From contig CAMNTH010000008.1 in the NCBI GenBank assembly GCA_946557785.1, positions 52,085 to 116,084 on the forward strand: a stretch of DNA of 64,000 bases, read 5' to 3'. Positions 1 through 64,000 of the stretch are shown here, piece after piece. This DNA is from an uncultured Blautia sp. GTDB taxonomy: Bacteria > Bacillota > Clostridia > Lachnospirales > Lachnospiraceae. The position numbers and the translations under genes are program-made. Position 1 is the stretch's first letter, and each line of letters starts with the position of its first letter. The notes beneath the pieces were generated by a model. That model made no database searches. It was not told where the DNA came from and worked only from the letters and a program-made list of their open reading frames with translations.

Positions 1-2
1 GT

Positions 3-1178
3 AAAACTAAAACAGCTTGTTACTTAGGATTTATTACACAGGCAATAGCTGCCAACTTTGCACCGCTGCTATTCCTAAAATTTCATCATGATTATCATAT
101 TTCTCTTGGTAATATTGCACTAATATCTACCTGCTTTTTCTTTACTCAGCTTTTGGTGGATTTGTTTTGTGCAAAATTTGTGGACAGAATTGGATATCGA
201 GTGTGTATTGTTGCCTCTGAGATATGTGCTGCAGCTGGTCTGGCCGGTCTTGCGTTTCTGCCGGATATTTTACCCATTCCATTTTGGGGAATACTATGCA
301 GCGTAATCATGTATGCAATAGGGAGCGGACTGATTGAAGTACTCTGCAGTCCTATTGTAGAAGCATGTCCCTTTGAAAATAAGGAGGCAACAATGAGCCT
401 GCTCCACTCTTTTTATTGTTGGGGGGCAGTGGGAACGATATTGATATCCACAGTGTTTTTTCTGATATTCGGAATGGACAGTTGGAAATGGCTGGCTGTT
501 CTATGGGCGATTATTCCGGCAGTCAATATCTATAATTTTGCAACATGCCCAATTGAACAATTAGTAGATAAAGAAGACGGAATGGGAATTAGAAAGTTAC
601 TCCAGAAACCCATATTTTGGCTGGCTATTGGCTTAATGATCTGCTCTGGGGCATCAGAACTTGCTATGGCTCAATGGGCATCAGCTTATGCTGAAGCAGC
701 ATTGGGATTATCGAAAACAATAGGTGATTTAACAGGTCCCTGTATGTTTGCAGCCACAATGGGAATAAGTCGTGTGATATTCGGAAAATATGGTGACAGA
801 ATGGATTTGATGAAATTTATGATAGGCTCTGGTATCTTATGTATAATATGTTATCTTTTCGCTTCATTATCTGCAAGTCCGTTGATAGGCCTTATTGGCT
901 GTATTATATGTGGTTTTTCTGTTGGAATAATGTGGCCTGGAACAATTAGCCTTTCGGCTGAAAAATTCCCTGCAGGCGGAACAGCCATGTTTGCGCTGCT
1001 TGCTATGGCAGGGGATTTAGGCGGAAGCATTGGTCCTGGTATTGTTGGCCGCGTTACACAATATACGGGAGATAATATCCGCACTGGTCTGAGTATTGGT
1101 CTTGTGTTTCCAATTATTTTATTAGCAATGCTTTTTGTTTTAGGCAGGGAAAAGAAGCAGACAGAAAAAACGAAATGA
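3..1178 (+). CDS. MFS transporter (5' end lies just before the window)
   Basis: Frame is open from base 3 (KTKTACYLGFITQAIAANFAPLL...) into the listed ORF; many hydrophobic helices; MFS loop motif AKFVDRIGYR. Confidence 0.85.
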   Translation, partial: KTKTACYLGFITQAIAANFAPLLFLKFHHDYHISLGNIALISTCFFFTQLLVDLFCAKFVDRIGYRVCIVASEICAAAGLAGLAFLPDILPIPFWGILCSVIMYAIGSGLIEVLCSPIVEACPFENKEATMSLLHSFYCWGAVGTILISTVFFLIFGMDSWKWLAVLWAIIPAVNIYNFATCPIEQLVDKEDGMGIRKLLQKPIFWLAIGLMICSGASELAMAQWASAYAEAALGLSKTIGDLTGPCMFAATMGISRVIFGKYGDRMDLMKFMIGSGILCIICYLFASLSASPLIGLIGCIICGFSVGIMWPGTISLSAEKFPAGGTAMFALLAMAGDLGGSIGPGIVGRVTQYTGDNIRTGLSIGLVFPIILLAMLFVLGREKKQTEKTK

Positions 1179-1460
1179 TATAATAGAGAACGGCGTAGAG
1201 GAATACCTTCTGCAAGCCTTGCCAACTGCTCTGAATATTCCGCATGTAATAATCTGTCGTGTTGGATATGGGTGACAAAAGTAAAATACTGTTCTTTTTT
1301 CAGACGGAGGAAAAGGGCGCTCTTATAATGCCTGAAACAGGCGTATTATAGGGGTGCTTTTCCTTTTTGGAGAAAAAGGTCGATGGCAGATTTTGTGGAA
1401 TTATTTTAAATAACACCCTAAATATTGTGATTTCCAAGGGGAATTGTTGACTTTTTTGTT

Positions 1461-1487
1461 GAAAGGAGGGAAGTTGTGCTGTCGAAT
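1461..1487 (+). promoter_or_regulatory. sigmaH-like promoter with overlapping Spo0A (0A) box upstream of spo0A
   Basis: AGGA (1464-67), 16 nt, GAAT (1484-87); TGTCGAA at 1480-1486. Confidence 0.5.
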
Positions 1488-1616
1488 CAGGACGAACGAA
1501 AATGCCCTGTTTTAGCCACTTTCGGCTTGATTTCAACATTGGCATTCTACTATAATGTCTTTGATGAACAAGAGAAACTGGAAAAAAGATTAGTAAGTTA
1601 GGAGGAGACTGGCCTC

Positions 1617-2426
1617 ATGGAGAAATTAAATGTGGCAATTGCAGATGATAATGAAAAAATGGTAGAAGTACTTGGTCGAATGATCGAAGAGGATAAAGAC
1701 CTGGAATTGGTCGGAAAAGCACATAACGGAGAAGAAATATGCAGCATCATAAAAGAAAAGGAACCGGATGTGGTGGTATTGGATATTATCATGCCAAAGG
1801 TTGACGGACTTTCTGTCATGGAGCGCTTTAACCACGACAGCACCTGCAAAAAAACGCCTACATTCATTGTCGTGTCTGCTGTGGGACAAGAGAGAATCAC
1901 AGAGGATGCATTCAGCCTTGGGGCAGATTATTATATGCTGAAACCTTTTGACAATCAGATGCTTTTGAACAGGATTAAGCATATCCGCAGGGTGGGGGAA
2001 AAACGTACCCGGGAAATCAACCGGCAGAACGCAGTGAGAGAAAATCCTGATACATATGCAAAAAAGAACCTGGAGGCAGATGTAACGAATATTATCCATG
2101 AAATCGGCGTGCCTGCCCACATTAAAGGATACCAGTATCTGCGGGACGCTATTATTCTATCTGTAAATGATATGGAGATGCTTAATTCCATTACAAAAAT
2201 TTTGTATCCAACCATTGCCAAAAAGCATCAGACAACACCGAGCCGGGTTGAGCGGGCTATCCGGCATGCTATAGAAGTGGCCTGGAGCAGGGGAAAAATG
2301 GATACCATTGATGAATTATTCGGATATACAGTAAGCACGGGAAAAGGGAAACCCACCAATTCAGAATTTATTGCATTAATTGCAGACAAGATACGTCTGG
2401 AATATAAAAATCACTCTTTCCAATAG
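1617..2426 (+). CDS. spo0A: Sporulation master regulator Spo0A
   Basis: Receiver domain (IADDN, LDIIMP, KP) plus Spo0A C-terminal motifs [40 protein letters not shown]. Confidence 0.98.
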
Positions 2427-2532
2427 AGGCTTTTTGCGCTATAATAAAACTATGCAAAAAACATATTGCTGTATCATGGATCAGCCATATGAAAATGTAA
2501 AAGAAGGTAGTCGTCAAGGAGGGTAATTACGG

Positions 2533-3978
2533 ATGAAAAAAATTTTATATGCAACATCTGAAGCAGTACCATTTATCAAAACAGGAGGTCTTGCAGACGT
2601 AGCCGGCGCCCTGCCGAAATGTTTTGACAAACGTTACTTTGATATCCGCGTTATTTTGCCGAAATATGCATGTATGAAGCAGGAGTGGAAAGATAAAATG
2701 GAATATATTACCCATTTCTATATGGATTTGGGGTATAAGAACTGCTACGTGGGAATTCTCCAGATGGAATATGAGGGTGTGAAATTCTATTTTATTGACA
2801 ATGAATACTATTTTAGCGGTCCGAAGCCCTATGATGGCGGTACCTGGGATCTGGAGAAATTTGCCTTCTTCTCTAAAGCAGTGCTTTCTGTTCTCCCTGT
2901 GATTGATTTTCGTCCGGAAATTATTCACTGCCATGACTGGCAGACAGGCCTGGTACCGGTGTACCTGCATGATTCATTCCAGCAGAACCAGTTCTTCTGG
3001 GGAATTAAGACTATAATGACTATACACAATCTGAAGTTCCAGGGGGTATGGGATGTAAAAACAATCCAGGATATTACAGGACTTTCTGATTATTACTTTG
3101 CTCCGGATAAGCTGGAAGCTTATAAGGATGCCAACTATCTGAAAGGCGGTATCGTATTTGCAGATGCGGTAACTACCGTCAGCAGTACTTATGCAGAGGA
3201 AATCAAGACTCCGTTTTACGGTGAACGCCTTGATGGCCTGATGTGTGCCCGCTCCCATGACCTGAGGGGCATTGTTAATGGCATTGACTATGATTTGTTT
3301 AACCCTGAGACAGACCCGCACATTTACAGGAATTATAATGCAGTTACCTTCCGTAAGGAAAAAGTGAAAAATAAGATCCAGCTTCAGAAGGATTTGGGCT
3401 TGAATCAGGATCCCAATGCTATGATGATCGGTATAGTTTCCCGTCTGACAGACCAGAAAGGATTTGATCTGATCGCATATATTATGGATGAGCTTTGCCA
3501 GGATGCAGTACAGATCGTGGCTCTTGGTACAGGCGATGAACGTTATGAGAATATGTTCCGGTATTTTGATTGGAAATACCATGGAAAGGTTTCTGCACAG
3601 ATTTATTATGACGAACCTCTGTCCCACAGAATTTATGCAGCATCCGATGCATTCCTGATGCCGTCGCTTTTTGAACCCTGCGGCTTAAGCCAGCTTATGA
3701 GCCTCCGTTACGGAACACTTCCGATCGTCAGAGAAACAGGCGGCCTTAAGGATACTGTTGAGCCTTACAACGAATTTGAAAGTACAGGAACGGGATTCAG
3801 CTTCCGCAATTATAATGCTCACGAAATGCTTGCAACTATCCGCAATGCAGAGCGTGTTTTCTATGACAAAAAACGTGAATGGAATAAAATGGTTGACCGA
3901 GCTATGGCTGCTGATTTTTCCTGGAATAATTCCGCACGTCAGTATGAAGAAATGTACAATTGGCTTATTGGCGAATAA
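2533..3978 (+). CDS. glgA: Glycogen synthase
   Basis: KTGGLADV, HCHDWQT, PSLFEPCGLSQL, RETGGLKDTV. Confidence 0.97.
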   Translation: MKKILYATSEAVPFIKTGGLADVAGALPKCFDKRYFDIRVILPKYACMKQEWKDKMEYITHFYMDLGYKNCYVGILQMEYEGVKFYFIDNEYYFSGPKPYDGGTWDLEKFAFFSKAVLSVLPVIDFRPEIIHCHDWQTGLVPVYLHDSFQQNQFFWGIKTIMTIHNLKFQGVWDVKTIQDITGLSDYYFAPDKLEAYKDANYLKGGIVFADAVTTVSSTYAEEIKTPFYGERLDGLMCARSHDLRGIVNGIDYDLFNPETDPHIYRNYNAVTFRKEKVKNKIQLQKDLGLNQDPNAMMIGIVSRLTDQKGFDLIAYIMDELCQDAVQIVALGTGDERYENMFRYFDWKYHGKVSAQIYYDEPLSHRIYAASDAFLMPSLFEPCGLSQLMSLRYGTLPIVRETGGLKDTVEPYNEFESTGTGFSFRNYNAHEMLATIRNAERVFYDKKREWNKMVDRAMAADFSWNNSARQYEEMYNWLIGE

Positions 3979-3991
3979 TTGTTTAAATTTG

Positions 3992-4024
3992 GAACCCTGC
4001 CCATTTTCCGGCAGGGTTCTTTTT
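3992..4024 (+). terminator. Intrinsic terminator after glgA
   Basis: GAACCCTGCC/GGCAGGGTTC stem followed by a T run. Confidence 0.85.
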
Positions 4025-4033
4025 CGATTATAA

Positions 4034-4062
4034 GCATATATTTTTTTATTTGAGCAATACTA
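4034..4062 (+). promoter_or_regulatory. sigmaG/sigmaF-like forespore promoter
   Basis: GCATA-N17-AATACTA upstream of two small spore-coat-like ORFs. Confidence 0.45.
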
Positions 4063-4095
4063 GCTACTGTAAATAAAAGTGAGGAGGTAAATATC

Positions 4096-4281
4096 ATGAC
4101 AGATATTTCAGAATTGGATTTGCAGAACCTCCGCCATTTAATCGGCGGTTTTGACACAACTCACTGCAAGATGCAGGACTATGCACAGAAAGCAGAAGAT
4201 ATGGAAGTAAAGCAGTTCTTCCAGAAGTCCGCACAGTCTGCACAGCAGACCAAGCAGCAGTTAATGCAGTTTTTACAGTAG
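4096..4281 (+). CDS. Small spore-associated protein (coat-like)
   Basis: Strong RBS GAGGAGG; 61-aa Q-rich helical protein; paired with a Coat F-like gene. Confidence 0.7.
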   Translation: MTDISELDLQNLRHLIGGFDTTHCKMQDYAQKAEDMEVKQFFQKSAQSAQQTKQQLMQFLQ

Positions 4282-4291
4282 GAGGTGCCTT

Positions 4292-4540
4292 ATGAACGAA
4301 AAAGCAATGGTAGCAGATACTCTTGCCGGAATTAACGGCGAACTGGTTCGTTACGGTGAAATGATTTCTCAGACCGAGAACGCACAGTTAAAACAAACCC
4401 TGAAGCAGATTCGAAATCAGTGCGAAATGTCTCAGGAAGAAATCTATAAAATAGCCCGTGCTAAAGGCTATTATGTTCCTGCAGCAAAAGCCACAAGAGA
4501 AGAAGTGGATCATGTTCGTTCTATCTTAACACAGGGCTGA
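4292..4540 (+). CDS. Spore coat protein, Coat F-like
   Basis: RBS AGGAGG; ...ENAQLKQTLKQIRNQCE...KGYY pattern typical of Coat F-domain proteins. Confidence 0.75.
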   Translation: MNEKAMVADTLAGINGELVRYGEMISQTENAQLKQTLKQIRNQCEMSQEEIYKIARAKGYYVPAAKATREEVDHVRSILTQG

Positions 4541-4678
4541 TAATTTAAAACGGCAGTTCAAGGGGTGTCTTATTCATAAAAGATGCCCCGTTACATAATA
4601 ATCCTCATCCGCAATATAAAATGATGCTGGGTTCAAAAGCTCCCAACTATGATGTCTGCGGAGCGCAAAGCATGCATA

Positions 4679-4777
4679 GAACAAAAGTTCTTTTTTTAGG
4701 GATTTGTCGAAAGAAAGCACTTGACAAGCCCTGCGTTTTATAATACTATATAACCAGAAAACACGAACATAGGTTCA
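4679..4777 (+). promoter_or_regulatory. recA promoter with two LexA (SOS) boxes
   Basis: GAAC-AAAA-GTTC 4679-4690; GAAC-ATAG-GTTC 4765-4776; TTGACA (4721)-N17-TACTAT (4744). Confidence 0.85.
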
Positions 4778-4811
4778 CATCTAAAATATTTACATAAGGA
4801 GAATACTTATC

Positions 4812-5954
4812 ATGATAAATGAAGAAAAGAAGAAGGCGCTGGAAGCAGCCCTTGGACATATTGAGAAACAATACGGCAAAGGTTCTGTCATGAAACTGGG
4901 AGAATCCGGGGCAAACATGCAGGTAGAAACCGTTCCTACTGGTTCTTTAAGCCTTGATATCGCATTAGGTGTAGGCGGTGTACCCAAGGGACGTATTGTA
5001 GAAATCTACGGACCGGAATCCAGCGGTAAAACAACAGTAGCATTGCATATGGTAGCTGAGGTGCAGAAGCGGGGCGGAATTGCCGGATTTATTGATGCGG
5101 AACATGCCCTGGATCCGGTATATGCCAAGAACATTGGCGTGGATATTGATAATCTTTATATTTCGCAGCCGGATAACGGCGAACAGGCTTTGGAGATTAC
5201 AGAAACAATGGTACGTTCCGGTGCTGTAGATATCGTCATTGTAGACTCCGTTGCGGCTCTGGTGCCTAAGGCGGAGATTGAAGGTGAAATGGGGGACAGC
5301 CATGTAGGACTTCATGCCAGGCTGATGTCCCAGGCTCTTCGGAAGCTGACAGCAGTGATCAGTAAGTCCAACTGCGTAGTAATCTTTATTAACCAGCTTC
5401 GGGAGAAGGTGGGCGTCATGTTCGGAAATCCGGAAACTACAACCGGAGGACGTGCCCTGAAGTTTTATGCATCTGTGCGAATGGATGTAAGACGTGTGGA
5501 GACACTGAAGCAGGGAGGGGAGATGGTAGGAAACCATACCAGGATCAAGGTTGTGAAGAACAAGGTAGCACCTCCCTTTAAGCAGGCAGAATTTGATATT
5601 ATGTTCGGAACCGGAATTTCCAAAGAAGGCGATATTCTGGATCTTGCAGCCGAATGCGGCATCATTAATAAGAGTGGTGCATGGTATGCATATAACAGCG
5701 GCAAGATCGGCCAGGGTCGGGAGAATGCAAAAACATACCTGAGAGAGCATCCGGAGATCTGTGATGAGGTAGAAAGGCAGGTAAGAATTCATTACAGCCT
5801 TCTTCCAGGGGAAGAAGCTGAGGCAGAAGAAGAGAAACCTGCAGATGCGAAGGCCAAGGCTTCTAAAGGAGAAAAAAATGATAAAGCCAATAAAGCCAAT
5901 AAAGCAGAAGTACCTCAGATGACTCTTGATTCACTTGTAAAAGAAGAGGAGTAA
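4812..5954 (+). CDS. recA: Recombinase RecA
   Basis: GPESSGKTT Walker [24 protein letters not shown]. Confidence 0.99.
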
Positions 5955-5957
5955 ATC

Positions 5958-6443
5958 ATGACCCTCACCCCGGAAGAACAGAGAAAGGCCCGGCTGAAGG
6001 CTATGCGTTTGATCGAGCGTATGGACCGTACAGAGAGAGGGCTGGCAGACAAACTAAGACAGGATGGCTTTTCCAGTGAGGCAGTACAGGATGCTATGGA
6101 CTATGTGAAGTCTTTCGGATACATTAATGATACCAGATATGCCCAGCACTATATTTCCTATAGGCTGGGCATTAAAAGCAAACAGAGAATCCTTATGGAG
6201 CTTACACAGAAGGGAATTGACCCTGAAACAGCACGGACTGTCTGGGAGGAAACAGCGGAACTGGAGGAACCTGACGAACGTGCACTCCTGCGTCGTACCA
6301 TAGAAAAGAAGTATCAGGAAGGCAGCGAACTGGATGACAGGGAAATGCGCCGACTTTATGCTTATTTGGCACGCCGCGGTTTTCAATCAAATGACATCTT
6401 TTCCGTTCTGAATGAGATGGATATTCATAAAAAATCCATATAA
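5958..6443 (+). CDS. recX: Regulatory protein RecX
   Basis: Directly after recA; RTERGL..KL, GYIND.RYA, LARRGF. Confidence 0.93.
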   Translation: MTLTPEEQRKARLKAMRLIERMDRTERGLADKLRQDGFSSEAVQDAMDYVKSFGYINDTRYAQHYISYRLGIKSKQRILMELTQKGIDPETARTVWEETAELEEPDERALLRRTIEKKYQEGSELDDREMRRLYAYLARRGFQSNDIFSVLNEMDIHKKSI

Positions 6444-6457
6444 TTTCTTTGAAAAAC

Positions 6458-6486
6458 TTGACATAATTGTCAAAAACGGATAAACT
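6458..6486 (+). promoter_or_regulatory. sigmaA promoter of rny
   Basis: TTGACA-N17-TAAACT. Confidence 0.7.
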
Positions 6487-6533
6487 TGTATTGTTGTATT
6501 TGTACAATGAAAACTAAATAAGGAGGTGCTCCT

Positions 6534-8093
6534 GTGGCAGGCACAATCATAGGTGCAATTGTCGCTGTGGTAGTCACACTGCTTATTGCGGTTCCGCTTA
6601 CTTGCAAGATTGCTGTCGAGAACAAGGTGAAAAAAGATGCCGAGGTGATCGGTACAGCAGAAGAAAAAGCAAGAAACATCATAGATGAAGCTTTGAAATC
6701 GGCTGAAACGAAGAAACGAGAAGCTTTGTTGGAAGTAAAGGAAGAATCTCTCCGTACAAAAAATGAGCTGGAGAAAGAAACCAAGGAACGAAGAAACGAA
6801 CTGCAGAAGTATGAAAAGCGTGTCTTATCTAAGGAAGAATCTGTAGATAAGAAGGCAGATGCAGTGGAGAAGCGAGAGGCAGAGTGCACAGCAAGAATTG
6901 CTGAATTGCAAAAAAAAGAAAAGAGGGTTGAAGAACTCGAAATGAAGGGAGTACAGGAACTGGAACGAGTTTCCGGTCTGACCTCCGAACAGGCAAAAGA
7001 AGAGTTGCTCAGAACTGTAGAAGATGATGTCAAGGTAGATGTGGCAAGACTCTACAAGGAACTGGAGAACCGTGCAAAGGAAGACGCTAATAAGAAAGCT
7101 AAGGAATATGTGGTAAATGCCATCCAGAAATGTGCAGTAGACCATGTGTCTGAGGCAACGATTTCGGTAGTGCAGCTTCCAAGCGATGAAATGAAAGGCC
7201 GCATCATCGGACGTGAAGGAAGGAACATCCGTACATTGGAAACATTGACTGGTGTTGATCTCATTATTGACGATACTCCGGAAGCGGTAGTGCTTTCTGG
7301 GTTCGATCCGATCCGCCGCGAAGTGGCGAGAGTGGCATTGGAGAAACTGATCGTAGATGGACGTATTCATCCGGCCAGGATCGAAGAAATGGTAGAGAAG
7401 GCACAGAGAGAAGTGGAATCCCAGATCAGAGAAGAAGGCGAGACAGCAGCGATGGATGTAGGTGTTCACGGTATTCATCCGGAATTGCTCAAGCTTCTTG
7501 GAAGAATGAAATTCCGCTCCAGCTATGGACAGAATGCGTTGAGGCATTCCATTGAGGTTGCCCAGTTGTCCGGTATTCTTGCAGGGGAAGTAGGCGTTGA
7601 TGTCCGAATTGCGAAACGTGCAGGCTTGCTTCATGACATTGGTAAATCCATTGACCATGAAGTAGAAGGCTCCCACATCCAGATTGGTGTGGATCTTTGC
7701 AAGAAATACAAGGAGTCTGCGATAGTGATCAATGCAGTGGCGTCCCACCATGGAGACGTAGAGCCGGAGTCTTTGGTTGCATGTATCGTACAGGCTGCTG
7801 ATGCAATTTCTGCAGCAAGACCTGGTGCAAGAAGAGAAACTCTTGAGACTTATACCAACCGACTGAAACAGTTGGAGGACATTACAAATGAATTTAAGGG
7901 TGTAGATAAGTCTTTTGCTATTCAGGCAGGCAGAGAAATTCGTGTTATGGTTGTTCCGGAGCATGTCAGTGATGCTGACATGGTTCTGCTGGCAAGGGAT
8001 ATTGCTAAGCAGATCGAAGCAGAACTGGAATATCCGGGACAGATTAAGGTAAATGTAATCCGTGAAAGCAGAGCGGTAGATTACGCAAAGTGA
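6534..8093 (+). CDS. rny: Ribonuclease Y
   Basis: N-terminal TM helix, coiled coil, KH motif [14 protein letters not shown] motif LLHDIGK; GTG start after AGGAGG. Confidence 0.98.
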
Positions 8094-8134
8094 CGGAGAA
8101 CATAACTGGCTTCCTATTTTTTTAAATGATATAT

Positions 8135-8178
8135 AAAGAGCTGTTATACTGGCAATATGCTGGTATGCAGCTCTTTTT
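8135..8178 (+). terminator. Terminator after rny
   Basis: AAAGAGCTG...CAGCTCTTT stem with T run. Confidence 0.7.
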
Positions 8179-8189
8179 CTATCTCCTAT

Positions 8190-8217
8190 AGCAAGATTAT
8201 ATTATTTTTTCACAATA
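8190..8217 (+). promoter_or_regulatory. Putative AraC-family activator site, copy 1
   Basis: AGCAAGATTATATTATTTTTTCACAATA; 24/28 identical to 11017-11044; -10 TATACT starts 30 nt after its end. Confidence 0.7.
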
Positions 8218-8339
8218 TCCTTGATTGCAATTTCGGAATCATAAAATATACTTGATTTATAGAGAAGGCTTATAAAGAAAATGGCGATGAAACACAATAT
8301 GGTTCCACAGAATGCCCAAAGAAAAGAAGGAGGAAAAAA

Positions 8340-9839
8340 ATGAGCGGATTAGTCAAAATAAAGGAAACGCCTAAAGCCAGAATAGGAGTATACAGTGCGG
8401 GTCTTCATGCATATTGGGAACAATTTGAGGGATTGCTGGATTGTCTGATGGGATATAATCGTTTTATTGAAGAGCGGCTTTGGGAGTTTGGAGAAGTCTA
8501 TAATTTTGGTTTGGTGGATACAGAGGACAAAGCACGGGAGGCTGGAGAATATTTTAATAAACAGAATGTTGACATTGTTTTTTCCCATGCGGCAACATAC
8601 TATACAAGTGCCTGCGTACTTCCTGTGCATCAGATTAATAAGGCGCCTGTGGTCATCCTGAACCTTCAGCCAACACCGGAGATGTCCTACGAAACAACAG
8701 GTACAGACCGCTGGCTGGCACAGTGTGTAGGGTGCTCCATTCCAGAAATCTCCAATGCTTTTAACCGTGCAGGAATACCATTTCGGGCAGTAAACGGGCT
8801 TTTGGGACTTCATGAAACCCCGCTTTTCGCAAAAGCGGACGAGGTGACATATGAAAGACCGGAAGCGATTAAGGCATGGAAGGAAATTGAGGACTGGTGT
8901 AAGGCTGCCTGCGTAAAGCGTGTGCTTGGACACGCACGGTTTGGATTCCTTGGCGGATATTACAGCGGAATGCTGGATATGTACAGTGACTTTACCATGC
9001 TGCAGGCGCAGACGGGAATGGATATAGAGGTCCTTGAAATGAGCGACCTGGCGGCATATTTAAAAAACGTTACGGAAGAAGAAGTTCAGGAAAAATGTCT
9101 CCAGGTGGAAAACTTTTTTGAGATATCCGGGGATTCACCATCGGATCCTATTGCACGGAAACCTACAAAAGAACAGATGCATTGGGCGGCTAAGGTTGCT
9201 GCGGCACAGGAAAAAATGGTGAGGGACAGAAATTTAGACAGTGTTTCTTACTATTATCACGGAAGAGATGACTATTTTGAGGAAATACAAAGCGGTTTTA
9301 TCGTGGGATTTTCTCTTTTGAACGCCCAGGGAATTGCCTGTGCAGGAGAAGGGGATATCAAAACTGCCCTTGCTATGAAGATTTCAGATATCTGCGGTAC
9401 AGGCGGAAGCTTCTGTGAGATCGTGGCAGCAGATTTTAACCGCAATACAATGATATTAGGACATGATGGTCCATTTCATTTTGCCATTTCCAAAGGAAAA
9501 CCTATTCTTCGAGGAATGGGAGTTTATCATGGGAAACGGGGCAGCGGCGTATCTGTAGAGGCCAAGGTACGTCCGGGAGCAGTCACGACCCTGGGAGTAA
9601 CTCAGACGGGGGACGGAAGGCTGAAGCTTAATATCAGTGAGGGAGAAGCCATTGACGCTCCCATTTTGCTGAACGGAAATACCTCCACCCATATCCGCTT
9701 TGACCTGCCGCCGGCAGAATATATGGATCGGTGGTTTGCACAGGCTCCAACCCATCATTTGGCTCTTTCTGTGGGACATAATGCAGGCCTGTTTCAAAAG
9801 ATTGCGGAACTTATGAATATTCCTTATGCTATTTATTAA
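8340..9839 (+). CDS. L-fucose/L-arabinose isomerase-like sugar isomerase, substrate unknown
   Basis: ACAGEGDIKT, FCEI...D, GHDG and APTHH motifs of the FucI/AraA superfamily. Confidence 0.85.
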   Translation: MSGLVKIKETPKARIGVYSAGLHAYWEQFEGLLDCLMGYNRFIEERLWEFGEVYNFGLVDTEDKAREAGEYFNKQNVDIVFSHAATYYTSACVLPVHQINKAPVVILNLQPTPEMSYETTGTDRWLAQCVGCSIPEISNAFNRAGIPFRAVNGLLGLHETPLFAKADEVTYERPEAIKAWKEIEDWCKAACVKRVLGHARFGFLGGYYSGMLDMYSDFTMLQAQTGMDIEVLEMSDLAAYLKNVTEEEVQEKCLQVENFFEISGDSPSDPIARKPTKEQMHWAAKVAAAQEKMVRDRNLDSVSYYYHGRDDYFEEIQSGFIVGFSLLNAQGIACAGEGDIKTALAMKISDICGTGGSFCEIVAADFNRNTMILGHDGPFHFAISKGKPILRGMGVYHGKRGSGVSVEAKVRPGAVTTLGVTQTGDGRLKLNISEGEAIDAPILLNGNTSTHIRFDLPPAEYMDRWFAQAPTHHLALSVGHNAGLFQKIAELMNIPYAIY

Positions 9840-9840
9840 A

Positions 9841-9913
9841 AAAACCGCCGCTGTTTCAAATGATATCTGCCTTGTCAAAAGGTGAGGCGCATCATTTGAA
9901 GCCGCGGCTTTTT
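9841..9913. terminator. Long hairpin between convergent genes
   Basis: TTCAAATGAT/ATCATTTGAA core; flanked by A run and T run. Confidence 0.6.
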
Positions 9914-9954
9914 GGGGCTGAGCAGGATTAAAAGGAGGAAGATTTGGGGGAAGT

Positions 9955-10824
9955 TTACGATTCTGTCCATTCTTTCCTGTACTGCAAAGGCGTCATGCCT
10001 TCCCTGTTTTTGAATAAATTGATAAAATGACTTACCTGGTTGATGCCGCATGCATAGGCAATATCCCCGATGGGATTTTGTGAATACCGGAGAAGCTCTT
10101 TGGCATAGGTAAGCCGAAGCGTAATAATATATTCATTTAAAGTTGTCCCGATATATTTTTTAAACTCTCTGGAAAGATGATACTTGCTAAGACCAATGGA
10201 AGCAGAAAGCTCATCCAGGGAAAATGGCTCCAGAAAGTGGTTCTCCAGTTCCTTTAAGCATGTTTTGATATAATCCGGCATGATGGAAAGAGAAAGGCTG
10301 TCATCGTTGTTCAAAATGATCAGTTGGGTCAGAACATTAATGATCAAGTTGGAGGAAAGGATTTCGGAATGCAGGTCTTTCTTCATGGTGAGGGAAAGTA
10401 TCCGCCGCAGCGTGCTTTCGATAAAGAAAGTATCCTGGAACCTTACAGGCGCGAATTTGTTTTTTACAAATTCATCATAATATCCTCTGGCAGTTTCGCC
10501 GTTGAAATGCAGCCAGAGAAACTCCCAGCCCGATTCAAAACAGGAATAAAAATGATGGTTAATACAATTAATATAAAAGGCCTGCCCAGGATATATGACA
10601 TATTTCTTTCCCAGATATTTTAAAACGCCTTTTCCGGATAAACAATAAAGAAGCAGGTAGCTATTTAGATTTTCGCGTTCTGTAAAATAGGGCGGAAATG
10701 TTTTAAAATATCCTACCTCCTGTACATAAAAGAATTTTTGGCGTACTGCCTGGGATGGGGTATTGATTAAGCGTATGGAGTCTTCGCTCCAGGTATAGGA
10801 TGCTCGTTCCAGGTATTTTTTCAT
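9955..10824 (-). CDS. AraC-family transcriptional regulator
   Basis: N-terminal cupin-like region and C-terminal double HTH (LSKYHLSREFK, CGINQVSHF..F...GMTP..YR); start placed at MKKYL. Confidence 0.93.
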   Translation of the reverse strand: MKKYLERASYTWSEDSIRLINTPSQAVRQKFFYVQEVGYFKTFPPYFTERENLNSYLLLYCLSGKGVLKYLGKKYVIYPGQAFYINCINHHFYSCFESGWEFLWLHFNGETARGYYDEFVKNKFAPVRFQDTFFIESTLRRILSLTMKKDLHSEILSSNLIINVLTQLIILNNDDSLSLSIMPDYIKTCLKELENHFLEPFSLDELSASIGLSKYHLSREFKKYIGTTLNEYIITLRLTYAKELLRYSQNPIGDIAYACGINQVSHFINLFKNREGMTPLQYRKEWTES

Positions 10825-11016
10825 GATCTCACTTCTTTCCAAATTTGATTCAGTTCTAATTTATTATAGCAATTCTGTGATGTTTTTCAAGAAGAATTCA
10901 GGTACCTACATCATATAAAAGAAAAAATCTGCGATATTTTCTATATATTTCAGGGAATTGTTGGAAGTATTCGTAATTTCGTTGATATACATTGAAAATA
11001 TTGTTAGAATGGAAAG

Positions 11017-11044
11017 AGCAAGATTGTATTATTTTTCAGCAATA
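11017..11044 (+). promoter_or_regulatory. Putative AraC-family activator site, copy 2
   Basis: AGCAAGATTGTATTATTTTTCAGCAATA; extended -10 TGCTAGAAT with TAGAAT starting 30 nt after its end. Confidence 0.7.
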
Positions 11045-11147
11045 GCGTAGGATGTAATCAACAAAAGTTATGCTAGAATAAAACTATAAAAGCCATGGTG
11101 AAGTTACAAAGAACGATAATAAAATACAAAGATACGGAGGAAAAACT

Positions 11148-12392
11148 ATGAAGACGAAAAGGATAATAAGTATTGCATTAGCAGGTGTAATGGCATTTGG
11201 TCTTGTTCCGGCAGCAACTGTACTGGCAGATGATAAGGCAGAGCTTACCCTTATGATTGACTGTCCTACAGATCCCTGGCGTGAAGACTTGGTAAAAATG
11301 GTACAGGAAAAGTTCCCGGACTATAAGCTGACGATCAAGACATGGGATGAAGGTACTGTAGAACAGACGATTAAAACCGCTTATGCAGCAGATCAGGCTG
11401 TGGATGTATCTGTATATTGGCCAACGTACATGAAAAAATTTGAGGGAACCGGTATTCCTATGGATCTGACGGAATACCTGGAGGCAGACCAGGACTGGAA
11501 GAATTCCTTTGCAGAGGGATCTTTGGAAGTAGGTACAACACAGGAAGGTGTTCTGGCTGTTCCAAAGGATACCGCATATCCAATCTTCCAGGTGAATAAA
11601 GGGATTTTTGAGGAAGCAGGAATTGAGGTTCCGGAAGGATTGTCATGGGACGAATTTACAGAAGTATGTGAAAAGATAAAAGGTATCGGGAAGACACCTT
11701 TGGCAGTACAGTCTGACTGGGCTGGATGGTTTGTACGTAATGCGTATATGCAGTGCTGGGATAATGAGGAAGAATTAGATGCATTTATTGCAGGCGAGGT
11801 TTCCTTTAAGGATGAAAAGGCAGTAGCAGCTATGGACAAGATTGCGGATATGTATAATAACGACTATGTATATCCAGGCGGAAAAGAAGCGGTTACCACA
11901 TCTCCGGATGACGCTCTTGCAGCTTTTGTAAACGGTGATGTTGCTATCTACTGTAATGTAGTAGGAAACGCAGCCAGCGTAGCAGGTAAGGTTGGCGATA
12001 AGTTTGAGATTGGTGTTGTCAGCTGGCCAAGCCTTGCGAAAACCGAGGATATGTATAAGCTTTTAGGCTCATGCGGCGGTTACATGATCATGTCCAATAC
12101 AAAATACCCGGATGAAGCTGTGGAAGTACTGAAATATCTTACAGGTGATGAAGTACAGCAGATGATCGCAGACTACGGCGGAATTGTTACGAACGTAAAC
12201 GTTACATCAGAAGATGCCAACTACCAGCTTTATAGCAAAGATGCTGACAAAGTATATCCGGATGAGGTAATCAATCTTTCTTCTGAGATTTTTGATAATA
12301 TTGTTTATAATCAGCCGTCTAATTATTTATATAACGGAGAAGCTGCATTAGATGAACTGGAAGCTTTGAGAGAAGCTGCAACTGCAAAATAA
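11148..12392 (+). CDS. Carbohydrate ABC transporter substrate-binding protein
   Basis: Signal peptide; SBP_bac_1-like motifs (LTEYL, VNKGIFEEAGI, SWDEF). Confidence 0.92.
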   Translation: MKTKRIISIALAGVMAFGLVPAATVLADDKAELTLMIDCPTDPWREDLVKMVQEKFPDYKLTIKTWDEGTVEQTIKTAYAADQAVDVSVYWPTYMKKFEGTGIPMDLTEYLEADQDWKNSFAEGSLEVGTTQEGVLAVPKDTAYPIFQVNKGIFEEAGIEVPEGLSWDEFTEVCEKIKGIGKTPLAVQSDWAGWFVRNAYMQCWDNEEELDAFIAGEVSFKDEKAVAAMDKIADMYNNDYVYPGGKEAVTTSPDDALAAFVNGDVAIYCNVVGNAASVAGKVGDKFEIGVVSWPSLAKTEDMYKLLGSCGGYMIMSNTKYPDEAVEVLKYLTGDEVQQMIADYGGIVTNVNVTSEDANYQLYSKDADKVYPDEVINLSSEIFDNIVYNQPSNYLYNGEAALDELEALREAATAK

Positions 12393-12416
12393 CGAGACAT
12401 TCATAAGCATTAGGAG

Positions 12417-12455
12417 AAAGTGGGATGTCGCACTAGTGCGGCACCCCGCTTTTTT
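12417..12455 (+). terminator. Intercistronic hairpin after the SBP gene (partial terminator or mRNA stabiliser)
   Basis: About 15/16-pair stem AAAGTGGGATGTCGCA/TGCGGCACCCCGCTTT followed by Ts. Confidence 0.6.
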
Positions 12456-12474
12456 CTTAAAGGAGGGACAGCAG

Positions 12475-13383
12475 GTGAAGAAACGACATAAAGCGGCAGG
12501 GGTAAATAGAAAGATTATATTTGCCGGATTCTTATTTATGCTCCCTGCATTTCTGGTCATTTTGATCACAATACTGATTCCGCTGGTATGGAATCTGTAT
12601 CTTTCATTTTGCGAATGGAATGGCGGCGGAAGCACTGTTTTTATCGGAGTTGAAAACTATATTAAATCCTTTACAACCCAGGGAACGAGAGACGCAATTT
12701 ATCATTCCATTTTCATTGGAATCATATCTACCCTGGTATCTGTAATGCTTGGGGTGGCTTTTGCCCTTGCGCTGTTTCGGATTCAGAACAGATTAAGCAG
12801 CGTGGCCAGAGTGATTTTCTACAGTCCCAGCATGATTCCTATGACTGTTCTGGGACTTTTGTTTACATTCATTTTTGCTTCATCTGACAAGGGATTGCTG
12901 AATGCGATTCTGGCGGCTACAGGAATGGATTTCTTAAAACATGCCTGGCTTTCTGACAAAAGCACAGTACTTTGGGTCATTGCCGTCATTCAGGGTTGGA
13001 GAAGCAGTGGTACCATTATGATGCTGAGCTATACGGCAATGCTGAACATTCCGGACTCTTTATTCGAAAGTGCAGAGCTGGAGGGCTGCGGATTTGTAAA
13101 AAAATCCAGATATATTATCCTGCCGCTGATTAAGCAGACTATCCGTCTGGCCCTTTCCATGACTCTTGTATGGGCATTTAAGACCTATGACCTTGTATGG
13201 ACGATGACCCAGGGCGGACCTGCCAACATGTCCATGACAGCGCCGATCATGATGATCAAAACAGGCTTTTCTTACAACCAGTATGGATATGCAGCTGCTA
13301 TCGGCATGATCTGTACCGTACTGATCGGAATCTGCATTATTATTGGAAGATCTTTATTAAGGGGGGAAAATTATGAGTATTAA
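12475..13383 (+). CDS. Carbohydrate ABC transporter permease
   Basis: EAA-like loop LFESAELEGCG; GTG start at 12475 after AAGGAGG. Confidence 0.92.
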   Translation: MKKRHKAAGVNRKIIFAGFLFMLPAFLVILITILIPLVWNLYLSFCEWNGGGSTVFIGVENYIKSFTTQGTRDAIYHSIFIGIISTLVSVMLGVAFALALFRIQNRLSSVARVIFYSPSMIPMTVLGLLFTFIFASSDKGLLNAILAATGMDFLKHAWLSDKSTVLWVIAVIQGWRSSGTIMMLSYTAMLNIPDSLFESAELEGCGFVKKSRYIILPLIKQTIRLALSMTLVWAFKTYDLVWTMTQGGPANMSMTAPIMMIKTGFSYNQYGYAAAIGMICTVLIGICIIIGRSLLRGENYEY

Positions 13384-14221
13384 AGTAAAAAAGAATCTGA
13401 AACTCCCTTATATACTGCTGTGTATTGTAATTATTATGTGTCTCGTTGTATATATTTTTCCAATCGTTTTTTCAGCAGTTACATCTTTAAAATCTCCGGA
13501 TGAGTTTTATGCAAGTATTTGGGCACTTCCCACGGAATTGCGGTTTTCCAATTATGTGGATGCGTTCCAGATTGGAAAAATAGGCAAGTATATGATGAAC
13601 AGCGTGATCATCAGTGCGTTTTCCCTGATATCCATTCAGATCCTGGCCCTGATGGCAGCTTATGCATTGTCCAGACTGAAAATACCACATGTAGAAGTGT
13701 TTTTAATGGCCCTGCTTCTTTTGCAGGTACTTCCTACGGAATCCATGATCATTCCGCTGTATATCAGTGTGTCAAAGATGCACTTGCTGGATTTTCCCTA
13801 TGTATCCACTATTTTGGGGTATGTAGGATGGTCCCTTCCGGGAACGATTATTATTTTGAAGAACTATTTTGATACGGTTCCCATTGACCTTTTGGAGGCG
13901 GCAAGAATTGACGGAAGCAATGAAATAAATACCATGACAAAAATTATCCTTCCATTGATGAAAGCGCCTATGGTTACTTGTATGATCATGAATTTTACCT
14001 ATGTATGGGGTGAACTAATGTGGGCGCAGGTAACTACGCTTCTGACAGATGAGGGCATTACCATTACCGTAGGCCTTTTGAATTTCCAGGGACAGTATGG
14101 CACAAACTGGACGCTTTTAACTGCGGCTATCGTAATGGTAATCGTTCCCCTTTTGGCGATTTTTGTTTCTTTGCAGAAATATTTTGTAGCAGGCTTAACA
14201 GCCGGTGGAGTAAAGGGGTAA
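13373..14221 (+). CDS. Carbohydrate ABC transporter permease
   Basis: EAA loop LLEAARIDGS; QKYFVAGLTAGGVKG terminus. Confidence 0.94.
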   Translation: MSIKVKKNLKLPYILLCIVIIMCLVVYIFPIVFSAVTSLKSPDEFYASIWALPTELRFSNYVDAFQIGKIGKYMMNSVIISAFSLISIQILALMAAYALSRLKIPHVEVFLMALLLLQVLPTESMIIPLYISVSKMHLLDFPYVSTILGYVGWSLPGTIIILKNYFDTVPIDLLEAARIDGSNEINTMTKIILPLMKAPMVTCMIMNFTYVWGELMWAQVTTLLTDEGITITVGLLNFQGQYGTNWTLLTAAIVMVIVPLLAIFVSLQKYFVAGLTAGGVKG

Positions 14222-14227
14222 TGTACT

Positions 14228-17200
14228 ATGGAAAAAATGAAAGAATTATTTTTAAATCCTGGCAATGAATATAGAACGGCGCCTTTGTGGGTGTGGAATG
14301 CAGATATGAGCGGGGAAGAAATAGAAAAAACCCTGACAGAATTAAAGGAGCATGGTTTCGGAGGCGCCTTTGTTCATCCACGGCCCGGCATGAAGGTAAC
14401 TTATTTGGATGAAGCTTATTTTAAGGCATGGGGAAAGGCACTGGAAGCAGCAAAACGCCTGGGTCTGAAGCTGAATATTTATGATGAAAATTCCTATCCC
14501 TCCGGTTTTGGAGGAGGGCATGTATCCTGTGAACTTCCGGATTGCCTTTCTGAATCAGTCCGGTATCAGGTGTTTTCAGAAGCACAAATGGATTTCACTG
14601 AGAAAAAGTCGGATTGGCTTGGAGACAATGAAACAATTGCAGTATATGCCTGTGATAAAAAGAATGGAAAAATGGTCTTTTGTTATGACGTGACAGATCT
14701 GCCTGTTGGTGAATGGAAGGGTAAAGGAAGCTATTATGCAGTTATGACACATCTTCCATCTCAGACAGCAGGCTGGCTTGCAGGCTTTGCGGATATTGAC
14801 AGGCTACGCCCTGAGGTTACGGATAAATTTCTGGAAAAGGTATATGATGCTTATGCTGCACATTTCCAGGAGGACTTTGGTGATACCATTCAGGCGATTT
14901 TTACAGATGAGCCTGCCCTTCCGGGAAGTACGGTATACGGACGGGGAGGAGAAGGAACCCTTCCGGTGAACCATTGGTTTTCTTATGAATTCCAGAAAAA
15001 GAAGGGATACGATATCATGAAGGTGCTGCCTTGTCTCTTTGAAGACTGGGAAGGCTTTGAGAATGAAAAAATCCGTCATGATTATTATGAAGTGACACAG
15101 GAGCTTTGGGAAGAGAACTTTTTAAAGCCCATTCAAAAATGGTGCAGGGAGCATCACCTGCCATTTACCGGACATTTTATGGAGGATGGATGGCCGAAGC
15201 CCTATTACTGTGTAGTTTCCCCAAGTGTTATGGCAAGCTATGAGTATCAGGACTGGCCTGGGATCGACCTTCTTTTGACAGGAAGACTTAAAAATGAGCC
15301 AAGCGAAGTGCAGGAGATCAGTATGCTGGAGGTTATGAGTGCAGCTCACCAGTTTGGAAAAGAGAGGGTATTTTGTGAGGCTTACGGTGCCGGAGGCTAT
15401 GATTCCGGCCTGAAGGATTATAAGCGCATGGGCGATTATCTTTTTGTAAATGGAGTAAATTTCATTAATGAACATCTAACCTATACATCCTATGTAGGCG
15501 CAAGAAAAAGAGATCATCCTCAGTCCTTTGACTGGCGTCAGTCCTGGTGGAATGATTATACCCCTTTAAATGATTATTTGGGGAGAATGTGCGCTGTGCT
15601 GTGCCAGGGATATTCCAGAGAGCGGGTTCTTGTACTGAATCCCACCATGACCGGGTATATATGTCCAAAGGATGAAGATTCTTCTCAGCTGGTTTATAAT
15701 GTTTTGGCAAAAGAACCGAATATGAGACCATTCCTTCAGATGCTGCAGGATCTTCGGAGATTCCAGTGGGACATCAATCTGGGGGATGAAGTGATCATGA
15801 AGCGTTATGGGAAGATTGAAGGAGGGAAGCTTCAGATCGTAACCCAGCAATATGAAGTGGTGATCCTGCATGAATGTATCAAAAATATGCTGCCGTCTAC
15901 CATAGCCCTTTTGAAAGCATATATGGAACAGGGCGGGCGGATTTTAAGCGTAGGACGTCCAGGAGATTTTGTGTCCGGCGTGAAGCATCCAAAAATGTAT
16001 GAGGAGCTCTGTGCTCATGAGAATTATCTGATTTTTTCCGGAGAGGATGAAATGCTTGCATATTTAAATACTCATTACAGCAGGTATTTCCTTACAGATA
16101 CAGAGCTGCCGGAAGGTGTGGAAAGCATTCGCAGGGTTTTGGATGACGGAAGAGAGCTTTATTTTATTACAAACCACAGCAAAGAGGATGTTGATACAAA
16201 AATTCATTTCTATGGTACCTTCCTGGAGGATTGGGATCCGTGGAATGGAACCTGTATGATCCTGACAGCGGAGGAAGACGGGGAGAAGCTGACGGTTCCT
16301 CTGGACTTAAAAGACGGAGAATCACGATTATTCTGTGTGAACCACACTCCAAGTGAAAAGAGTGAGGTGCAGGACCTCGGGACAAAAACAGAAAGTGATC
16401 TATCTTCAAATGGGAAAGAGACAGATCTTGTACTTCAAAGAATCCTGCCGTTGGATGAGAACGTGTGGCCTTTGGAATATTGTGATCTCAGCATTGATGG
16501 AGAAACCTTCCGGGATTATTCTACGATTGCTGCAGGAAGCCATATATTTAAAAAGAGAGGATTTCTGGCAAATCCATGGGATAATGAAGTGCAGTATAAA
16601 GACAGAACCTACAAAAGAAATCGGTTCTATACTGAGAACAGTGGTTTTTCCGCAACATATCATTTCCAGATTGCGCAGGGATTCCGTCCGGAAAGCTTAA
16701 AACTTGCTGTGGAATATGGCGACCGCTATACGATTACGGTAAACAGGCAGCCAGTCCCTTCAAAAACAGGGGAATATTTCCTGGATCATTTGATTTCTCT
16801 TTATGATATTCATGAGCTGGTAAAAGCAGGAGAGAATGAGGTCTGTATTACGGCTTCTAAGTTTGATGTGGAACTGGAGCTGGAGGCTGTAATATTAAAA
16901 GGATCTTTTGGCGTATATCATAGGGGAAATGCATGGGTGATGGATGCGCAGGCAGACCTGAAGGCTGGAAGCATCATCGGGCAGGGCTATCCTTTCTATG
17001 CAGGAGCAGTTGTATATGAGGGGGGATTCCAAAAAGAAGAGGAAACCAGGGTAATGATCCAGGTTCCTGATTCAGAGGCAACGGCGGTCTCCATTACTGT
17101 GAACGGAGTATATGCAGGACCTGTGAATATCAATGGTGTGAAAGCCCTGGATATTACAAGGTATACAGTTTCTGGTAAAAATAAGATAGAGGCAAAAGTC

Positions 17201-17371
17201 TGTGCAAGCATGAAAAATCTCTTAGGTCCGCATTTTGATCCGGAAAAGCCAAGAAATACTGCATGGCCGGATATGTGGAAAAAGGCACCTAAAGTGGGAA
17301 ACCCAAGTCCTAAGGAGTATGATCTGATTTCTTACGGGCTTTTGGAAGCCATTAAGATCATCCGGTATTAG
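14228..17371 (+). CDS. Large glycoside hydrolase, GH106 (alpha-L-rhamnosidase)-like
   Basis: PLWVWN, GFGGAFVHPRPG, IYDENSYPSG, IFTDEP, PGID, EAYG motifs; 1047 aa. Confidence 0.75.
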   Translation: MEKMKELFLNPGNEYRTAPLWVWNADMSGEEIEKTLTELKEHGFGGAFVHPRPGMKVTYLDEAYFKAWGKALEAAKRLGLKLNIYDENSYPSGFGGGHVSCELPDCLSESVRYQVFSEAQMDFTEKKSDWLGDNETIAVYACDKKNGKMVFCYDVTDLPVGEWKGKGSYYAVMTHLPSQTAGWLAGFADIDRLRPEVTDKFLEKVYDAYAAHFQEDFGDTIQAIFTDEPALPGSTVYGRGGEGTLPVNHWFSYEFQKKKGYDIMKVLPCLFEDWEGFENEKIRHDYYEVTQELWEENFLKPIQKWCREHHLPFTGHFMEDGWPKPYYCVVSPSVMASYEYQDWPGIDLLLTGRLKNEPSEVQEISMLEVMSAAHQFGKERVFCEAYGAGGYDSGLKDYKRMGDYLFVNGVNFINEHLTYTSYVGARKRDHPQSFDWRQSWWNDYTPLNDYLGRMCAVLCQGYSRERVLVLNPTMTGYICPKDEDSSQLVYNVLAKEPNMRPFLQMLQDLRRFQWDINLGDEVIMKRYGKIEGGKLQIVTQQYEVVILHECIKNMLPSTIALLKAYMEQGGRILSVGRPGDFVSGVKHPKMYEELCAHENYLIFSGEDEMLAYLNTHYSRYFLTDTELPEGVESIRRVLDDGRELYFITNHSKEDVDTKIHFYGTFLEDWDPWNGTCMILTAEEDGEKLTVPLDLKDGESRLFCVNHTPSEKSEVQDLGTKTESDLSSNGKETDLVLQRILPLDENVWPLEYCDLSIDGETFRDYSTIAAGSHIFKKRGFLANPWDNEVQYKDRTYKRNRFYTENSGFSATYHFQIAQGFRPESLKLAVEYGDRYTITVNRQPVPSKTGEYFLDHLISLYDIHELVKAGENEVCITASKFDVELELEAVILKGSFGVYHRGNAWVMDAQADLKAGSIIGQGYPFYAGAVVYEGGFQKEEETRVMIQVPDSEATAVSITVNGVYAGPVNINGVKALDITRYTVSGKNKIEAKVCASMKNLLGPHFDPEKPRNTAWPDMWKKAPKVGNPSPKEYDLISYGLLEAIKIIRY

Positions 17372-17383
17372 ATCTTGTTGCTG

Positions 17384-17412
17384 TTCTATTTCAGGACAGC
17401 CGCTCGTACAAT
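17384..17412 (+). promoter_or_regulatory. sigmaE-like promoter of spoIIM
   Basis: TTCTATT-N14-CGTACAAT. Confidence 0.5.
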
Positions 17413-17428
17413 GGTACAGGGTGAGACA

Positions 17429-18028
17429 ATGGAAAAAAGAAAGAAAAGATTTGGGAAAGGGTTACTGCCGGCAGTTCTTTTGCTGGCGATTGGATTTCTT
17501 TTGGGAATTGTGATTCCAAATGTGATGTGGAAACTGGAGTGGCGCCAGAAAACGCTGGCATCTGTCTATATACTTGGGACATTTGCGGGGAAGAGCATGA
17601 AAGGAACGGAATACCTCTGGTATGTCCTGCGAATGCGGGGAAGCGTTTTTCTGGTGGCTGCCTTTTGCGGAATCTCTGTTTTCGGCGTGCCGCTGGCTGT
17701 TCTTGGAATGCTGCTGCAGGGACTGGAGATTGGGCTGATCCTTACCATGTCCATTCTGCAGTTTGGGCTTGCCGGAGGGGCGGTTGGGGCAGGACTTTTT
17801 CTGCCCCAGTATCTTTTGTACATTCCTTCCGTATGCGTTCTTATGTCTGTAGTGTATATGCAGTCACTGGATATCTGGAAGAACAGGGGATTGTTTCCTA
17901 AGAAGGTATATCGCTATGTATTGGGGATCCTTCCGGCAGGAGCCTTGTATTTAGTGGGGATTCTTCTGGAGGTGTATTGTAATCCCTGGGTTTTTCAATT
18001 GTTTACAAAAAATTTATATTTATTTTAA
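17429..18028 (+). CDS. spoIIM: Stage II sporulation protein M
   Basis: Multi-TM; LPQYLLYIP and LLEVYCNP motifs; directly upstream of xerD. Confidence 0.8.
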   Translation: MEKRKKRFGKGLLPAVLLLAIGFLLGIVIPNVMWKLEWRQKTLASVYILGTFAGKSMKGTEYLWYVLRMRGSVFLVAAFCGISVFGVPLAVLGMLLQGLEIGLILTMSILQFGLAGGAVGAGLFLPQYLLYIPSVCVLMSVVYMQSLDIWKNRGLFPKKVYRYVLGILPAGALYLVGILLEVYCNPWVFQLFTKNLYLF

Positions 18029-18273
18029 AAAACGGATTTTACCAGATGTAGTGCAGGTTACCATAAGATTGTCGATATTTTGTATGATTCTGTCATAAAT
18101 GCTGATTTTACTGTATTTCTTGCCGAAAAAAGGATTTGATTTTATGTAAAATACAAAGTATAATACAGATAAATTTCGGGTAATCGGGGAATAGGGTTCA
18201 TTTCCTGTATGCCTGGCAGTGATAAAGAGGGGAAGCTGCTGCCAAAATACGAGGAGAAGCAGGACGTAGGAAG

Positions 18274-19158
18274 ATGGAGAGAGACATTCGGGAATTTATA
18301 TCATATTTGCATAATACGAAAAAGACTTCCAGTAATACGGAAGTGTCCTATCAGAGGGACTTAAAGAAAATGGCGGTCTACCTGTCAGAAAATGGGATTA
18401 CAGATGTCAGAGAGGTTAGTGAACTGGATCTGCGGGGGTATATCAGTGAAATGGAACGGAGAGATTTTGCCAGTTCTACAGTTTCCAGAAGCGTGGCATC
18501 CATAAGGGCGCTGTTTCAGTATCTTTTTAAAGAGGGAAAAATTAAGGGGGATCCTTCAGATGGTCTGAAGCCTCCTAAGGTGGAAAAAAAGGTGCCGGAA
18601 ATTTTGTCTGTGGAAGAGGTTGACCGGCTTTTGAAGCAGCCGGATACGGTAACGCCCAAGGGAATCCGGGATACAGCTATGTTAGAGCTTCTTTATGCAA
18701 CCGGGATGCGTGTCAGTGAACTGCTGCATCTTTGTATTGATGATCTGAATCTGGATTTTGGATATGTAAGCTGCCATGAAAATGGCAAGGAGAGGATCAT
18801 CCCTATTGGAAATGTAAGCAGAAAGGCTCTTGCTCAGTATATGGAGACTTCCAGACCAACTTTTGTCAGAGGCGAGGATGTTAAAGCTCTTTTTACCAAT
18901 TGTTCCGGTAAGGCCATGAGCCGTCAGGGCTTTTGGAAGGTATTGAAAGGATATGCGGATGAAGCAGGGATCCAGGGAGATATTACGCCTCATACGCTTA
19001 GACATTCTTTTGCAGTACATATGCTGCAGAATGGCGCTGATGTAAAAAGCGTGCAGGAAATGATGGGACATTCCGATATTTCTACCACTCAGGTTTATCT
19101 TGGAATGAATATGAATAAAATGCGTGACGTGTACATGAGGGCTCACCCCCGCCATTGA
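18274..19158 (+). CDS. xerD: Tyrosine recombinase XerD
   Basis: RDTAMLELLYATGMRVSEL, HTLRHSFA, MGH, TQVY catalytic set. Confidence 0.93.
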   Translation: MERDIREFISYLHNTKKTSSNTEVSYQRDLKKMAVYLSENGITDVREVSELDLRGYISEMERRDFASSTVSRSVASIRALFQYLFKEGKIKGDPSDGLKPPKVEKKVPEILSVEEVDRLLKQPDTVTPKGIRDTAMLELLYATGMRVSELLHLCIDDLNLDFGYVSCHENGKERIIPIGNVSRKALAQYMETSRPTFVRGEDVKALFTNCSGKAMSRQGFWKVLKGYADEAGIQGDITPHTLRHSFAVHMLQNGADVKSVQEMMGHSDISTTQVYLGMNMNKMRDVYMRAHPRH

Positions 19159-19168
19159 GATCAGTGAT

Positions 19169-19216
19169 AAAAAAGCTGTCCGGACTTCTATAAATAAGAA
19201 GCCAGGACAGCTTTTT
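19169..19216. terminator. Bidirectional terminator between xerD and the DAHP synthase gene
   Basis: AAAAAGCTGTCC...GGACAGCTTTTT. Confidence 0.8.
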
Positions 19217-19252
19217 TGTCATGCTTTCATTTTATATATGATCTGAAGAGGA

Positions 19253-20284
19253 TCAGCACATTTCTGCAATATTATAAAGGAGCTGTTTGGATTCTTCAAA
19301 GCCAAGGCAGGCGTCTGTAATGGACTTTCCATAAACATGGGCAGTGCCGATCTTTTGATTGCCAGGTTCAATATAGCTTTCGATCATCAGTCCTTTTACA
19401 AGGGTCCTAAGCTCAGGATCAACCATACGGCTGTGAAGCACCTCTTTTGCAATGCGAACCTGCTGTTCATACTGCTTATTGGAATTGGAATGGTTCGTGT
19501 CTACGATGACTGCAGGATTTTTTAAGTTTTTCTTTTGGTATTTTTCCAAAAGGAGATGGAGATCCTCATAATGATAATTGGGAATGGATTCTCCGTGTTT
19601 ATTTACAGCGCCGCGCAGAATGGTATGGGCAAGGTCATTTCCTGTGGTTTCTACTTCCCAGCCTCTGTATATGAAACGGTGGCCTCCCTGGGCAGCCACT
19701 ACAGAATTCAGCATAACGCTGAAGTCACCGCTGGTAGGATTTTTCATTCCTGCAGGAACATCCATGCCGCTGACTGTAAGACGGTGCTGCTGATCTTCTA
19801 CAGAGCGGGCGCCAACGGCAACATAAGACAGGATGTCAGAGAGGTAACGGTAATTTTCCGGATAAAGCATTTCGTCTGCACAGGTGAAGCCGCTTTCCTG
19901 GATAGCGCGGATATGCATTTTACGGATAGCGACAAGACCGGCCAGCATGTTTGGCTTTTTTTCAGGATCAGGCTGGTGAACCATGCCTTTATAGCCTTCT
20001 CCTGTAGTTCTTGGTTTGTTGGTGTAGACTCTTGGGATGATGAGCACTTTATCAGCGATTTTTTCCTGCACTTCGCAAAGCCGCAGCAGGTAGTCGATCA
20101 TTGCATCTTCGTTATCTGCGGAGCAGGGACCGATGATTGCAAGAAATTTATCGGATTTTCCTGTAAAAACGTCCCGGATTTCCTGATCACGAGCTGCTTT
20201 TAAGGTTTGAATGGCGGTATCAATGGGATACTGGCTGCGGATTTCTTCGGGGGTTGGTAGTTTTTTCATGAATTCGAATCCCAT
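19253..20284 (-). CDS. 3-deoxy-7-phosphoheptulonate (DAHP) synthase, class I
   Basis: IIGPCS, KPRT, VAVGARS, GMKNPTSG, DTNHSNS, KSITDAC. Confidence 0.95.
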   Translation of the reverse strand: MGFEFMKKLPTPEEIRSQYPIDTAIQTLKAARDQEIRDVFTGKSDKFLAIIGPCSADNEDAMIDYLLRLCEVQEKIADKVLIIPRVYTNKPRTTGEGYKGMVHQPDPEKKPNMLAGLVAIRKMHIRAIQESGFTCADEMLYPENYRYLSDILSYVAVGARSVEDQQHRLTVSGMDVPAGMKNPTSGDFSVMLNSVVAAQGGHRFIYRGWEVETTGNDLAHTILRGAVNKHGESIPNYHYEDLHLLLEKYQKKNLKNPAVIVDTNHSNSNKQYEQQVRIAKEVLHSRMVDPELRTLVKGLMIESYIEPGNQKIGTAHVYGKSITDACLGFEESKQLLYNIAEMC

Positions 20285-20364
20285 GTTTTTTTCTCCTTTG
20301 CAAATTTTGTTTTTTGTTCGTTGAACATTATAAACGATTTTTCAAGGAATGTCGATAGGGAAAT

Positions 20365-21672
20365 TCAGCGGCGAAGGAGAGCCCGCAGGTGGAGTGCGGA
20401 AAGGGTGCATTCGCTTATGAGGATTCCATAGAAGTAGCCTCGTATGCCGATTTCCGGGATGACCATAAGGACGAAAGTGATGCGGATGCACAGGGCTGCA
20501 ACATTGTGAAGCAGGGAAATGCCGGGCTTTCCCAGGCCGTTTATGATGCTGGACAGTGTAGTATTTAAGTACAGGAATGGACAGATAAAGGAAAGCGTAC
20601 GGATGTAGGTTCCTGCAGTAGGGCTTTTAAATAGGAGGATACCCAATGTTTTCCCAAAAAGAAAGAAAAATGCGCAGCACAGAGCACCCAGGAGAAGGCA
20701 GAAGCGGCTGGCTTTTGAGGTGACGTCCCGGATCCGTTTGCTGCGGCCAAGGGCCTGGAGCTCGGCAATGGAAGGCATGAGCATAACGGAGGCGGAATTA
20801 GTGATGGTGGATGGGAAAAAGATCAGGGGCAGCGCCATTCCTGTGAATACACCGTAAATACTTAAGGATTCCCCAGGGGAGTGGCCGTATAGCCGCAGCC
20901 TTTGAGGGATAAGGATGACTTCAATACTCCCAAGGAGGGTCAGGAGAACTTTGTTTACAGTGAGAGGAATGGACAATTCCAGTATTTTCTTCAGTTCCAG
21001 AATGGGGTGCTTGATGGAAAAAGGGACGTAGTGATGGAGCTGGAAATTTCGCCCTATACATAAAAGGGAAACCAAGGAGGCAATACATTCTCCTGCCAGG
21101 GTGCCTCCAAGTGCAATGACAGGTGTGATTTCCCTGGATTCTGACAGGAAGATCAGGTATATGAGATAGGTAGCCCCTATTCGGACGATTTGTTCCAGAA
21201 GCTGGATAAATGATGGGATTCCGGTCTTCTGCTGCGCAAAAGAGAAGCTGTTGATGCATGTATGTATAGTACTTAAGGGAAGACTAAAGGAGAGTAGTTT
21301 GATAAGGGGCAGTGTCCTGGCCTCTTTCAGGATTTCGACTGCAAAGAAATCTGCATGTCTGTACAGAAAAGAGGAGACGATTATGGAAAGCAGCAGCGCA
21401 GCGGCTGTGCCCACAGTGAAGGAATCCCTTGCTTCTTTTTGCTTTCCAAGAGCCAGATTGGATGCTGCAAGACGGGAGATGGCGGTTTGGATACCTGCTG
21501 CAGTGACAGCCAGTACCAGCATCTGCATAGGCATGAGGAGCTGGTAAATTCCAAGACCTTGTGCACCAATTGTGTGAGACAGGAATATTCTATAGAAGAA
21601 TCCCATAAGCCTTGTAAGCAGTCCGGCGCAGGTAAGGATAAGGGTTCCTTTAAAAAAATGTTGTTTTGACAT
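20365..21672 (-). CDS. SpoVB/MurJ-like polysaccharide flippase family protein
   Basis: GTLILT..GLLTRLMGFFYRIFL...GAQGLGIYQ; multi-TM; candidate sigmaE -10 CATATACT at 21706-21699. Confidence 0.88.
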   Translation of the reverse strand: MSKQHFFKGTLILTCAGLLTRLMGFFYRIFLSHTIGAQGLGIYQLLMPMQMLVLAVTAAGIQTAISRLAASNLALGKQKEARDSFTVGTAAALLLSIIVSSFLYRHADFFAVEILKEARTLPLIKLLSFSLPLSTIHTCINSFSFAQQKTGIPSFIQLLEQIVRIGATYLIYLIFLSESREITPVIALGGTLAGECIASLVSLLCIGRNFQLHHYVPFSIKHPILELKKILELSIPLTVNKVLLTLLGSIEVILIPQRLRLYGHSPGESLSIYGVFTGMALPLIFFPSTITNSASVMLMPSIAELQALGRSKRIRDVTSKASRFCLLLGALCCAFFFLFGKTLGILLFKSPTAGTYIRTLSFICPFLYLNTTLSSIINGLGKPGISLLHNVAALCIRITFVLMVIPEIGIRGYFYGILISECTLSALHLRALLRR

Positions 21673-21718
21673 AATTTCCAACCCATACCTTTTTTGTCAG
21701 TATATGCTTAAAACCGCC

Positions 21719-21780
21719 TTGACAGAACACAAGGTTTCTGCTAAAGTACTATATGAAATCCGACAAAAACACTGGGAATT
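21719..21780 (+). promoter_or_regulatory. sigmaA promoter plus putative IscR/Rrf2 operator
   Basis: TTGACA-N17-TAAAGT with TG extension; imperfect palindrome AAATCCGACAAAAACACTGGGAATT at 21756-21780. Confidence 0.55.
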
Positions 21781-21795
21781 AAAAGAGGTGAGAAG

Positions 21796-22239
21796 ATGAA
21801 GCTTTCAACAAGAGCCAGATATGGCCTTCGTGCATTGATCGATATGGGGCTTTACTGTGATAAGGAAGCGGTTTCTATTCAGAGCATTGCTGGAAGACAG
21901 AGCATTTCCGAGAGCTATCTGGAGCAGCTTATGGCGAAGCTGAAAAGGGCAGGCCTTGTAGAGAGCACCAGGGGTGCTTTGGGCGGGTACCGTTTTGGAA
22001 GACCTGTAGAGGAGATTTCCGTAGGAGATATTCTCCGGGTGCTGGAGGGTGGCCTGGAAGCTGTGGATTGTCCTGGAAATAGTTCTGAGGGTACATGCGA
22101 TGGGGCAGACCTTTGTGTAGCGAAGCATGTCTGGAAAAGAATTAATGATAGTATTACAGCAGCAGTGGATACTTTGATGCTGAGCGAGCTGATAGAAGAG
22201 AGCCGGAAGATACAGGAAACAGGCAGTACACCCGGCTGA
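21796..22239 (+). CDS. iscR: Rrf2-family regulator (IscR-like)
   Basis: MKLSTRARYGLRAL, SYLEQL, RGALGGY; three Cys (C-x7-C-x5-C); first gene of the isc operon. Confidence 0.85.
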   Translation: MKLSTRARYGLRALIDMGLYCDKEAVSIQSIAGRQSISESYLEQLMAKLKRAGLVESTRGALGGYRFGRPVEEISVGDILRVLEGGLEAVDCPGNSSEGTCDGADLCVAKHVWKRINDSITAAVDTLMLSELIEESRKIQETGSTPG

Positions 22240-22286
22240 TAAAAAACAAATCCAATATAGAAACAAAATAGCAGGAGGACAAGGAA

Positions 22287-23471
22287 ATGGAAAAAATGAT
22301 TTATCTGGATAATGCTGCAACCACAAGGACAGCGCCGGAGGTTGTAGAGGCAATGCTGCCCTATTTTTCGGAATTATATGGAAATCCTTCCAGTGTATAT
22401 GATTTTGCGGGCAAGAGTAAAGAAGCAGTAAGCAATGCACGGGGACAGATTGCAGAAGTTTTGGGAGCAAAAAAAGAAGAAATTTATTTTACGGCCGGAG
22501 GCTCTGAGGCAGATAACTGGGCGTTGAAGGCTGCCTTTGAAGCATATCAGGAAAAGGGAAAGCACATTATTACAACTAAAATTGAGCATCATGCAATACT
22601 CCATACATGCGAATATCTGGAAAAACAAAGGGGGGCAAGGATTACGTACCTTGATGTGGATGAGAATGGAATCGTGCGCCTGGAAGATCTGGAAAAAGCC
22701 ATTACGCCGGAGACGATCCTGATTTCCATTATGTTTGCAAATAATGAGATCGGCTCAATTCAGCCTGTAAAAGAAATAGGAATGATCGCCAGGGAGCATG
22801 GGATCTTGTTCCACACAGATGCAGTGCAGGCGTTTTGCCAGGTGCCCATCAATGTGGATGAATGCTGCATTGATATGCTGAGCTCCAGCGGGCATAAGAT
22901 CAATGGGCCAAAAGGTATTGGATTCTTATACATCCGAAAAGGAGTTAAGATCCGTTCCTTTGTTCACGGAGGAGCCCAGGAGAGAAAACGGCGTGCAGGA
23001 ACGGAAAACGTACCGGGCATTGTAGGGTATGGAGAAGCAGCGAAGCGTGCTTTTGATTCTATGGAAGAACGTACAGCAAAAGAGCGGGAGTTAAGGGATT
23101 ACCTGATCAAAAGAATCACCACAGAGATTCCCTATGTAAAGCTCAACGGGCATACAGAAAAAAGGCTTCCCAATAATGTAAATGTAAGCTTTCGCTTTGT
23201 AGAAGGTGAGTCATTGCTTTTGATGCTGGACAGCTATGGCATTTGCGGCTCCAGTGGTTCTGCCTGTACATCAGGCTCATTGGATCCGTCCCATGTACTG
23301 CTGGCCATCGGCCTGCCTCATGAAATTGCCCACGGCTCTTTAAGACTGACCCTTGGAGAGGATACCACCAGAGAGGATCTGGATTATACAGTGGATAAAT
23401 TAAAAGAAATTGTACAGAATTTAAGAAATATGTCACCATTATATGAAGACTTTATGAAAAATAATAAATAA
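22287..23471 (+). CDS. nifS: Cysteine desulfurase
   Basis: YLDNAATT, HTDAVQ, SSGHKINGPKG, SSGSACTS. Confidence 0.97.
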   Translation: MEKMIYLDNAATTRTAPEVVEAMLPYFSELYGNPSSVYDFAGKSKEAVSNARGQIAEVLGAKKEEIYFTAGGSEADNWALKAAFEAYQEKGKHIITTKIEHHAILHTCEYLEKQRGARITYLDVDENGIVRLEDLEKAITPETILISIMFANNEIGSIQPVKEIGMIAREHGILFHTDAVQAFCQVPINVDECCIDMLSSSGHKINGPKGIGFLYIRKGVKIRSFVHGGAQERKRRAGTENVPGIVGYGEAAKRAFDSMEERTAKERELRDYLIKRITTEIPYVKLNGHTEKRLPNNVNVSFRFVEGESLLLMLDSYGICGSSGSACTSGSLDPSHVLLAIGLPHEIAHGSLRLTLGEDTTREDLDYTVDKLKEIVQNLRNMSPLYEDFMKNNK

Positions 23472-23502
23472 CAGAAAAATACTTTATTTGGAGGAATAAA
23501 AG

Positions 23503-23949
23503 ATGTATAGTGAAAAAGTAATGGACCATTTTCAGAATCCCCGCAATGTAGGAGAAATTGAAAACGCAAGCGGCATAGGAACTGTAGGCAATGCGAAATG
23601 CGGAGATATCATGAGAATTTTTCTGGATATTGATAAAGAAACCCATATTATCAGAGATTGCAAATTCAAGACCTTTGGCTGCGGGGCTGCAGTAGCTACA
23701 AGCAGCATGGCAACAGAGCTTGTGAAAGGAAAAACCATTGAGGAAGCCATGCAGGTGACCAACAAGGCAGTAATGGAAGCCCTTGACGGGCTTCCGCCTG
23801 TAAAAGTACACTGTTCCCTCCTTGCAGAAGAGGCTATCCATGCTGCGCTTTGGGATTATGCAGAAAAGCATGGCATTGTGATCGAAGGTCTGGAGAAACC
23901 AAAATCAGATATCCATGAGGGAGAAGAGGAGGAAGAGGAAGAGTATTGA
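23503..23949 (+). CDS. nifU: Fe-S cluster scaffold protein
   Basis: GNAKCGD, FGCGAA, PVKVHCS. Confidence 0.96.
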   Translation: MYSEKVMDHFQNPRNVGEIENASGIGTVGNAKCGDIMRIFLDIDKETHIIRDCKFKTFGCGAAVATSSMATELVKGKTIEEAMQVTNKAVMEALDGLPPVKVHCSLLAEEAIHAALWDYAEKHGIVIEGLEKPKSDIHEGEEEEEEEY

Positions 23950-25031
23950 TGGAAAAAGAAAAAATAGTCGTTGGGCTTTCCGGAGGCGTGGATTCTTCTG
24001 TCGCTGCATATCTTCTGAAGGAACAGGGGTATGAGGTTATTGGTGTAACCATGGTGAATTTCCGTGAAGAGGATCTGCCGGAGCATACATCATCTTCCGG
24101 GGAAAAGATTGTGGCAGACGCTGCAAAAGTTGCAGGGTTTTTGGGAATCCGGCATTATGTGGCGGATGTCTGCGCAGAATTTAAAGAAAATGTCATCGAT
24201 TATTTTATAAAAGAATATCTTTCCGGCAGAACTCCGAATCCTTGTGTGGTTTGCAATCGTTATATTAAATGGAAGGCAATTATGGAGCAGGGAGAGAAGC
24301 TTGGGGCTGATCTTTTGGCTACAGGGCATTATGCCCGCATTGAGCTTTTAGAAAACGGCAGATATGCTTTGAAATGCTCCGTAAGCGCAGCCAAGGATCA
24401 GACGTATGCACTTTATGGACTGACACAGGAGCAGTTATCCAGAACCAGGATGCCCCTTGGCGCATATACAAAGGAAGAAATACGCGCTATGGCAGAGGAA
24501 ATCGGACTTCCGGTGGCAAATAAGCCGGATAGCATGGAAATCTGTTTTATCCCGGATAAGGACTATGCCGGATTTATTGAAAAGCATGTGGATACGTCCA
24601 TTCCAATAGGAAACTATGTAAATACGTCCGGAGACATTCTGGGCAGACACCAGGGGATCACTCATTATACCATAGGCCAGAGAAAAGGGCTGAATCTTGC
24701 AATGGGACATCCTGTGTTTGTGACGGAAATTCGGCCAGAGACCAATGAAGTGGTAATAGGAGAAAATGAAGATATCCTGATACCGGTGCTGCGTGCGGGA
24801 AAACTGAATGCCATGTCTGTACCGGAGTTTACCACGGGGATGGAAGTCATTGCAAAAATACGTTATAACCATAAGGGTGCGCCTGCTGTTTTGGAAAAAG
24901 TGGGAGAGGATGAGGTTCTGGTAAAATTCAGGGAACCCCAGAGGGCTATTACCCCCGGACAGGCTGTTGTATTTTACCAGGATGGCTATGTGGCTGGCGG
25001 AGGAATTATTGACGGACCAGTAAGAGAGTAA
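23949..25031 (+). CDS. mnmA: tRNA 2-thiouridylase
   Basis: GLSGGVDSS, TPNPCVVCN, ATGHY, KDQTY, TPGQA. Confidence 0.97.
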   Translation: MEKEKIVVGLSGGVDSSVAAYLLKEQGYEVIGVTMVNFREEDLPEHTSSSGEKIVADAAKVAGFLGIRHYVADVCAEFKENVIDYFIKEYLSGRTPNPCVVCNRYIKWKAIMEQGEKLGADLLATGHYARIELLENGRYALKCSVSAAKDQTYALYGLTQEQLSRTRMPLGAYTKEEIRAMAEEIGLPVANKPDSMEICFIPDKDYAGFIEKHVDTSIPIGNYVNTSGDILGRHQGITHYTIGQRKGLNLAMGHPVFVTEIRPETNEVVIGENEDILIPVLRAGKLNAMSVPEFTTGMEVIAKIRYNHKGAPAVLEKVGEDEVLVKFREPQRAITPGQAVVFYQDGYVAGGGIIDGPVRE

Positions 25032-25048
25032 AAATGTGTGGTGGAAAG

Positions 25049-27463
25049 ATGACAGGACTTACAAACGAACAGGTAACCAAGAGAATTGAAGAAGGGCAGG
25101 TTAATGCCAACGAGAACCCCAATACCAGAACCTATAAGCAAATCATCCGAGAGAACACTCTGACGTTCTTCAACTTTTTGCATGTTGTTCTTCTTGTGAT
25201 TGTGCTTCTTGTGGGGTCTTATAAGAACTCCACGTTTGTGGTGATTATCATTACTAATACGGTGATTGGAATCCTGCAGGAGATCAGGGCAAAGAAAACC
25301 ATTGACAAATTGGCGATCCTTGCGGAAAGCAAGGTTACGGTATTGAGGGAGAATGAGCTTAAGATCATATCTACAGAGGAACTGGTGCTGGATGATTATA
25401 TTATGCTGAAAACAGGGGATCAGATACCGGCAGATGCCAGGGTTCTGGAGGGACAGATTGAAGTAAATGAATCCCTTTTGACCGGTGAATCGGACAATTT
25501 GTCAAAGACGGCAGGGGACGAGCTTTTTTCCGGAAGCTTTGTAACCTCCGGTGAAGCATGCTGCCAGGTGATCCATGTGGGTAAAGACAACTATGCTTCA
25601 CAGATCACTAGTGAAGCGAAGGAGTTCAAGCGCCATAATTCGGAACTTCGTAATTCTCTGAATGCAATTTTGAAAGTGATCAGTATTATCATTGTTCCTA
25701 TGGGACTGCTTCTGTTTTATAAGCAGTTCTATCTTGTAGGGGATAGCCTTACAGATTCGGTAGTAAGTACTGTGTCTGCTGTTCTTGGAATGATTCCAGA
25801 GGGGCTGGTGCTGCTGACCAGTGTGGCTTTGACGTTAGGAGCCCTGGTGCTTGCCCAGAAGAAAACCCTGGTACAGGAATTATACTGCATTGAAACTCTT
25901 GCAAGGGTAGATACTCTTTGCCTGGATAAAACAGGTACCATCACAGAGGGAAGTATGTGCGTGGAGCAGGTGGTACCTTATATAGAAGAAACAGAAAAAA
26001 GTGAAACAAAAGAAGAAGCTCAAGAATTGATGGAAGGAATCTCCCTCTCAGAAATAGAGAGGATCATGGGAAACCTCATGGCAGTTTTAAAAGATCAAAA
26101 TGCAACGGCAGATGCACTGCATAAGCGTTTTTCTATTAAAAGGGATATGAAGGAGAAATATGTGATTCCTTTTTCCTCAGACAGAAAGTACAGCGGAGCT
26201 TCCTTTGAGGAGCGCGGTACCTATCTTATGGGTGCGGCACAGTTTTTGTTTCCGCAGGGTGAGGAGAAGCTGAAAGAACAATGCGGGAAGTACGCTGGCC
26301 AGGGCCTGCGAATACTTGTTCTTGCCCACAGCCAGGAAGTGGCAGAAGGACCGGAGATTCCAGGCGGCTTAGAGCCTATCGCCTTTCTTCTTCTTACGGA
26401 TGTGATTCGTGAAGAAGCGCCGGATACCCTGCAGTTTTTTGGTACCCAGGGAGTAGACCTGAAGGTGATTTCCGGTGATGATCCGGTGACGGTTTCTGCG
26501 ATCGCCCAGAAAGCAGGGCTGAAGAATGCGGAACATTATGTGGATGCAACAACCCTTTATTGCCAGGAAGACATTGAAAAGGCAGTGGCAGAGTACAGTG
26601 TTTTTGGCCGGGTGACCCCTCAGCAGAAGAAGGCGATGGTTCAGGCACTGAGATCCCAGGGACATACCGTTGCCATGACAGGAGACGGTGTAAATGATGT
26701 TTTGGCACTGAAAGAGGCAGACTGCAGTGTTGCAATGGCAGAGGGCAGCGATGCTGCAAAAAATATTGCAAACGTGGTGCTTTTGGACTCCAATTTTGCG
26801 TCCATGCCCCATATTGTGAACCAGGGGCGAAGAGTGGTGAATAATATTCGTACAGCGGCATCCATGTTCCTGATCAAGACGATTTTTTCTGTGTGTTTGT
26901 CCCTGCTGACCATATTCTTCGGGGAGGCTTATCCTTTTGAGCCGATACAGATGTCTTTGATCAGCGCCTGCGCAGTAGGAATCCCAACCTTCTTTCTTGC
27001 ACAGGAAAATAATTACGATAAGATCGACCATACGTTTCTGCGGCATGTATTTATGAATGCATTCCCTGCGGCGATCACCATCACGGCCTGTGTGTTTGCG
27101 ATTATGCAGGTCTGCCAGAGCACTTATTCCTCCACGGATATGCTTAATACTGCTTGTGTGCTGGTAACAGGATGGAATTATATGGCTGCTTTAAAGACAG
27201 TTTATGCTCCTTTGAACCGTTACCGCAAAATTGTCATATATGGTATGCAGGTTTCTTTCTTTGTAGTGTCTGTGGCATTCCAGAATCTGCTGGCTCTTGG
27301 TTCGCTGGAGTATGGGATGATTGTTCTGGTATTCATTTTGATGACATTTTCACCAATTGCCATTGACGTAATCACAGAATGGATCCGGAGAGTTTACGAC
27401 CGTTCTCTTGACAAAGAGAACCCGGGAAAATTCTTTGCATTTTTAAATAAACTGCAGCAATAA
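25049..27463 (+). CDS. Cation-translocating P-type ATPase
   Basis: LTGES, PEGL, DKTGTIT, GDGVND. Confidence 0.95.
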   Translation: MTGLTNEQVTKRIEEGQVNANENPNTRTYKQIIRENTLTFFNFLHVVLLVIVLLVGSYKNSTFVVIIITNTVIGILQEIRAKKTIDKLAILAESKVTVLRENELKIISTEELVLDDYIMLKTGDQIPADARVLEGQIEVNESLLTGESDNLSKTAGDELFSGSFVTSGEACCQVIHVGKDNYASQITSEAKEFKRHNSELRNSLNAILKVISIIIVPMGLLLFYKQFYLVGDSLTDSVVSTVSAVLGMIPEGLVLLTSVALTLGALVLAQKKTLVQELYCIETLARVDTLCLDKTGTITEGSMCVEQVVPYIEETEKSETKEEAQELMEGISLSEIERIMGNLMAVLKDQNATADALHKRFSIKRDMKEKYVIPFSSDRKYSGASFEERGTYLMGAAQFLFPQGEEKLKEQCGKYAGQGLRILVLAHSQEVAEGPEIPGGLEPIAFLLLTDVIREEAPDTLQFFGTQGVDLKVISGDDPVTVSAIAQKAGLKNAEHYVDATTLYCQEDIEKAVAEYSVFGRVTPQQKKAMVQALRSQGHTVAMTGDGVNDVLALKEADCSVAMAEGSDAAKNIANVVLLDSNFASMPHIVNQGRRVVNNIRTAASMFLIKTIFSVCLSLLTIFFGEAYPFEPIQMSLISACAVGIPTFFLAQENNYDKIDHTFLRHVFMNAFPAAITITACVFAIMQVCQSTYSSTDMLNTACVLVTGWNYMAALKTVYAPLNRYRKIVIYGMQVSFFVVSVAFQNLLALGSLEYGMIVLVFILMTFSPIAIDVITEWIRRVYDRSLDKENPGKFFAFLNKLQQ

Positions 27464-27498
27464 AAATGGTGCCGGTTCAAAAATCCGGCACCATTTTT
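27462..27498. terminator. Bidirectional terminator
   Basis: AAAAATGGTGCCGG/CCGGCACCATTTTT. Confidence 0.88.
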
Positions 27499-27512
27499 AT
27501 TGCTGCAATATC

Positions 27513-29444
27513 CTATGATTTTTTTCTGCATAGCCAGTAACAGCCAAATGCAGGAATCTGTACGCCTTTTGCTTCCATTTCACGGCCGGAAATGAGATCC
27601 AGGTACATACCGTCTTCCTCATTGATCCAGGCAACCTTATCGTATTCACTGAAATTGTAAATGCCAATGAATTTTTCCTCTTCATTTTCACGAACCAAGG
27701 CCAGGATGGAAGAATCCCAGGTATCAATGGTACGCAGCTGTGCGCTTGCGTTGAACACGCTGTGTGAGGTGCGGATATGTTCCAGTTTATCCAGCATAGG
27801 GAAGAGACGGCCCTGCACAGTATGAGGCAGCCTGCGGTTCTTGGCCAGCTCCCAGTTAAAGCTACCTCTGTGGAGATAACGGGAATCAGCTGCTTTGTCA
27901 GGATCGTTTTTATAAGAATAATCGTTAAGCTGGCCGATTTCGTCACCGCTGTATATCACCGGGATTCCTGACTGAGAAAGCATAAATGCATGAAGGGTGA
28001 TATCATAGCGGATACCAAGAGAAACGCCTTCTTCATTTCCTTCAAAACCGGCACGTTCAATACCGCAAAGAGAAGCAGTAGTTCCGCAAAGCCTTGCATC
28101 TCCTAAACGGGGATCATCGTTATAAAGTTCTCCCCTTCCGAAGGAACCGGGGTACTTTCCTGTAAAGAAATCGTTCAGGTATTTCTTATGGGGAACTTCG
28201 GAAATGGCAAAATTTTTAAGGAATACATAATCCAGGCCCCAGCCGATATCATCATGGCAGCGCAGGTAATTCTGGAAAGTATAGTCTCTTGGGAGGGAGG
28301 CGATAATATCCATCTGGCGGCGAAGAAGAGACACGTCTCTGGTGGCAACCGTATGCCAGGTACTGGCCATGGTAGTTACGTTATAAAGGAGATGGCATTC
28401 AGGCTTATCCACTGTGCCGAAGTAGGGCACAACCTTTTCCGGTTCCATGACAACCTCGCCAAGGAGCAGGACGCCGGGGCAGACGATCTCACAGATCATT
28501 CGCATCATACGAACCATGGTATGAACCTGGGGAAGATTGCGGCAATTGGTGCCAAGCTGCTTCCAGATATAGGGAACTGCATCCAGCCTAACGATATCCA
28601 CGCCCTGGTTAGCCAGATAAAGCATATTGAAAATCATTTCATTCAATACAATAGGATTACGGTAATTCAGATCCCACTGATAAGGATAAAACGTAGTCAT
28701 AACATGCTTGCCAAGTTCCGAAAGCCATGTGAAATTGCCGGGAGCAGTGGTGGGAAATACCTGGGGACAAGTCTGCTCATACATGGCAGGAACATCGTAG
28801 GTATCAAAGAAGAAATAGCGATCCTGGTATTCCTTTTCTCCTGCACGGGCACGTTTGGCCCACTGATGATCCTCGGAAGTATGATTCATAACGAAGTCCA
28901 GACATACGCTGATGCCGTGTTCATGGCATTTGCCTGTAAGCTCTGCGAAATCTTCCATGGTGCCAAGCTCTTCCTGGACAGTACGGAAATCTGCTACAGC
29001 GTAGCCACCGTCGCTTCTTCCTTTCGGAGAGGAGAGAAGGGGCATAAGGTGAAGGTAGTTGACATTACATTCCCGGATATAATCAAGATTTTCTTCAATG
29101 CCTTTTAAAGTTCCGGCAAAGGAGCTGACATACATCATCATACCGATAAGGTCGTTGCGTTTGTACCAGCTGGGATCTTTTTCCCTTCTTAGATCTGATT
29201 CTTTTAAAGCGGAATTTCTGTCAGAATAGAATTTTTTCATTTCTGAAACCAGGTCATCCAGATGCATCATGACATAAGGATTGTCCTGATACAGTTCGCA
29301 GTAGAGCCATTTCAGCTCATCGTAGTGACGGGCGAGGCGCTGCTGGAAAGTATGGATGTCTGCTTGAAGCATTTCTGTTTTAGGCATTTCTGCCGGTGCT
29401 GCTTTTTGTGCTGTTTTTTTCTTCTGGAGTCTTTTGCTTGCCAT
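27513..29444 (-). CDS. GH13 amylosucrase-like alpha-amylase family protein
   Basis: YLHLMP, SDGGYAV, DFVMNHTS, RLDAVPY, GEVV, RCHDD. Confidence 0.9.
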   Translation of the reverse strand: MASKRLQKKKTAQKAAPAEMPKTEMLQADIHTFQQRLARHYDELKWLYCELYQDNPYVMMHLDDLVSEMKKFYSDRNSALKESDLRREKDPSWYKRNDLIGMMMYVSSFAGTLKGIEENLDYIRECNVNYLHLMPLLSSPKGRSDGGYAVADFRTVQEELGTMEDFAELTGKCHEHGISVCLDFVMNHTSEDHQWAKRARAGEKEYQDRYFFFDTYDVPAMYEQTCPQVFPTTAPGNFTWLSELGKHVMTTFYPYQWDLNYRNPIVLNEMIFNMLYLANQGVDIVRLDAVPYIWKQLGTNCRNLPQVHTMVRMMRMICEIVCPGVLLLGEVVMEPEKVVPYFGTVDKPECHLLYNVTTMASTWHTVATRDVSLLRRQMDIIASLPRDYTFQNYLRCHDDIGWGLDYVFLKNFAISEVPHKKYLNDFFTGKYPGSFGRGELYNDDPRLGDARLCGTTASLCGIERAGFEGNEEGVSLGIRYDITLHAFMLSQSGIPVIYSGDEIGQLNDYSYKNDPDKAADSRYLHRGSFNWELAKNRRLPHTVQGRLFPMLDKLEHIRTSHSVFNASAQLRTIDTWDSSILALVRENEEEKFIGIYNFSEYDKVAWINEEDGMYLDLISGREMEAKGVQIPAFGCYWLCRKKS

Positions 29445-29651
29445 AGGTTTCCTCCCGGTTATTTTCTTATTTTATCAAATTATTATGTCAGAACATACAA
29501 TATGAAATGGATTTCATATTTCTGTTCATTATCTTACAAGTGTGTATAAAAAATGTCAAGTATCATAATGACATAAAAATAAGAAAAACTTTAGGTGATT
29601 TGCACTATCCTTATAGCAGCAGGGAGGTTTGCAGGGCTTGAGGAAGGATTT

Positions 29652-30473
29652 TTACAGCTTGATAAATTCAGGCTTTCTGCTGCGGAATATCGTATAATAG
29701 GAAAAACCGCATTCCGTAAGAACGTTAATCGCCTTATCAAAGGCATAGGCGATTTTGTCAGGGGAGTGGGCATCAGCGCCAATGGTAATAATCTCGCCTC
29801 CAAGCTCCCTGTAACGCAGGATCACATCTTTACAGGGATTGGGTTCTTTAAGTCCGTAGTGGTAGCCTCCTGTATTCAGCTCAATTCCCACGCCCTTAGA
29901 AATCAATGTGCGAAGAATCTCATCCAGAATATCTCTGTAACGTTTATAAGAATAGGCACGATTTTTATTTGGTCCATAACGTACAATATAATCAATATGG
30001 CCATAAACATCCATTCCGGAAAAAGCACGGATGTTTTCCAGGATGGATTCAAAATATTCCTCATATGCACAAGCTTCGTCCCGCCCTTTAAAATAATCCG
30101 GGTAATAGGGATCATACCCGTGAACTACGTGAGAAGAACCGATCACAAAATCAAAGGGCGTTTCTTTTAAAAGCTTTTTAAAAAAATCAGTAAGATGGGG
30201 CTGGAGTCCCAGTTCAATACCGAACCGTATCTGAAGCTTATTGTAAAAGTCCTCCTTTAAAGAAAAGATTTTTTTTTGGTATGCAGGAATGTCCAGGGAA
30301 AAAGTAATGGAATCAGGGGTTTCGGGATAGTCCGGATCCAAATGCTCTGTAAAGCAGATTCCGGAAAGACCCCGGGAAACAGCACCTTGTATCATATCCT
30401 CCATTGAAGCCTTTCCATCAGCAGAAAAGGAAGAGTGCATGTGACAGTCCCATTGGATCTGTTGATTCATCAT
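29652..30473 (-). CDS. PHP-family histidinol-phosphatase-like hydrolase
   Basis: DCHMHS, CFTEH, GSSH, GHIDY, GADAH. Confidence 0.88.
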   Translation of the reverse strand: MMNQQIQWDCHMHSSFSADGKASMEDMIQGAVSRGLSGICFTEHLDPDYPETPDSITFSLDIPAYQKKIFSLKEDFYNKLQIRFGIELGLQPHLTDFFKKLLKETPFDFVIGSSHVVHGYDPYYPDYFKGRDEACAYEEYFESILENIRAFSGMDVYGHIDYIVRYGPNKNRAYSYKRYRDILDEILRTLISKGVGIELNTGGYHYGLKEPNPCKDVILRYRELGGEIITIGADAHSPDKIAYAFDKAINVLTECGFSYYTIFRSRKPEFIKL

Positions 30474-30577
30474 AAGAGAAGTCCTCCTTTTTTCAAAAAC
30501 ATGTTTCGCCTTTATGATTCTATCCCGCCCATTATACCATAATTTTCTTTTTTACATGGATTTTTTATAAAATGCTC

Positions 30578-30606
30578 TTGAATTTTTGTATGAAATTCGG
30601 TACAAT
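30578..30606 (+). promoter_or_regulatory. sigmaA promoter of gap-pgk-tpiA
   Basis: TTGAAT-N17-TACAAT. Confidence 0.7.
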
Positions 30607-30683
30607 AACCCATAGGTTGATGTTTCTTTAACAAACAAAGAGACCTCATATATTAACCATTTATTTTATAGGAGGAATTTATC

Positions 30684-31703
30684 ATGGCAGTAAAAGTTGC
30701 AATCAATGGATTCGGCCGTATTGGCCGTCTTGCATTCCGTCAGATGTTTGGAGCAGAAGGATTTGAAATCGTGGCAATCAACGATTTAACTTCCCCGAAG
30801 ATGCTGGCACACTTATTAAAATATGACTCCACTCAGGGAAGATACGCTCTGTGTGACAAAGTTGAAGCTGGCGAAGATTCCATCACTGTAGACGGAAAAG
30901 AAATCAAGATTTATGCAAAAGCTAATGCTGCAGAACTTCCTTGGGGAGAGATCGGTGTAGATGTAGTTCTGGAATGTACAGGATTCTACACCTCCAAAGC
31001 AAAAGCTCAGGCTCATATTGATGCAGGTGCTAAACACGTTATCATTTCCGCTCCGGCTGGAAACGACCTTCCTACCATCGTTTACAATGTAAACCATGCA
31101 GGTCTTACAAAAGATGACAAGATCATCTCCGCAGCTTCCTGTACAACAAACTGCTTAGCTCCAATGGCTAAAGCATTAAATGACTGCGCACCTATCAAGA
31201 CTGGTATCATGTGCACAATCCACGCTTACACAGGCGATCAGATGACACTTGACGGACCGCAGAGAAAAGGCGATCTGAGAAGATCCCGCGCAGCTGCAGT
31301 TAATATCGTTCCGAACAGCACCGGTGCTGCAAAAGCTATCGGCCTTGTTATTCCGGAACTGAACGGCAAGCTGATCGGTGCTGCTCAGCGTGTTCCTACC
31401 CCAACAGGTTCAACAACTATCTTAACGGCAGTTGTTGAAGGAACTGTTACAAAAGAGCAGATCAATGCAGCTATGAAAGCAGCTTCCAACGAGTCCTTCG
31501 GATACAACGAAGACGAAATCGTATCCAGCGATATCGTAGGAATGAAATTTGGTTCCCTGTTCGATGCTACCCAGACAATGGTTCTTCCTCTGGACAACGG
31601 AACAACACAGGTGCAGGTAGTTTCCTGGTATGACAATGAAAACTCCTATACAAGCCAGATGGTTCGTACTATCAAACACTTCGGAAGCCTGCTTAACGCA
31701 TAA
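30684..31703 (+). CDS. gap: Glyceraldehyde-3-phosphate dehydrogenase
   Basis: [21 protein letters not shown]. Confidence 0.99.
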
Positions 31704-31733
31704 TCCAAGCCTGATAGAAGTATAGACTCACCA

Positions 31734-31767
31734 GGGGTCCGGTCTGATAAGGACCGGACCCCTTTTT
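31734..31767 (+). terminator. Hairpin between gap and pgk
   Basis: GGGGTCCGGTC/GACCGGACCCC perfect stem plus T run. Confidence 0.8.
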
Positions 31768-31805
31768 CAGACAGAAACATCATATAATTAAGGAGGCATT
31801 TTACC

Positions 31806-33011
31806 ATGCTTAACAAAAAATCTGTTGATGATATCAACGTAAAAGGCCAGAAGGTTCTGGTTAGATGCGATTTTAACGTTCCGTTAAAAGAAGGCAGGAT
31901 CACTGACGAAAACCGTCTGGTTGCTGCCCTTCCTACTATTAAGAAGCTTATTGCTGACGGCGGAAAAGTAATTCTTTGCTCCCACCTTGGCAAGCCAAAG
32001 GGAGAAGCGAAACCGGAATTATCCCTTGCCCCTGTAGCAGTCCGCCTGAGTGAACTCCTTGGACAGGAAGTGAAATTTGCTGCTGATCCGGAAGTGGTTG
32101 GACCAAATGCAAAAGCTGCTGTAGAAGAAATGAAAGACGGTGAGGTTGTTCTTCTTGAAAACACCCGTTACCGCAAAGAAGAAACCAAGAATGGCGAGGA
32201 ATTCAGCAAAGATCTGGCTTCCCTTGCAGATGTATTCGTAAACGATGCTTTCGGAACCGCTCACAGAGCACACTGCTCCAATGTGGGAGTAACTCAGTAT
32301 GTTGAAACATCTGTAGTTGGATACTTAATGCAGAAGGAAATTGATTTCCTGGGCAATGCGGTAAATAATCCGGAAAGACCATTTGTAGCAATTCTGGGTG
32401 GTGCAAAGGTTGCTGACAAACTGAATGTTATTTCCAACCTTCTGGAAAAATGCGATACCCTTATCATTGGCGGTGGTATGGCTTATACTTTCCAGAAAGC
32501 AAAAGGATTGGAAGTTGGTACTTCTCTTGTAGATGACACCAAGATCGACTACTGTAGAGAAATGATGGAAAAAGCAGAGAAGCTTGGCAAGAAGCTGCTT
32601 CTTCCTGTTGATACCACAATTGTAAAAGAATTCCCAACTCCTATTGATGCGCATATCGAGGTAACATCTGTAGATGCAGATGCAATCCCGGCAGATATGA
32701 TGGGGCTTGATATCGGACCTAAGACAGCTGAGCTGTATGCAGAAGCAGTTAAAACTGCTAAGACGGTTGTTTGGAACGGACCTATGGGCGTATTTGAAAA
32801 CCCGATCCTTGCAAAAGGTACTATTGCTGTAGCAAAGGCTCTTGCCGATACAGAAGCTACAACCATTATCGGCGGCGGCGATTCTGCGGCAGCAGTAAAT
32901 CAGCTTGGCTTTGGCGATAAGATGTCCCATATTTCAACAGGCGGCGGCGCTTCTCTGGAATTCCTGGAAGGCAAAGAGCTCCCGGGCGTAGCAGCAGCAA
33001 ACGACAAATAA
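31806..33011 (+). CDS. pgk: Phosphoglycerate kinase
   Basis: [35 protein letters not shown]. Confidence 0.99.
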
Positions 33012-33051
33012 GAAATTAATAAAAAATAAAACCCAAGAGGAGAACAAAACC

Positions 33052-33801
33052 ATGGCAAGAAAGAAAATCATCGCTGGTAACTGGAAAATGAACATGACAC
33101 CAAGCGAAGCAGTTGAACTGGTAAATACATTAAAACCATTAGTAGTAAATGGCGAAGTGGACGTTGTGTTCTGCGTACCTGCAATCGACATCATCCCTGT
33201 TATGGAAGCTTGCAAAGGCTCTAATATCCAGGTTGGCGCAGAGAACATGTACTATGAAGAAAAAGGTGCATACACAGGCGAAATCTCTCCTGCAATGCTT
33301 ACAGATGTAGGCGTAAAATATGTAGTTCTGGGACATTCTGAGAGAAGAGAATACTTTGCAGAGACAAATGAAACTGTAAACAAAAAGATGCTGAAAGCTT
33401 TTGAACATGGCATCACTCCGATCATGTGCTGCGGCGAATCCCTTACTCAGAGGGAGCAGGGTGTAACTATGGACTTTATCCGTCAGCAGGTGAAGGTTGG
33501 ATTCCAGGGTGTAACTGCAGATCAGGCTAAGACAGCAGTGATCGCTTACGAGCCGATCTGGGCTATCGGTACAGGCAAAACCGCTACAACTGAGCAGGCT
33601 CAGGAAGTTTGTGCGGCAATCCGTGAATGCATCGCAGAGATCTATGATGATGCAACAGCAGCAGAAATCCGCATCCAGTACGGCGGTTCTGTAAATGCAA
33701 AAACTGCACCGGAGTTGTTTGCACAGGCAGACATTGACGGCGGTCTTGTAGGCGGAGCATCTCTGAAACCAGATTTCGGCGCTATTGTAAATTACAAATA
33801 A
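33052..33801 (+). CDS. tpiA: Triosephosphate isomerase
   Basis: [27 protein letters not shown]. Confidence 0.99.
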
Positions 33802-33813
33802 TCCTTAAATGAG

Positions 33814-33865
33814 AAAGCTCTGTAAACCGTAGAGGAAAAGAAATACGATTTACAGGGCTTTTTTT
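33814..33865 (+). terminator. Terminator after tpiA
   Basis: AAAGCTCTGTAAA...TTTACAGGGCTTT plus T run. Confidence 0.75.
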
Positions 33866-33900
33866 ACAGGGGCGGGTGAAAACAGGGGGACAAAAGGCAA

Positions 33901-34386
33901 ATGGAATTATGGGACGCATATGATTCTTCTTTTAGAAAAATTGAAAATACAACACTGGTCAGAGGGGAAGCGATACCACGGGATGTGTTTCATTTGGTTT
34001 GTGATGTTCTGGTTGTACATACAGATGGGACAGTTTTGCTGATGAAAAGGGATTACAGGAAGCATTTGGGAGGACTGTGGGAAGCAACCGCAGGTGGAAG
34101 CGCACTGGCAGGAGAAACGCCTCTCCAATGCGCTGTCAGGGAATTAAAAGAAGAGACAGGGATTGCTTCCGATAATCTTGTGGAGCTGGGCAAAGAGATA
34201 AGCAATGAAAAGCATGCAATCCATGTAGAATTTTTGTGTGTTACCTCATGGGATAAGAATAAAATTTTGCTGCAGGATGGAGAGACGATAGACTATAAAT
34301 GGGTCAGCAAAAAAGAACTGCTCGCTATGAAAACAGATGAATTGGCAACAAAAAGAATGCAGAAATATATGGTGTCTATAAACTAA
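33901..34386 (+). CDS. NUDIX hydrolase
   Basis: Nudix box GGSALAGETPLQCAVRELKEETG. Confidence 0.93.
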   Translation: MELWDAYDSSFRKIENTTLVRGEAIPRDVFHLVCDVLVVHTDGTVLLMKRDYRKHLGGLWEATAGGSALAGETPLQCAVRELKEETGIASDNLVELGKEISNEKHAIHVEFLCVTSWDKNKILLQDGETIDYKWVSKKELLAMKTDELATKRMQKYMVSIN

Positions 34387-34416
34387 CATGCAAACATAGG
34401 GAAAGGAGCCATTCCG

Positions 34417-35712
34417 ATGGAGAATAGAGTCATCAAAGCCGCCTTGCTGGGGCTTGGAACAGTGGGGAACGGTGTATATAAAGTTTTGAAAAATCAGGAA
34501 AAGGAGATGCAGGCAAAGATTGGAAGCCAGGTGAAAATCACAAAGATCCTGGTGCGTAATCTGGAAAAAGCTGCTGCGAAAGTGGACGATGCTTCCGTTT
34601 TAACGAATCAATGGGAAGAGATTCTGAAGGATCCAAAGATCAGTATCGTGATTGAACTGATGGGCGGCATAGAGCCGGCAAGAACCTATATTCTTGCAGC
34701 TTTAAATGCCGGCAAGCATGTGGTATCTGCAAATAAGGATCTGATCGCTGTCCATGGTAAGGAGCTTCTGGATGCAGCTGAAGAAAACCATGTGGACTTT
34801 CTTTTTGAAGCGGCTGTTGCAGGGGGAATTCCTATTATCCGCCCGCTGAAGCAGTGCCTGGCAGGCAATCACATGACAGAAGTTATGGGGATTGTCAATG
34901 GAACTACAAACTTTATCCTGACTAAGATGACCCAGGAAGGAATGGAATTCAAAGACGCCCTTGCCCTTGCTACGGAGCTTGGCTATGCGGAGGCAGACCC
35001 TACGGCAGATATTGAAGGCCTGGACGCAGGACGCAAGGTTGCCATCCTTGCAAGTGCAGCCTTTAATTCCCGTGTTGTATTTGATGATGTATACATAGAA
35101 GGAATTACCAGGATTTCCGCAAAGGATATCCGCTATGCCAAGGAAATGGGCTGTGATATTAAGCTTCTGGGAGTGGCGCGCCAGGCAGAAGACGGGATTG
35201 AAAGCTATGTTTGTCCCATGCTGATCCCAAGCACCCACCCCCTTGCATCTGTGAACGATTCCTACAATGCTGTTTTTGTACACGGAGATGCAGTGGAGGA
35301 TGCCATGTTCTTTGGAAGAGGAGCAGGAGAGCTTCCTACAGCCAGTGCAGTCGTAGGAGATATCTTTGACATTGTTCGGAACATTCTGGCAGGATGCTGC
35401 GCGCGTATCGGATGTACATGCTACAAAGAGACTCCTGTGAAAAAGATGGCAGATACCTATAACCGCTATTTTGTCCGCCTTCAGGTGGAAGACCGCTGCG
35501 GCGTCCTGGCAGAAATGACGGCAGTATTTGCAAAATACCATGTAAGTGTGGCTCAGATTATCCAGAAGGAAACAAAGACAGCGGGAAGTGCAGAGGTGGT
35601 TGTGATTACGGCCAAGGTGCGTGAGGGCGATTTCCGGACTGCCATGGATGAACTGCAGAACCGTTCTTCCATCCGTAAGGTTTCCAGCCTGCTGCGGGTA
35701 TACGGAAAATAA
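34417..35712 (+). CDS. hom: Homoserine dehydrogenase with ACT domain
   Basis: GLGTVG, SANK, EAAVAGGIP, GYAEADP, GRGAG; C-terminal ACT (DRCGVLA). Confidence 0.96.
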   Translation: MENRVIKAALLGLGTVGNGVYKVLKNQEKEMQAKIGSQVKITKILVRNLEKAAAKVDDASVLTNQWEEILKDPKISIVIELMGGIEPARTYILAALNAGKHVVSANKDLIAVHGKELLDAAEENHVDFLFEAAVAGGIPIIRPLKQCLAGNHMTEVMGIVNGTTNFILTKMTQEGMEFKDALALATELGYAEADPTADIEGLDAGRKVAILASAAFNSRVVFDDVYIEGITRISAKDIRYAKEMGCDIKLLGVARQAEDGIESYVCPMLIPSTHPLASVNDSYNAVFVHGDAVEDAMFFGRGAGELPTASAVVGDIFDIVRNILAGCCARIGCTCYKETPVKKMADTYNRYFVRLQVEDRCGVLAEMTAVFAKYHVSVAQIIQKETKTAGSAEVVVITAKVREGDFRTAMDELQNRSSIRKVSSLLRVYGK

Positions 35713-35858
35713 GGAAAAATGCAGGAAGGATGTTGCCCGAAAGGTAACTAGAGTAGCTTAATTAATTTGACGCCAAACAAAAAACACATAATAATCATCA
35801 ATCACTTGAGATTATTATGTGTTTTACTATTTGTGTCATCTTAAATTCTGTTTTACTT

Positions 35859-37397
35859 TCAGCAGACAAGAAGTGATTTTCCAGTCATTTCTTCCGGCTG
35901 TTCCATTCCCATCAGCTCAATGAGGGTAGGGATAATATCTGCCAGGCAGCCGTTTTCACGAAGACTGTACTTAGGATCTGCATTTACCAGGATAAATGGA
36001 ACGGGATTGGTTGTATGAGCAGTAAAAGGATCCCCTGTATTATAATCTACAAGCTGCTCTGCATTACCATGGTCAGCACAGATAAACATCTGTCCGTCCA
36101 CTTCCTTAAGAGCTTCCACTGCTCTGCCTACACACGCATCCACTGCTTCCACTGCTTTAACAGCAGCAGCTTCTACGCCTGTATGTCCTACCATATCCGG
36201 ATTAGCGAAGTTAATGATGATAACGTCGTATTTATCAGACTTAATGGCATCTACAAGCTTATCGCATACTGCCGGTGCACTCATTTCCGGCTGCAGGTCA
36301 TAGGTAGCAACCTTAGGGGATTTTACCAGAATCCTGTCCTCACCTTTATTTGGCTCTTCAATGCCGCCGTTAAAGAAAAATGTTACATGGGCATACTTTT
36401 CTGTTTCTGCAATACGGGCCTGAGTCATATTATGGGCAGCAAGGTACTCTCCAAAAGTATTGGTAAGCTGAACCTTATGGAAAGCTATTGTTTTATTTGG
36501 AATGGTATCATCATATTCTGTGAAGCATACATATGTGAGGTCCAGTCTCTTTTCTCTTGCAAATCCGTCAAACTCATCTGCGCAGAAGGCTCTTGTGATC
36601 TCACGGGCACGGTCAGGGCGGAAATTAAAGAATACTACGGAATCCTTATCGGAGATTACAGTAACAGGAGCTCCGTCCTTCTCAATAACTGTGGGAAGTA
36701 CAAATTCGTCTGTTTTCTCATTGTCATAGGATGCCTGGACAGCTTCTGCTGCGTCCGTTCCCTTTACGCCTTCCCCCTTTGTCAGAGCTTTATAAGCCAG
36801 TTCCACACGATCCCAGCGGTTGTCACGGTCCATTGCATAGTAGCGGCCGGAAACAACACCGATTTCACCAACACCGATTTCTTTCATCTTAGCCTGCAGA
36901 GCTTCAATATAACCCTTGCCTGATGCAGGAGGCGTGTCACGTCCGTCCAGGAAGCAATGTACATAGACCTTCTCAAGACCTTCTCTTTTTGCCATTTCAA
37001 GAAGTCCGTAAAGATGGGTGTTATGGCTGTGAACACCGCCGTCAGAAAGAAGTCCCATAAAGTGAATGGAAGAATTGTTTTCTTTGGCATTTTTCATTGC
37101 CTTAAGAAGTGCTTCGTTTTTAAAGAAGTCTCCGTCCTCGATCTCTTTTGTGATTCTGGTAAGCTCCTGGTATACAATGCGGCCTGCGCCCATGTTCAGA
37201 TGGCCTACTTCAGAGTTGCCCATCTGGCCGTCCGGAAGACCTACTGCCAGTCCGCTTGCATAACCTTTTACAAACGGATAATCTGCCATTAAACTGTCCA
37301 TTACAGGAGTCTTTGCTTCATATACGGCATTGGCTTCCTTCTTTTCATTCAGTCCGTATCCATCAAGAATCATTAAAACAGTTGGTTTTTTGCTCAT
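35859..37397 (-). CDS. gpmI: 2,3-bisphosphoglycerate-independent phosphoglycerate mutase
   Basis: ILDGYG, GNSEVGH, SDGGVHSH, ETEKYAHVT, ADHGNAE. Confidence 0.98.
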   Translation of the reverse strand: MSKKPTVLMILDGYGLNEKKEANAVYEAKTPVMDSLMADYPFVKGYASGLAVGLPDGQMGNSEVGHLNMGAGRIVYQELTRITKEIEDGDFFKNEALLKAMKNAKENNSSIHFMGLLSDGGVHSHNTHLYGLLEMAKREGLEKVYVHCFLDGRDTPPASGKGYIEALQAKMKEIGVGEIGVVSGRYYAMDRDNRWDRVELAYKALTKGEGVKGTDAAEAVQASYDNEKTDEFVLPTVIEKDGAPVTVISDKDSVVFFNFRPDRAREITRAFCADEFDGFAREKRLDLTYVCFTEYDDTIPNKTIAFHKVQLTNTFGEYLAAHNMTQARIAETEKYAHVTFFFNGGIEEPNKGEDRILVKSPKVATYDLQPEMSAPAVCDKLVDAIKSDKYDVIIINFANPDMVGHTGVEAAAVKAVEAVDACVGRAVEALKEVDGQMFICADHGNAEQLVDYNTGDPFTAHTTNPVPFILVNADPKYSLRENGCLADIIPTLIELMGMEQPEEMTGKSLLVC

Positions 37398-37618
37398 AAT
37401 GCTCTCCTTTTATTTGTAAATTTCCTCCGCACAAAAACGGAGACATTTTGTACTGAAAGTTTCTTTCTTTATATATAGTATCAAAATTCTGAGATTTTTC
37501 AAGGATTTTCTTATAAAAGTAACCCGGAGGCAAATAACAAGGATTTGTTTCAAAAACAATATGCTTTTGAGACAAAACAATGCCAGCCTTTTATGAACCG
37601 GATAGAGAGGATTGCCCT

Positions 37619-38854
37619 ATGACAAATGATTCGTGATAATAACAAGAAAACCTCTGTTTCAGCAGTTTTATAATATGATGGATGCGGTGATCGTGGGGAA
37701 ATTTGTGGGGGCAAAAGCTCTGGCTGCAGTAGGAGCCACAGGAACGATCATGTTTTTGATCCTGGGATTTTTGATGGGGGTAACTGCCGGTTTTACTGTG
37801 CTTACTGCCCAGAAATTCGGTGCAGGAAGATTGGATGAGATGCGTCAGACAGTGGGAAATGCTGGGGTTTTGTCCGGGATCGTATCCATACTTATAACTG
37901 CGGTAAGCCTGCTTTTTATGAAAAAGCTGTTGGTTCTTATGAATACGCCTAAGGATATTTATGAGGATGCATATGCATACATTATGATTATCTGCGGCGG
38001 TATTTTTGCACAGGCACTGTACAACATTCTTGCCAGTATTCTAAGGGCTTTGGGAAACAGCAGAACACCGCTTTACTTCCTGATTTTTTCCGCACTTTTA
38101 AATGTGGTGCTGGATCTGGTATTTATTATTGTATTTCATATGGGGTTTCAGGAGCGGCATGGGCGACTGTGATCTCCCAGGGCATATACGGGCTTCTTTG
38201 TCTGGTATATATTGCAAGATCTGTACCTGAACTGCATCTGAAAAGGGAAGACTGGAAGCTTCGGAAAGGGATTACCATAAATCAGATAAGCGTAGGCTTT
38301 CCTATGGGCATCCAGTATTCCATTACTGCCATCTATATTTTCTCAGGCATTTGTGGCCATTGGAACAACCATGCAACCTATAATGCACAGAATATCGGGG
38401 CAGGACGTTTGGATAGAGTCCGGGAAGGATTCCATGCTTCCCATATACTTGGGGGTGCGTATGCAGTGATCACAGGAGTGATTCTGGCTTTTTTGGGAAA
38501 AAATTTTGCATATCTTTTTATTTTGGACACTGGGGCAGAGGTAATCCCCATGGTAGACCTTTATCTGAAATGTTCTTTTGCTTTTTTGTGCCACTTCACC
38601 TGGTGAATGACCTTAGAAACGGAATACAGGGGATGGGATATGGTGTGCTTCCCATGCTGGCAGGTATTGCTGAATTGATAGGGCGCGGCATAACGGCTCT
38701 GATAGCAGGACATGAAAGAAGCTATTTTATCGCATGCATGGCAAGTCCCATGGCATGGATCATTGCGTCTGCACTGCTGATATTTATGTTTTTTTATGTT
38801 ATGAAGAATATGGACGGAAAACTGAATCGAAAATCCGGTGACTCAGACTTTTAA
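37619..38854 (+). pseudogene. MATE efflux transporter pseudogene
   Basis: MTND start after RBS GAGAGG, then stop; MATE fragments in successive frames (FQQFYNMMDAVIVGKFVG; ISQGIYG..; LRNGIQGMG) with visible internal deletions. Confidence 0.85.
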
Positions 38855-38908
38855 AAGAATAAAAAGAAAAACAGCGGATACAATATGCATTAAGGTTTAA
38901 GTTATAAT

Positions 38909-38962
38909 GCAGCCATACAATAAGATGGAGCCTGGCGAAATCAATATGTATGGCTGCTTTTT
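38909..38962 (+). terminator. Long hairpin plus T run after the MATE remnant
   Basis: GCAGCCATACA...TGTATGGCTGC followed by TTTTT. Confidence 0.65.
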
Positions 38963-39160
38963 CTTCATTTGTACGGAAGTTTTTCTTTTTTAGAAATTCA
39001 GAAACAAGTATAACGAAAATATTAAGCTTTTGTGAATAAGAGAAATTTTGGTGCAAAATAAGAGAAGTATGTTATAATATAGAAGCTAAAGGAGATTTTT
39101 GTAACTGTTTCATGAAAAATGGTTGCAGACTTGAGGGCTTATTTGAGGAGAGTATAGTAA

Positions 39161-41098
39161 ATGAGAAACAAAGAAGAAAGGAACTCTTTTTCTGACGAAG
39201 AACTGATGGATGCTGAGCTGGACAGAGACTTTGATGAAGTGGTCTTTGCTGACGAAGAAGATGAAACTGACGAAGATTTCGAAGAAGAAGAGTATGATGA
39301 AGACGACTTCGGCGAAGAAGAGTACGAAGAAGATGACTTCGAAGAAGAAGAGTACGAAGAAGATGACTTCGAAGAGGAAGAGTACGAAGAAGATGACTTC
39401 GAAGAAGAAGAGTACGAAGAAGACGACTTCGATGAAGAAGGGTACGACGAAGACGACTTCGGCGAAGAAGAGTATGACGAAGACGGCTTTGATGAAGAAG
39501 AGTATGAAGATTTCGATGGTGAAGAGCACGATATGTCTGATATCTCTGTAGATACAGGAATGCAAGCCGGGGACAGTGAGAGGAAATCAGCCGGGACTAT
39601 TAAATCCGCAAGGCCTAAGCCTGTGACTTATGTTCCAATAGATGACAATGAGCTGGTGTTCACGAAGAAGAAATCCGGGGGCAAGCATAAAGGCCTGAAG
39701 ATTACCGGGGCGGCTGCCCTTATGATGCTTGTCACTGCGGGATGTGCTTATGCAGGCGTTTCTTATTACTATTCGGATAAATTTTTTGAAGGAACGACTA
39801 TCAATGGCTATGATTGCTCAGGAAAGACGCCGTATGAAGTGGAGCAGATGATCGCTGAGAATGTGGAGAATTATTCTATCCAGATTTCTTCCAGAAACCT
39901 GGAGCCGCAGGTACTTGAGGGTAATCTGATCAATTATAAGTATGCTCCTGATGGGGAAGTCATGAAGCTTTTGAAGGATCAAAAACCTTACAAATGGATT
40001 CAGGGTTATTTGGAAGAAAAGAGCTATACGATTGCTGAGAATGTAACTTACAGCAAGGAGCTGCTCCAGAACCAGGTACTGCAGCTGAATTGTGCCCAGA
40101 AAGAAAATCAGGTAGCTCCTGAAAATGCCTATGTTTCCTTTACAGATACCCAGTTTGAAATCATTCCGGAGACAGAAGGAAGCGAGCTGAATGTGAAGCA
40201 GGCATATCAGATCCTGGACGAAGCAGTTGCAGGCAAGCAGGAAGCTATTGATTTTGCAGGTACTTCCGATGCTTATGTAACGGCTGCTGTCACAAAGGAA
40301 GATCCTGGATTAAAGGCGACCCTGGATGCATGCAATAATTTTACTAAAGCAAGCATTACTTATACCTTTGGGGAGGAGACAGTTACGCTGGATGGAAGTA
40401 CCATCAAGGATTGGCTTCAGTTTGATGAAAAAGGTCAGTTTGTACAGGATGATGCATCCTTCCAGCAGCATATTGCAGAATATGTTGCACAGCTTGCTGC
40501 CCAGTATGATACTGTAGGTACAAGCAGGGAGTTTTATACCACGAGCGGCCGTACCGTATACGTTTATGGTTCTGCTTATGGATGGCAGATTGACCAGAAA
40601 GCAGAAGCCGCACAGCTTACCCAGGAAATCCAGTCGGGAGTACAGACTTCCAGAGATCCAGCTTATGCCATGACCGCCAATTCAAGAGGCCATAATGACC
40701 TGGGAAATACTTATATTGAAGTAGACCTGTCAAGCCAGCATATGTATTACTATCAGAATGGCGGGATAATCTTTGATTCAGATATCGTATCAGGAAATAT
40801 GAGCTACAGTGACCGCCAGACACCGGAAGGCATCTATACTCTTTATTATAAAAAGAGTCCGGATGTTCTCCGAGGCGAAAAGAGGCCGGACGGAACCTAT
40901 GAATATGAAACAGATGTAGATTACTGGATGCCGTTTAATGGAGGAATCGGATTCCATGATGCAGGATGGCAGCCGTATTTCGGAGGAGACCGTTATTTGA
41001 CAGGCGGTTCCCATGGATGCATCAATATGCCGCCTTATAATGCTGCAATTCTCTATGAGATTATTCAGTTCGGTGTTCCGATTATATGCTTTTACTAA
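39161..41098 (+). CDS. L,D-transpeptidase (YkuD family) with PG-binding repeats and an acidic N-terminal tail
   Basis: TM helix at about aa 185-205; C-terminal YIEVDLSSQ, TPEGIY, GIGFHDA, GSHGCIN. Confidence 0.92.
   Translation: MRNKEERNSFSDEELMDAELDRDFDEVVFADEEDETDEDFEEEEYDEDDFGEEEYEEDDFEEEEYEEDDFEEEEYEEDDFEEEEYEEDDFDEEGYDEDDFGEEEYDEDGFDEEEYEDFDGEEHDMSDISVDTGMQAGDSERKSAGTIKSARPKPVTYVPIDDNELVFTKKKSGGKHKGLKITGAAALMMLVTAGCAYAGVSYYYSDKFFEGTTINGYDCSGKTPYEVEQMIAENVENYSIQISSRNLEPQVLEGNLINYKYAPDGEVMKLLKDQKPYKWIQGYLEEKSYTIAENVTYSKELLQNQVLQLNCAQKENQVAPENAYVSFTDTQFEIIPETEGSELNVKQAYQILDEAVAGKQEAIDFAGTSDAYVTAAVTKEDPGLKATLDACNNFTKASITYTFGEETVTLDGSTIKDWLQFDEKGQFVQDDASFQQHIAEYVAQLAAQYDTVGTSREFYTTSGRTVYVYGSAYGWQIDQKAEAAQLTQEIQSGVQTSRDPAYAMTANSRGHNDLGNTYIEVDLSSQHMYYYQNGGIIFDSDIVSGNMSYSDRQTPEGIYTLYYKKSPDVLRGEKRPDGTYEYETDVDYWMPFNGGIGFHDAGWQPYFGGDRYLTGGSHGCINMPPYNAAILYEIIQFGVPIICFY
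39281..39514 (+). repeat. 30-bp coding tandem repeat, 7 full units plus 1 partial
   Basis: Unit GAAGAAGAAGAGTACGAAGAAGATGACTTC encoding [EGD]EEEYEEDDF, starting at 39281, 39311, 39341, 39371, 39401, 39431, 39461, 39491. Confidence 0.97.
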
Positions 41099-41121
41099 TG
41101 AAGAAAGGGCTGGTGTAAGGG

Positions 41122-41418
41122 ATGAACAGCACATTTGATTTTATATTGACAGTGGGTTCAATTGTAATAGGTATTCTGCTGCTTACAGGACATGGCAGTA
41201 TTTTTATGGGCGGAGGAAATTCGAAGAAGCGCAGCAGCATGTATGATGAAAAAAAGATGGAGAAAGCCTCCGGGGTTGCGCTTATTTTGGTAGGAATTGC
41301 CACAGGCATTGATTCCTTTACGACAGGAGTGGCAGCCAAGATTGGTTATACAATTGTGCTGGTGGCGATTTTTACGGTACTTGTGATCTATTATCAAAAG
41401 AAATGTAAAAAGAAATAA
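41122..41418 (+). CDS. Small membrane protein, hypothetical
   Basis: Three hydrophobic segments; RBS-like AAGGG upstream; followed by a terminator. Confidence 0.7.
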   Translation: MNSTFDFILTVGSIVIGILLLTGHGSIFMGGGNSKKRSSMYDEKKMEKASGVALILVGIATGIDSFTTGVAAKIGYTIVLVAIFTVLVIYYQKKCKKK

Positions 41419-41427
41419 AAGACATTA

Positions 41428-41467
41428 AAAAAGAGGTGCATGAGACTCCATCATGCATCTCTTTTTT
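41428..41467. terminator. Bidirectional terminator
   Basis: AAAAAGAGGTGCATGA/TCATGCATCTCTTTTT. Confidence 0.85.
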
Positions 41468-41485
41468 AAGAAAACCTATCCGTAT

Positions 41486-42115
41486 TTATACAGATGTATG
41501 ACAAAGGGGAATAAGATCCAAAGGTTTATGGATCACAGCATAGGGGTGCTCCACCTGACCGAATCCGTAGGAAGCGAAGATGAATGGAACACCTGCTTCG
41601 TCACAGGCTGTGAAATCCCCCATAGTATCGCCCACATAAACGGGAGCCTTAAGATGATGCTTTTGGACGATACGGCAAATATTGGCTCCTTTTGCAAGGC
41701 CGGTATCTCCCGGACACAAATGATCCTTGAAATATTTTTCGAATCCTGTGGTTTTTAGAAATACTTCGATGTACCCTGCCTGGCAATTGCTTACGATAAA
41801 TAATGGATACTGGGAAGATAATGCAGACAGGGTTTCTTCAAGGCCTTCATAAAGGGGCGCACATTCATGAAGAAGCGCTTCATGCTCTGCCTGGCAGCAG
41901 GCGTCAATGATACGAAGCTGTTCCTCCTTGGAAAAGTCCGGGAATAAAGCTTTTGCAATATCCGGCAGGATCTGGCCGAACAAAGTCATCAGCCTTTCTG
42001 AAGTAATTGTAATATCCAGCTTTTCTGTTTGCTGAAGGTAAGCGGTCCATGCTTTTGCTACAATATCAGTAGAGTCCCATAAGGTACCATCTACATCAAA
42101 AATAATACCATCCAT
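41486..42115 (-). CDS. HAD-family hydrolase
   Basis: FDVDGTLWDS, VSN, YVGDT..D. Confidence 0.93.
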   Translation of the reverse strand: MDGIIFDVDGTLWDSTDIVAKAWTAYLQQTEKLDITITSERLMTLFGQILPDIAKALFPDFSKEEQLRIIDACCQAEHEALLHECAPLYEGLEETLSALSSQYPLFIVSNCQAGYIEVFLKTTGFEKYFKDHLCPGDTGLAKGANICRIVQKHHLKAPVYVGDTMGDFTACDEAGVPFIFASYGFGQVEHPYAVIHKPLDLIPLCHTSV

Positions 42116-42236
42116 TCCTGTAAATCCTTTCTATGTAAGATAAACGTTATTTCATAGGTTATCTTAAAGGAAAATAAGGAAAAAAGCAACCTGGAAATCA
42201 TATACGGCATTTCAGAAGCGGAAAAAGGGATTTGAC

Positions 42237-43445
42237 TTAGTTCTTTGGATGGGCCAACAGGCTGCGCGTTAATGCGTATTGAAGAAGAATGCCCACTTTC
42301 ATACAGTTTTTATCCAGTTCAAAATCGGCAGTATGCAGGGAAGAGGTTTTGTCCTGCCCCGGCCTGGTACAGCCAAGATGATAAAAAACGCTGGATCTCG
42401 CATGGTGGGTAAAGAAAGAAAAATCTTCTGCACCTAGGTTTGGAGCTTCTTTATAGTGGATATGCCCTGCACCGATAAGATCAGAAGCCAGATTTATAAC
42501 AAGATCTGTAAGGTCATGGGGGTTGATCAGGGCATCATAGCCGGAGTGAAAATGAACGGAAGCACGGCCTCCATAAGCCATGGCAATAGAAGCAGCCTGG
42601 TTGCGTATGATCTGTCTGGCGGTTTTACGGGTATTTTCATCCAGCATTCGGAGAGTACCGCGAAGTATCATGTGATCGCAGATAATATTTGGGGCATTTC
42701 CGCCCTCCATAATACCAAAGGATAGTACTGCGCCGTTAAGAGGGGAAATGCTGCGGCTTACCAGTGACTGCAGGGATAAAAGAAGGGTGGAAGCAATTAA
42801 TGTGGCGTCTACGCCGTTTTCGGGATAAGCACCGTGACAGCCTTTTCCCCAAATTTCTATATCTACGTTGTCGCTGGAGGCATTAAGAATTCCATGCTTA
42901 ACTTCGATCTCTCCTGTATAAAACTGGGGTGCCACATGTAGCCCTGTAATATAGTCCACTGCCGGATCCTGCATACAGCCTGCTTCAACCATGCGCTTTG
43001 CCCCTCCTATGGTTTCTTCCGCAGGCTGAAAGAAACATTTGACAATGCCGCTCCATTCATGCTGGTGATTTTTTAGAAGGCGTAAAGTGCCCAGGGCTAT
43101 GGCCGTGTGCGCATCATGTCCGCATGCATGCATTATGCCTGGATTTTTGGAACAGTATGGATGACTGTCCGGTTCCGTTATGGGAAGTGCGTCAATATCT
43201 GCCCGAAGAGCAACTACGCAGGAAGGCTTCCCGGGATTTCCTTTTCCCTCCAGTAAGGCAGAGATTCCAGTTTCCGCTATCATGACACAGGGAATATGCC
43301 ATTTCTTCAGATATTCAGTTATGATTCTGTCTGTTTCAAATTCCTGTGTACCAAGCTCCGGGTGCTGATGGAGTCTTCTTTGGATTTGGCAGATTTCAGG
43401 GAAAATCTGCTGGATTTCCAAAAGCAGGGTTTGTTTATTGATCAT
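42237..43445 (-). CDS. M20D-family amidohydrolase
   Basis: HQHPEL, RADIDALP, MHACGHDAH, QPAEE, GAEDF, LHT. Confidence 0.93.
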   Translation of the reverse strand: MINKQTLLLEIQQIFPEICQIQRRLHQHPELGTQEFETDRIITEYLKKWHIPCVMIAETGISALLEGKGNPGKPSCVVALRADIDALPITEPDSHPYCSKNPGIMHACGHDAHTAIALGTLRLLKNHQHEWSGIVKCFFQPAEETIGGAKRMVEAGCMQDPAVDYITGLHVAPQFYTGEIEVKHGILNASSDNVDIEIWGKGCHGAYPENGVDATLIASTLLLSLQSLVSRSISPLNGAVLSFGIMEGGNAPNIICDHMILRGTLRMLDENTRKTARQIIRNQAASIAMAYGGRASVHFHSGYDALINPHDLTDLVINLASDLIGAGHIHYKEAPNLGAEDFSFFTHHARSSVFYHLGCTRPGQDKTSSLHTADFELDKNCMKVGILLQYALTRSLLAHPKN

Positions 43446-43572
43446 AAGGGCGCCTTTTCGGTAAGCTTAATATATTGTATTGCATGGAAAAGAAAAGAAG
43501 AATAGCGTATAAAAATTTGCTGTTTTTTTTTATGCTTTCATGTTATATTAGGAAGGTGAGGTTAATAATTGT

Positions 43573-44271
43573 ATGAAATATAATAAAGTGATAGAAGGAA
43601 AATTTCTGGACAGACCCAACCGGTTCATTGCCCATGTGGAGATCATGGGACATATAGAAACGGTTCATGTAAAAAACACAGGCAGATGCAGGGAGCTTCT
43701 GATTCCAGGAAGAACGGTGATCCTGGAGGAAAGCAGCCGCCCTGGCAGAAAAACAAAGTATGATCTGGTCTGCGTATGTAAAGAAGGGCGTTGGATTAAT
43801 ATGGATTCCCAGCTTCCCAATAAAGCGGCAGAGGAATGGCTCAAAAAAGGCATCTTATTTCCGGAAGAGGTTTCTGTGTATACAGAACGGACTTATGGAA
43901 ATTCCAGATTTGACTTATATTTGGAGTCCCCTGGGAGGAAGGCTTTTATTGAAGTAAAGGGTGTTACCCTGGAAGAAGAGAATATTGCCTATTTTCCCGA
44001 TGCGCCCACGCTTCGTGGAGTGAAACATGTGGAAGAGCTGGTGAAATGCATGGAGGAGGGATATGAGGCATATCTTCTTTTGGTCATCCAAATGAAGGGA
44101 ATCCGCATGTTTCGGCCGAACTGGGAAACCCACAGAGCTTTTGGGGAAGCGCTGAGGGAAGCGCAGAAAAAGGGAGTGAAGCTGCTGGCCTATGATTGTC
44201 TGGTAACAGAGGATACTATGGAAATAGAAGATCCCGTTCCCATCGACCTGGAGGAACCATATGCTGAATGA
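43573..44271 (+). CDS. sfsA: SfsA DNA/RNA nuclease family protein
   Basis: RPNRF, HVKNTGR, SRFD, EVKGVTL, FPDAPT.RG.KH. Confidence 0.95.
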   Translation: MKYNKVIEGKFLDRPNRFIAHVEIMGHIETVHVKNTGRCRELLIPGRTVILEESSRPGRKTKYDLVCVCKEGRWINMDSQLPNKAAEEWLKKGILFPEEVSVYTERTYGNSRFDLYLESPGRKAFIEVKGVTLEEENIAYFPDAPTLRGVKHVEELVKCMEEGYEAYLLLVIQMKGIRMFRPNWETHRAFGEALREAQKKGVKLLAYDCLVTEDTMEIEDPVPIDLEEPYAE

Positions 44272-45325
44272 AATTGTAAATCCTCTTCTTGTGTGGTACA
44301 GAGAGAATAAGAGAGTGCTCCCCTGGAGGGATCGAAATAATGCCTATTATACCTGGGTTTCTGAAATTATGCTTCAGCAGACCAGGGTGGAGGCAGTGAA
44401 GCCGTATTTTGAACGGTTTATTTCGGAGCTTGTGGATATTCCGGCATTGGCTGCCTGTCCGGAAGAAAAGCTTATGAAGCTTTGGGAAGGCCTGGGATAT
44501 TATAACCGGGTGAGAAATATGCAGCAGGCAGCGGTTACGGTGACAGAAGAATATAATGGGAAGCTTCCTGAATCCTTTTCTGCCCTTTTGACGTTAAAAG
44601 GTATAGGAAGGTATACAGCCGGCGCTATTGCATCTATTGCATATGGAATTCCGGTTCCTGCCGTGGATGGGAACGTGCTGAGGGTGATATCCCGGATCAC
44701 AGAGAGCAGGGAAGATATTATGAAACAGTCTGTACGGGAGAAAATCGAAAAGGATCTGCTTTTGATAATGCCGAAAGATTGTCCGGGAGATTTCAACCAG
44801 GCGCTTATGGAGCTGGGAGCTGTGATTTGCGTACCTAACGGTCCTGCAAAATGCGAAAACTGTCCTTTGGGAGATCTTTGCAGGGCAAAGAAAAACGGAA
44901 CTGTTTCGGAGCTTCCTGTGAAAGCGTCCAAGAAGGAACGAAGGGTAGAAGAGCGGACGGTTTTTGTAATTCAGGACGGTGAGTATACGGCTATATCAAA
45001 ACGCCCTGCAAGGGGGCTGCTGGCCGGTCTTTATGAACTTCCCAATATGCTTGGGCATTTGAACCGGGAGGAAGCCATCAATGCGGTAAAAGAGTTGAAT
45101 CTGGAACCGTTGCATATTGAATTGCTGGAGCCTGCCAAGCATGTTTTTTCCCATATAGAGTGGCGTATGATTGCCTACCGTATTCGTGTTTCCTCACTGG
45201 AAAAATACTGCGGACAAAAGCTTATTTTTGCAGACAGGAAAGAAACAGAAAAACATTATGCCATACCATCAGCTTTTGGGGCATATGTGAGATATATGAA
45301 AGATATTAAGGAGGAAGAAAAATGA
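44261..45325 (+). CDS. mutY: A/G-specific adenine glycosylase
   Basis: LPWR, VSEIMLQQT, WEGLGYY.R, VDGNV.RV, Fe-S C-x6-C-x2-C-x5-C. Confidence 0.96.
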   Translation: MLNEIVNPLLVWYRENKRVLPWRDRNNAYYTWVSEIMLQQTRVEAVKPYFERFISELVDIPALAACPEEKLMKLWEGLGYYNRVRNMQQAAVTVTEEYNGKLPESFSALLTLKGIGRYTAGAIASIAYGIPVPAVDGNVLRVISRITESREDIMKQSVREKIEKDLLLIMPKDCPGDFNQALMELGAVICVPNGPAKCENCPLGDLCRAKKNGTVSELPVKASKKERRVEERTVFVIQDGEYTAISKRPARGLLAGLYELPNMLGHLNREEAINAVKELNLEPLHIELLEPAKHVFSHIEWRMIAYRIRVSSLEKYCGQKLIFADRKETEKHYAIPSAFGAYVRYMKDIKEEEK

Positions 45326-46338
45326 AGCTGTTGAGCATTGCCATTCCATGCTATAATTCAGAGGCTTACATGGAGAAATGCGTAGAATCCTTGTTAGTGG
45401 GAGGGGAGGATGTAGAAATTCTGATTGTGGATGATGGCTCGTCTGATAATACTGCAGAAATTGCAGATCGCTATGCACAGAAATACCCTACCATTATAAA
45501 AGCGCTCCATCAGGAAAACGGAGGACATGGAGAGGCCGTGAATACAGGGCTTCGTAATGCGTCAGGACTGTATTTCAAGGTGGTAGACAGTGATGACTGG
45601 GTACACAAAGAATCTTATGAAAAAATTCTGCGTACGCTGGAGGAGCTTATCAGGGGACCAAAGACTGTGGATCTCCTGGTCAGTAATTTTGTTTATGAAA
45701 AGCAGGGTGCTGCCAGGAAGAAAGTTATGCAGTACCGTCACTGCCTTCCAAAGGATCAGATCTTCGGCTGGAATGAAGTAAAGCATATGCCTAAGGGAAA
45801 ATACCTTTTAATGCATTCCATGATCTACAGGACAAAGCTGCTCCATGACTGCGGCCTTGAGCTTCCAAAGCATACTTTTTATGTAGATAATCTGTTTGCC
45901 TTTGAACCGCTGCCCCATGTAAAAAATCTATACTATCTGGATGTGAATTTTTACAGATATTTTATCGGACGTGATGATCAGTCAGTGAATGAAAAGGTTA
46001 TGATCAAAAGAATTGACCAGCAGATTCGGGTGAACAAGCTTATGGTGGATGCCTTCCATAAATGCAGTTTTTCAAATAAACGGCTGCGCTCTTATATGGT
46101 AAGTTATTTGGATATTATTACGACGATTTCATCCATTATGCTCATCCGCTCTGGAACAGAGGAAGCTTTGGAAAAGAAAAAAGAGCTTCTTTCTTACATT
46201 AAAGAGCAGGATCGCTGGCTGTACAGAAAACTGAGGTTCAGCATTCTTGGAAATGCATCCAACCTTCCTGGAAAGAGCGGCAGAAAGATGTTTGTTACAG
46301 GATATAAAATTGCCCAGAAATTTTATGGATTTAACTGA
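45322..46338 (+). CDS. GT2-family glycosyltransferase
   Basis: IAIPCYNS, VDDGSSD, ENGGHG, VDSDD. Confidence 0.92.
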   Translation: MKLLSIAIPCYNSEAYMEKCVESLLVGGEDVEILIVDDGSSDNTAEIADRYAQKYPTIIKALHQENGGHGEAVNTGLRNASGLYFKVVDSDDWVHKESYEKILRTLEELIRGPKTVDLLVSNFVYEKQGAARKKVMQYRHCLPKDQIFGWNEVKHMPKGKYLLMHSMIYRTKLLHDCGLELPKHTFYVDNLFAFEPLPHVKNLYYLDVNFYRYFIGRDDQSVNEKVMIKRIDQQIRVNKLMVDAFHKCSFSNKRLRSYMVSYLDIITTISSIMLIRSGTEEALEKKKELLSYIKEQDRWLYRKLRFSILGNASNLPGKSGRKMFVTGYKIAQKFYGFN

Positions 46339-46369
46339 TCGGGTAATCCGGATCAATATGCAGTAAAGT

Positions 46370-46415
46370 AAAAAGAGGATATTCCCAAGGGCTTTTAGGG
46401 AAATCCTCTTTTTTT
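46370..46415. terminator. Bidirectional terminator
   Basis: AAAAAGAGGAT..TCCC/GGGA..ATCCTCTTTTT. Confidence 0.75.
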
Positions 46416-46503
46416 ACTTTATGATATATTATGATGTTAGGGGCAAAAGCCCCGCCTGTGAGCTGGCTCATGTGGGTTTAGGCCCTGGGATGCCGGTATC
46501 ATA

Positions 46504-47196
46504 CTATAATTTATAACGTCTGTGCCTTGGCTTGTGCCAGGTACTGTAAACAGATTCGTCCCGGGTTTCCAGCGCCCTCTGGGGATAGAATACCAGGTAG
46601 CCGAACAGGGCAAGAGTAGCGCCCATACATACATCAATAACAGAATGCTGCTTTAAGAACATAGTAGACATGATGATCAGTATGGTCAGTACCAGGGAAC
46701 CGCGCTTCATGAGCTTATGATTCCTTAGAGCCTGGCAGGAGGTGAGGGACATATGGATCGCCAGGGAGTTAAACACATGGATACTTGGCAGAACATTAGT
46801 AGGCGTATCCGTACGGTAAAGTCCTCTTACAAGGTCCGTAAATATATTTTCCCTGGGAAATTCCTCAGGACGGAGATGCAGCACATTGGGATAAAGATAG
46901 GAGATGATCAAAAACAGGGTCATTCCCATCATCATATTAAAAATCAGCTGATAATACTCGTGCTTGTTTTTATTCAAAAAAATGAAATACATTACCGTTA
47001 TGATCATATACGGAAACCAGAGAAGGTAGGGGACGATAAAAATCTCACAAAAAGGAATCATATCGTCAAACACTGTATGTATCACATGGTATCCATGAAC
47101 AGGCAGCCGTTCCAGATAGAAAAACAGCAGCAGGTAAATGCAGCTGTAGATCAATATAACAAAGCCGTGTTTGTATTTTTTGCAAAATTCCAGCAA
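46504..47196 (-). CDS. PAP2-superfamily membrane phosphatase/phosphotransferase
   Basis: LRP, NVLPSIHV, STMFLKQHSVID; probable TTG start at 47196 after GAAGGTG. Confidence 0.85.
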   Translation of the reverse strand: MLEFCKKYKHGFVILIYSCIYLLLFFYLERLPVHGYHVIHTVFDDMIPFCEIFIVPYLLWFPYMIITVMYFIFLNKNKHEYYQLIFNMMMGMTLFLIISYLYPNVLHLRPEEFPRENIFTDLVRGLYRTDTPTNVLPSIHVFNSLAIHMSLTSCQALRNHKLMKRGSLVLTILIIMSTMFLKQHSVIDVCMGATLALFGYLVFYPQRALETRDESVYSTWHKPRHRRYKL

Positions 47197-47603
47197 AGTT
47201 TCACCTTCCTTAAAAATTCGTTTGTGCAGCCCCTTCTGCTTGTACAGCCACGATACAAACAAGAGGACTAAAGCACGCCGTCATTATAGCATAGACATAA
47301 TGACTTTTAAAGTATTCTTTCAATAAAGATACAGAGAATTTACAAGCTGATCTGTAGGGTTCTCCGTCTATATGCACAAGGAAAAATATATAAAAGGAAA
47401 AAGTGGCTCCTTACATGATTATATGTTCTTTCGGTATATCTTAGCATCCAAAGAGCATAGTTTTCAAATAAAATTTCTATAAACTATGGGAAAAGATTAT
47501 AAAGTAAAAGAGCTGTTATAGCCCTTCTGGGAAAAATATGCTATACTAAACCGACAGATGGAAAAAGGACTGGAATTTTTCCATGATGAGAAAGGATAGA
47601 ATT

Positions 47604-49799
47604 ATGAAATCTTTAGTAATTGCAGAGAAACCTTCTGTTGCAAGAGATATTGCCCGTGTCCTGGGATGCCGCCAGAAAGGAAACGGATGCCTGGAAGGTG
47701 GGGCATATACGGTAACCTGGGCGCTGGGACATCTTGTGACTTTGGCAGATCCGGAAGAATACGATAAAAAATATACAAAATGGGAAATGACCACGCTTCC
47801 CATGATGCCTGAAAAAATGAAGCTCGTGGTCATCGGACAGACTGCAAAGCAGTATCATGCAGTAAAGTCCCTGCTTTTCCGAGGGGATATTAAGGATATT
47901 GTTATTGCTACAGATGCAGGAAGGGAAGGGGAGCTGGTAGCTAGATGGATCCTGGAGAAATCCGGCTGTACTAAGCCCATAAAGCGTCTTTGGATTTCCT
48001 CCGTAACGGACAAGGCGATTCAGGACGGGTTCCGGAATCTGAAGGACGGAAGGGAATATGATAATCTTTACCGTGCAGCAGCAGCAAGGGCAGAGGCTGA
48101 CTGGCTGGTAGGGATGAACGGAACGAGGGCGCTGACCTGCAAATATAATGCCCAGCTTTCCTGCGGCCGTGTGCAGACGCCTACACTGGCCATGATTGCT
48201 GCAAGAGAGGATGAGATCCGGAATTTTACGCCAAAGGATTATTTCGGGGTAACCCTTAAGGCAGGAGGTGTACAGTGGACCTGGCGGGATGGAAAAAGCG
48301 GAAGCTACCGTTCTTTCCATAAGGGGAAAAGCGAAGAGGTTTTACGGGAGGTAAAAGACGGTATGCTTCTGGTAACGTCCGTAAGCCATAAGCCTAAGAA
48401 GATCCAGGCTCCGGGACTTTATGACCTTACTGTTCTTCAGAGGGAGGCGAACCAGAAATATGGCTTTTCTGCAAAGGAAACACTGAATATTATGCAGCGC
48501 CTTTATGAAAACCATAAGGTTCTCACTTACCCAAGAACAGATTCCAGATATATCGGAAAAGATGTAGTGCCTACCATTAAGGAACGTTTGAAAGCCTGCG
48601 GAACAGGACCCTATAAAAAGCTTGCAGGCGTGCTGCTGAATAAGCCGGTTCAGGTAAATGCAAGCTTTGTAGACGATAAAAAGGTCAGCAATCATCATGC
48701 CATTATTCCTACAGAACAGTTTGTACAGCTTGATCATATGACCAATGAAGAGCGGAAGATTTATGATATGGTTGTGCGGCGGTTCTTAAGTGTGCTGTAT
48801 CCGCCCTTTGTGTATGACCAGGTGGTGATGGAAGGGAATGCAGGGGGGCATTCTTTTGCAGCAAAGGGAAAACTTATCAAAAGTCCAGGGTGGAAAGAGA
48901 TTTACGATGGAAGCTATGATGAGGACGAGGAGGAAACCGGGGAACTGCAGCCAAAAGACCAGAGCCTTCCGGACTTAAAGGAAGGGGAACGCCTGAAAAT
49001 CGAAAATGCTGTGCAAACAGCAGGAAAGACAAAGCCCCTGGCTCGTTTTACGGAAGCAACGCTTCTGGCTGCCATGGAGAATCCGGTGAGATATATGACT
49101 AGCAAGGATGCCAGTGCCGCAAAAACCCTGGGAGAGACAGGGGGACTTGGAACGGTTGCTACAAGGGCGGATATTATTGAGAAGCTGTTCCATACGTTTC
49201 TGATGGAAAAGAGAGGAAATGAGATCTATATTACCTCCAAGGCCAGACAGCTTCTGGAGCTTGTTCCGGAAGATCTGAAAAAACCGGAGCTGACTGCTGA
49301 CTGGGAGAAAAAGCTTCAGGACATTTCCAAAGGAAAGACGAGGCAGGAAACATTCCTTAAAGATATTCGGGAATATGCCTGTGAGATTGTAGATGAGATA
49401 AAAACAGGAGACGGTACGTTCCGCCACGACAATATTACCAATAAAGTCTGCCCTCAGTGCGGCAAGCGCCTTCTTTCCGTGAATGGCAAAAACAGCAAGA
49501 TGCTGGTCTGCCAGGATCGGGAGTGCGGTTATAGGGAAACTGTTTCCAGAACGACCAATGCCCGGTGTCCCAAATGCCATAAGCGTATGGAAATGATCGT
49601 AAAAGGAAAAGAAGAGACCTTTGTATGCGCCTGCGGATATAAAGAAAAGCTTTCTGCATTTCAGGCAAGAAGAGAAAAAGAAGGGGCGGGGGTCAATAAG
49701 CGTGATGTTCAGAAATATATGAAACAGCAGCAAAGAGAAGCCAGGGAGCCGGTAAACAACGCATTTGCCCAGGCCTTGGCGGGAATCAGGCTGGATTAA
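47604..49799 (+). CDS. topB: DNA topoisomerase III
   Basis: IAEKPSVA, ATDAGREGE, GRVQTPT, LTYPRTDS; C-terminal Zn ribbons. Confidence 0.95.
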   Translation: MKSLVIAEKPSVARDIARVLGCRQKGNGCLEGGAYTVTWALGHLVTLADPEEYDKKYTKWEMTTLPMMPEKMKLVVIGQTAKQYHAVKSLLFRGDIKDIVIATDAGREGELVARWILEKSGCTKPIKRLWISSVTDKAIQDGFRNLKDGREYDNLYRAAAARAEADWLVGMNGTRALTCKYNAQLSCGRVQTPTLAMIAAREDEIRNFTPKDYFGVTLKAGGVQWTWRDGKSGSYRSFHKGKSEEVLREVKDGMLLVTSVSHKPKKIQAPGLYDLTVLQREANQKYGFSAKETLNIMQRLYENHKVLTYPRTDSRYIGKDVVPTIKERLKACGTGPYKKLAGVLLNKPVQVNASFVDDKKVSNHHAIIPTEQFVQLDHMTNEERKIYDMVVRRFLSVLYPPFVYDQVVMEGNAGGHSFAAKGKLIKSPGWKEIYDGSYDEDEEETGELQPKDQSLPDLKEGERLKIENAVQTAGKTKPLARFTEATLLAAMENPVRYMTSKDASAAKTLGETGGLGTVATRADIIEKLFHTFLMEKRGNEIYITSKARQLLELVPEDLKKPELTADWEKKLQDISKGKTRQETFLKDIREYACEIVDEIKTGDGTFRHDNITNKVCPQCGKRLLSVNGKNSKMLVCQDRECGYRETVSRTTNARCPKCHKRMEMIVKGKEETFVCACGYKEKLSAFQARREKEGAGVNKRDVQKYMKQQQREAREPVNNAFAQALAGIRLD

Positions 49800-49811
49800 T
49801 CAGGAGGAAGC

Positions 49812-50489
49812 ATGCGCAGGGAAGTTGATTTAGAAGAAATTTCAGATGGAAAATTATATGGATTAAATGATATGGTCAAAGCAGACTGCAATGATTGTAA
49901 AGGATGCTGTGACTGCTGTAAGGGAATGGGAGATTCGGTGGTGCTGGATCCGTATGATATATACCGCTTATCCTCTTATTTGAAAAAAGAACCGCAGAAG
50001 CTGATGGAATCAGAGCTTTCCCTGGGGGTTTTTGACGGGAATGTCCTGCCCCATCTTCGCATGGCGGGGAAGGAAGAGCAGTGCATTTTTTTAAACGGGG
50101 AAGGCCGATGCTCCGTTCATCCGGCCAGACCGGGATTTTGCCGGTTGTTTCCTTTGGGGCGCTATTATGAAAATAACAGCTTTCAGTATTTTCTTCAGAT
50201 ACATGAATGCAAAAAAAAGAATCGAAGCAAGATCAAGGTACATAAATGGATTGATACGCCCAATGCAAAATCCTATGATGCGTTTGTGACAGAATGGCAT
50301 TATTTCCTGAAAGATGTCCAGGAAGTGCTTTATAAGACAGAGAATACGGAGCTTATTAAAAATCTGAATATGTATGTTGTGAGCAGATTCTATCTGAAAC
50401 CCTATGAGGAAGGGCAGGATTTTTATGAGCAGTTTTATCAGCGCTTAAAAGAGGGAAATGAGCTTTTGAGCCTGGAAATGGATTCCTGA
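49812..50489 (+). CDS. YkgJ-family cysteine-cluster protein
   Basis: C-x2-C-x2-CC, CIFL, CSVHPARPGFCRLFP. Confidence 0.88.
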   Translation: MRREVDLEEISDGKLYGLNDMVKADCNDCKGCCDCCKGMGDSVVLDPYDIYRLSSYLKKEPQKLMESELSLGVFDGNVLPHLRMAGKEEQCIFLNGEGRCSVHPARPGFCRLFPLGRYYENNSFQYFLQIHECKKKNRSKIKVHKWIDTPNAKSYDAFVTEWHYFLKDVQEVLYKTENTELIKNLNMYVVSRFYLKPYEEGQDFYEQFYQRLKEGNELLSLEMDS

Positions 50490-50491
50490 AC

Positions 50492-50531
50492 AAAAAAATC
50501 TCCTGCGTCATAAATGCGCAGGAGATTTTTT
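50492..50531. terminator. Bidirectional terminator
   Basis: AAAAAATCTCCTGCG/CGCAGGAGATTTTTT. Confidence 0.9.
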
Positions 50532-50554
50532 GCCGGGAACAGTTTCAGGAAGAA

Positions 50555-50797
50555 TCAGGGAGTTTTCTTTTTCGCTGGATATGGCTGTTTAATGTCTGTT
50601 CTGCCAAGTAGATAATCCACGCTTACATTGTGAAAATCTGCTATCTTGCACAGCAGTTCCAGAGGAATGACATGTTCCCCTGTTTCATATCTGGAATATG
50701 TACGCTGTGTTACATTCAATAAACGGGCCATATATGCCTGCGTCAGATCCTGATCTTCCCTCAATTCCCGGATTCTGCGGTAAGACATGATCTTCAC
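50555..50797 (-). CDS. XRE-family HTH protein
   Basis: RIRELRED.DLTQ...YSRYETG...SVDYLLG. Confidence 0.9.
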   Translation of the reverse strand: MKIMSYRRIRELREDQDLTQAYMARLLNVTQRTYSRYETGEHVIPLELLCKIADFHNVSVDYLLGRTDIKQPYPAKKKTP

Positions 50798-50972
50798 CTC
50801 ATTTTATCTTTTGTAAAAATGTCTGTAAAACAGCACTCTAATAAGAAAGAACGCCGTACTGCTCCTGTGGAACATCATACCTTAGTCCAAAATGGGCGTT
50901 GCAGAAATAGACCGAAAACGTCTAAGAATCTTGATGCATGATCAGAGGGAAAAGAGAAAGGAAGGTGTCAAT

Positions 50973-51296
50973 ATGATATCAGAAAAGATACAATATATGC
51001 TATGGTGTTATTTAGGCGCAGTAAATCTGGCTGCATTTGCAGCATATGGATGGGATAAGACAAAAGCAAAAAGGAAGCAGTGGCGAATTTCAGAAAAAAG
51101 TCTCCTTCTGTTAGCTGCCATAGGAGGAAGCCTGGGGGCTTTTCTGGGAATGCATGTGTTTCATCACAAAACAAGAAAGCTGAAATTTTCAATGGGTATG
51201 CCGATACTGCTTCTTGTTCATGCAGCGATCCTCATAGGGGTATTTATATTGACATATCCGGATGCCCTTGCTAAAATAACCATATTGGGATTATAG
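50973..51296 (+). CDS. DUF1294-family membrane protein
   Basis: YGWDK.KA...WRISE..L....GGSLGA..GM..FHHKT.K. Confidence 0.88.
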   Translation: MISEKIQYMLWCYLGAVNLAAFAAYGWDKTKAKRKQWRISEKSLLLLAAIGGSLGAFLGMHVFHHKTRKLKFSMGMPILLLVHAAILIGVFILTYPDALAKITILGL

Positions 51297-51357
51297 GTTT
51301 TATGAAGCAGGTTCATCATATGATTGATAATTTGTAGCGTGCAGAGGGGAAAGAAAA

Positions 51358-54300
51358 ATGTACCATTGTCATATTCAGTTTTACTTAACAGGCCATTCAT
51401 CTAATGTGTTTGGAATCATTAGAGAAATGTGTCCGCTTGAGCATTTTACCCATGAATTTTGGGAAAGCGACAGGCCCCGGCAGGAACTGGCGTCAGGAGC
51501 AGATGTGATTTTTGCCAATCTTCTGGATATGGATAGGAAGGATGCTTTGGAGGTACTGTCTTTAGAAAAGCGGGAGGAAGGAGAACTGATCCTCCTTGCA
51601 GACAGAAAGCAGATGGGACTTTTAACAGAGCACTTAGGAGGAGCGAAGGATATCTGGGTCATGCCTATGTCAGAAGAGGAAATACGGTTCCGTTTTTTGA
51701 GATGGCAGCAGATATACAAAATGGGTAAGGATCTTTGGGAAACACGGCACTTTTTTGAAAGCACTATTAACAGCGTACCAAATCTCATCTGGTATAAAGA
51801 CAAACACGGCATACATGAGAAAGTAAATGACAGTTTTTGTAAAACAGTCAATAAAACAAAAAAGCAGGTAGAAGGACGGGGACATGCCTATATTTGGGAT
51901 GTTGAGTTTGACGATCCGGTATGTATTGAATCGGAGCAGGAGGTAATGCGCAAAAAGGAAACCTGTGTATCCGAAGAGGTGATTATGACGGGAGACGGTA
52001 AAAGAATGCTGACCACTTATAAATCACCTCTTTATAACCTGGACGGAAGCGTTATGGGAACTGTTGGCGTTGCAATTGACGTAACACAGGAGCGTGCCTA
52101 TGAACAGGAGATTATCAAGAAGAACCGCACTTTGGAGACAATCTTTACCAGTCTGGACTGCGGCATTTTGTCTCATTCCTTAGATGGAACGAAAATACTC
52201 AGCATAAATAATGCAGCACTTAAGATCCTGGGGTATGAATCCCGGGAGGAATTAACGCAAAGCGGATTTTCCATGGTTGCCGCTTCTGTTGTGGATGAAG
52301 ACAAAGGAAAGCTGAGGGATTGCATCCGCAGGCTGAAAAATGTGGGGGACAGCGTGAGCCTTGAATACCGTGTGCAGCATAAAGATGGGGAAATCCTTCA
52401 TGTTATGGGAAATGTGAAGCTTCTGATGGAAAACGGGGAATTGTTTTATCACCGTTTCCTTTTGGACTGTACGGAGCAGAAGCTAAAAGAGAAAAAGAAT
52501 GAAAGACAGCAGATGGAACTGGTACAGGCATTAACGATTGATTACAATCTTGTGTGCTTTTTTGATCTTGATACCGGTATTGGAAAAACTATTCGAATTG
52601 ATGAGGATCAAGACCATATGCTTTCCGCTGTTTTTGGCGGAGAAATTTCATTGGAAAGAAGCCTGGATCTATATATAGACAAATTTGTTTATGAGGATGA
52701 TAAAGAAATGATGAGACAGGCAGCTTCCCCGAAGAAGCTGAAAAGGGAATTGGCAGAGAGAAAGATATATTATGCCAATTACCGTATCTGTAAGGACGGA
52801 GAGATGAGGTATTTCCAAATGAAAGCCGTCAGGGCAGGAATCTGGGAGAACAGTCCCTGCATTGTTCTGGGCTTCCGCAGCGTGGATGAGGAAACCAGGA
52901 AGGAAATGGAGCAGAGAAGCCTTTTAGAAGATGCACTTTTGCAGGCAAACAGGGCCAGTAAGGCAAAGAGCGTATTTCTCTCAAATATGTCCCATGATAT
53001 CCGTACGCCTATGAACGCCATTGTAGGCTTTACCACCTTGGCTATTTCACATATTGACAACAGGGAGGAGGTAGAAGAGTACCTTAAGAAGATTATGATG
53101 TCCGGAAACCATTTGCTGAGCCTTATTAATGACGTCTTGGATATGAGCCGGATTGAAAGCGGAAAGATGCATCTGGATGAAAAGCTGTGCAGTTTGCCGG
53201 AGATTCTTCACGAACTGCATAACATTGTCCGGGCAGATATTAATTCCAAACAGCTGGAATTATATATGGATACGGTGGATGTATTTGACGAGGATATTTA
53301 CTGTGATAAGCTGCGCTTAAACCAGGTACTTTTAAACTTATTGAGCAATGCGGTGAAATATACCCCTGCCGGTGGAACGGTAAGCATGCGGGTTTCAGAA
53401 AGGCCGGGCGTGAAGAAGGGTTATGCCAGCTATGAATTCTGCATTAAGGATACGGGGATCGGGATGAGCAGCGAGTTCGTATCCCATATTTTCGAACCTT
53501 TTGAACGAGAGAAAAATACGACCATCAGCGGTATACAGGGCACAGGCCTTGGCATGTCCATTACCAAAAATATCGTAGATATGATGAATGGTATCATTGA
53601 AGTAAAAAGTGAACTGGGAGAAGGCACGGAGGTGACGGTTTCCTTTGCATTCCGTCTGGATTCTGACGTTAAGGAGCCAATGGAAATACCGCAATTCAAA
53701 AATTCCAGGGCGCTTGTTGTGGATGATGATTTTAATACGTGTGACAGCGTATCTTATATGCTTACCCAGATGGGACTTCGGGCAGAGTGGACCCTGTCGG
53801 GAAAAGAGGCAGTGCTTCGGACTCGTCAGGCAGTTACGCGCAAGGATAATTACGAAGTATATGTGATTGACTGGCTTTTGCCTGATATGAATGGAATCGA
53901 GGTGATCAGGAGGATCCGCAAGGAGATTGGAGATGAAGCTCCAGTGATCCTGCTGACTGCATATGACTGGTCTGATATAAAGGATGAAGCAAGAGAAGCG
54001 GGCGTAACAGCCTTTTGCAGTAAGCCTCTGTTTTCTTCTGAATTAGGGAACTGCCTGCGATCGATTGTGAATGCTGGCGAAAGAAAAGAACGGTGCGTTG
54101 AAAAGGTACTGGACAAGCTTCGTTCAGGGCGTATCCTTCTGGTGGAGGACAATGAACTGAACCAGGAGATAGCCGTAGCGATTTTGGAGGATGCAGGCTT
54201 TTATACAGAGGTTGCAGAAAACGGAAGAACTGCTTTGGAAATGCTTGAGAGATCTGAACCAGGATATTATCGTCTGATTCTTATGGATATCCAGATGCCT

Positions 54301-54501
54301 GTGATGAATGGCTATGAAGCGACCAGGGAAATCCGTAAGCTGAAGAATAAGGAGCTGTCTTCCATTCCGGTCCTGGCAATGACGGCCAATGCTTTTGAAG
54401 AGGATAAACAAAAAGCTCTGGAATGCGGAATGAATGGACATATTGCAAAGCCTATTAATGTGGACATATTATTTGAGACATTAGATATGGTGTTATCGTA
54501 A
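51358..54501 (+). CDS. Hybrid sensor histidine kinase (PAS domains, HisKA-HATPase, two REC domains)
   Basis: FLSNMSHDIRTPMN, NLLSNAVKYT, DTGIG, GTGLG; receivers VIDWLLP and MDIQMP. Confidence 0.94.
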   Translation: MYHCHIQFYLTGHSSNVFGIIREMCPLEHFTHEFWESDRPRQELASGADVIFANLLDMDRKDALEVLSLEKREEGELILLADRKQMGLLTEHLGGAKDIWVMPMSEEEIRFRFLRWQQIYKMGKDLWETRHFFESTINSVPNLIWYKDKHGIHEKVNDSFCKTVNKTKKQVEGRGHAYIWDVEFDDPVCIESEQEVMRKKETCVSEEVIMTGDGKRMLTTYKSPLYNLDGSVMGTVGVAIDVTQERAYEQEIIKKNRTLETIFTSLDCGILSHSLDGTKILSINNAALKILGYESREELTQSGFSMVAASVVDEDKGKLRDCIRRLKNVGDSVSLEYRVQHKDGEILHVMGNVKLLMENGELFYHRFLLDCTEQKLKEKKNERQQMELVQALTIDYNLVCFFDLDTGIGKTIRIDEDQDHMLSAVFGGEISLERSLDLYIDKFVYEDDKEMMRQAASPKKLKRELAERKIYYANYRICKDGEMRYFQMKAVRAGIWENSPCIVLGFRSVDEETRKEMEQRSLLEDALLQANRASKAKSVFLSNMSHDIRTPMNAIVGFTTLAISHIDNREEVEEYLKKIMMSGNHLLSLINDVLDMSRIESGKMHLDEKLCSLPEILHELHNIVRADINSKQLELYMDTVDVFDEDIYCDKLRLNQVLLNLLSNAVKYTPAGGTVSMRVSERPGVKKGYASYEFCIKDTGIGMSSEFVSHIFEPFEREKNTTISGIQGTGLGMSITKNIVDMMNGIIEVKSELGEGTEVTVSFAFRLDSDVKEPMEIPQFKNSRALVVDDDFNTCDSVSYMLTQMGLRAEWTLSGKEAVLRTRQAVTRKDNYEVYVIDWLLPDMNGIEVIRRIRKEIGDEAPVILLTAYDWSDIKDEAREAGVTAFCSKPLFSSELGNCLRSIVNAGERKERCVEKVLDKLRSGRILLVEDNELNQEIAVAILEDAGFYTEVAENGRTALEMLERSEPGYYRLILMDIQMPVMNGYEATREIRKLKNKELSSIPVLAMTANAFEEDKQKALECGMNGHIAKPINVDILFETLDMVLS

Positions 54502-54506
54502 TAACT

Positions 54507-54534
54507 GCGGCAGAGGTTATCCTCTGCCGTTTTT
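54507..54534 (+). terminator. Terminator after the kinase, immediately before the intron remnant
   Basis: CGGCAGAGG/CCTCTGCCG plus TTTTT. Confidence 0.88.
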
Positions 54535-54536
54535 AA

Positions 54537-55275
54537 GTATGACGGCATGCCGCCAGTCTGATGAAAGGTGAAAGTGGATGATACACTTTGACCAAAATAG
54601 TATGGAGCAAGGGATATGGTAATTACTATGGTGCCATATCAAACTATGAATGTATTACGTTCAATGACACAGCTGTGAGGACAATACAGACATGAAACTT
54701 CAATGGAACCAGATAGACTGGACGAGAGCAGAGGAATCAGTTAATAGGTTACAGATCCGGATTGCAAAGGCAACATTGGAACAGAAATGGAGATTGGTCA
54801 AAAGGTTCCGGTATTTAATGACAAGGCGGACAGAATTTCGTTTGGCTTTCGTAAATATAGAAGTCTTGAAGATGCCAGAGAATGCGCATTTAGTGTACTT
54901 AGCAGAAAAGACTCGCCATAATGAATATTGGAAGGAGATATTAAAAGTTGCTTTAATAAAATCAGTCACTAGTGGATAATGGAAAATATTCCAACAGATA
55001 AAAGAATGCTAAAAGAGTTTATGAAATGTGGACATGTAGAAAAAGGAAACTTATTTCCTACATCAGAAGAGTCCAAGTAGCGTAGCTACTTGAAGACAGC
55101 TATGCTGTATAGATGATGGCGGAGGTTCCCAACCACCTAAGGTGCTGTAGTCAAAAGCTATGGTATTGAGCATTAGGGAAAAATTTCGGTAAATTTAACC
55201 CATCGGTAATGAAAGGAGACTTTCACGTACGGTTCCGTGAGAAGTTTGAGGTGAAAATCCTCTTACTTACTTGAC
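54537..55275 (+). mobile_element. Internally deleted group II intron remnant
   Basis: 5' end GTATGACGGCATG (GUGYG-like); RT fragments; 3' D5/D6 TGAAAGGAGACTTTCACGTACGGTTC...CTTACTTGAC. Confidence 0.85.
54692..55080 (+). pseudogene. Group II intron reverse transcriptase fragments
   Basis: QWNQIDW..AEESVNRLQIRIAKA (N-terminal), then in another frame FGFRKYRSLEDA...**ILEGDIKSCFNKISH*W...LFPTSEE; stops and deletions. Confidence 0.88.
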
Positions 55276-55434
55276 TGAGAGGGGAGAGAAAATTTCCCCT
55301 ACTGGATTATCAAGTGTGACTGTGGCTTGGGCAGTATGGGATATACGGTTTAATTCTGCCAGAGTAATTTTGTCAATTTTTTCAGGATGGAGTTTTGCAA
55401 TGATTTTTAATTGTTCAAAAATATCATATTTCAA
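55267..55434 (-). pseudogene. Short or 3'-truncated ORF (55 aa) abutting the intron 3' end
   Basis: RBS GAAAGG plus TTG start; LKYDIFEQLKIIAKLHPEK...; its stop lies inside intron D6; below the ORF-track cutoff. Confidence 0.35.
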
Positions 55435-55636
55435 GATGACCACACCTTTCCCATTTTTTCTTTACAGGGCATTTTACTGCTGATATAATAATTATATAGA
55501 CAAAAACGTCTGTAATAAATATAAAATACGACAAAAATCATAAGAAAAGCGCCGATTAAAGTACATATTATGATTATGCTGACAAACATAATCATAATAT
55601 GTACTTTAATACCTGCTTTCTAAGGAGAATAATAGC

Positions 55637-56536
55637 TTGAAGATAAAGATTAAAAGCAATCAGATGGAAGAAATCGAAGGTATCCGACCGGATTATCCAT
55701 ATGTTTATCATCATGTAAGGGTAAGCGAGACAAAGGTTCCGTGGCATTGGCATGAGGAACTGGAATTTGATTATGTGATGGAAGGAAAAGGGAAACTTAG
55801 CACACCCCACGGATCTTATTTGTTTGAGGCTGGAGAAGCTTATTTTACGAATGCCAATGTTCTTAGCACTTTGGAAAATATAGGAGAATGTATTATTGCG
55901 TCCCACTTGTTTCATCCTGTTTTTCTGGGAGGACACTTTAAAAGCATATTTGAAATGAAGTATCTGGATCCGGTGCTTAAGGATAAGAGAATCGATGTCA
56001 TAGAAATCCGGGGAAAAACAGAAAATCAGCGAAAAATACTGAGGAAGCTCCGTCAGGCAGCAGAACTTCAAAAGAATCAGGATTCGGAGTTTCAGACAAG
56101 AAATATTTTTTCGGAAATCTGGCTTTTGCTGCTGAAGGAAATCCAAACTTTGGAATACAGGAATACACCTGCTGCTTCTGTAAGTCAGGAGCGCTTATTA
56201 ACCATGCTTACGTTTATTCAGGAAAATTATCAAAGGAAGATCACTCTGGAGGAAATTGCTGCAGAAGCATCTGTCAGTAAAAGAGAATGCCTGAGATGCT
56301 TCCAGACATGTATTCATGAATCCCCTTTTGAGTATCTGCTTGCTTACCGTATGGAGGCAGCGAAGCGCCTTCTTAAAACAACGGATCTGCCCATTATTGA
56401 AATTGCCATGCAGACAGGATTTCGGGACGGGGCTTATTTTAGTAAGATGTTCAAAAAGGACTGCGGTAAAACGCCGGGAACGTATAGGAAAATGTATCAG
56501 ACGGCTGACAGGTCATCCTGCGGGAATTTTATTTAA
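55637..56536 (+). CDS. AraC-family regulator with cupin domain
   Basis: PWHWHEELE; C-terminal SKRECLRCF, GF...AYFSKMFK. Confidence 0.93.
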   Translation: MKIKIKSNQMEEIEGIRPDYPYVYHHVRVSETKVPWHWHEELEFDYVMEGKGKLSTPHGSYLFEAGEAYFTNANVLSTLENIGECIIASHLFHPVFLGGHFKSIFEMKYLDPVLKDKRIDVIEIRGKTENQRKILRKLRQAAELQKNQDSEFQTRNIFSEIWLLLLKEIQTLEYRNTPAASVSQERLLTMLTFIQENYQRKITLEEIAAEASVSKRECLRCFQTCIHESPFEYLLAYRMEAAKRLLKTTDLPIIEIAMQTGFRDGAYFSKMFKKDCGKTPGTYRKMYQTADRSSCGNFI

Positions 56537-56560
56537 TCATTGGTTAGGAGGCATTATTCT

Positions 56561-56974
56561 ATGTGGTTTCTATTTGCTTTATTATCTGCAATATTTGCAG
56601 CACTCACTTCTGTACTTGCGAAAGTCGGCATTAATGGAGTTAATTCTACACTTGCTACTGCCATTAGGACAGTGGTTGTGGTTATTATGGCCTGGGGAAT
56701 GGTCTTTCTTACCAATACACAGAGCGGCATTTCACAGATCAGCAGAAAGGGCTGGATCTTTCTGATTCTTTCAGGTGCTGCTACGGGTGCTTCCTGGCTT
56801 TGCTATTACAGAGCCCTGCAGATGGGGGAAGTATCAAAAGTTGTGCCCATAGATAAATTGAGTGTGGTTATCACATTGGTTTTGGCATTTATTTTCCTGC
56901 ATGAAGAATTTACGGTAAAATCTTTGGTTGGATGCATTCTAATAGGCATCGGAACGCTGGTAATGGTAGTTTAA
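56561..56974 (+). CDS. EamA/DMT-family transporter
   Basis: ALLSAIFAALTS.LAK.G, VVPIDKLS. Confidence 0.9.
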   Translation: MWFLFALLSAIFAALTSVLAKVGINGVNSTLATAIRTVVVVIMAWGMVFLTNTQSGISQISRKGWIFLILSGAATGASWLCYYRALQMGEVSKVVPIDKLSVVITLVLAFIFLHEEFTVKSLVGCILIGIGTLVMVV

Positions 56975-57096
56975 GGAGAAGAACTTTGGGAATTCTAACC
57001 AGACAACAAAGGTGTGGACTCTATGAATCGTAGTTTGCATGTACACAGGAATGGTTATAGAATCTCTGTATAGTATAAGGAGAGAGGTGCTTAAAA

Positions 57097-57474
57097 ATGA
57101 GCTATGTAACAGGAAAGACGATTAAAGAATTAAGAGAAAGAAGGAAGATTACCCAGAAGGAGCTTGGGGAAAAGATTGGCGTAAGTGATAAAACAGTGTC
57201 AAAATGGGAAACGGAAAAGGGGCTTCCTGATATTGGAATTATTGAGGATTTAGCCGGGGCGCTTGGCGTTTCCATTGCGGAACTGTTAGCAGGTGATCTG
57301 AGGGAGAATAGGAATCGGTCGGCGAATATGCGGAAAATGTGTTTTTATGTCTGTCCGGTCTGTGGGAATATCATTACGTCTGTAGGGCATGGCTTTTTTT
57401 CCTGCTGTGGGATTGAGCTGCCGGAGGCAGAAGAAGAAAAGGATATTGTAATAGGCATGGAATGTTTAAAATGA
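57097..57474 (+). CDS. XRE HTH protein with desulforedoxin-like Cys motif, possibly C-terminally truncated
   Basis: TQKELGEKIGVSDKTVSKWE; YVCPVCGN...FSCCG; ends shortly after. Confidence 0.75.
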   Translation: MSYVTGKTIKELRERRKITQKELGEKIGVSDKTVSKWETEKGLPDIGIIEDLAGALGVSIAELLAGDLRENRNRSANMRKMCFYVCPVCGNIITSVGHGFFSCCGIELPEAEEEKDIVIGMECLK

Positions 57475-57753
57475 TGATTTGAATTATCTGTCATATCAGA
57501 AAAGAGCTTGGAAGAGGAAGAGTGAAAATGCATGCTGCATTTGATGGGGAATCCTGGTGACAGTACAGGAAAGGGAATGAGGCAGAAAAAAGGAAATTGG
57601 ATCTGATGACGTACAGATAGTTCATTTAAGTTAAAATTCATAAGCTGGCTCCTAATATAATTATAATATTTTATATAATATACGAACAGTGTGCCATATT
57701 CGGAAAAGCCTTCCAACAGTTATTGATACGGAGGCAGCATACATGTATAGTAC

Positions 57754-57786
57754 AAGGTAGGTGAAAGAAAAACACCTACCTTTCTT
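57754..57786. terminator. Hairpin downstream of the recombinase operon
   Basis: AAGGTAGGTG/CACCTACCTT perfect 10-bp stem. Confidence 0.7.
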
Positions 57787-57838
57787 ATTAACCTATCATA
57801 GAAGATCTATTATTTACAGAAATAAATTCAAACTTTCG

Positions 57839-58729
57839 TTAAAACAATGCTATCTGTCCATCACTGGCTATGTCAGGAACTTTGGCTGACATATTTTCAT
57901 CAGATAATGGATTTTGTGGTTTTGGTCCTTTGTTCGAATACAATTTGCTCATCGGCAGCGGCTTCTGTGTCTTTTTGTTATAAGCCAGAAGCATTGCTTC
58001 CGCATATCCACGAGAACCGGCACTGCGTTCTCGTGCAGTTCTTGTAAGTTCTTTTAAGGATACTACCCCTAGTTTTTCAATGAAAACATTGTCCTTCATA
58101 GTGTCCCCAAAACAATGTATGAGACGGGCAACACCATTAAGCATGTTTGCACTGAATGATTTTGGACTTCCTTCCCATGCACCAATGATCAGGCGTAGTG
58201 TCCGGTCTAATATCTGAAAACTGTATTTGTCATGGATGGATTCCAGCGTAGCTACAGCACAGATATTTCCGGGAGCAGCTTTGTTTGCAATCTTCATATT
58301 GTAGGATTCTACCAGTGACCGTATAATCAGCTGCTTATCGTTCCCAGCTTCGATGTTTGCCATGAAGATCTCATATGGTGTCAATGACTTGGTATATTTT
58401 GTCTGGTTAGCAAAAATTTCCGCTTCTCTTTGATATTCCAGATCATCATAGATCATGCACCATACCGGCGTTTCACGGGAACCTGATACAAGAGCAACAG
58501 TTTCTATTGTATGCTGGCCGTCAAAAACATAGTTAATGCCATTGCGTCTGCTTACTTTCACTGCATTAATCTGGCAGACATCAAAATTAGTAGCTGTTGT
58601 ATTTACATGCTTATCAGACAATGTTCGTTGATAATTCTGATCGGATACAAGATTTTTGATTGGTATCAGTTCAAAATGGACAGGGGGTATAAAAGGTGCA
58701 AAGCATTGAAAGACTATTTCATTATTCAT
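57839..58729 (-). CDS. ParB-like protein (DUF6551-like)
   Basis: LVSDQNYQRTL...VKVSRR...YVFDGQHT; ends GQIALF. Confidence 0.8.
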   Translation of the reverse strand: MNNEIVFQCFAPFIPPVHFELIPIKNLVSDQNYQRTLSDKHVNTTATNFDVCQINAVKVSRRNGINYVFDGQHTIETVALVSGSRETPVWCMIYDDLEYQREAEIFANQTKYTKSLTPYEIFMANIEAGNDKQLIIRSLVESYNMKIANKAAPGNICAVATLESIHDKYSFQILDRTLRLIIGAWEGSPKSFSANMLNGVARLIHCFGDTMKDNVFIEKLGVVSLKELTRTARERSAGSRGYAEAMLLAYNKKTQKPLPMSKLYSNKGPKPQNPLSDENMSAKVPDIASDGQIALF

Positions 58730-59675
58730 GATATCGTTCCTCTATTCGTTTCCTGATTTTTTCGATACTCTCGGTAAGGTTGAATAATGTTTGCTCCAGT
58801 TTCCAAAGGGCAGAAGTAGATGCATTGCTAAAATCCGTTATCTCTATAGCTCGGTTAATGGAACTGATCCACATTGGTATTGTAAGAGTCAGGCTGGATA
58901 AGTCTGCATCCGGATCATATTTGGGCCTGAGTTTTATTGCCGGTGTAATCTTACGTTCTTCCGCAAGAAGTTTTGCTTTCTTTTTTTCCCGTTCCTGGGT
59001 ACGCATAAGGGATGGCTGCAGTAATCGGTTGTCACGATTATTTACAATATGATCACGGATCACCTGGATTTCTGGTGCAGACATTTTGGAAAGTCCTATT
59101 GTATCGTTCTGTGAAAGGTGGAAAACTGCACGAAGAATATCATCTGCAATTTCCGGACATTTCGCAGCAATCTTATCTATCGCTATAGAATACATTCCAT
59201 ATTTGGAAACTGTTCCTGGAGTAATCTTAACTTTATCTCCTAACAAATCAGCGGCAATGTTTTTGGTGCCAAAACCTTTCTGGTGCCATTTCATATCATC
59301 AGGAGTGTATTGATTTTGATGGCGGTATTTTTCTATCATAATTAATTTCATTGCTTCGTAGAATTTTCCAACACGATAACGAAGCTGTTCAATGGTACCC
59401 TGGTGGCTGGCAAGATGAATCTGACACATATGTGCAACGGCTTCCGGGCGAGAAGCGATATCGACTTCCTTTAGAGTAAAAGGGATTTTTCGTGCATGAT
59501 AGATTTCGTATTCAGAATATCCTGATAAAAGGATTTTTCGCCACACGAGTAAGGGTCTGGATCCATTTTTGATTAGGTCAGCTCCGAGGATGGCCTTTTC
59601 TTCTGAAGAGAGAAGCGTATCAAGCCTCTTGAATTCCGGATCCAGGATTAAATTGTAAATGCGTTGTTCACTCAT
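58722..59675 (-). CDS. Protein with degenerate ParB/Srx-like N-terminus and HTH-like middle
   Basis: LILDPEFKRL..LLSSEE..L...G.RPLLVW..ILLSGYSEYEI; NIAADLLG..KITPGTVSKY. Confidence 0.7.
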   Translation of the reverse strand: MSEQRIYNLILDPEFKRLDTLLSSEEKAILGADLIKNGSRPLLVWRKILLSGYSEYEIYHARKIPFTLKEVDIASRPEAVAHMCQIHLASHQGTIEQLRYRVGKFYEAMKLIMIEKYRHQNQYTPDDMKWHQKGFGTKNIAADLLGDKVKITPGTVSKYGMYSIAIDKIAAKCPEIADDILRAVFHLSQNDTIGLSKMSAPEIQVIRDHIVNNRDNRLLQPSLMRTQEREKKKAKLLAEERKITPAIKLRPKYDPDADLSSLTLTIPMWISSINRAIEITDFSNASTSALWKLEQTLFNLTESIEKIRKRIEERYHE

Positions 59676-60039
59676 TATTTAATTCCTCCTGAGCAGTGGT
59701 TGGTATTGCTTCGTTTAGATTAAAAAGTATCAGATTCTCTTTAGCTACATGAGTACCGTATATTTTGTACATCTGACGTTTCCACGATGGCTCAAATAGT
59801 TTGCAGAGTCTTGTTATCAGTAATTTACTGTAGAATTCGCAGCACTGTTTATCTCCAAAATGGATCCATCTAACTCTTTCACCTGTATTAGTCGGACATT
59901 TCTGAATAGCCAGCATTTTCTGTTCCGGATTGATCAGGAATTGGATATTATTTGGACTGTTCAGAAGGTAAAGAGTCTGTCGGTGGATACGCAGGCGGTG
60001 GATATTACAGTCAATAACTATGGATGGCTGTCTGTTCAT
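59668..60039 (-). CDS. Hypothetical protein, 123 aa; paralogue of the recombinase C-terminal domain
   Basis: Start re-placed at ATG 60039 after GAGGA; IQFLINPEQKMLAIQKC, YKIYG, LILFNLNEA. Confidence 0.75.
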   Translation of the reverse strand: MNRQPSIVIDCNIHRLRIHRQTLYLLNSPNNIQFLINPEQKMLAIQKCPTNTGERVRWIHFGDKQCCEFYSKLLITRLCKLFEPSWKRQMYKIYGTHVAKENLILFNLNEAIPTTAQEELNNE

Positions 60040-60700
60040 AGGTATTATCCTCGCTTTCTGATGAGCCTGATGCGGGTTTAGAAGAAGTTTTGATTGCATC
60101 TTTCTGCAGACCGAAGACTGCCTGACCATTGAATATACTGATCTGCACAGCAGATTTATGGTCAGGTACCGGCATACCAAAGTCATTTTTCCATTCTTCA
60201 AGGAATACTGGAGTACGGGAAATTTTTGTTTTTCCATCTTCTTTAATAGTGCGTTTATAGATTTCCGGAGTATTTAGATCGAAAACAAACAGATATTGAC
60301 CGTTTGCTTTTTTTAGTTTTCCTAGCAGTTTGTACTTGTAATCGATCTGCCAGTTCATAAGAGTAAATACTTTCGCAAAAAACATGCGGCAGGTGATTTG
60401 TTTTGGTGAACGATTGGCGGTAGCAGAACACCAGCGGAAAGAATCTTTTTCATCTTCCATGCAAGGTCTGACTGCCAGTTTCTTCTCATCCGGATTGACC
60501 ATGATCTGAACATAGTCATATTCAGGAAGCTTTTTTAAACATGCCTTGTTTACCTGAACTTTATAATTGTTAAAGGTAAGTGACGGCTCAAAGATGTGGG
60601 AAAAGAATTCGCCGCGAACTACCTGATAGCCTTCAAAGCTAAATTTGTCATCAATTTCTATATCATCCGCCAGAACTTGTCTGTTCATTTCAGCATTCAT
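60011..60700 (-). CDS. Hypothetical protein, 229 aa; paralogue of the recombinase C-terminal domain
   Basis: FEGYQVVRGEFF, VQIMVNPDEKKLAVRPC, YKYKLLG, WKNDFG. Confidence 0.85.
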   Translation of the reverse strand: MNAEMNRQVLADDIEIDDKFSFEGYQVVRGEFFSHIFEPSLTFNNYKVQVNKACLKKLPEYDYVQIMVNPDEKKLAVRPCMEDEKDSFRWCSATANRSPKQITCRMFFAKVFTLMNWQIDYKYKLLGKLKKANGQYLFVFDLNTPEIYKRTIKEDGKTKISRTPVFLEEWKNDFGMPVPDHKSAVQISIFNGQAVFGLQKDAIKTSSKPASGSSESEDNTYEQTAIHSY

Positions 60701-62567
60701 ATTGTGTATTCTCCTTTATTTCTAAAATAATCATGTCTATATGTTTCTTTAAATCACTTTTACTTGTAATATCCGGCAAAGGCTCAGGTTCATAGGTTGA
60801 TTTGATCTCTGTATTCCAGTCTTTTTCGGTAAGGTGGGCAAATTCAAATGCCTGTGCCTGATAATAAAACCCATTCCCGAAGCTGTGAATCCAATCTTTC
60901 GGATACGCAGATACACTTACTTTAGTTCCCAGAGGCTTTACATCATCCTCAAAGAATGGCTTTTCTGACGAATCATAATCCTCTGTTTTTTCCAGGATGG
61001 AATTGGGAATCAATGCTTCTGCATCATGTAGATTAAAGAGAATAAAGCTTTCAGTTCCATATTGCTTTCGTGTTCCGATTACACGGTATTTATAACTTAT
61101 ATTCCAACCAAATAATTCGAACAGATTAGGCAGAAATGCGGAGCCGGAAATCTGTCTTGGATAACGCTGGCCATTTGTAACCGTTGACCAGTGAAGCGCT
61201 GTTTTACTTTTGGATTCTGCAGGTCTGACAGCGAAACAAAATTTTTCCGGATGCACGAGAAATTCCACATGATTAGAATCAAGCTTTCTGACACATTCCG
61301 TGGTGAAAACTACAGTTTTAGATGAAAAAGTAATGCGGATCTGATTGGCGGTATCGAAAAATTCAGCTCTTGCCACTTCATATCCTCTCAGGTCAAATTC
61401 GCCTGATTCAACCGTTACGGACGGCTCCATTTCTTGATTAGACGTTTTATAAAGAGCTGAGTATGCTTTCTTATAATCACTTGCCTTAAAAGCAGCCCAT
61501 CGGGGGTGCACGGTAATAAATCCTTTCAGAATACCAGTAGTGATCACATGCAGTTTTGGAGTGGGATCTGCATTTCCATGCTTTGCACTGGCAATCAAAC
61601 GCTGAACAGCAATGAAATCTGAACGTGAAATGATTGCTTCATGATGTTCTTTTTTTCGATACTGATTGCGGTTCTGTTTGTTCTTTTTAGACTTATGGTC
61701 AAGATAGTTTGGAGTATATGTTTTTCTTGCAAGCACATCACCACAATGGCGTTCATTTTCCAGTTGCTGAAGTACTGTATTGGCTGACCAGGAAGTATTT
61801 CCAAGTTTTGTTTTTCTTTTTAAATCCGTCAAAATCTTTGCAATTTCCTGACAGGTATAGCCATACAGATACATGAAAAAGATCAGGCGGACGGTCTTAG
61901 CTTCTTCTTCATTGATGACTAATGTACCTTCTTCATTATGGTCGAAGCCAAGTAATGGAGGAGTCAGGAAAATACCGCGGCGAAAGCGCATTTCTATGGA
62001 TGCATTCATGATCTCACTTTTGTTATGACTTTCTTCCTGAGCTAGTGTAGAGATAAAGGATAGACTCATTTCGCTGTTACTATGTAAGGTGTAAATGTTT
62101 TCTGTTTCAAAAAACACTCCGATAGGAGGATTGAGAGCAGCAAGCTGGCGGACATAACCGATGCAGTCAAGGACATTTCTGGCAAAACGGGAAACGCTTT
62201 TGGTAACAATCAGGTCGATTTTTGCGGCATGACAATCTTCGATCATCCTTACAAAGGCATCTCTGTGTGACAGGGAAGTTCCAGATATTCCTTCATCTGC
62301 ATATATTTCGACAAGTCGCCATCCTGGATGCCTGCTTACCACATCCTGATAGTGGTTCTTTTGTAATTCATATGAAGAAGTCTGACGTGGATCATCAGTG
62401 GAAACTCTTGCATAGACAGCTACTCTTTTCTCGCTTTCATCATCATAAAAACTTGTCTGAGGAAGAGCTGGGATAACGTCAAGTTCATCTACATTGACAC
62501 CTGTGTATCTGCGGCGTATTTTCTCCTTTTGAGATAATCGGTTTTCTGCTTTTTTGTTGTTATTCAT
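60690..62567 (-). CDS. Large serine recombinase with an atypical C-terminal domain
   Basis: VAVYARVS56T, IYADEGISG, KSVSRFAR, AQEESHNKS, recombinase domain (LGFD, NE.HCGD, HEAII). Confidence 0.93.
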   Translation of the reverse strand: MNNNKKAENRLSQKEKIRRRYTGVNVDELDVIPALPQTSFYDDESEKRVAVYARVSTDDPRQTSSYELQKNHYQDVVSRHPGWRLVEIYADEGISGTSLSHRDAFVRMIEDCHAAKIDLIVTKSVSRFARNVLDCIGYVRQLAALNPPIGVFFETENIYTLHSNSEMSLSFISTLAQEESHNKSEIMNASIEMRFRRGIFLTPPLLGFDHNEEGTLVINEEEAKTVRLIFFMYLYGYTCQEIAKILTDLKRKTKLGNTSWSANTVLQQLENERHCGDVLARKTYTPNYLDHKSKKNKQNRNQYRKKEHHEAIISRSDFIAVQRLIASAKHGNADPTPKLHVITTGILKGFITVHPRWAAFKASDYKKAYSALYKTSNQEMEPSVTVESGEFDLRGYEVARAEFFDTANQIRITFSSKTVVFTTECVRKLDSNHVEFLVHPEKFCFAVRPAESKSKTALHWSTVTNGQRYPRQISGSAFLPNLFELFGWNISYKYRVIGTRKQYGTESFILFNLHDAEALIPNSILEKTEDYDSSEKPFFEDDVKPLGTKVSVSAYPKDWIHSFGNGFYYQAQAFEFAHLTEKDWNTEIKSTYEPEPLPDITSKSDLKKHIDMIILEIKENTQYEC

Positions 62568-62779
62568 AAAATTTGTTCCTTTGACTTATATTGGGATTTC
62601 ATTATAGCGTTGCTAAATACAGAATAAAATGGACTGGCGGTTAAGTTATTAACCACTGGTTATAGAAATGGCCAATTTATTTTGAGATTATTCTGTGTCA
62701 GACTATTTGATTTATTCGATGAGGCTGATAGCAAGAGTAAGGCTAGACTAAGTGGAATATTTTTCAGGAGGAATAAAGT

Positions 62780-63139
62780 ATGGTAGATTTCAAGTTGATT
62801 GGATTAAGAATTAAGGAAAAGCGTTTTGAAGAGCAGATTACACAGGCATATCTGGCGGAGCAGGCAGATCTTTCTCCGCAGTACCTGAGTCAGGTGGAAG
62901 CAGGAAAAAAGAGAATTAGTTTGGAGTCGTTAGTAGAAATTGCAAGGGCATTACATACGACTGTGGATGATTTGTTAACAGGAAATCAGTTTGATACAGA
63001 GGATCAGTATGTAAGAGAAATCAGTAAGCTGTTGGAAGACTGTTCAGTGACAGAGCGGAAAATCATGTTTGAACTGATGGAGACAGTAAAAAAAGTTATT
63101 CATGAAAATATAATTTATTTTGAAAAGACAAGAAAATAA
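62780..63139 (+). CDS. XRE-family regulator divergent from the recombinase operon
   Basis: IGLRIKEKR...TQAYLAEQADLSPQYLSQVEAG. Confidence 0.9.
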   Translation: MVDFKLIGLRIKEKRFEEQITQAYLAEQADLSPQYLSQVEAGKKRISLESLVEIARALHTTVDDLLTGNQFDTEDQYVREISKLLEDCSVTERKIMFELMETVKKVIHENIIYFEKTRK

Positions 63140-63456
63140 ATGAATTGACCGTGAAAATTCAAAGATATCGGATATTTGCCGCTATACCTACTGCAGCAAC
63201 ATGGTGATGTGGGACATGAATACAAAGATGCTTCAATATTTGGATGGAGGACTTTGGAGACAGTGAGGAAGAAACTGGAAAAGGTGAAGGGTGAAAAGCC
63301 TGTATCGCAGAAAATGTTCCGGACAATCTGATAGGGGATGGTAAGACGCTCTGCCTTGACGGGGCGTTTTCTTAATTTTTCGTAAGTATCATTATAGAAA
63401 CTTGTATTTATCAACCACACAGCTTATAATGGAGACTGTGTTAGTGGAGGTGGATC

Positions 63457-63654
63457 ATGACAACATGGGATATGATAAGAGAGTTGTATGAGAAATAGAA
63501 TATTAGTCTTGCGGAGCTTTGCAGACGAATCGGACAGACCCCGCAAAACTTCAATAAGAGGCTGAAGTGAGGTACAGTTTCTTTTGAGAAAATGGTGGAA
63601 ATAGCAGAGGTACTGGATGTTGGATATGAGCAAGTGTTTGTGAAAAGTGTATAG
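63457..63654 (+). pseudogene. Cro/XRE HTH pseudogene with two in-frame stops
   Basis: RBS GGAGG; MTTWDMIRELYEK*NISLAELCRRIGQTPQNFNKRLK*GTVSFEKMVEIAEVLDVGYEQVF. Confidence 0.75.
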
Positions 63655-63770
63655 ATTACATACATAATCCAAGTCTTGCGCCGACTGGTTCAACTGAAAG
63701 AAATACGATTGCACGCCCCGTTTGTTACTTGTGCAAGTGCACAGATGATAATAAAAAAGGAGGTAGAAGA

Positions 63771-64000
63771 ATGATAATTAGTGCAAGTCGAAGGACGGAT
63801 ATTCCAACATACTATTCTGAATGGTTGTTTAATAGACTTAAAGAAGGGGTTGTTCTGGTAAGAAATCCTATGAATATTCATCAGATTGGTAGAATAAATT
63901 TATCTCCTGATGTTGTTGATGGAATCGTGTTTTGGACTAAAAATCCCGTATCAATGCTGGACCGCCTTTCTGAACTGGATAGATATAATTACTATTTTCA
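63771..64000 (+). CDS. DUF1848-family protein (5' part; runs off the window)
   Basis: RBS AGGAGG; MIISASRRTDIPTYYSEWLFNRL...VFWTKNP; absent from the ORF track because it has no stop in the window. Confidence 0.88.
   Translation, partial: MIISASRRTDIPTYYSEWLFNRLKEGVVLVRNPMNIHQIGRINLSPDVVDGIVFWTKNPVSMLDRLSELDRYNYYF

Follow-up and report, generated by a model that had tools for sequence, protein, structure and literature searches.

The window, a stretch of 64,000 nucleotides from an uncultured Blautia sp., carries a serine recombinase gene that overlaps the first of four further genes on the same strand, and the locus raises the question of what such a set of proteins does. Large serine integrases and transposases (phiC31, Bxb1 and A118 Int; TnpX/TndX; CcrA/CcrB) have their catalytic N-terminal and recombinase domains in common with this recombinase, here called A. 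They work, however, alone or with one directionality factor, whereas A has four co-transcribed partners (B to E) and lacks the zinc beta-ribbon and coiled coil that in these enzymes define how sites are recognised and directionality is controlled. The original prediction was that the five genes encode a multi-subunit recombination or mobility machine for which no functional description was known. On the latter point a literature search agrees: it found only DUF6551 in general and a short-form relative of A, orf2, with no role given for orf2.

Results

Gene layout and flanking signals

The five overlapping minus-strand genes, the divergent XRE gene upstream of A and the hairpin downstream of E were all recovered as originally described. 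The features are:

57756-57780, no strand assigned: hairpin GGTAGGTG-N9-CACCTACC, 59-83 nt past the E stop, with a T-run on the plus strand; read from the sequence
57839-58729, minus: E, 296 aa, DUF6551 (PF20188, E 1.2e-35), ParB-CTPase fold, DGQHT motif
58722-59675, minus: D, 317 aa, ParB-like N-domain, HTH and helical C-terminal region (AF2/Foldseek)
59668-60237, minus: open reading frame that contains C
59668-60039, minus: C, 123 aa, shortened copy of the B domain (hhalign)
60011-60700, minus: B, 229 aa, free-standing copy of the A C-terminal domain (hhalign)
60690-62567, minus: A, serine recombinase of 625 aa, PF00239 and PF07508, without zinc ribbon or coiled coil
62639-62654, no strand assigned: palindrome GGTTAA-GTTA-TTAACC, about 85 nt upstream of the A start; read from the sequence
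62780-63139, plus: XRE-family regulator, 119 aa, HTH_3 E 1.8e-12, belonging to the conserved unit

The overlaps at A/B, B/C, C/D and D/E are 11, 29, 8 and 8 nt, with the start of C placed at an internal ATG (M67) of its open reading frame. This start is taken because the five genes called on public contigs of identical sequence have the same sizes (625/229/123/317/296 aa) and because homologues of C are about 120-135 aa in size. In 74 of 80 loci an XRE gene lies upstream of A at a distance of no more than 1.5 kb, the best hit being divergent in 50 and co-directional in 24; many related loci have one XRE gene of each orientation. The palindrome upstream of A is a presumed XRE operator at the operon promoter, and other lineages possess palindromes at the equivalent position (about -85) but of different sequence. 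Since the T-run of the hairpin is on the plus strand, the hairpin looks more like the terminator of a convergent plus-strand gene, or a bidirectional terminator. Its absence from the consensus hairpin scan is due to its loop, which exceeds the limit of 8 set for the scan.

A recombinase without a zinc ribbon and two copies of its C-terminal domain

The catalytic resolvase domain of A spans residues 49-198 (PF00239, E 2e-25) and the recombinase domain residues 220-326 (PF07508, E 1.6e-22). R54, S56, R127 and R130 fall within invariant columns of an alignment of 29 homologues, and the serine-recombinase catalytic domain of A is intact. Its best family-level matches are CcrB/CcrC and the PHROG family 'integrase', with NCBIfam scores far under the family cut-offs (90 bits vs 900). 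The recombinase is indeed atypical, as had been claimed. In Pfam searches Zn_ribbon_recom (PF13408) has no match in A or in its short-form relatives, unlike the neighbouring tandem phage integrases of related loci, which match it at E 1e-9 to 1e-13. The C-terminal ~200 aa of A (residues ~386-593) are homologous to B (hhalign E 1.6e-33), and a B-like domain takes the place of the zinc-ribbon region.

B and C had been taken for paralogous partner proteins, and hhalign supports this (B vs C, E 9.5e-14) while extending the paralogy of both to the C-terminal domain of A itself (A vs C, E 1.5e-12; A C-terminus vs C, about 1e-13). B is beta-rich. Its AF2 model is of moderate confidence (pLDDT 66) and has no Foldseek match in PDB or BFVD. 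None of its homologues, at least 1102 in number, has a Pfam domain, and some are named 'integrase' by NCBI; at 50% identity the B-domain family forms at least 2143 clusters. DNA binding by the B domain is assumed in what follows.

Two ParB-fold proteins

Both ParB-like assignments hold, that of D by Foldseek and that of E by Pfam. The AF2 model of D (pLDDT 83) matches pNOB8 ParB-N (5k5d), Spo0J (1vz0) and Noc (7nfu) with a Foldseek probability of 1.00, one D homologue is named 'ParB N-terminal domain-containing protein' by NCBI, and the helical C-terminal region contains a conserved motif, MPxYDPDA...LTIPSW. The family consensus of D is DGHxRY, whereas D of the window reads SGYSEY, as do in similar form about a quarter of the homologues. 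Nucleotide-dependent clamping by the window D is doubtful because the DGHxRY loop is missing. E has a weak match to the DGQHR/DndB-type TIGR04172 and is the most conserved gene of the five, with a median identity across loci of 63% (58% for A). Phage DUF6551 fusions, described as ParB-CTPase-fold proteins, bind ATP or CTP in vitro (PMC12704722).

Among proteins of the ParB-CTPase fold (ParB/Spo0J, Noc, KorB and BisD of ICEclc; DndB; the DUF6551 fusions), D thus resembles the ParB N-domain and HTH in structure, and E is a DUF6551 protein. Unlike ParB systems, the module has no ParA partner or known parS, and no ParA-type gene is present in it or conserved beside it in related loci. The literature search found no report of a ParB-fold protein and a serine recombinase in one operon.

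Conservation and boundaries of the module

Synteny was counted in the 63 related loci with at least 3.4 kb of sequence after A. The gene order B-C-D-E is kept in 50 of them and B-D-E in 10, while 3 deviate; C is undetected in 10 of the 63, the Ruminococcus lineage among them. This synteny of B-C-D-E with A is far more than expected by chance, and the condition that was to refute the original prediction, a lack of syntenic conservation of the four downstream genes with the recombinase, does not hold, as their synteny with it is strong. The gene junctions overlap or abut in most loci. No further conserved neighbour gene family emerged around the module when the related loci were compared. DNA similarity of module copies in different contexts stops at the XRE stop and at the E stop; between the window and its closest relative, DNA homology reaches 63177. 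The XRE gene and A to E, six genes at 57,839-63,139 of the window, are therefore shown to be one conserved functional module.

The module is widely conserved; temperate phages of the gut carry it, as do other integrating elements. It occurs in Lachnospiraceae, Ruminococcus, Syntrophomonadaceae, Selenomonadales, Erysipelotrichaceae and other taxa. Aligned module copies have no conserved non-coding ends flanking them. No recombination site, substrate or product of the module was identified in the related loci and public assemblies, and the public assemblies contain no excision or inversion joints.

Phage and island context

The window copy of the module lies by itself in a low-GC island, and on the visible side no phage genes can be recognised. 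The original remark that no relaxase, phage or replication gene is seen is correct for the window but does not extend to the relatives, which include Ca. Heliusvirales prophages and a relaxase-bearing island. Ca. Heliusvirales phages are described as a lineage that is widespread in the human gut. In these prophages the module lies near the attachment site, beside a tandem pair of zinc-ribbon serine integrases; phage records with the module near the attachment site are PV036424, PV036434, PV036453 and PV036458. A truncated comEC is located beside the module in PV036424 and in loci L052, L054 and L081. In L060, L065 and L024 a truncated comM follows E by 0.4-2.5 kb, with phage replication genes on the opposite side. 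The relaxase/restriction island that carries the module, L094, has McrBC, a WYL protein and type I R-M in its flanks. About three quarters of the loci have no second recombinase in the visible flanks, and many long-form loci, the window and L094 among them, have no other one within the 10 kb visible on each side. In temperate phages of the Ca. Heliusvirales type and in other integrating elements of Bacillota, the module is shown to be part of the accessory region close to the attachment site.

A two-gene short form in streptococcal phages

A short form of the module consists of two genes, orf2 and the next small gene in phi1207.3/Tn1207.1-type phages, which encode a 370-aa recombinase and a C-like protein. 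Short-form recombinases are 370-399 aa long, have no B domain, and are always followed by a protein of 139-145 aa homologous to that domain (hhalign against the B/C domain, E 4e-11 and about 5e-7). The orf2 product of phi1207.3, Tn1207.1 and phi-m46.1-type elements and of the S. suis phi-Ssu phages is ~40% identical to A over A residues 13-359. It has the same Resolvase and Recombinase architecture without a zinc ribbon, followed by the small B/C-domain protein. Like the Heliusvirales module, the short form adjoins the attachment site of a phage with a tandem zinc-ribbon integrase pair and the same replication gene type. It differs from the long form in having two genes only, with the domain unfused, and in the absence of B, the ParB-fold D and E, and a dedicated XRE pair. 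These comparisons indicate that the window module is an expanded form of the phi1207.3/Tn1207.1-type two-gene 'third recombinase' module, a membership given by homology and by position in the relatives, as the phage context is not visible in the window.

The short form bears on which enzyme integrates the element. Between comEC- and rum-integrating S. suis phages the short recombinase is 98.6% identical and the C-like protein 99.3%, whereas the tandem integrases are only 36-47% identical; in the phi1207.3 paper, integration is assigned to orf56/57. An integration role of A-type recombinases is disfavoured because the comEC or rum target tracks the tandem integrases and not the nearly invariant short recombinase. 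The mobility machine of the original prediction, in the sense of integration, loses ground by this and by the presence of separate canonical tandem integrases. On the streptococcal short form, the module is probably not the primary integrase of the element. The left phage arm (P' arm) of the attachment site is identical in comEC and rum phages despite their different tandem integrases, so it could be that the A-type module does read this site. In L060, L065 and L069 the attachment arm that adjoins the module has the outer motif TTGTATC, as in the streptococcal attP arms, and the two attP arms of the comEC phage are inverted repeats of each other, which is what a single canonical integrase would lead one to expect.

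Discussion

The reading that we favour, tentatively, is that the locus encodes an XRE-controlled, multi-protein auxiliary recombination module that is not the primary integrase and whose function is so far undescribed. A would be its sole catalytic subunit, with the ~200-aa beta-rich domain in place of the zinc-ribbon and coiled-coil part through which large serine integrases recognise their sites and achieve synapsis. Several copies of this domain may be needed: A would contribute it in cis and B and C in trans, whereas the short form would have it in trans only. If so, catalytic and non-catalytic site-binding subunits would come together in a hetero-oligomeric active complex, an arrangement that recalls the accessory subunits found in resolvase synaptosomes. 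D and E, as nucleotide-dependent DNA-binding ParB-fold proteins, would be loaded onto DNA in the vicinity and would shape or license this complex, and the XRE protein or proteins would repress the operon via the palindromic operator. Primary integration would be the job of the tandem zinc-ribbon serine integrase pair, and the module would carry out an auxiliary reaction on DNA of the element itself, close to the attachment site or a cargo slot; of the possible reactions, we favour one that controls excision or resolves the circular form.

Serine recombinases that need extra non-catalytic DNA-bound subunits for a regulated synapse are familiar from resolvase and invertase synaptosomes, such as sites II-III of Tn3/gamma-delta res, Sin with HU, and Hin/Gin with Fis. 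The accessory subunits in those cases are the same full-length enzyme or host nucleoid proteins, whereas in the module they would be dedicated binding-domain paralogues and ParB-fold proteins. No res-like site was found at the module. A bolder proposal, which we consider unlikely, is that of a new class of serine-recombinase machine, in which the site-binding domain is detached and provided by paralogues in cis and in trans and two ParB-fold NTPases license the reaction. Its use would be other than integration, for instance capturing or swapping variable cargo that starts at the module ends, or recombining and disabling rival elements at the shared attachment site.

Alternatively, the module could be cargo that protects the lysogen or element through superinfection exclusion, anti-phage defence or defence against rival elements, with the recombinase and ParB-fold proteins acting on invading DNA and the whole being exchanged like defence cassettes. 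The position in the variable accessory region between integrases and early genes, the sharp boundaries, the XRE regulator of its own, and the occurrence in phages, a relaxase island and a chromosomal island all fit such a role. The XRE-side neighbours are enriched in R-M and defence genes (C5 and N6 methylases, EcoRII, Vsr, GmrSD, Fic, WCX), to which the genes flanking L094 can be added, yet this enrichment is expected for any gene of a prophage accessory region. Serine recombinases have recently served as markers of defence loci in the literature, but none of the known defence systems has one as effector, and none of the five proteins matched a PADLOC model (E <= 0.01). A short form of one recombinase and one small protein is also hard to imagine as a defence system, and overall this explanation seems improbable.

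It is quite unlikely that A with B to E constitutes the integration and excision module of elements with no other recombinase (small integrative or mobilisable elements and the island of the window) and a second, alternative system in the Heliusvirales phages. A is a catalytically intact relative of the large serine integrases, and wherever a junction with a truncated host gene is visible, the module always lies within about 0.4-3 kb of it. The identical P' arm in phages with different tandem integrases, and the relaxase of L094 with no other integrase within 10 kb, would also suit an integrase. The lack of a second recombinase in the visible flanks of most loci points the same way, but the integrase of a 50-kb prophage can fall beyond 10-kb flanks. 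Moreover, the target follows the tandem pair, the shared TTGTATC motif and inverted arms fit one canonical integrase, and the module is without conserved flanking end sequences.

That the 5.3-kb unit is an autonomous small mobile element, a serine-recombinase 'transposon' inserting into prophages and islands, is very improbable: near-identical units (78-95% nt) do lie between flanks that are unrelated to each other, and their similarity breaks off at the XRE and E stops (for example in L060/L065, L025/L028/L036, L029/L048, L077/L080 and the window/L094), but terminal repeats and conserved non-coding ends were not found, at the E end the similarity is lost within or at the coding sequence, none of the related loci retrieved has a second copy, no empty/occupied pair was found, and among the contigs listed all 8 of the 8 with the flanking gene of this strain have the cassette in the same place.

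The module is common, with a B-domain family of this size, and the widespread Ca. Heliusvirales carry it. A zinc ribbon and coiled coil exchanged for a domain that is also made separately would be a way of recognising sites and exerting control that is new among serine recombinases, and a functional link of a ParB-fold NTPase to site-specific recombination is undescribed in the literature searched. The short form sits in the streptococcal phages and the Tn1207.1 element that spread mef(A)/msr(D) macrolide resistance. Knowing how the module works could show how these prophages control excision or exchange cargo.

Results

The genes A to E (A, serine recombinase; B and C, paralogous partners; D and E, ParB-like proteins) and the divergent XRE gene form a cassette at window positions 57839-63139, with the following features.

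Genes and local features of the cassette, in window coordinates
60690-62567, minus strand: A, 625 aa, from the ORF listing
60011-60700, minus strand: B, 229 aa, from the ORF listing
59668-60039, minus strand: C, 123 aa, from an internal ATG of ORF 59668-60237
58722-59675, minus strand: D, 317 aa, from the ORF listing
57839-58729, minus strand: E, 296 aa, from the ORF listing
62780-63139, divergent from A-E: XRE-family gene
57756-57780: hairpin with a T-run on the plus strand, 59-83 nt past the E stop
62639-62654: palindrome GGTTAA-N4-TTAACC, ~85 nt upstream of A

The overlaps of 11, 29, 8 and 8 nt between A-E, as originally read, were reproduced by the ORF listing. The divergent XRE gene and the hairpin beyond the E stop are present as originally read, and the same five products were called independently on public contigs with identical sequence. 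Palindromes of differing sequence are found at the equivalent position in other lineages, and such lineage specificity is what putative operators for co-evolving XRE repressors would be expected to look like. Since the G+C content drops from ~0.44-0.47 to ~0.39 from roughly 54 kb to the window end, the cassette lies within a low-GC island starting after a hybrid histidine kinase gene (51358-54501). Within the window, no genes other than an XRE/zinc-ribbon gene, EamA, AraC and a piece of an intron are seen on the E side of the cassette; the XRE side continues over the window edge into DUF1848, DUF3990 and HTH genes, and the public contigs end ~3 kb beyond position 64,000. A 95-aa ORF with an RVT_N domain only, at the island's inner edge (54692-54979; 9066-9353 in the fetched locus L001), resembles part of a reverse transcriptase from a group II intron or retroelement. 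A second XRE-type gene (57097-57474, plus strand), convergent with E and outside the conserved unit, encodes a product with a C-terminal CxxC...CC zinc-ribbon-like tail and weak desulfoferrodoxin-N and rubredoxin-like matches. Adjoining the cassette's XRE gene, a small HTH-like frame with two in-frame stops (63458-63655, plus strand; MTTWDMIRELYEK*NISLAELCRRIGQTPQNFNKRLK*GTVSFEKMVEIAEVLDVGYEQVFVKSV) is probably a decayed regulator gene.

A carries the Resolvase and Recombinase Pfam domains and, by Pfam, no zinc-ribbon domain, which upholds its description as an atypical serine recombinase. R54, S56, R127 and R130 are among its invariant columns, and A is predicted from its sequence to be one catalytically intact serine recombinase. 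In profile-profile comparison, residues 386-593 of A and 15-205 of B prove homologous (E 1.6e-33) and C is a shorter member of the B-domain family (E about 1e-13), so that B and C are paralogous as claimed. By the same kind of comparison, the repeated module of the original prediction is also the C-terminal domain of the recombinase itself. The B/C domain occurs in cis and in trans. No Pfam model exists for the B family, for which one search gave at least 1102 proteins and another 2143 clusters at 50% identity. The AlphaFold model of B is beta-rich (pLDDT 66), and no relatives were found in the PDB by sequence or Foldseek or in the BFVD viral structure library.

The model of D (pLDDT 83) matched ParB N-domain-plus-HTH structures at probability 1.00, with no PDB match at the sequence level. 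E is DUF6551. A 2025 survey describes DUF6551 as a ParB-CTPase-fold fusion whose phage members bound ATP or CTP (PMC12704722). Both proteins are therefore ParB-like as proposed, D by structure match and E by its DUF6551 domain, and the module includes two ParB-fold proteins together with a dedicated XRE switch. The D family consensus has a DGHxRY loop, degenerate in the window copy to SGYSEY (residues 50-57); loss of this ParB-type loop is common to a sub-lineage of related loci (L003, L005, L011, L016, L050 and L075).

A scan of one genome per species gave 165 relatives of A, and the 80 loci kept came from Lachnospiraceae, Ruminococcus, Syntrophomonadaceae, Selenomonadales, Erysipelotrichaceae, Finegoldia and others. 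Co-occurrence and order of B-E with the recombinase, the check named in the original prediction, were counted in the 63 loci where 3.4 kb or more follows A and proved conserved: B-C-D-E is found in 50, B-D-E with C undetected in 10, and a deviating arrangement in three. Rare departures from this order are L037, with A-B-C and neither D nor E despite 10 kb of downstream sequence, and L061, in which A, E and a split B occur without C and D. An XRE gene lies upstream of A in 74 of the 80 loci. Many loci carry an XRE pair made up of a divergent and a co-directional gene, and an invertible XRE segment was rejected on these grounds. Identity to the window proteins, taken as a median, is highest for E (63%), followed by A (58%), B (56%), C (35%) and D (32%).

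Copies 78-95% identical in DNA occupy unrelated flanks, with similarity breaking off at the stop codons of XRE and E, and the closest relative found (77% nucleotide identity) aligns only to window 57897-63177. The unit is therefore the XRE gene plus A-E, ~5.3 kb. Clustering of all flanking ORFs revealed no further conserved neighbour gene. The match between the 1047-aa gene of the window and the gene after E in L020 is a shared-domain effect, because both are hybrid histidine kinases.

When E and A were searched against annotated phages, the whole cassette was found in 16 Ca. Heliusvirales records, from phages of Coprococcus, Blautia, Agathobacter, Dorea, Faecalimonas, Syntrophomonadaceae and Oscillospirales. 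A tandem pair of zinc-ribbon serine integrases and an endolysin lie on one side of the cassette, and a repressor and early genes on the other. In the phage record PV036424 and in L052, L054 and L081, the XRE side is 2-3 kb away from a 5′-truncated comEC. In L060, L065 and L024, E is followed after 0.4-2.5 kb by a truncated comM, and phage replication genes are found on the XRE side. The junction is readable to the base in L060, L065 and L069. In temperate phages, the module is positioned near the attachment site. The prophages of L060 (17211-18299) and L065 (15109-16173) interrupt comM in what appears to be the stretch encoding the conserved LVAATN segment, and a 95% identical element end is joined to a different gene in L069. 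PV036424, which has no terminal repeat, was rejected as a circular genome; the fragment at its right end, for which Pfam gave no match, is unlike the membrane-embedded comEC N-terminus.

Two or three zinc-ribbon recombinases are convergent with E in ~15 of 68 genomic loci. The flanking-ORF census gave restriction-modification/defence genes, methylases, some tyrosine integrases and relaxases on the XRE side, and zinc-ribbon recombinases, endolysins and comM on the E side. The closest relative of the window cassette has a relaxase gene to one side and McrBC/type I R-M genes to the other; together with the phage contexts, this indicates that the module is common to several kinds of integrating element. 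At L025 5730-5810, 28 nt past the E stop and convergent with E, stands the 3′-terminal stretch of a zinc-ribbon serine integrase gene (~16 codons; YYSKDDVRFTFKNGVVIPL*), with unrelated DNA beyond. It may be what a deletion left behind, or may mark an att crossover within the integrase 3′ end. Such remnants were rejected as a general sign of att crossover beside E, L025 being the only case.

A has further matches, at ~40% identity over its residues 3-359, among recombinases of ~370-400 aa; these belong to other Heliusvirales and to the phi1207.3, phi-m46.1 and S. suis group of streptococcal phages. Each phage has three serine recombinases. The short-form recombinases have neither a zinc ribbon nor a B-like domain, and after each comes a 139-145 aa protein with homology to the B/C domain. 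The conserved core is therefore a recombinase plus a B/C-domain protein, fused or separate. The annotated S. suis records extend into the host flanks. Their order at the left is comEC′, CpXC protein, short recombinase (A-short), C-like protein and cargo, and at the right it is lysis genes, tandem integrases, a small gene and ′comEC. The cargo slot after the short module differs between two S. suis phages (L099 4836-9856 versus L098 3792-7215): one has a tagatose PTS operon there, the other mef(A)/msr(D), and the exchange starts 38 nt past the C-like gene stop.

Discussion

Taken as a whole, the module is tentatively read as a system of auxiliary recombination. The B/C domain would replace the zinc ribbon as the module for site binding and synapsis, B and C would be non-catalytic subunits of the recombinase complex, and D and E may serve as nucleotide-dependent accessory DNA binders. 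The auxiliary reaction could be, for instance, excision control, resolution of a circular form, or rearrangement of the cargo slot, which begins within ~40 nt of the last gene of the module.

It is unlikely that the module is a defence or exclusion system carried as cargo. The PADLOC defence models gave no match for any of A-E. A recent paper treats small serine recombinases as defence-locus markers, but does not cover the A family.

The original prediction had also proposed a recombination or mobility machine. The part concerning mobility is weakened by the short form in S. suis. Between the comEC- and rum-integrating phages, A-short is 98.6% and the C-like protein 99.3% identical against 36-47% for the tandem integrases, which means that the integration target goes with the tandem pair. 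In the phi1207.3 paper, likewise, integration and excision are assigned to orf56/57, and orf2, the short recombinase, is given no role. The two attP arms of the comEC phage form an imperfect inverted repeat with a TTGTATC motif, and this outer motif is also found at the comM-type junction beside the long cassette. Taken together, these points speak against the A-type module as the prophage integrase. A role as primary integrase for elements without another one is quite improbable. Cutting the other way, the left phage arm (GA|AGTGTGAGTTCTGAAATTGATACAAT) is identical in the rum and comEC phages of S. suis (L098 1289-1340, L099 2333-2385) despite their differing integrases; a right attP arm was not found in the rum phage. 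As a general rule, TTGTATC downstream of E was rejected (8 loci versus 4 in the opposite-strand control), and it lies there at a confirmed junction only in L060, L065 and L069.

That the module is an autonomous 5.3-kb element is very hard to credit, even with its copies in unrelated flanks: the unit has no terminal repeats or att-like ends above chance, no empty site was found in the same strain, where all contigs listed with the identical flanking XRE2 gene hold the cassette. Assembled public contigs contain no excision, circle or inversion joints at the module.

The literature searched (the DUF6551/ParB-fold survey, Heliusvirales taxonomy and the phi1207.3 sequence paper) holds no functional description of this gene set, in agreement with the original prediction, and the taxonomy papers do not discuss the cassette. 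The module is a serine-recombinase system of new domain architecture with unprecedented partners, widespread and functionally undescribed.

Follow-up and report, generated by a model that had tools for sequence, protein, structure and literature searches.

Large serine recombinases with a new C-terminal domain, encoded in an operon with two stand-alone paralogs of that domain

In a 64,000-nucleotide stretch of DNA from an uncultured Blautia sp. (the window), we observe a member of a clade of large serine recombinases in which the zinc-ribbon/coiled-coil region is replaced by a ~130-residue alpha/beta domain, domain X, followed by an acidic tail. Domain X is a new, undescribed domain, and in this clade three paralogous copies of it are encoded per operon, one fused to the recombinase and two as stand-alone genes (mid, 229 aa, and sm, 123 aa). 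Together with a 317-aa protein (p317) and a DUF6551 protein, these genes form a translationally coupled operon of five genes, in the order recombinase-mid-sm-p317-DUF6551, that is paired with a divergent XRE regulator. The features of the locus are the following:

57754..57782, no strand assigned: hairpin AAGGTAGGTG-N9-CACCTACCTT, located where the DUF6551 gene and a host XRE gene converge (direct reading)
57839..58729, minus strand: DUF6551 protein, 296 aa, ParB/Srx-like NTP-binding fold; closes the operon
58722..59675, minus strand: p317, 317 aa, no database family; ParB N-terminal-like consensus motif
59668..60039, minus strand: sm, stand-alone 123-aa paralog; domain X copy 3, the minimal version
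60011..60700, minus strand: mid, stand-alone 229-aa paralog; X core, then W-x3-FG extension
60251-60652, minus strand: domain X copy 2 (mid residues ~17-150)
60690..62567, minus strand: serine recombinase, 625 aa; catalytic and recombinase domains, domain X copy 1, acidic tail
60876-60896: extension of the recombinase X homology to W-x3-FG, residues 558-564 (motif positions)
61008..61412, minus strand: domain X copy 1, recombinase residues ~386-520 (BLASTP and hhalign against copies 2 and 3)
62568..62779, no strand assigned: divergent promoter region between regulator and recombinase (direct sequence reading)
62639-62654, inside the divergent promoter region: palindrome GGTTAAGTTATTAACC (direct sequence reading)
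62780..63139, plus strand: XRE-family HTH regulator, 119 aa, divergent (PHROG and PADLOC HTH matches, synteny)
63343..63370, plus strand: terminator-like hairpin downstream of the regulator (terminator scan)

Within the operon, stops and starts overlap by 11 nt between the recombinase gene and mid (mid ribosome-binding site AAGGAG), by 8 nt between sm and p317 (p317 ribosome-binding site AGGAGG), and by 8 nt between p317 and the DUF6551 gene. The sm gene begins at an in-frame ATG at 60039 within a longer 189-aa open reading frame and has a GAGGA ribosome-binding site; its length of 123 aa is found in independent gene calls and in 6/6 homologues, with all homologues down to 48% identity being 123 aa long. 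The dN/dS values of 0.03-0.2 (mid, 0.03-0.2; sm, 0.05-0.19) indicate purifying selection on each of the five genes. With respect to noncoding elements, the palindrome GGTTAAGTTATTAACC could be an operator, and the hairpin downstream of the regulator lies probably near the regulator-side edge of the cassette, judging from the edges mapped in related loci (L011 versus L110, and L092). The hairpin at 57754..57782 would represent the operon end, close to the other cassette edge.

Pfam assigns residues 49-198 of the recombinase to the Resolvase domain (PF00239, 2e-25), with the catalytic Ser located within YARVSTDD (residues 52-59), and residues 220-326 to the Recombinase domain (PF07508, 1.6e-22), which follows a long helix in this enzyme class. 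The protein matches the PHROG 95 integrase family (1.8e-87), and its top PDB match is the catalytic domain of 3g13 (5.8e-36). The PF00239 and PF07508 domains, the length of ~620 aa, and the occurrence in Firmicutes phages and integrated elements are shared with known large serine recombinases (phiC31, Bxb1, the Listeria A118-type LI integrase, SPbeta SprA, TnpX, and CcrAB), but these have a zinc ribbon and coiled coil where the window recombinase has domain X and an acidic tail. The zinc ribbon is considered absent because Pfam gives Resolvase and Recombinase alone, with no match to Zn_ribbon_recom (PF13408) in the window recombinase at E ≤ 0.1, and because the C-terminal half contains only two Cys (C425 and C444) and zero CxxC pairs. 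No conserved Cys pairs were found in the C-termini of homologous recombinases either, and PF13408 does match the neighboring phage recombinases in locus L008.

The original prediction, that one domain occurs once fused to the recombinase and twice as a stand-alone gene, is borne out by BLASTP, profile-profile comparison, and AlphaFold element order, which all agree. In BLASTP, the recombinase C-terminus matches the 229-aa protein (E = 2e-18, 32% identity across 146 aa) and the 123-aa protein (E = 9e-7), and the latter two match each other (E = 4e-7). Profile-profile comparison of family alignments (hhalign) yielded probabilities of 99.9% for mid versus the recombinase C-terminal module (E = 2.6e-31, 188 columns including the W-x3-FG stretch) and of 97% (E = 1.2e-10) and 96% (E = 2.2e-9) for the two pairs involving sm. 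The motifs quoted in the prediction were all found in place, with FDLRGYEVARAEFF at recombinase residues 391-404 and FSFEGYQVVRGEFF at residues 20-33 of the 229-aa protein, and with W-x3-FG common to the recombinase (DWIHSFG, 558-564) and the 229-aa protein (EWKNDFG, 169-175). As had been described, the 123-aa copy is devoid of the N-terminal F-x-x-G-Y-x-V-x-R-x-x-F-F element; it is also devoid of the W-x3-FG extension. The core (V/I)x(F/I)L(V/I)NP stretch can be recognized in the DNA itself, where it forms three direct repeats (59923, 60488, and 61245) with 67-70% identity when the copy at 59923 is taken as the reference.

Conservation common to the three copies falls mainly on structural residues (P70, Y123, G127, and hydrophobic positions). 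The most conserved copy is mid; its identity to the window is 53-68%, on a par with the recombinase (52-66%), and its family has four invariant Cys (C54, C80, C91, and C104; 17 members). The recombinase gene most likely gave rise to mid and sm through tandem duplication and truncation. We observe that the X family is large, with at least 2,781 clusters (50% identity, E ≤ 1e-3) in which X is found stand-alone and as the C-terminus of ~620-aa recombinases, and with more than 1,100 homologues of mid, none carrying a Pfam domain. None of Pfam, NCBIfam, PHROG, and PADLOC has a family that corresponds to X, no solved structure matches it significantly, and in NCBI it is labeled "integrase" or left without a name.

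AlphaFold2 models of mid (core pLDDT >90) and sm (pLDDT 85, pTM 0.78) display an identical element order, strand-strand-helix-strand-strand, loop, helix-strand-strand-strand, from which X is predicted to be a self-contained globular domain of seven strands and two helices rather than an obligate swapped dimer. It had been suggested that X is an AbrB/MazE-type swapped-hairpin domain, its three copies making up an AbrB-like heteromer on the recombinase. The part of this likeness that holds is the strand-strand-helix-strand-strand order of the AbrB half-barrel, which both models share in their first half (the first ~45 residues of X), and operon coupling is compatible with a complex. Sequence, profile, and fold searches did not extend the likeness further: with the cutoff relaxed to E ≤ 10, 0/90 X family members match PF04014, MraZ, or any other family in Pfam; PDB sequences searched with a profile gave no match; and in Foldseek against the PDB neither of the two predicted monomer models had a hit at E ≤ 1e-3 or an AbrB/MazE/MraZ entry in its top 50, the best matches being weak sliding-clamp/PCNA ones (probability ≤ 0.25). 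X profiles aligned to a verified AbrB/Abh/SpoVT/MazE/Kis/MraZ alignment with a probability of ≤ 0.1% in hhalign, against E = 4e-4 to 1e-2 for positive controls among these families. Furthermore, X is about 2.5 times larger, and is confidently modeled as a monomer with three further strands and a second helix, whereas AbrB/MazE/MraZ proteins consist of two interdigitating half-barrels. We regard an AbrB-type X domain forming such a heteromer as very improbable. Foldseek against BFVD did return matches (E = 2e-5 to 1.5e-3, probability 1.00, target-normalized TM up to 0.68), all of them uncharacterized phage proteins (Gp105 of Lactococcus phage KSY1, and proteins of the ViI-like phages PhiSH19, phiEa2809, and Menlow) that are unannotated, 11-17% identical, functionally uninformative, and have no known recombinase linkage.

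The two downstream genes encode a putatively ParB-like protein (p317) and a ParB-like one. The latter, the 296-aa DUF6551 protein, has a ParB N-terminal-like domain, with matches to Pfam PF20188 (1.2e-35) and PHROG 1033 (ParB-like). CTP or ATP is bound by phage proteins in which DUF6551 is combined with a ParB-CTPase fold (bioRxiv 10.1101/2025.10.10.680097). For p317, the consensus of 34 aligned orthologues contains a ParB N-terminal-like motif (PIxVW..IIDGxxRY..IPF), and weak Pfam matches are found to HTH_7 (5/34 members, best 2.8e-4) and ParB_N (2/34, 0.11). PADLOC defense models match none of the five operon proteins at E ≤ 0.1, and the XRE regulator matches generic HTH models only.

The five-gene order was kept in essentially every related locus examined (~90 loci, from 173 species-genome matches, mostly Lachnospiraceae), and also in "Ca. 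Heliusvirales" phages and around a distant recombinase, with sm present in 75/77 loci and the XRE regulator adjoining the recombinase in nearly all. The resulting cassette of ~5.2 to 5.7 kb recurs as a discrete unit in many genomic contexts. At the L011 cassette site, L110 has an unrelated 1.4-kb segment instead, which places the edges, by approximate mapping, 13 bp beyond the DUF6551 stop and ~375 bp beyond the regulator. The L092 cassette is flanked by an 83-nt direct repeat (86% identity), and L038-type copies are 93 to 99% identical across Coprococcus, Blautia, Dorea, and Anaerostipes. Across 29 diverse cassettes we found no consistent terminal inverted or direct repeats and no common att motif, and metagenome contigs contained no empty site or excision junction. 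Natural mid-sm fusion proteins occur rarely, as metagenome singletons that are possibly frameshift or assembly artifacts.

In our best reading, to which we give slightly less than an even chance, mid and sm have no catalytic activity and serve this recombinase as accessory subunits or regulators. X would then be the distal site-binding and/or subunit-contact domain of the recombinase, and mid and sm would either sit on X-type sub-sites in the DNA close to where crossover takes place or associate with the X domain of the recombinase itself, and thereby shape the synaptic complex and set the timing and direction of recombination. The X cores of the window mid and sm are basic (pI ~9.1), but whole mid proteins are mostly acidic across the family (median pI 5.7), which counts against this reading, as do the lack of identified recombination sites, the lack of a characterized DNA-binding relative of the X fold among our matches, and the two canonical zinc-ribbon recombinases that adjoin the cassette in Heliusvirales and might be the actual integrases. 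Docking of a heteromer on the recombinase, as the original prediction suggested, is plausible on the circumstantial grounds of overlapping stop/start codons with good ribosome-binding sites, the near-constant presence of sm, and the few, possibly artifactual, mid-sm fusions. Going further, it is possible, though rather unlikely, that the locus encodes a new multi-subunit serine-recombinase machine, made up of the X-bearing catalytic subunit, the two X-only paralogs, and possibly both ParB-like NTP switches. In such a machine the X-only paralogs would assemble on recombination sites and determine which sites are used, and in which direction, through a mechanism distinct from the coiled-coil and directionality-factor logic known from every characterized serine integrase, and the ~5.5-kb cassette would be a self-mobile element riding gut phages and genomic islands.

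Alternatively, mid and/or sm may be negative regulators that keep the element quiescent, either by competing with the recombinase X for DNA sites or by forming inactive mixed oligomers. There is precedent for this among transposases, since the Mu repressor and IS1 InsA have DNA-binding domains in common with MuA and InsAB', respectively, and the inhibitor protein of Tn5 ties up its transposase in inactive complexes. It would agree with mid spanning the whole recombinase C-terminal module without the catalytic and recombinase domains, with co-translation from one operon, which would fix ratios, and with the mainly structural nature of cross-copy conservation, so that surfaces could have diverged for competition or pairing. 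An inhibitor on the same transcript as its target enzyme would nevertheless be odd, unless translation rates differ, and the retention of two different paralogs in 75/77 loci indicates distinct roles over simple titration; we consider such repression unlikely. We assign a similarly low probability to the cassette not being a mobility module at all, with the recombinase, X paralogs, and ParB-like proteins forming a maintenance, exclusion, or defense system on prophages and islands, in which X would be mainly a protein-protein adaptor (e.g., to the ParB-like NTP switches) over a recombination-site binder. This would fit Heliusvirales, where the variable region houses the cassette next to two large serine recombinases of canonical type, which are possible integrases, and where the recombinase pair also occurs in a related phage that has no cassette; other copies adjoin an MmeI-type restriction-modification gene, and the missing att-like repeats point the same way. 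However, the five proteins are without PADLOC matches, the catalytic and recombinase domains are kept under purifying selection, and the cassette is also found alone as a discrete insertion with no other recombinase within reach. Finally, the gene order and the way the copies are truncated are in keeping with tandem duplication and later 5' loss, as would be expected if mid and sm were decaying, functionless leftovers of duplicated recombinase genes, but this reading is contradicted by the selection and conservation data and has a negligible probability: dN/dS is low, ribosome-binding sites are intact, lengths and presence are conserved across 173 genome matches in different species, and mid is as conserved as the recombinase.

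As candidate accessory subunits or regulators, mid and sm can be compared with several known systems. To our knowledge, the zinc ribbon/coiled coil reads the outer half-site and controls synapsis and direction in all characterized large serine recombinases, and direction control in the canonical enzymes involves the coiled coil and an unrelated directionality factor. The directionality factors phiC31 gp3, Bxb1 gp47, SPbeta SprB, and TP901-1 Orf7 are small, element-encoded integrase partners, and mid and sm could play a comparable part. We know of no directionality factor, however, with homology to any domain of its own integrase, and the known ones act on the zinc-ribbon/coiled-coil region, whereas the candidates here are two paralogs of the enzyme's own C-terminal domain. 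A stand-alone noncatalytic domain from the same element is also seen in Mu repressor/MuA, IS1 InsA/InsAB', and IS911 OrfA/OrfAB, but those enzymes are DDE transposases, and the IS regulators come from frameshifting, with no gene duplication, while in the present case a serine recombinase has its C-terminal domain in common with two diverged paralogs. The idea of noncatalytic subunits at accessory sites is common to the resolvase and Sin synaptosomes (Tn3/gamma-delta res sites II and III; Sin with HU), where such subunits impose topology and direction on a serine recombinase; they are either further molecules of the full-length recombinase or supplied by the host, in contrast to the dedicated truncated paralogs proposed here.

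Serine integrases are major genome-engineering tools, and their choice of site and direction is currently viewed in terms of the zinc-ribbon/coiled-coil domain and unrelated directionality factors. The clade described here is abundant in the gut, as judged from the number of X clusters, the cassette in 173 species genomes, and the widespread Heliusvirales carriers, and we flag the compact cassette as spreading among gut Lachnospiraceae genera. The fusion of recombinase to X next to two X-only genes suggests an unstudied multi-subunit control of DNA recombination. If the paralogs are subunits or regulators, directionality would be controlled here in a different way, new recombinase systems that can be controlled separately might be obtained from this clade, and a role would be assigned to a large unannotated protein family.

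The serine recombinase gene heads a set of five tightly packed genes, all on the minus strand near the end of the window, and is followed by two ORFs, here called mid and sm, which carry stand-alone copies of the ~130-residue domain X found at the recombinase C-terminus. The features of this cassette are as follows:

57839-58729, minus strand: DUF6551 protein, 296 aa, last gene of the operon
58722-59675, minus strand: p317, a 317-aa ORF
59668-60039, minus strand: sm, a 123-aa ORF starting at an in-frame ATG at 60039 within a longer 189-aa ORF
60011-60700, minus strand: mid, a 229-aa ORF
60690-62567, minus strand: serine recombinase, 625 aa, first of the five packed genes
62639-62654: perfect palindrome GGTTAA-GTTA-TTAACC, a candidate operator where the XRE regulator and recombinase genes share a divergent promoter region
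62780-63139, divergent from the operon: XRE-type regulator
63343-63370: terminator, proposed regulator-side end of the cassette

Each gene after the recombinase begins 8-29 nt before the end of the one preceding it and has a good ribosome-binding site, which together are the signature of a translationally coupled operon. Gene prediction carried out independently on identical metagenome contigs yields these five products as well. A look-up of RNA runs listed none.

The original prediction that one domain occurs here in three copies is borne out by BLASTP, by profile-profile comparison and by the order of elements in AlphaFold2 models. With BLASTP, the recombinase C-terminus matches mid (E = 2e-18, 32% identity over 146 residues) and sm (9e-7), and mid matches sm (4e-7). 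Comparison of family alignments with hhalign relates the three copies at 96-99.9% probability, namely 99.9% for the recombinase C-terminus versus mid (E = 2.6e-31), 97% for mid versus sm (E = 1.2e-10) and 96% for the recombinase versus sm (E = 2.2e-9). Every motif quoted in that prediction is found at its predicted residues, including the later W-x3-FG common to the recombinase and mid, which falls within their 188 aligned hhalign columns; the core is recognizable at the DNA level as well, as a three-copy DNA repeat. Both mid (pLDDT > 90 for core residues 40-150) and sm (pLDDT 85, pTM 0.78) are modeled with a strand-strand-helix-strand-strand unit, a long loop and a helix-strand-strand-strand unit. 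The smaller protein represents a minimal X: two parts shared by the recombinase and mid, the F-x-x-G-Y-x-V-x-R-x-x-F-F element at the N-terminus and the W-x3-FG extension, are missing from it. Furthermore, four cysteines of mid (C54, C80, C91 and C104) are invariant among 17 mid-family members, with equivalents that are not conserved in the recombinase X domain, and could bind a metal in a structural site peculiar to this paralog.

In large serine recombinases, recognition of the outer half-site and control of synapsis and direction are tasks of the zinc ribbon and coiled coil. Pfam recognizes the catalytic domain (residues 49-198) and the recombinase domain (residues 220-326) of the cassette enzyme and does not detect a zinc-ribbon domain in it, whereas the zinc-ribbon model does match the canonical recombinases that adjoin the cassette in related loci. 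Only two cysteines and no CxxC pair occur in the C-terminal half, in which a conserved linker (GxLKGFxxxxPRW) leads into X (residues ~386-520), and X into an acidic tail with a pI of 4.6 and a net charge of -10. These sequence features place X, followed by the acidic tail, at the position that the zinc ribbon and coiled coil occupy in canonical enzymes, so that this module has been replaced.

With respect to the identity of X, no family in Pfam, NCBIfam, PHROG or PADLOC is matched, 90 X-family members scanned singly against Pfam at E <= 10 gave nothing consistent, and sequence and profile searches of the PDB were empty. Foldseek searches of the PDB with the mid and sm models returned nothing at E <= 1e-3; the sliding-clamp/PCNA fold tops both lists, yet at probability <= 0.25 and E >= 2.8e-3, which we judge not significant. 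Significant matches were obtained among predicted viral structures, exclusively to uncharacterized phage proteins such as Gp105 of Lactococcus phage KSY1 (E = 2e-5, target-normalized TM 0.68). The proposed resemblance to AbrB/MazE domains holds for the first ~45 residues only, in their strand-strand-helix-strand-strand order, and does not extend to family identity, as the Pfam scan of the 90 members, the PDB profile search, both Foldseek searches and hhalign were negative for AbrB, MazE and MraZ; as for fold identity, Foldseek with the two AlphaFold2 models lends it no support. An alignment of six AbrB-type sequences (AbrB, Abh, SpoVT, MazE, Kis and MraZ), whose membership was confirmed by Pfam, reached at most 0.1% hhalign probability against four X-domain profiles, whereas positive controls among AbrB-type groups gave E = 4e-4 to 1e-2. 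AbrB-type domains are interdigitated dimers, whereas X is predicted from the models to be a larger, self-contained domain that is not an obligate interdigitated dimer. Other domain fusions gave no hints of function, comprising just recombinase fusions, a few X-X tandems and one tape-measure chimera that is probably an artifact.

Searched exhaustively with a profile, a set of 1.84 billion representative proteins yielded 2781 X clusters at E <= 1e-3 (401 at E <= 1e-30), mostly stand-alone proteins of 160-360 aa, some of ~120-160 aa, and some with X at the C-terminus of ~620-aa recombinases. A one-genome-per-species scan gave 173 matches, in the main in Lachnospiraceae, with a few in other Firmicutes; cultured carriers among them include [Ruminococcus] torques ATCC 27756, Coprococcus comes MSK.16.63, Blautia luti MSK.16.34 and Anaerocolumna sp. 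MB42-C2. Across roughly 90 loci, the order of regulator, recombinase, mid, sm, p317 and DUF6551 gene is essentially invariant, with sm placed after mid and before p317 in 75 of 77 loci, and it is also kept around a distant recombinase detected by profile search alone. Purifying selection acts on all five operon genes (dN/dS of 0.03-0.2 across ten locus pairs), which rules out that mid and sm are duplicates in decay. Relative to the window copies, mid is conserved as well as the recombinase (53-68% and 52-66% identity, respectively), while sm (30-47%) and p317 (26-44%) evolve faster than both.

The last gene of the operon encodes a DUF6551 protein with a ParB/Srx-like fold, and phage proteins that join a ParB-CTPase fold to DUF6551 are reported to bind CTP or ATP (2025 preprint, bioRxiv 10.1101/2025.10.10.680097). 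For p317, no database family was found; the consensus of 34 aligned orthologues contains a ParB N-terminal-like motif (PIxVW..IIDGxxRY..IPF), and individual orthologues give weak HTH_7 and ParB_N matches. Thus, the last two genes of the operon probably encode different ParB-like proteins. The motif is degenerate in the p317 of the window, with SG in place of DG. At the level of gene content and order, the recombinase and the X genes co-occur obligatorily and are coupled in expression with the genes of these two probable ParB-like proteins.

The surroundings of the cassette are unrelated from one locus type to another. In temperate phages of Ca. Heliusvirales (e.g., L008 10033-12347; PV036411.1 3928-6271), it has the end of the lysogeny switch on one side and, on the other, two canonical zinc-ribbon recombinase genes in convergent orientation, after which come lysis genes; the stops of the DUF6551 and recombinase genes are 2 bp apart. 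Since the canonical pair adjoins the cassette, these prophages have three serine recombinases each. A related phage, PV036429.1, has the canonical pair and no cassette. A second type, adjacent to an MmeI-like restriction-modification gene (L038-L068, e.g., L038 1-11290) ends ~424 bp past the DUF6551 gene (right edge at ~11290 of L038), beside a type II/IV secretion ATPase gene, and shares 93-99% identity among Coprococcus, Blautia, Dorea, Anaerostipes, Muricoprocola and other genera, which shows, from sequence identity, recent horizontal spread. At locus L011, a 5.24-kb segment that reaches ~375 bp past the regulator on one side and 13 bp past the DUF6551 stop on the other is swapped for an unrelated 1.4-kb gene in L110, the sole related metagenome contig, with the same flanking genes; this brackets the cassette edges and yields no clean attB. 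At L092, a 5.65-kb cassette lies between copies of an 83-nt direct repeat (86% identity, 2652-2733 and 8305-8387) that contains a hairpin and may reflect an assembly effect, because a scaffold gap of Ns follows the left copy. Together, the unrelated contexts, the L011/L110 edges and the L092 repeat suggest a discrete unit of ~5.2-5.7 kb, comprising the regulator and five genes. By analogy, the window cassette would have one edge just beyond 57839 and the other at about the terminator (63343-63370).

Several observations concern the neighborhood of the window cassette. On the regulator side, a DUF1848 gene is found both in the window (63772-64000 onward; L094 10777-11718) and at L011 (3522-4454), with 52% protein identity in otherwise unrelated loci, and L110 has the same DUF1848-GrpB neighborhood with a different gene where the cassette would be; the site may be a hotspot of variation or a preferred target. 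An XRE-like HTH frame lying between the genes for the regulator and DUF1848 (63455-63655, plus strand) is broken by in-frame stops (MTTWDMIRELYEK, stop, NISLAELCRRIGQTPQNFNKRLK, stop, and onward) and looks like a pseudogene. Upstream of an AraC-type regulator gene, a 95-aa ORF (54692-54979; L094 1698-1985) matching Pfam RVT_N, the N-terminal part of reverse transcriptase, looks like a retroelement fragment.

Our tentative reading, which we hold at slightly below even chances, is that X is a distal DNA-binding and/or subunit-contact domain of the recombinase, and that mid and sm serve as subunits without catalytic activity, which would fill X-type sub-sites or pair with the recombinase's X, thereby building or gating the synaptic complex. 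In canonical enzymes, control comes from the coiled coil and unrelated directionality factors; here, mid and sm would take this role instead. Evidence for physical association is circumstantial, consisting of the operon coupling, the basic X cores of mid and sm in the window (pI ~9.1) and rare mid-sm fusions, which are metagenome singletons. Single metagenome polypeptides with two X domains (P0076, P0288, P0162 and P0143) are either mid-sm or recombinase C-terminus-mid, and could be genuine fusions or frameshift/assembly artifacts, because the genes overlap out of frame. A close rival, which we consider unlikely, makes mid and sm purely inhibitory decoys or repressors, along the lines of Mu repressor/MuA or IS1 InsA.

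We give similarly low credence to a non-mobility role for the whole cassette, a rival because the phages carry other integrases and because no att sites emerged from our searches. No empty site was found for the window cassette, as contigs with the flanking XRE gene all carry it, and metagenome contigs compared with the window region gave no excision joints. Moreover, 29 diverse cassettes have no common terminal motif, and comparison of the two flanks at 29+ loci (longest shared word and sensitive blastn) gave chance-level matches except at L092 and in two weak cases. A defense system was also considered and rejected, with zero PADLOC matches for the five operon proteins.

We found no description of the X domain, this recombinase architecture or the cassette in the literature; the Heliusvirales paper does not discuss the cassette, DUF6551 is named only as the fusion partner of the ParB-CTPase fold in NTP-binding phage proteins, and some mid homologues go under the name "integrase" at NCBI, with no family model behind the label. 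The cassette enzyme is a serine recombinase whose C-terminal module differs from the usual one and whose putative accessory proteins are paralogous, and the cassette would be considerably more interesting if mid and sm prove to control directionality.

Follow-up and report, generated by a model that had tools for sequence, protein, structure and literature searches.

The window, the whole 64,000-nt stretch of Blautia DNA analysed here, carries an operon of five genes on the minus strand, in the order serine recombinase (SR), X1, X2, P317 and DUF6551. Neighbouring genes overlap by 8-29 nt, and from these overlaps the operon is predicted to be translationally coupled. The features of the locus are as follows (aa positions are those of SR).

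57440-57650, no strand: interval that probably holds the element end on the DUF6551 side, with a truncated HTH-desulforedoxin-like ORF and an AT-rich block
57754-57782, minus: terminator-like hairpin past the operon, a perfect 10-nt inverted repeat
57839-58729, minus: DUF6551 protein, 296 aa, ParB/DGQHR-fold (PF20188, E 1.2e-35), overlapping P317 by 8 nt
58722-59675, minus: P317, 317 aa, uncharacterised, conserved in synteny, overlapping X2 by 8 nt
59668-60039, minus: X2, 123 aa, a minimal X domain (BLASTP E 8e-7 and 4e-7), overlapping X1 by 29 nt
60011-60700, minus: X1, 229 aa, a stand-alone paralogue of the whole SR C-terminus (BLASTP E 2e-18), overlapping the SR stop by 11 nt
60690-62567, minus: SR gene, a 625-aa ORF with Pfam Resolvase and Recombinase only and more than 120 full-length homologues
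60693-60977, minus: acidic tail of SR, aa 531-625, with the AYPxxWxxxFG motif (alignment) and a terminal 22-residue helix (aa 603-624; AF2)
60978-61409, minus: X domain of SR, aa ~387-530 (AF2 core pLDDT >90)
61410-61589, minus: post-RD segment of SR, aa 327-386, with near-invariant alignment columns and AF2 pLDDT ~90
61590-61910, minus: Recombinase domain (RD) of SR, aa 220-326 (PF07508; Foldseek)
61974-62423, minus: Resolvase catalytic domain of SR, aa 49-198, nucleophile S56 (PF00239; 3g13)
62430-62567, minus: N-terminal extension of SR, aa 1-46 (alignment)
62780-63139, plus: XRE-type HTH regulator, divergent from the operon (Pfam HTH_3)

The recombinase and its operon partners

The Pfam analysis of SR revealed a Resolvase domain (PF00239; aa 49-198, E 2e-25) and a Recombinase domain (PF07508; aa 220-326, E 1.6e-22), the latter ending at ...HEAIISRSDFIAVQRLI. 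R54, S56, R127 and R130 were invariant in an alignment of 74 homologues, S56 lying within the invariant motif R54-V55-S56-T57. The closest solved catalytic domain was 3g13, from a Clostridioides difficile conjugative-transposon recombinase (E 5.8e-36, 42-46% identity), and the full-length model matched SPbeta integrase chains through its N-terminal half (Foldseek, ~300-350 columns). Judged by its conserved residues and domains, SR is predicted to be a catalytically intact member of the large serine recombinase superfamily. An extension of ~45 aa before S56, which had been pointed out as a peculiarity of this protein, was found at ~46 aa, with K14, I17, Y21, G23 and I32-P33-A34 conserved and no HTH match in Pfam. 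It is not specific to the SR subclass, because an extension of the same V-I-P-A type ('SVTVIPARSQ') also occurs in a canonical zinc-ribbon recombinase from a neighbouring Lachnospiraceae phage locus (L176).

Alignments showed that the paralogy of X1 with SR spans the X domain, the YPxxWxxxFG motif and the acidic end. The X1 family comprises 1102 proteins with four nearly invariant Cys and no Pfam domain, and the position of X2 is conserved in most loci. P317 has an invariant C-terminal motif, PxYDPD…T…W…R, and no match in Pfam or PDB. It is possibly ParB-N-like; an assignment as a clear ParB, for which the support was one source name ('ParB N-terminal domain-containing protein') and one Pfam hit with E 0.068, was not retained. 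DUF6551 belongs to the fold group of ParB/KorB/DndB-type NTP-binding proteins, and a relation of P317 to this group is a weak lead. The DUF6551 protein matched TIGR04172 weakly and a ParB-like PHROG, and its gene is the best conserved of the operon, with 58-79% identity across loci. In a published screen, DUF6551 fusions to the ParB-CTPase fold bound CTP or ATP (10.1101/2025.10.10.680097). No tie between DUF6551 or a ParB fold and a serine recombinase operon turned up in the literature searched. A homologue of the HTH regulator (HTH119) adjoins SR in nearly all loci. SR, X1, X2, P317 and DUF6551 had no match among the PADLOC models of anti-phage defence, and an assignment of the operon to the known defence systems was dropped.

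The C-terminal module that follows the Recombinase domain

The sequence-only reading had held that SR lacks the zinc-ribbon/coiled-coil region of canonical integrases in the interval 60690-61620, which corresponds to aa 316-625, and this was confirmed by each of the methods used. Past RD, the Pfam scan detected neither Zn_ribbon_recom (PF13408) nor DUF4368, nor any other domain, at E<=0.1, whereas PF13408 did score in the ZD-type recombinases of the same fetched loci, which served as the positive control. A regular-expression scan of the whole protein found no CxxC or Cx2-5C, and the Cys residues beyond aa 326 are only C425 (TTECV) and C444 (KFCFA), the two isolated ones already named, together with the terminal C625. 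When compared by hhalign with a profile built from 27 zinc domains, which came from neighbouring canonical recombinases, the SR C-terminus reached a probability of 1.1% and X1 one of 0.03%. The AF2 models of the SR C-terminus contained no helical hairpin and no helix long enough for a coiled-coil hairpin, the longest helix past RD being the 22-residue one at aa 603-624, and the C-terminal model matched no large-serine-recombinase chain in Foldseek. A zinc-domain fold devoid of Cys and joined to a coiled coil is accordingly not what these models show. In the precomputed domains of the listed homologues, 120 of 120 (58-89% identity, ~100% coverage) carried PF00239 and PF07508 alone, which goes beyond chance, and DUF4368 was absent. 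The zinc-domain/coiled-coil module is thus absent from SR by Pfam, Cys content, AF2, Foldseek and hhalign.

What follows RD consists of three parts. The post-RD segment forms a beta-hairpin plus helix in the AF2 C-terminal model, with the conserved sequence LxVIxxGxLKGFVSVNPRWAGF in the alignment, and the match to the CcrB profile extends into it as far as aa 364. The X domain is compact and beta-rich in the AlphaFold models; the C-terminal model reached pLDDT 80 and pTM 0.74, and its beta-rich core a pLDDT of more than 90. Fold searches in PDB and BFVD gave nothing significant for the X domain, and sequence searches in PDB and Pfam gave no match. As had been read from the sequence, a repeated domain follows RD: aa ~377-520 matched the next ORF (60011-60700) with 32% identity (E 2e-18), and the third ORF matched more weakly (E 8e-7). 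The X core is basic (pI ~9) in SR, X1 and X2, and this charge, together with its position in the protein, suggests that X binds DNA. In the acidic tail, P556, W559, F563, G564 and Y568 are invariant in the SR alignment, and the AYPxxWxxxFG motif is common to X1.

A predicted beta-beta-alpha-beta-beta pattern occurring twice had raised the idea that X is a duplicated swapped hairpin of the AbrB/MazE/MraZ type. This idea was not supported: SpoVT_AbrB and MraZ gave no Pfam signal at E<=10 in 56 X-family members, AbrB/MraZ folds were not among the 50 Foldseek hits listed for the C-terminal model (all 50 non-significant), and hhalign of the first half of X against the second gave a probability of 0.1% for an internal repeat. 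A short 'Resolvase+X' protein, P0354, had been put forward in support of X as a DNA-binding domain and was withdrawn; it is probably a read-through or chimeric ORF, because its five representatives have an identical X1-like C-terminus on unrelated N-termini.

Element ends, insertion targets and spread

The elements of relatives, 88-99% identical in DNA, terminate 476 bp beyond DUF6551. They cut the cpaF/tadA ATPase gene at one codon, after '...DMLQA', in at least four species-level genomes (Dorea and relatives); Dorea hominis NSJ-36 is one host with this insertion. The terminus is the same in a fifth locus (L118), whose contig stops at the junction. Identity of the host cpaF alleles is no more than 59-81%. 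The element end of this cpaF clade carries a terminal near-palindrome, TTATATAGTACATATAA. In the window, the HTH-desulforedoxin-like ORF (57097-57474) loses similarity to a 197-aa homologue after ~aa 113-118, and the remainder of the gene was not found in 57450-57860; this host gene is truncated ~200-400 bp past DUF6551. An AT-rich block at 57650-57685 is similar to the block with which the cpaF-inserted relatives end. A truncated EamA gene as the insertion site was discarded, as EamA (137 aa) proved to be of full length and strongly conserved; for L097 and L098 a cpaF target, and for L155 the HTH-desulforedoxin-like gene, were likewise rejected, the genes being intact or of other architecture.

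The far element end was not present within the 10-kb flanks, nor was the C-terminal half of cpaF (MNTGH…) found there. Only one junction per element was recovered. The fetched loci contained no att pair, empty site or excision product, and low-coverage Logan contigs of public runs contained no joints for exact junctions, empty sites or a circular form. The window and its 88%-identical relative are similar in DNA only over the stretch from HTH to DUF6551. At the upstream junction of L003-L005, three unrelated flanks share only YCGTCTC.

Element junctions are 0.2-2.7 kb away from the operon. The element of the closest relative encodes a relaxase and MobC, with no second recombinase within 10 kb, and none was found within 4-10 kb in the extension of the window and in L175. 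In ~15 prophage loci, two canonical ZD-type recombinases, homologues of the integrase pair at the end of Streptococcus prophages, are located only ~110 bp beyond DUF6551, and the cpaF-inserted elements also carry two tyrosine recombinases further upstream; since these enzymes are co-resident, another enzyme could be the integrase in those elements. The position of SR suggests that it, rather than a co-resident recombinase, may perform integration.

More than 120 full-length homologues of SR were found, with the architecture kept. Among ~88 fetched loci, the five-gene operon and the SR architecture are kept in nearly all complete ones, from many genera and mostly from Lachnospiraceae and Oscillospiraceae hosts. 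The settings include IME-like islands, defence-gene islands and prophages, ~15 loci lying inside Heliusvirales-like prophages, and the C-terminal module is nearly absent from the 72,556 plasmids searched. The size and conservation of the family justify the label of a distinct subclass, as the earlier reading had put forward; that its site recognition and directionality differ is plausible, and a biotechnological value of the family is speculative.

Relation to known recombinases and the likely role of the operon

Canonical serine integrases recombine attP with attB at a 2-bp crossover, and the reaction is reversed only with a directionality factor. According to the current model, the zinc domain and the coiled coil set attP/attB discrimination and one-way recombination. 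To our knowledge, the directionality factors described are unrelated single proteins. With the integrases of the phiC31/Bxb1/A118/SPbeta SprA type, SR shares a Resolvase domain with a Ser nucleophile followed by a Recombinase domain, as well as carriage near the ends of elements or prophages, the SR relatives inserting inside a conserved protein-coding motif. In contrast to them, it has an unrelated ~240-aa module instead of the zinc ribbon and coiled coil, and four co-conserved, coupled partner genes, two of which are paralogues of that module.

Other relatives are more partial. The TndX/TnpX-like clostridial recombinases share 3g13 as the closest solved catalytic domain and hosts among the Clostridia, but SR has no DUF4368 or zinc ribbon and at least one SR clade is strictly cpaF-specific. 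This DUF4368 clade is the one that Durrant et al. 2022 (PMC10083194) call 'multi-targeting'. The SCCmec recombinases CcrA/CcrB/CcrC gave the best NCBIfam matches (CcrB E 1.2e-25, aa 45-364); however, the scores stayed far below the cut-offs of these families (90 against 900 bits), and the match stops short of the X domain. IS607-type transposases, with their N-terminal MerR-like HTH, matched SR weakly and partially in the catalytic domain (E 4.9e-5, 22.9 vs 110 bits). Small serine resolvases and invertases of ~180-210 aa carry an HTH at the C-terminus and lack a Recombinase domain, whereas SR has 625 aa, a Recombinase domain and no HTH_7; their need for accessory DNA-binding proteins or sites may offer an analogy for control via extra DNA-bound subunits. 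IME_Rho_tet (PMC12904643), considered as an already described equivalent, is a different module because there the recombinase gene comes last and lies 81-90 bp from the end.

Three other explanations were weighed. SR could be an ordinary large serine integrase whose C-terminus is a strongly diverged zinc ribbon that has lost its cysteines. The conserved beta-hairpin plus helix (aa 337-372) stands where the canonical zinc knuckle begins, the CcrB alignment reaches into it, the invariant W460 falls opposite the W-x-C of the zinc ribbon in the MAFFT as well as the hhalign alignment, and the X1 family has its four nearly invariant Cys. The very low hhalign probabilities, a PF13408 signal missing from SR and, even at E<=10, from the 56 X-family members, and a C-terminal model with helices too short for a coiled-coil hairpin and no large-serine-recombinase chain among its matches nevertheless make this explanation very improbable. 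Somewhat less improbable, though still unlikely, is a module for maintenance or regulation of the element, for instance multimer resolution combined with ParB-type partitioning or silencing of the element in an excised or episomal state, with integration left to other enzymes. The co-conservation of two ParB-fold-like proteins, the high conservation of DUF6551, the nucleotide binding of its fusions and the canonical recombinase pair of the prophage copies are in line with such a module. The near absence of the C-terminal module from plasmids, the elements in which no second recombinase was found and the closeness of the operon to element junctions argue against it, as does the Recombinase domain of SR, since this domain is typical of integrases and transposases and not of resolvases.

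The operon might also be a self-contained small mobile unit, or a transposon-like one that is lax in its choice of target, and move into other mobile elements and prophage ends, in which case X1, X2 and the ParB-like proteins would be target selectors. The similarity confined to HTH..DUF6551, the range of islands and prophages that carry the operon, the short YCGTCTC common to otherwise unrelated flanks and the kinship of the catalytic domain with a conjugative-transposon recombinase are consistent with this. On the other hand, insertion into cpaF is strictly site-specific, no two ends were found that flank the operon closely, and the regions common to genomes extend >10 kb on one side. A unit of this kind is therefore improbable, although less so than the diverged zinc ribbon.

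SR is most likely the integrase/excisionase of its own element, with the zinc/coiled-coil module replaced by the X module, with X1 and X2 in control and with the ParB-like partners as accessory factors; we give this reading a probability of roughly 55%. The X domain would take over the outer-site DNA contacts and/or the subunit contacts of the zinc domain. Synapsis and direction control would proceed via X-X or X-DNA interactions with X1 and X2, in place of the coiled coil and a directionality factor, and P317 and DUF6551 may be further DNA-bound accessory factors. We know of no integration module with paired ParB-like partners, which counts against SR as the integrase. A separate mechanistic class, in which the X fold replaces the zinc-ribbon/coiled-coil region while X1 and X2 in trans and two ParB-fold NTP-binding proteins select the target and set the direction, is a tentative and rather doubtful proposal. 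If true, it would represent a multi-subunit, possibly nucleotide-gated serine recombination machine.

The integration chemistry of the elements that bear the operon is a new subject of study, and the X domain has not been described before. Because the usual zinc/coiled-coil rear half is replaced by this domain, which two neighbouring small genes also encode, site recognition and control are probably of an unstudied kind. A widespread natural clade with catalytic and Recombinase domains, and with neither zinc domain nor coiled coil, can test the generality of the current model and may reveal a second route to directionality control. Serine integrases are used as genome-engineering tools, and re-targeting could be easier for an enzyme with a specificity module that is also made as free-standing small proteins. 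In Lachnospiraceae and Oscillospiraceae, the operon is also a marker for a common family of integrated elements and Heliusvirales-like prophages, and the elements that bear it carry defence-type cargo.

Domain architecture of the recombinase

The region 60690-61620, which the sequence-only reading had described as lacking the canonical zinc-ribbon and coiled-coil region, was the 3' half of the ORF encoding the serine recombinase SR.

Features of SR and its operon in the window
60690-62567 (-): SR gene, ORF of 625 aa
SR aa 49-198 (-): Resolvase catalytic domain (Pfam)
SR aa 220-326 (-): Recombinase domain (Pfam)
60011-60700 (-): X1, next ORF, 229 aa
59668-60039 (-): X2, third ORF, called as 123 aa
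58722-59675 (-): P317, 317 aa
57839-58729 (-): DUF6551 protein, ParB/DGQHR fold

Beyond the Recombinase domain, no Pfam match was found in SR at E<=0.1, neither Zn_ribbon_recom nor DUF4368, and the NCBIfam matches (CcrB/CcrC/CcrA/XisF) were all sub-threshold, partial and ended at about aa 364. CxxC was absent from the entire protein, the only cysteines past aa 326 being C425, C444 and the terminal C625, and the S56 nucleophile and the positions R54, R127 and R130 were invariant among 74 aligned homologues. The domain content, cysteines and catalytic serine agree with the earlier description. More than 120 full-length homologues (58-89% identity) all carried only the two Pfam domains. The AlphaFold model of full-length SR (pLDDT 69) resembled solved serine recombinases (3g13 and SPbeta integrase 9dxh/9y66) only over the first ~300-350 residues.

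The missing module was examined by three independent tests, based on sequence, profile-profile comparison and structure. No PDB sequence match was obtained with the C-terminal 309 aa of SR or with a 56-sequence profile of its repeated domain X, and the 56 members gave only scattered noise against Pfam at E<=10. A zinc-ribbon domain profile was built from the sequence that follows the Recombinase domain in 27 canonical zinc-ribbon enzymes present in the fetched loci. The C-terminal 296 aa, modelled separately, yielded a confident structure (pLDDT 80, pTM 0.74, core above 90) composed of a beta-rich domain and short helices, the longest of which was formed by the terminal 22 residues. A cysteine-less zinc-domain fold with a coiled coil was not found in this model. 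Foldseek against the PDB returned nothing significant (best E 0.19, sliding-clamp-like noise), and the search of BFVD was uninformative (best E 2.6e-3, TM ~0.23, uncharacterised phage proteins). The hairpin-helix conserved at aa 337-372 might be what is left of the first zinc knuckle; however, a degenerate zinc domain is very unlikely given the hhalign probabilities of the zinc-ribbon profile against the SR C-terminal profile (1.1%) and the X1 family (0.03%), and the lack of any recombinase chain among the PDB matches of the C-terminal model.

The repeated domain and the conserved operon

Residues ~377-520 of SR were 32% identical to X1 (E 2e-18) and more weakly related to X2, bearing out the earlier proposal that a repeated domain follows the Recombinase domain. 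In the alignment, the paralogy with X1 spanned the entire C-terminal module: both proteins have the X core, then a (Y/F)PxxWxxxFG motif, then an acidic end containing …ENT-YE, so that SR in effect joins a catalytic domain and a Recombinase domain to a version of X1. In SR, X1 and X2 alike, the X core was basic (pI ~9) and the tail acidic. An exhaustive profile search gave 2,111 X-domain cluster representatives, most of them stand-alone proteins of 120-300 aa, and no Pfam family covers the domain.

Four nearly invariant cysteines were seen in the X1 family alignment (C54, C80, C91 and C104 in the X1 of the window), of which the X domain of SR retains only the first (C425); a metal might be bound at these positions, in the free paralogue alone. 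Five representatives (P0354, P0355, P0357, P0359 and P0361) shared an identical ~220-aa X1-like C-terminus behind unrelated N-termini, namely a GlmS amidotransferase, the N-terminal extension of a recombinase as far as 'RRVAAY', a Resolvase-type protein and two unknown sequences. In four of the five the parts were joined at one point, between …Y and EENTTIMPPEKQ; they look like read-through of insertion junctions of an element with an X1-like terminal gene, or assembly chimeras.

The genes of SR, X1, X2, P317 and the DUF6551 protein overlapped one another by 8-29 nt, with a divergent XRE regulator ahead of the operon and a terminator-like hairpin 3' of it. The gene order was repeated in the metagenomic contexts of two SR homologues and in practically every one of 80 species-representative genomes retrieved by means of the family profile. 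Most belonged to Lachnospiraceae and Oscillospiraceae, the isolates among the carriers including [Ruminococcus] torques ATCC 27756, Blautia, Dorea, Butyrivibrio and Kineothrix. P317 had no Pfam or PDB relative, one family member being named 'ParB N-terminal domain-containing protein' in one source, and none of the five operon products had a PADLOC model.

These results establish that SR belongs to a subclass of the large-serine-recombinase superfamily that is both large and conserved, and in which an undescribed domain takes the place of the zinc-ribbon/coiled-coil module. Two neighbouring paralogues provide this domain in trans as well, and the enzyme has two more proteins as constant companions, of which at least one has a ParB fold. 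The sequence-only observation was confirmed, and its interpretation, a possible distinct subclass with another way of recognising sites and setting direction, was supported in part. No description of the architecture or operon was found in the literature searched on DUF6551, zinc-ribbon-less serine recombinases or Heliusvirales integrases. The survey of Durrant et al. selected on PF07508 and would have included SR-type proteins, and it discusses only the DUF4368 clade (PMC10083194). The subclass is of real interest for the serine-integrase field.

Element boundaries and genomic contexts

In one group of elements, whose recombinases were 56% identical to SR and which shared 88-99% DNA identity among themselves, all elements terminated 476 bp past DUF6551 with …TTATATAGTACATATAA, and a cpaF/tadA-type ATPase gene was cut directly after the …DMLQA codons in at least four species-level genomes. 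A fifth locus (L118) had the identical terminus, its contig ending at the junction. The interrupted host cpaF alleles shared no more than 59-81% identity, a divergence which implies that the elements inserted independently and site-specifically. Directly at the junction, after ~35 bp consisting of A/T alone, lay a near-palindrome, TTATAT(A)GTACATATAA (L162 15296-15312; equivalents in L122, L138 and L115), where a dimeric factor might bind. In L115, an IS110-family transposase gene (402 aa; 15538-16746) inside the last ~60 bp of the element split this near-palindrome off from the rest.

The window flank beyond DUF6551 was chromosomal, and a truncated gene was located there.

57097-57474 (+): HTH-desulforedoxin-like gene, XRE-HTH with CPxCG…CCG motif

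Since this gene was truncated at about aa 113-118 relative to a 197-aa homologue (L056) and the missing part was not found nearby, the element end was placed between ~57440 and 57650; the gene is the probable insertion target. The element runs past the right edge of the window with HTH, DUF1848 and DUF3990 genes. On the same flank, the gene of a half-size EamA/DMT transporter (56561-56974 (+), 137 aa) was complete. Its homologues were at least 79% identical in at least 80 genomes of very different taxon labels (Lachnospiraceae, Oscillospiraceae, Erysipelotrichaceae, Bacteroides and Flexilinea MAGs), which amounts to unusually strong conservation or wide horizontal spread. At ~54692-54979 (+) (L001 9066-9353), a 95-aa ORF has RVT_N as its sole domain, and an ORF of 33 aa comes after it; this is probably left over from a reverse transcriptase of the group II intron or retron type.

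The operon of the closest relative (88% identity) adjoined a relaxase and MobC, making the element IME-like, and no other recombinase was found within 10 kb; DNA similarity with the window was confined to the HTH-to-DUF6551 segment. The C-terminal module was virtually absent from 72,556 plasmid records.

The operon was also present in about 15 prophage loci and in 20 GenBank records of Ca. Heliusvirales phages with Lachnospiraceae hosts. The prophage copies directly adjoined lysis genes and two convergent canonical zinc-ribbon recombinases, whose homologues form the terminal integrase pair in Streptococcus prophages. PV036411.1, PV036418.1 and 18 further phage records each contained three serine recombinases, the zinc-ribbon-less SR type and the convergent pair, and all five operon genes were annotated there as hypothetical proteins only. 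One member of the pair (L105 16473-17627 and related enzymes of ~490 aa) had the zinc-ribbon motif (CxxC…WxC…C) twice in tandem. In this context the boundary of the element lay 1.9-2.7 kb upstream of SR, where YCGTCTC alone was common to three unrelated flanks. In L003 (7250-7265), L004 and L005 (3841-3856), (C/T)CGTCTC-N was followed by the common ACATGCGGTG…, which hints at a short target motif, or at a crossover point a few bases further in than the boundary appears to lie. L003 also had two directly repeated copies (14787-14835 and 15597-15645) of a ~45-bp terminator-like hairpin (GCCGGTAAGCAAATC…CACCTACCGGCCCTTTT), one on either side of the 68-aa and HTH_17 genes that separate DUF6551 from the first canonical recombinase.

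The variable cargo beside the operon was often defence-like or conflict-related, comprising AbiJ/Abi_C, PARG, a type IIG-like methyltransferase/endonuclease of 932-941 aa, McrBC nearby and DUF1848/DUF3990.

Cargo loci
L003 7399-8280
L006 125-1006
L115 5139-7964
L175 17418-20862
L011 8630-11095

Proposed function

SR most likely serves in the integration and excision of the elements carrying it (probability about 0.55), because its catalytic core is intact, it has a Recombinase domain, it adjoins site-specific junctions, and some of the elements have no other recombinase. It is unlikely that the operon is a maintenance or resolution module, and rather more doubtful that it is a self-mobile, transposon-like unit. 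As for the contributions of X, X1, X2, P317 and the DUF6551 protein to integration and excision, we infer that X may make the outer-site or subunit contacts that otherwise fall to the zinc domain, while X1 and X2 might influence synapsis or directionality. That X is basic and the operon tightly packed would be compatible with these proposed roles of X, X1 and X2.
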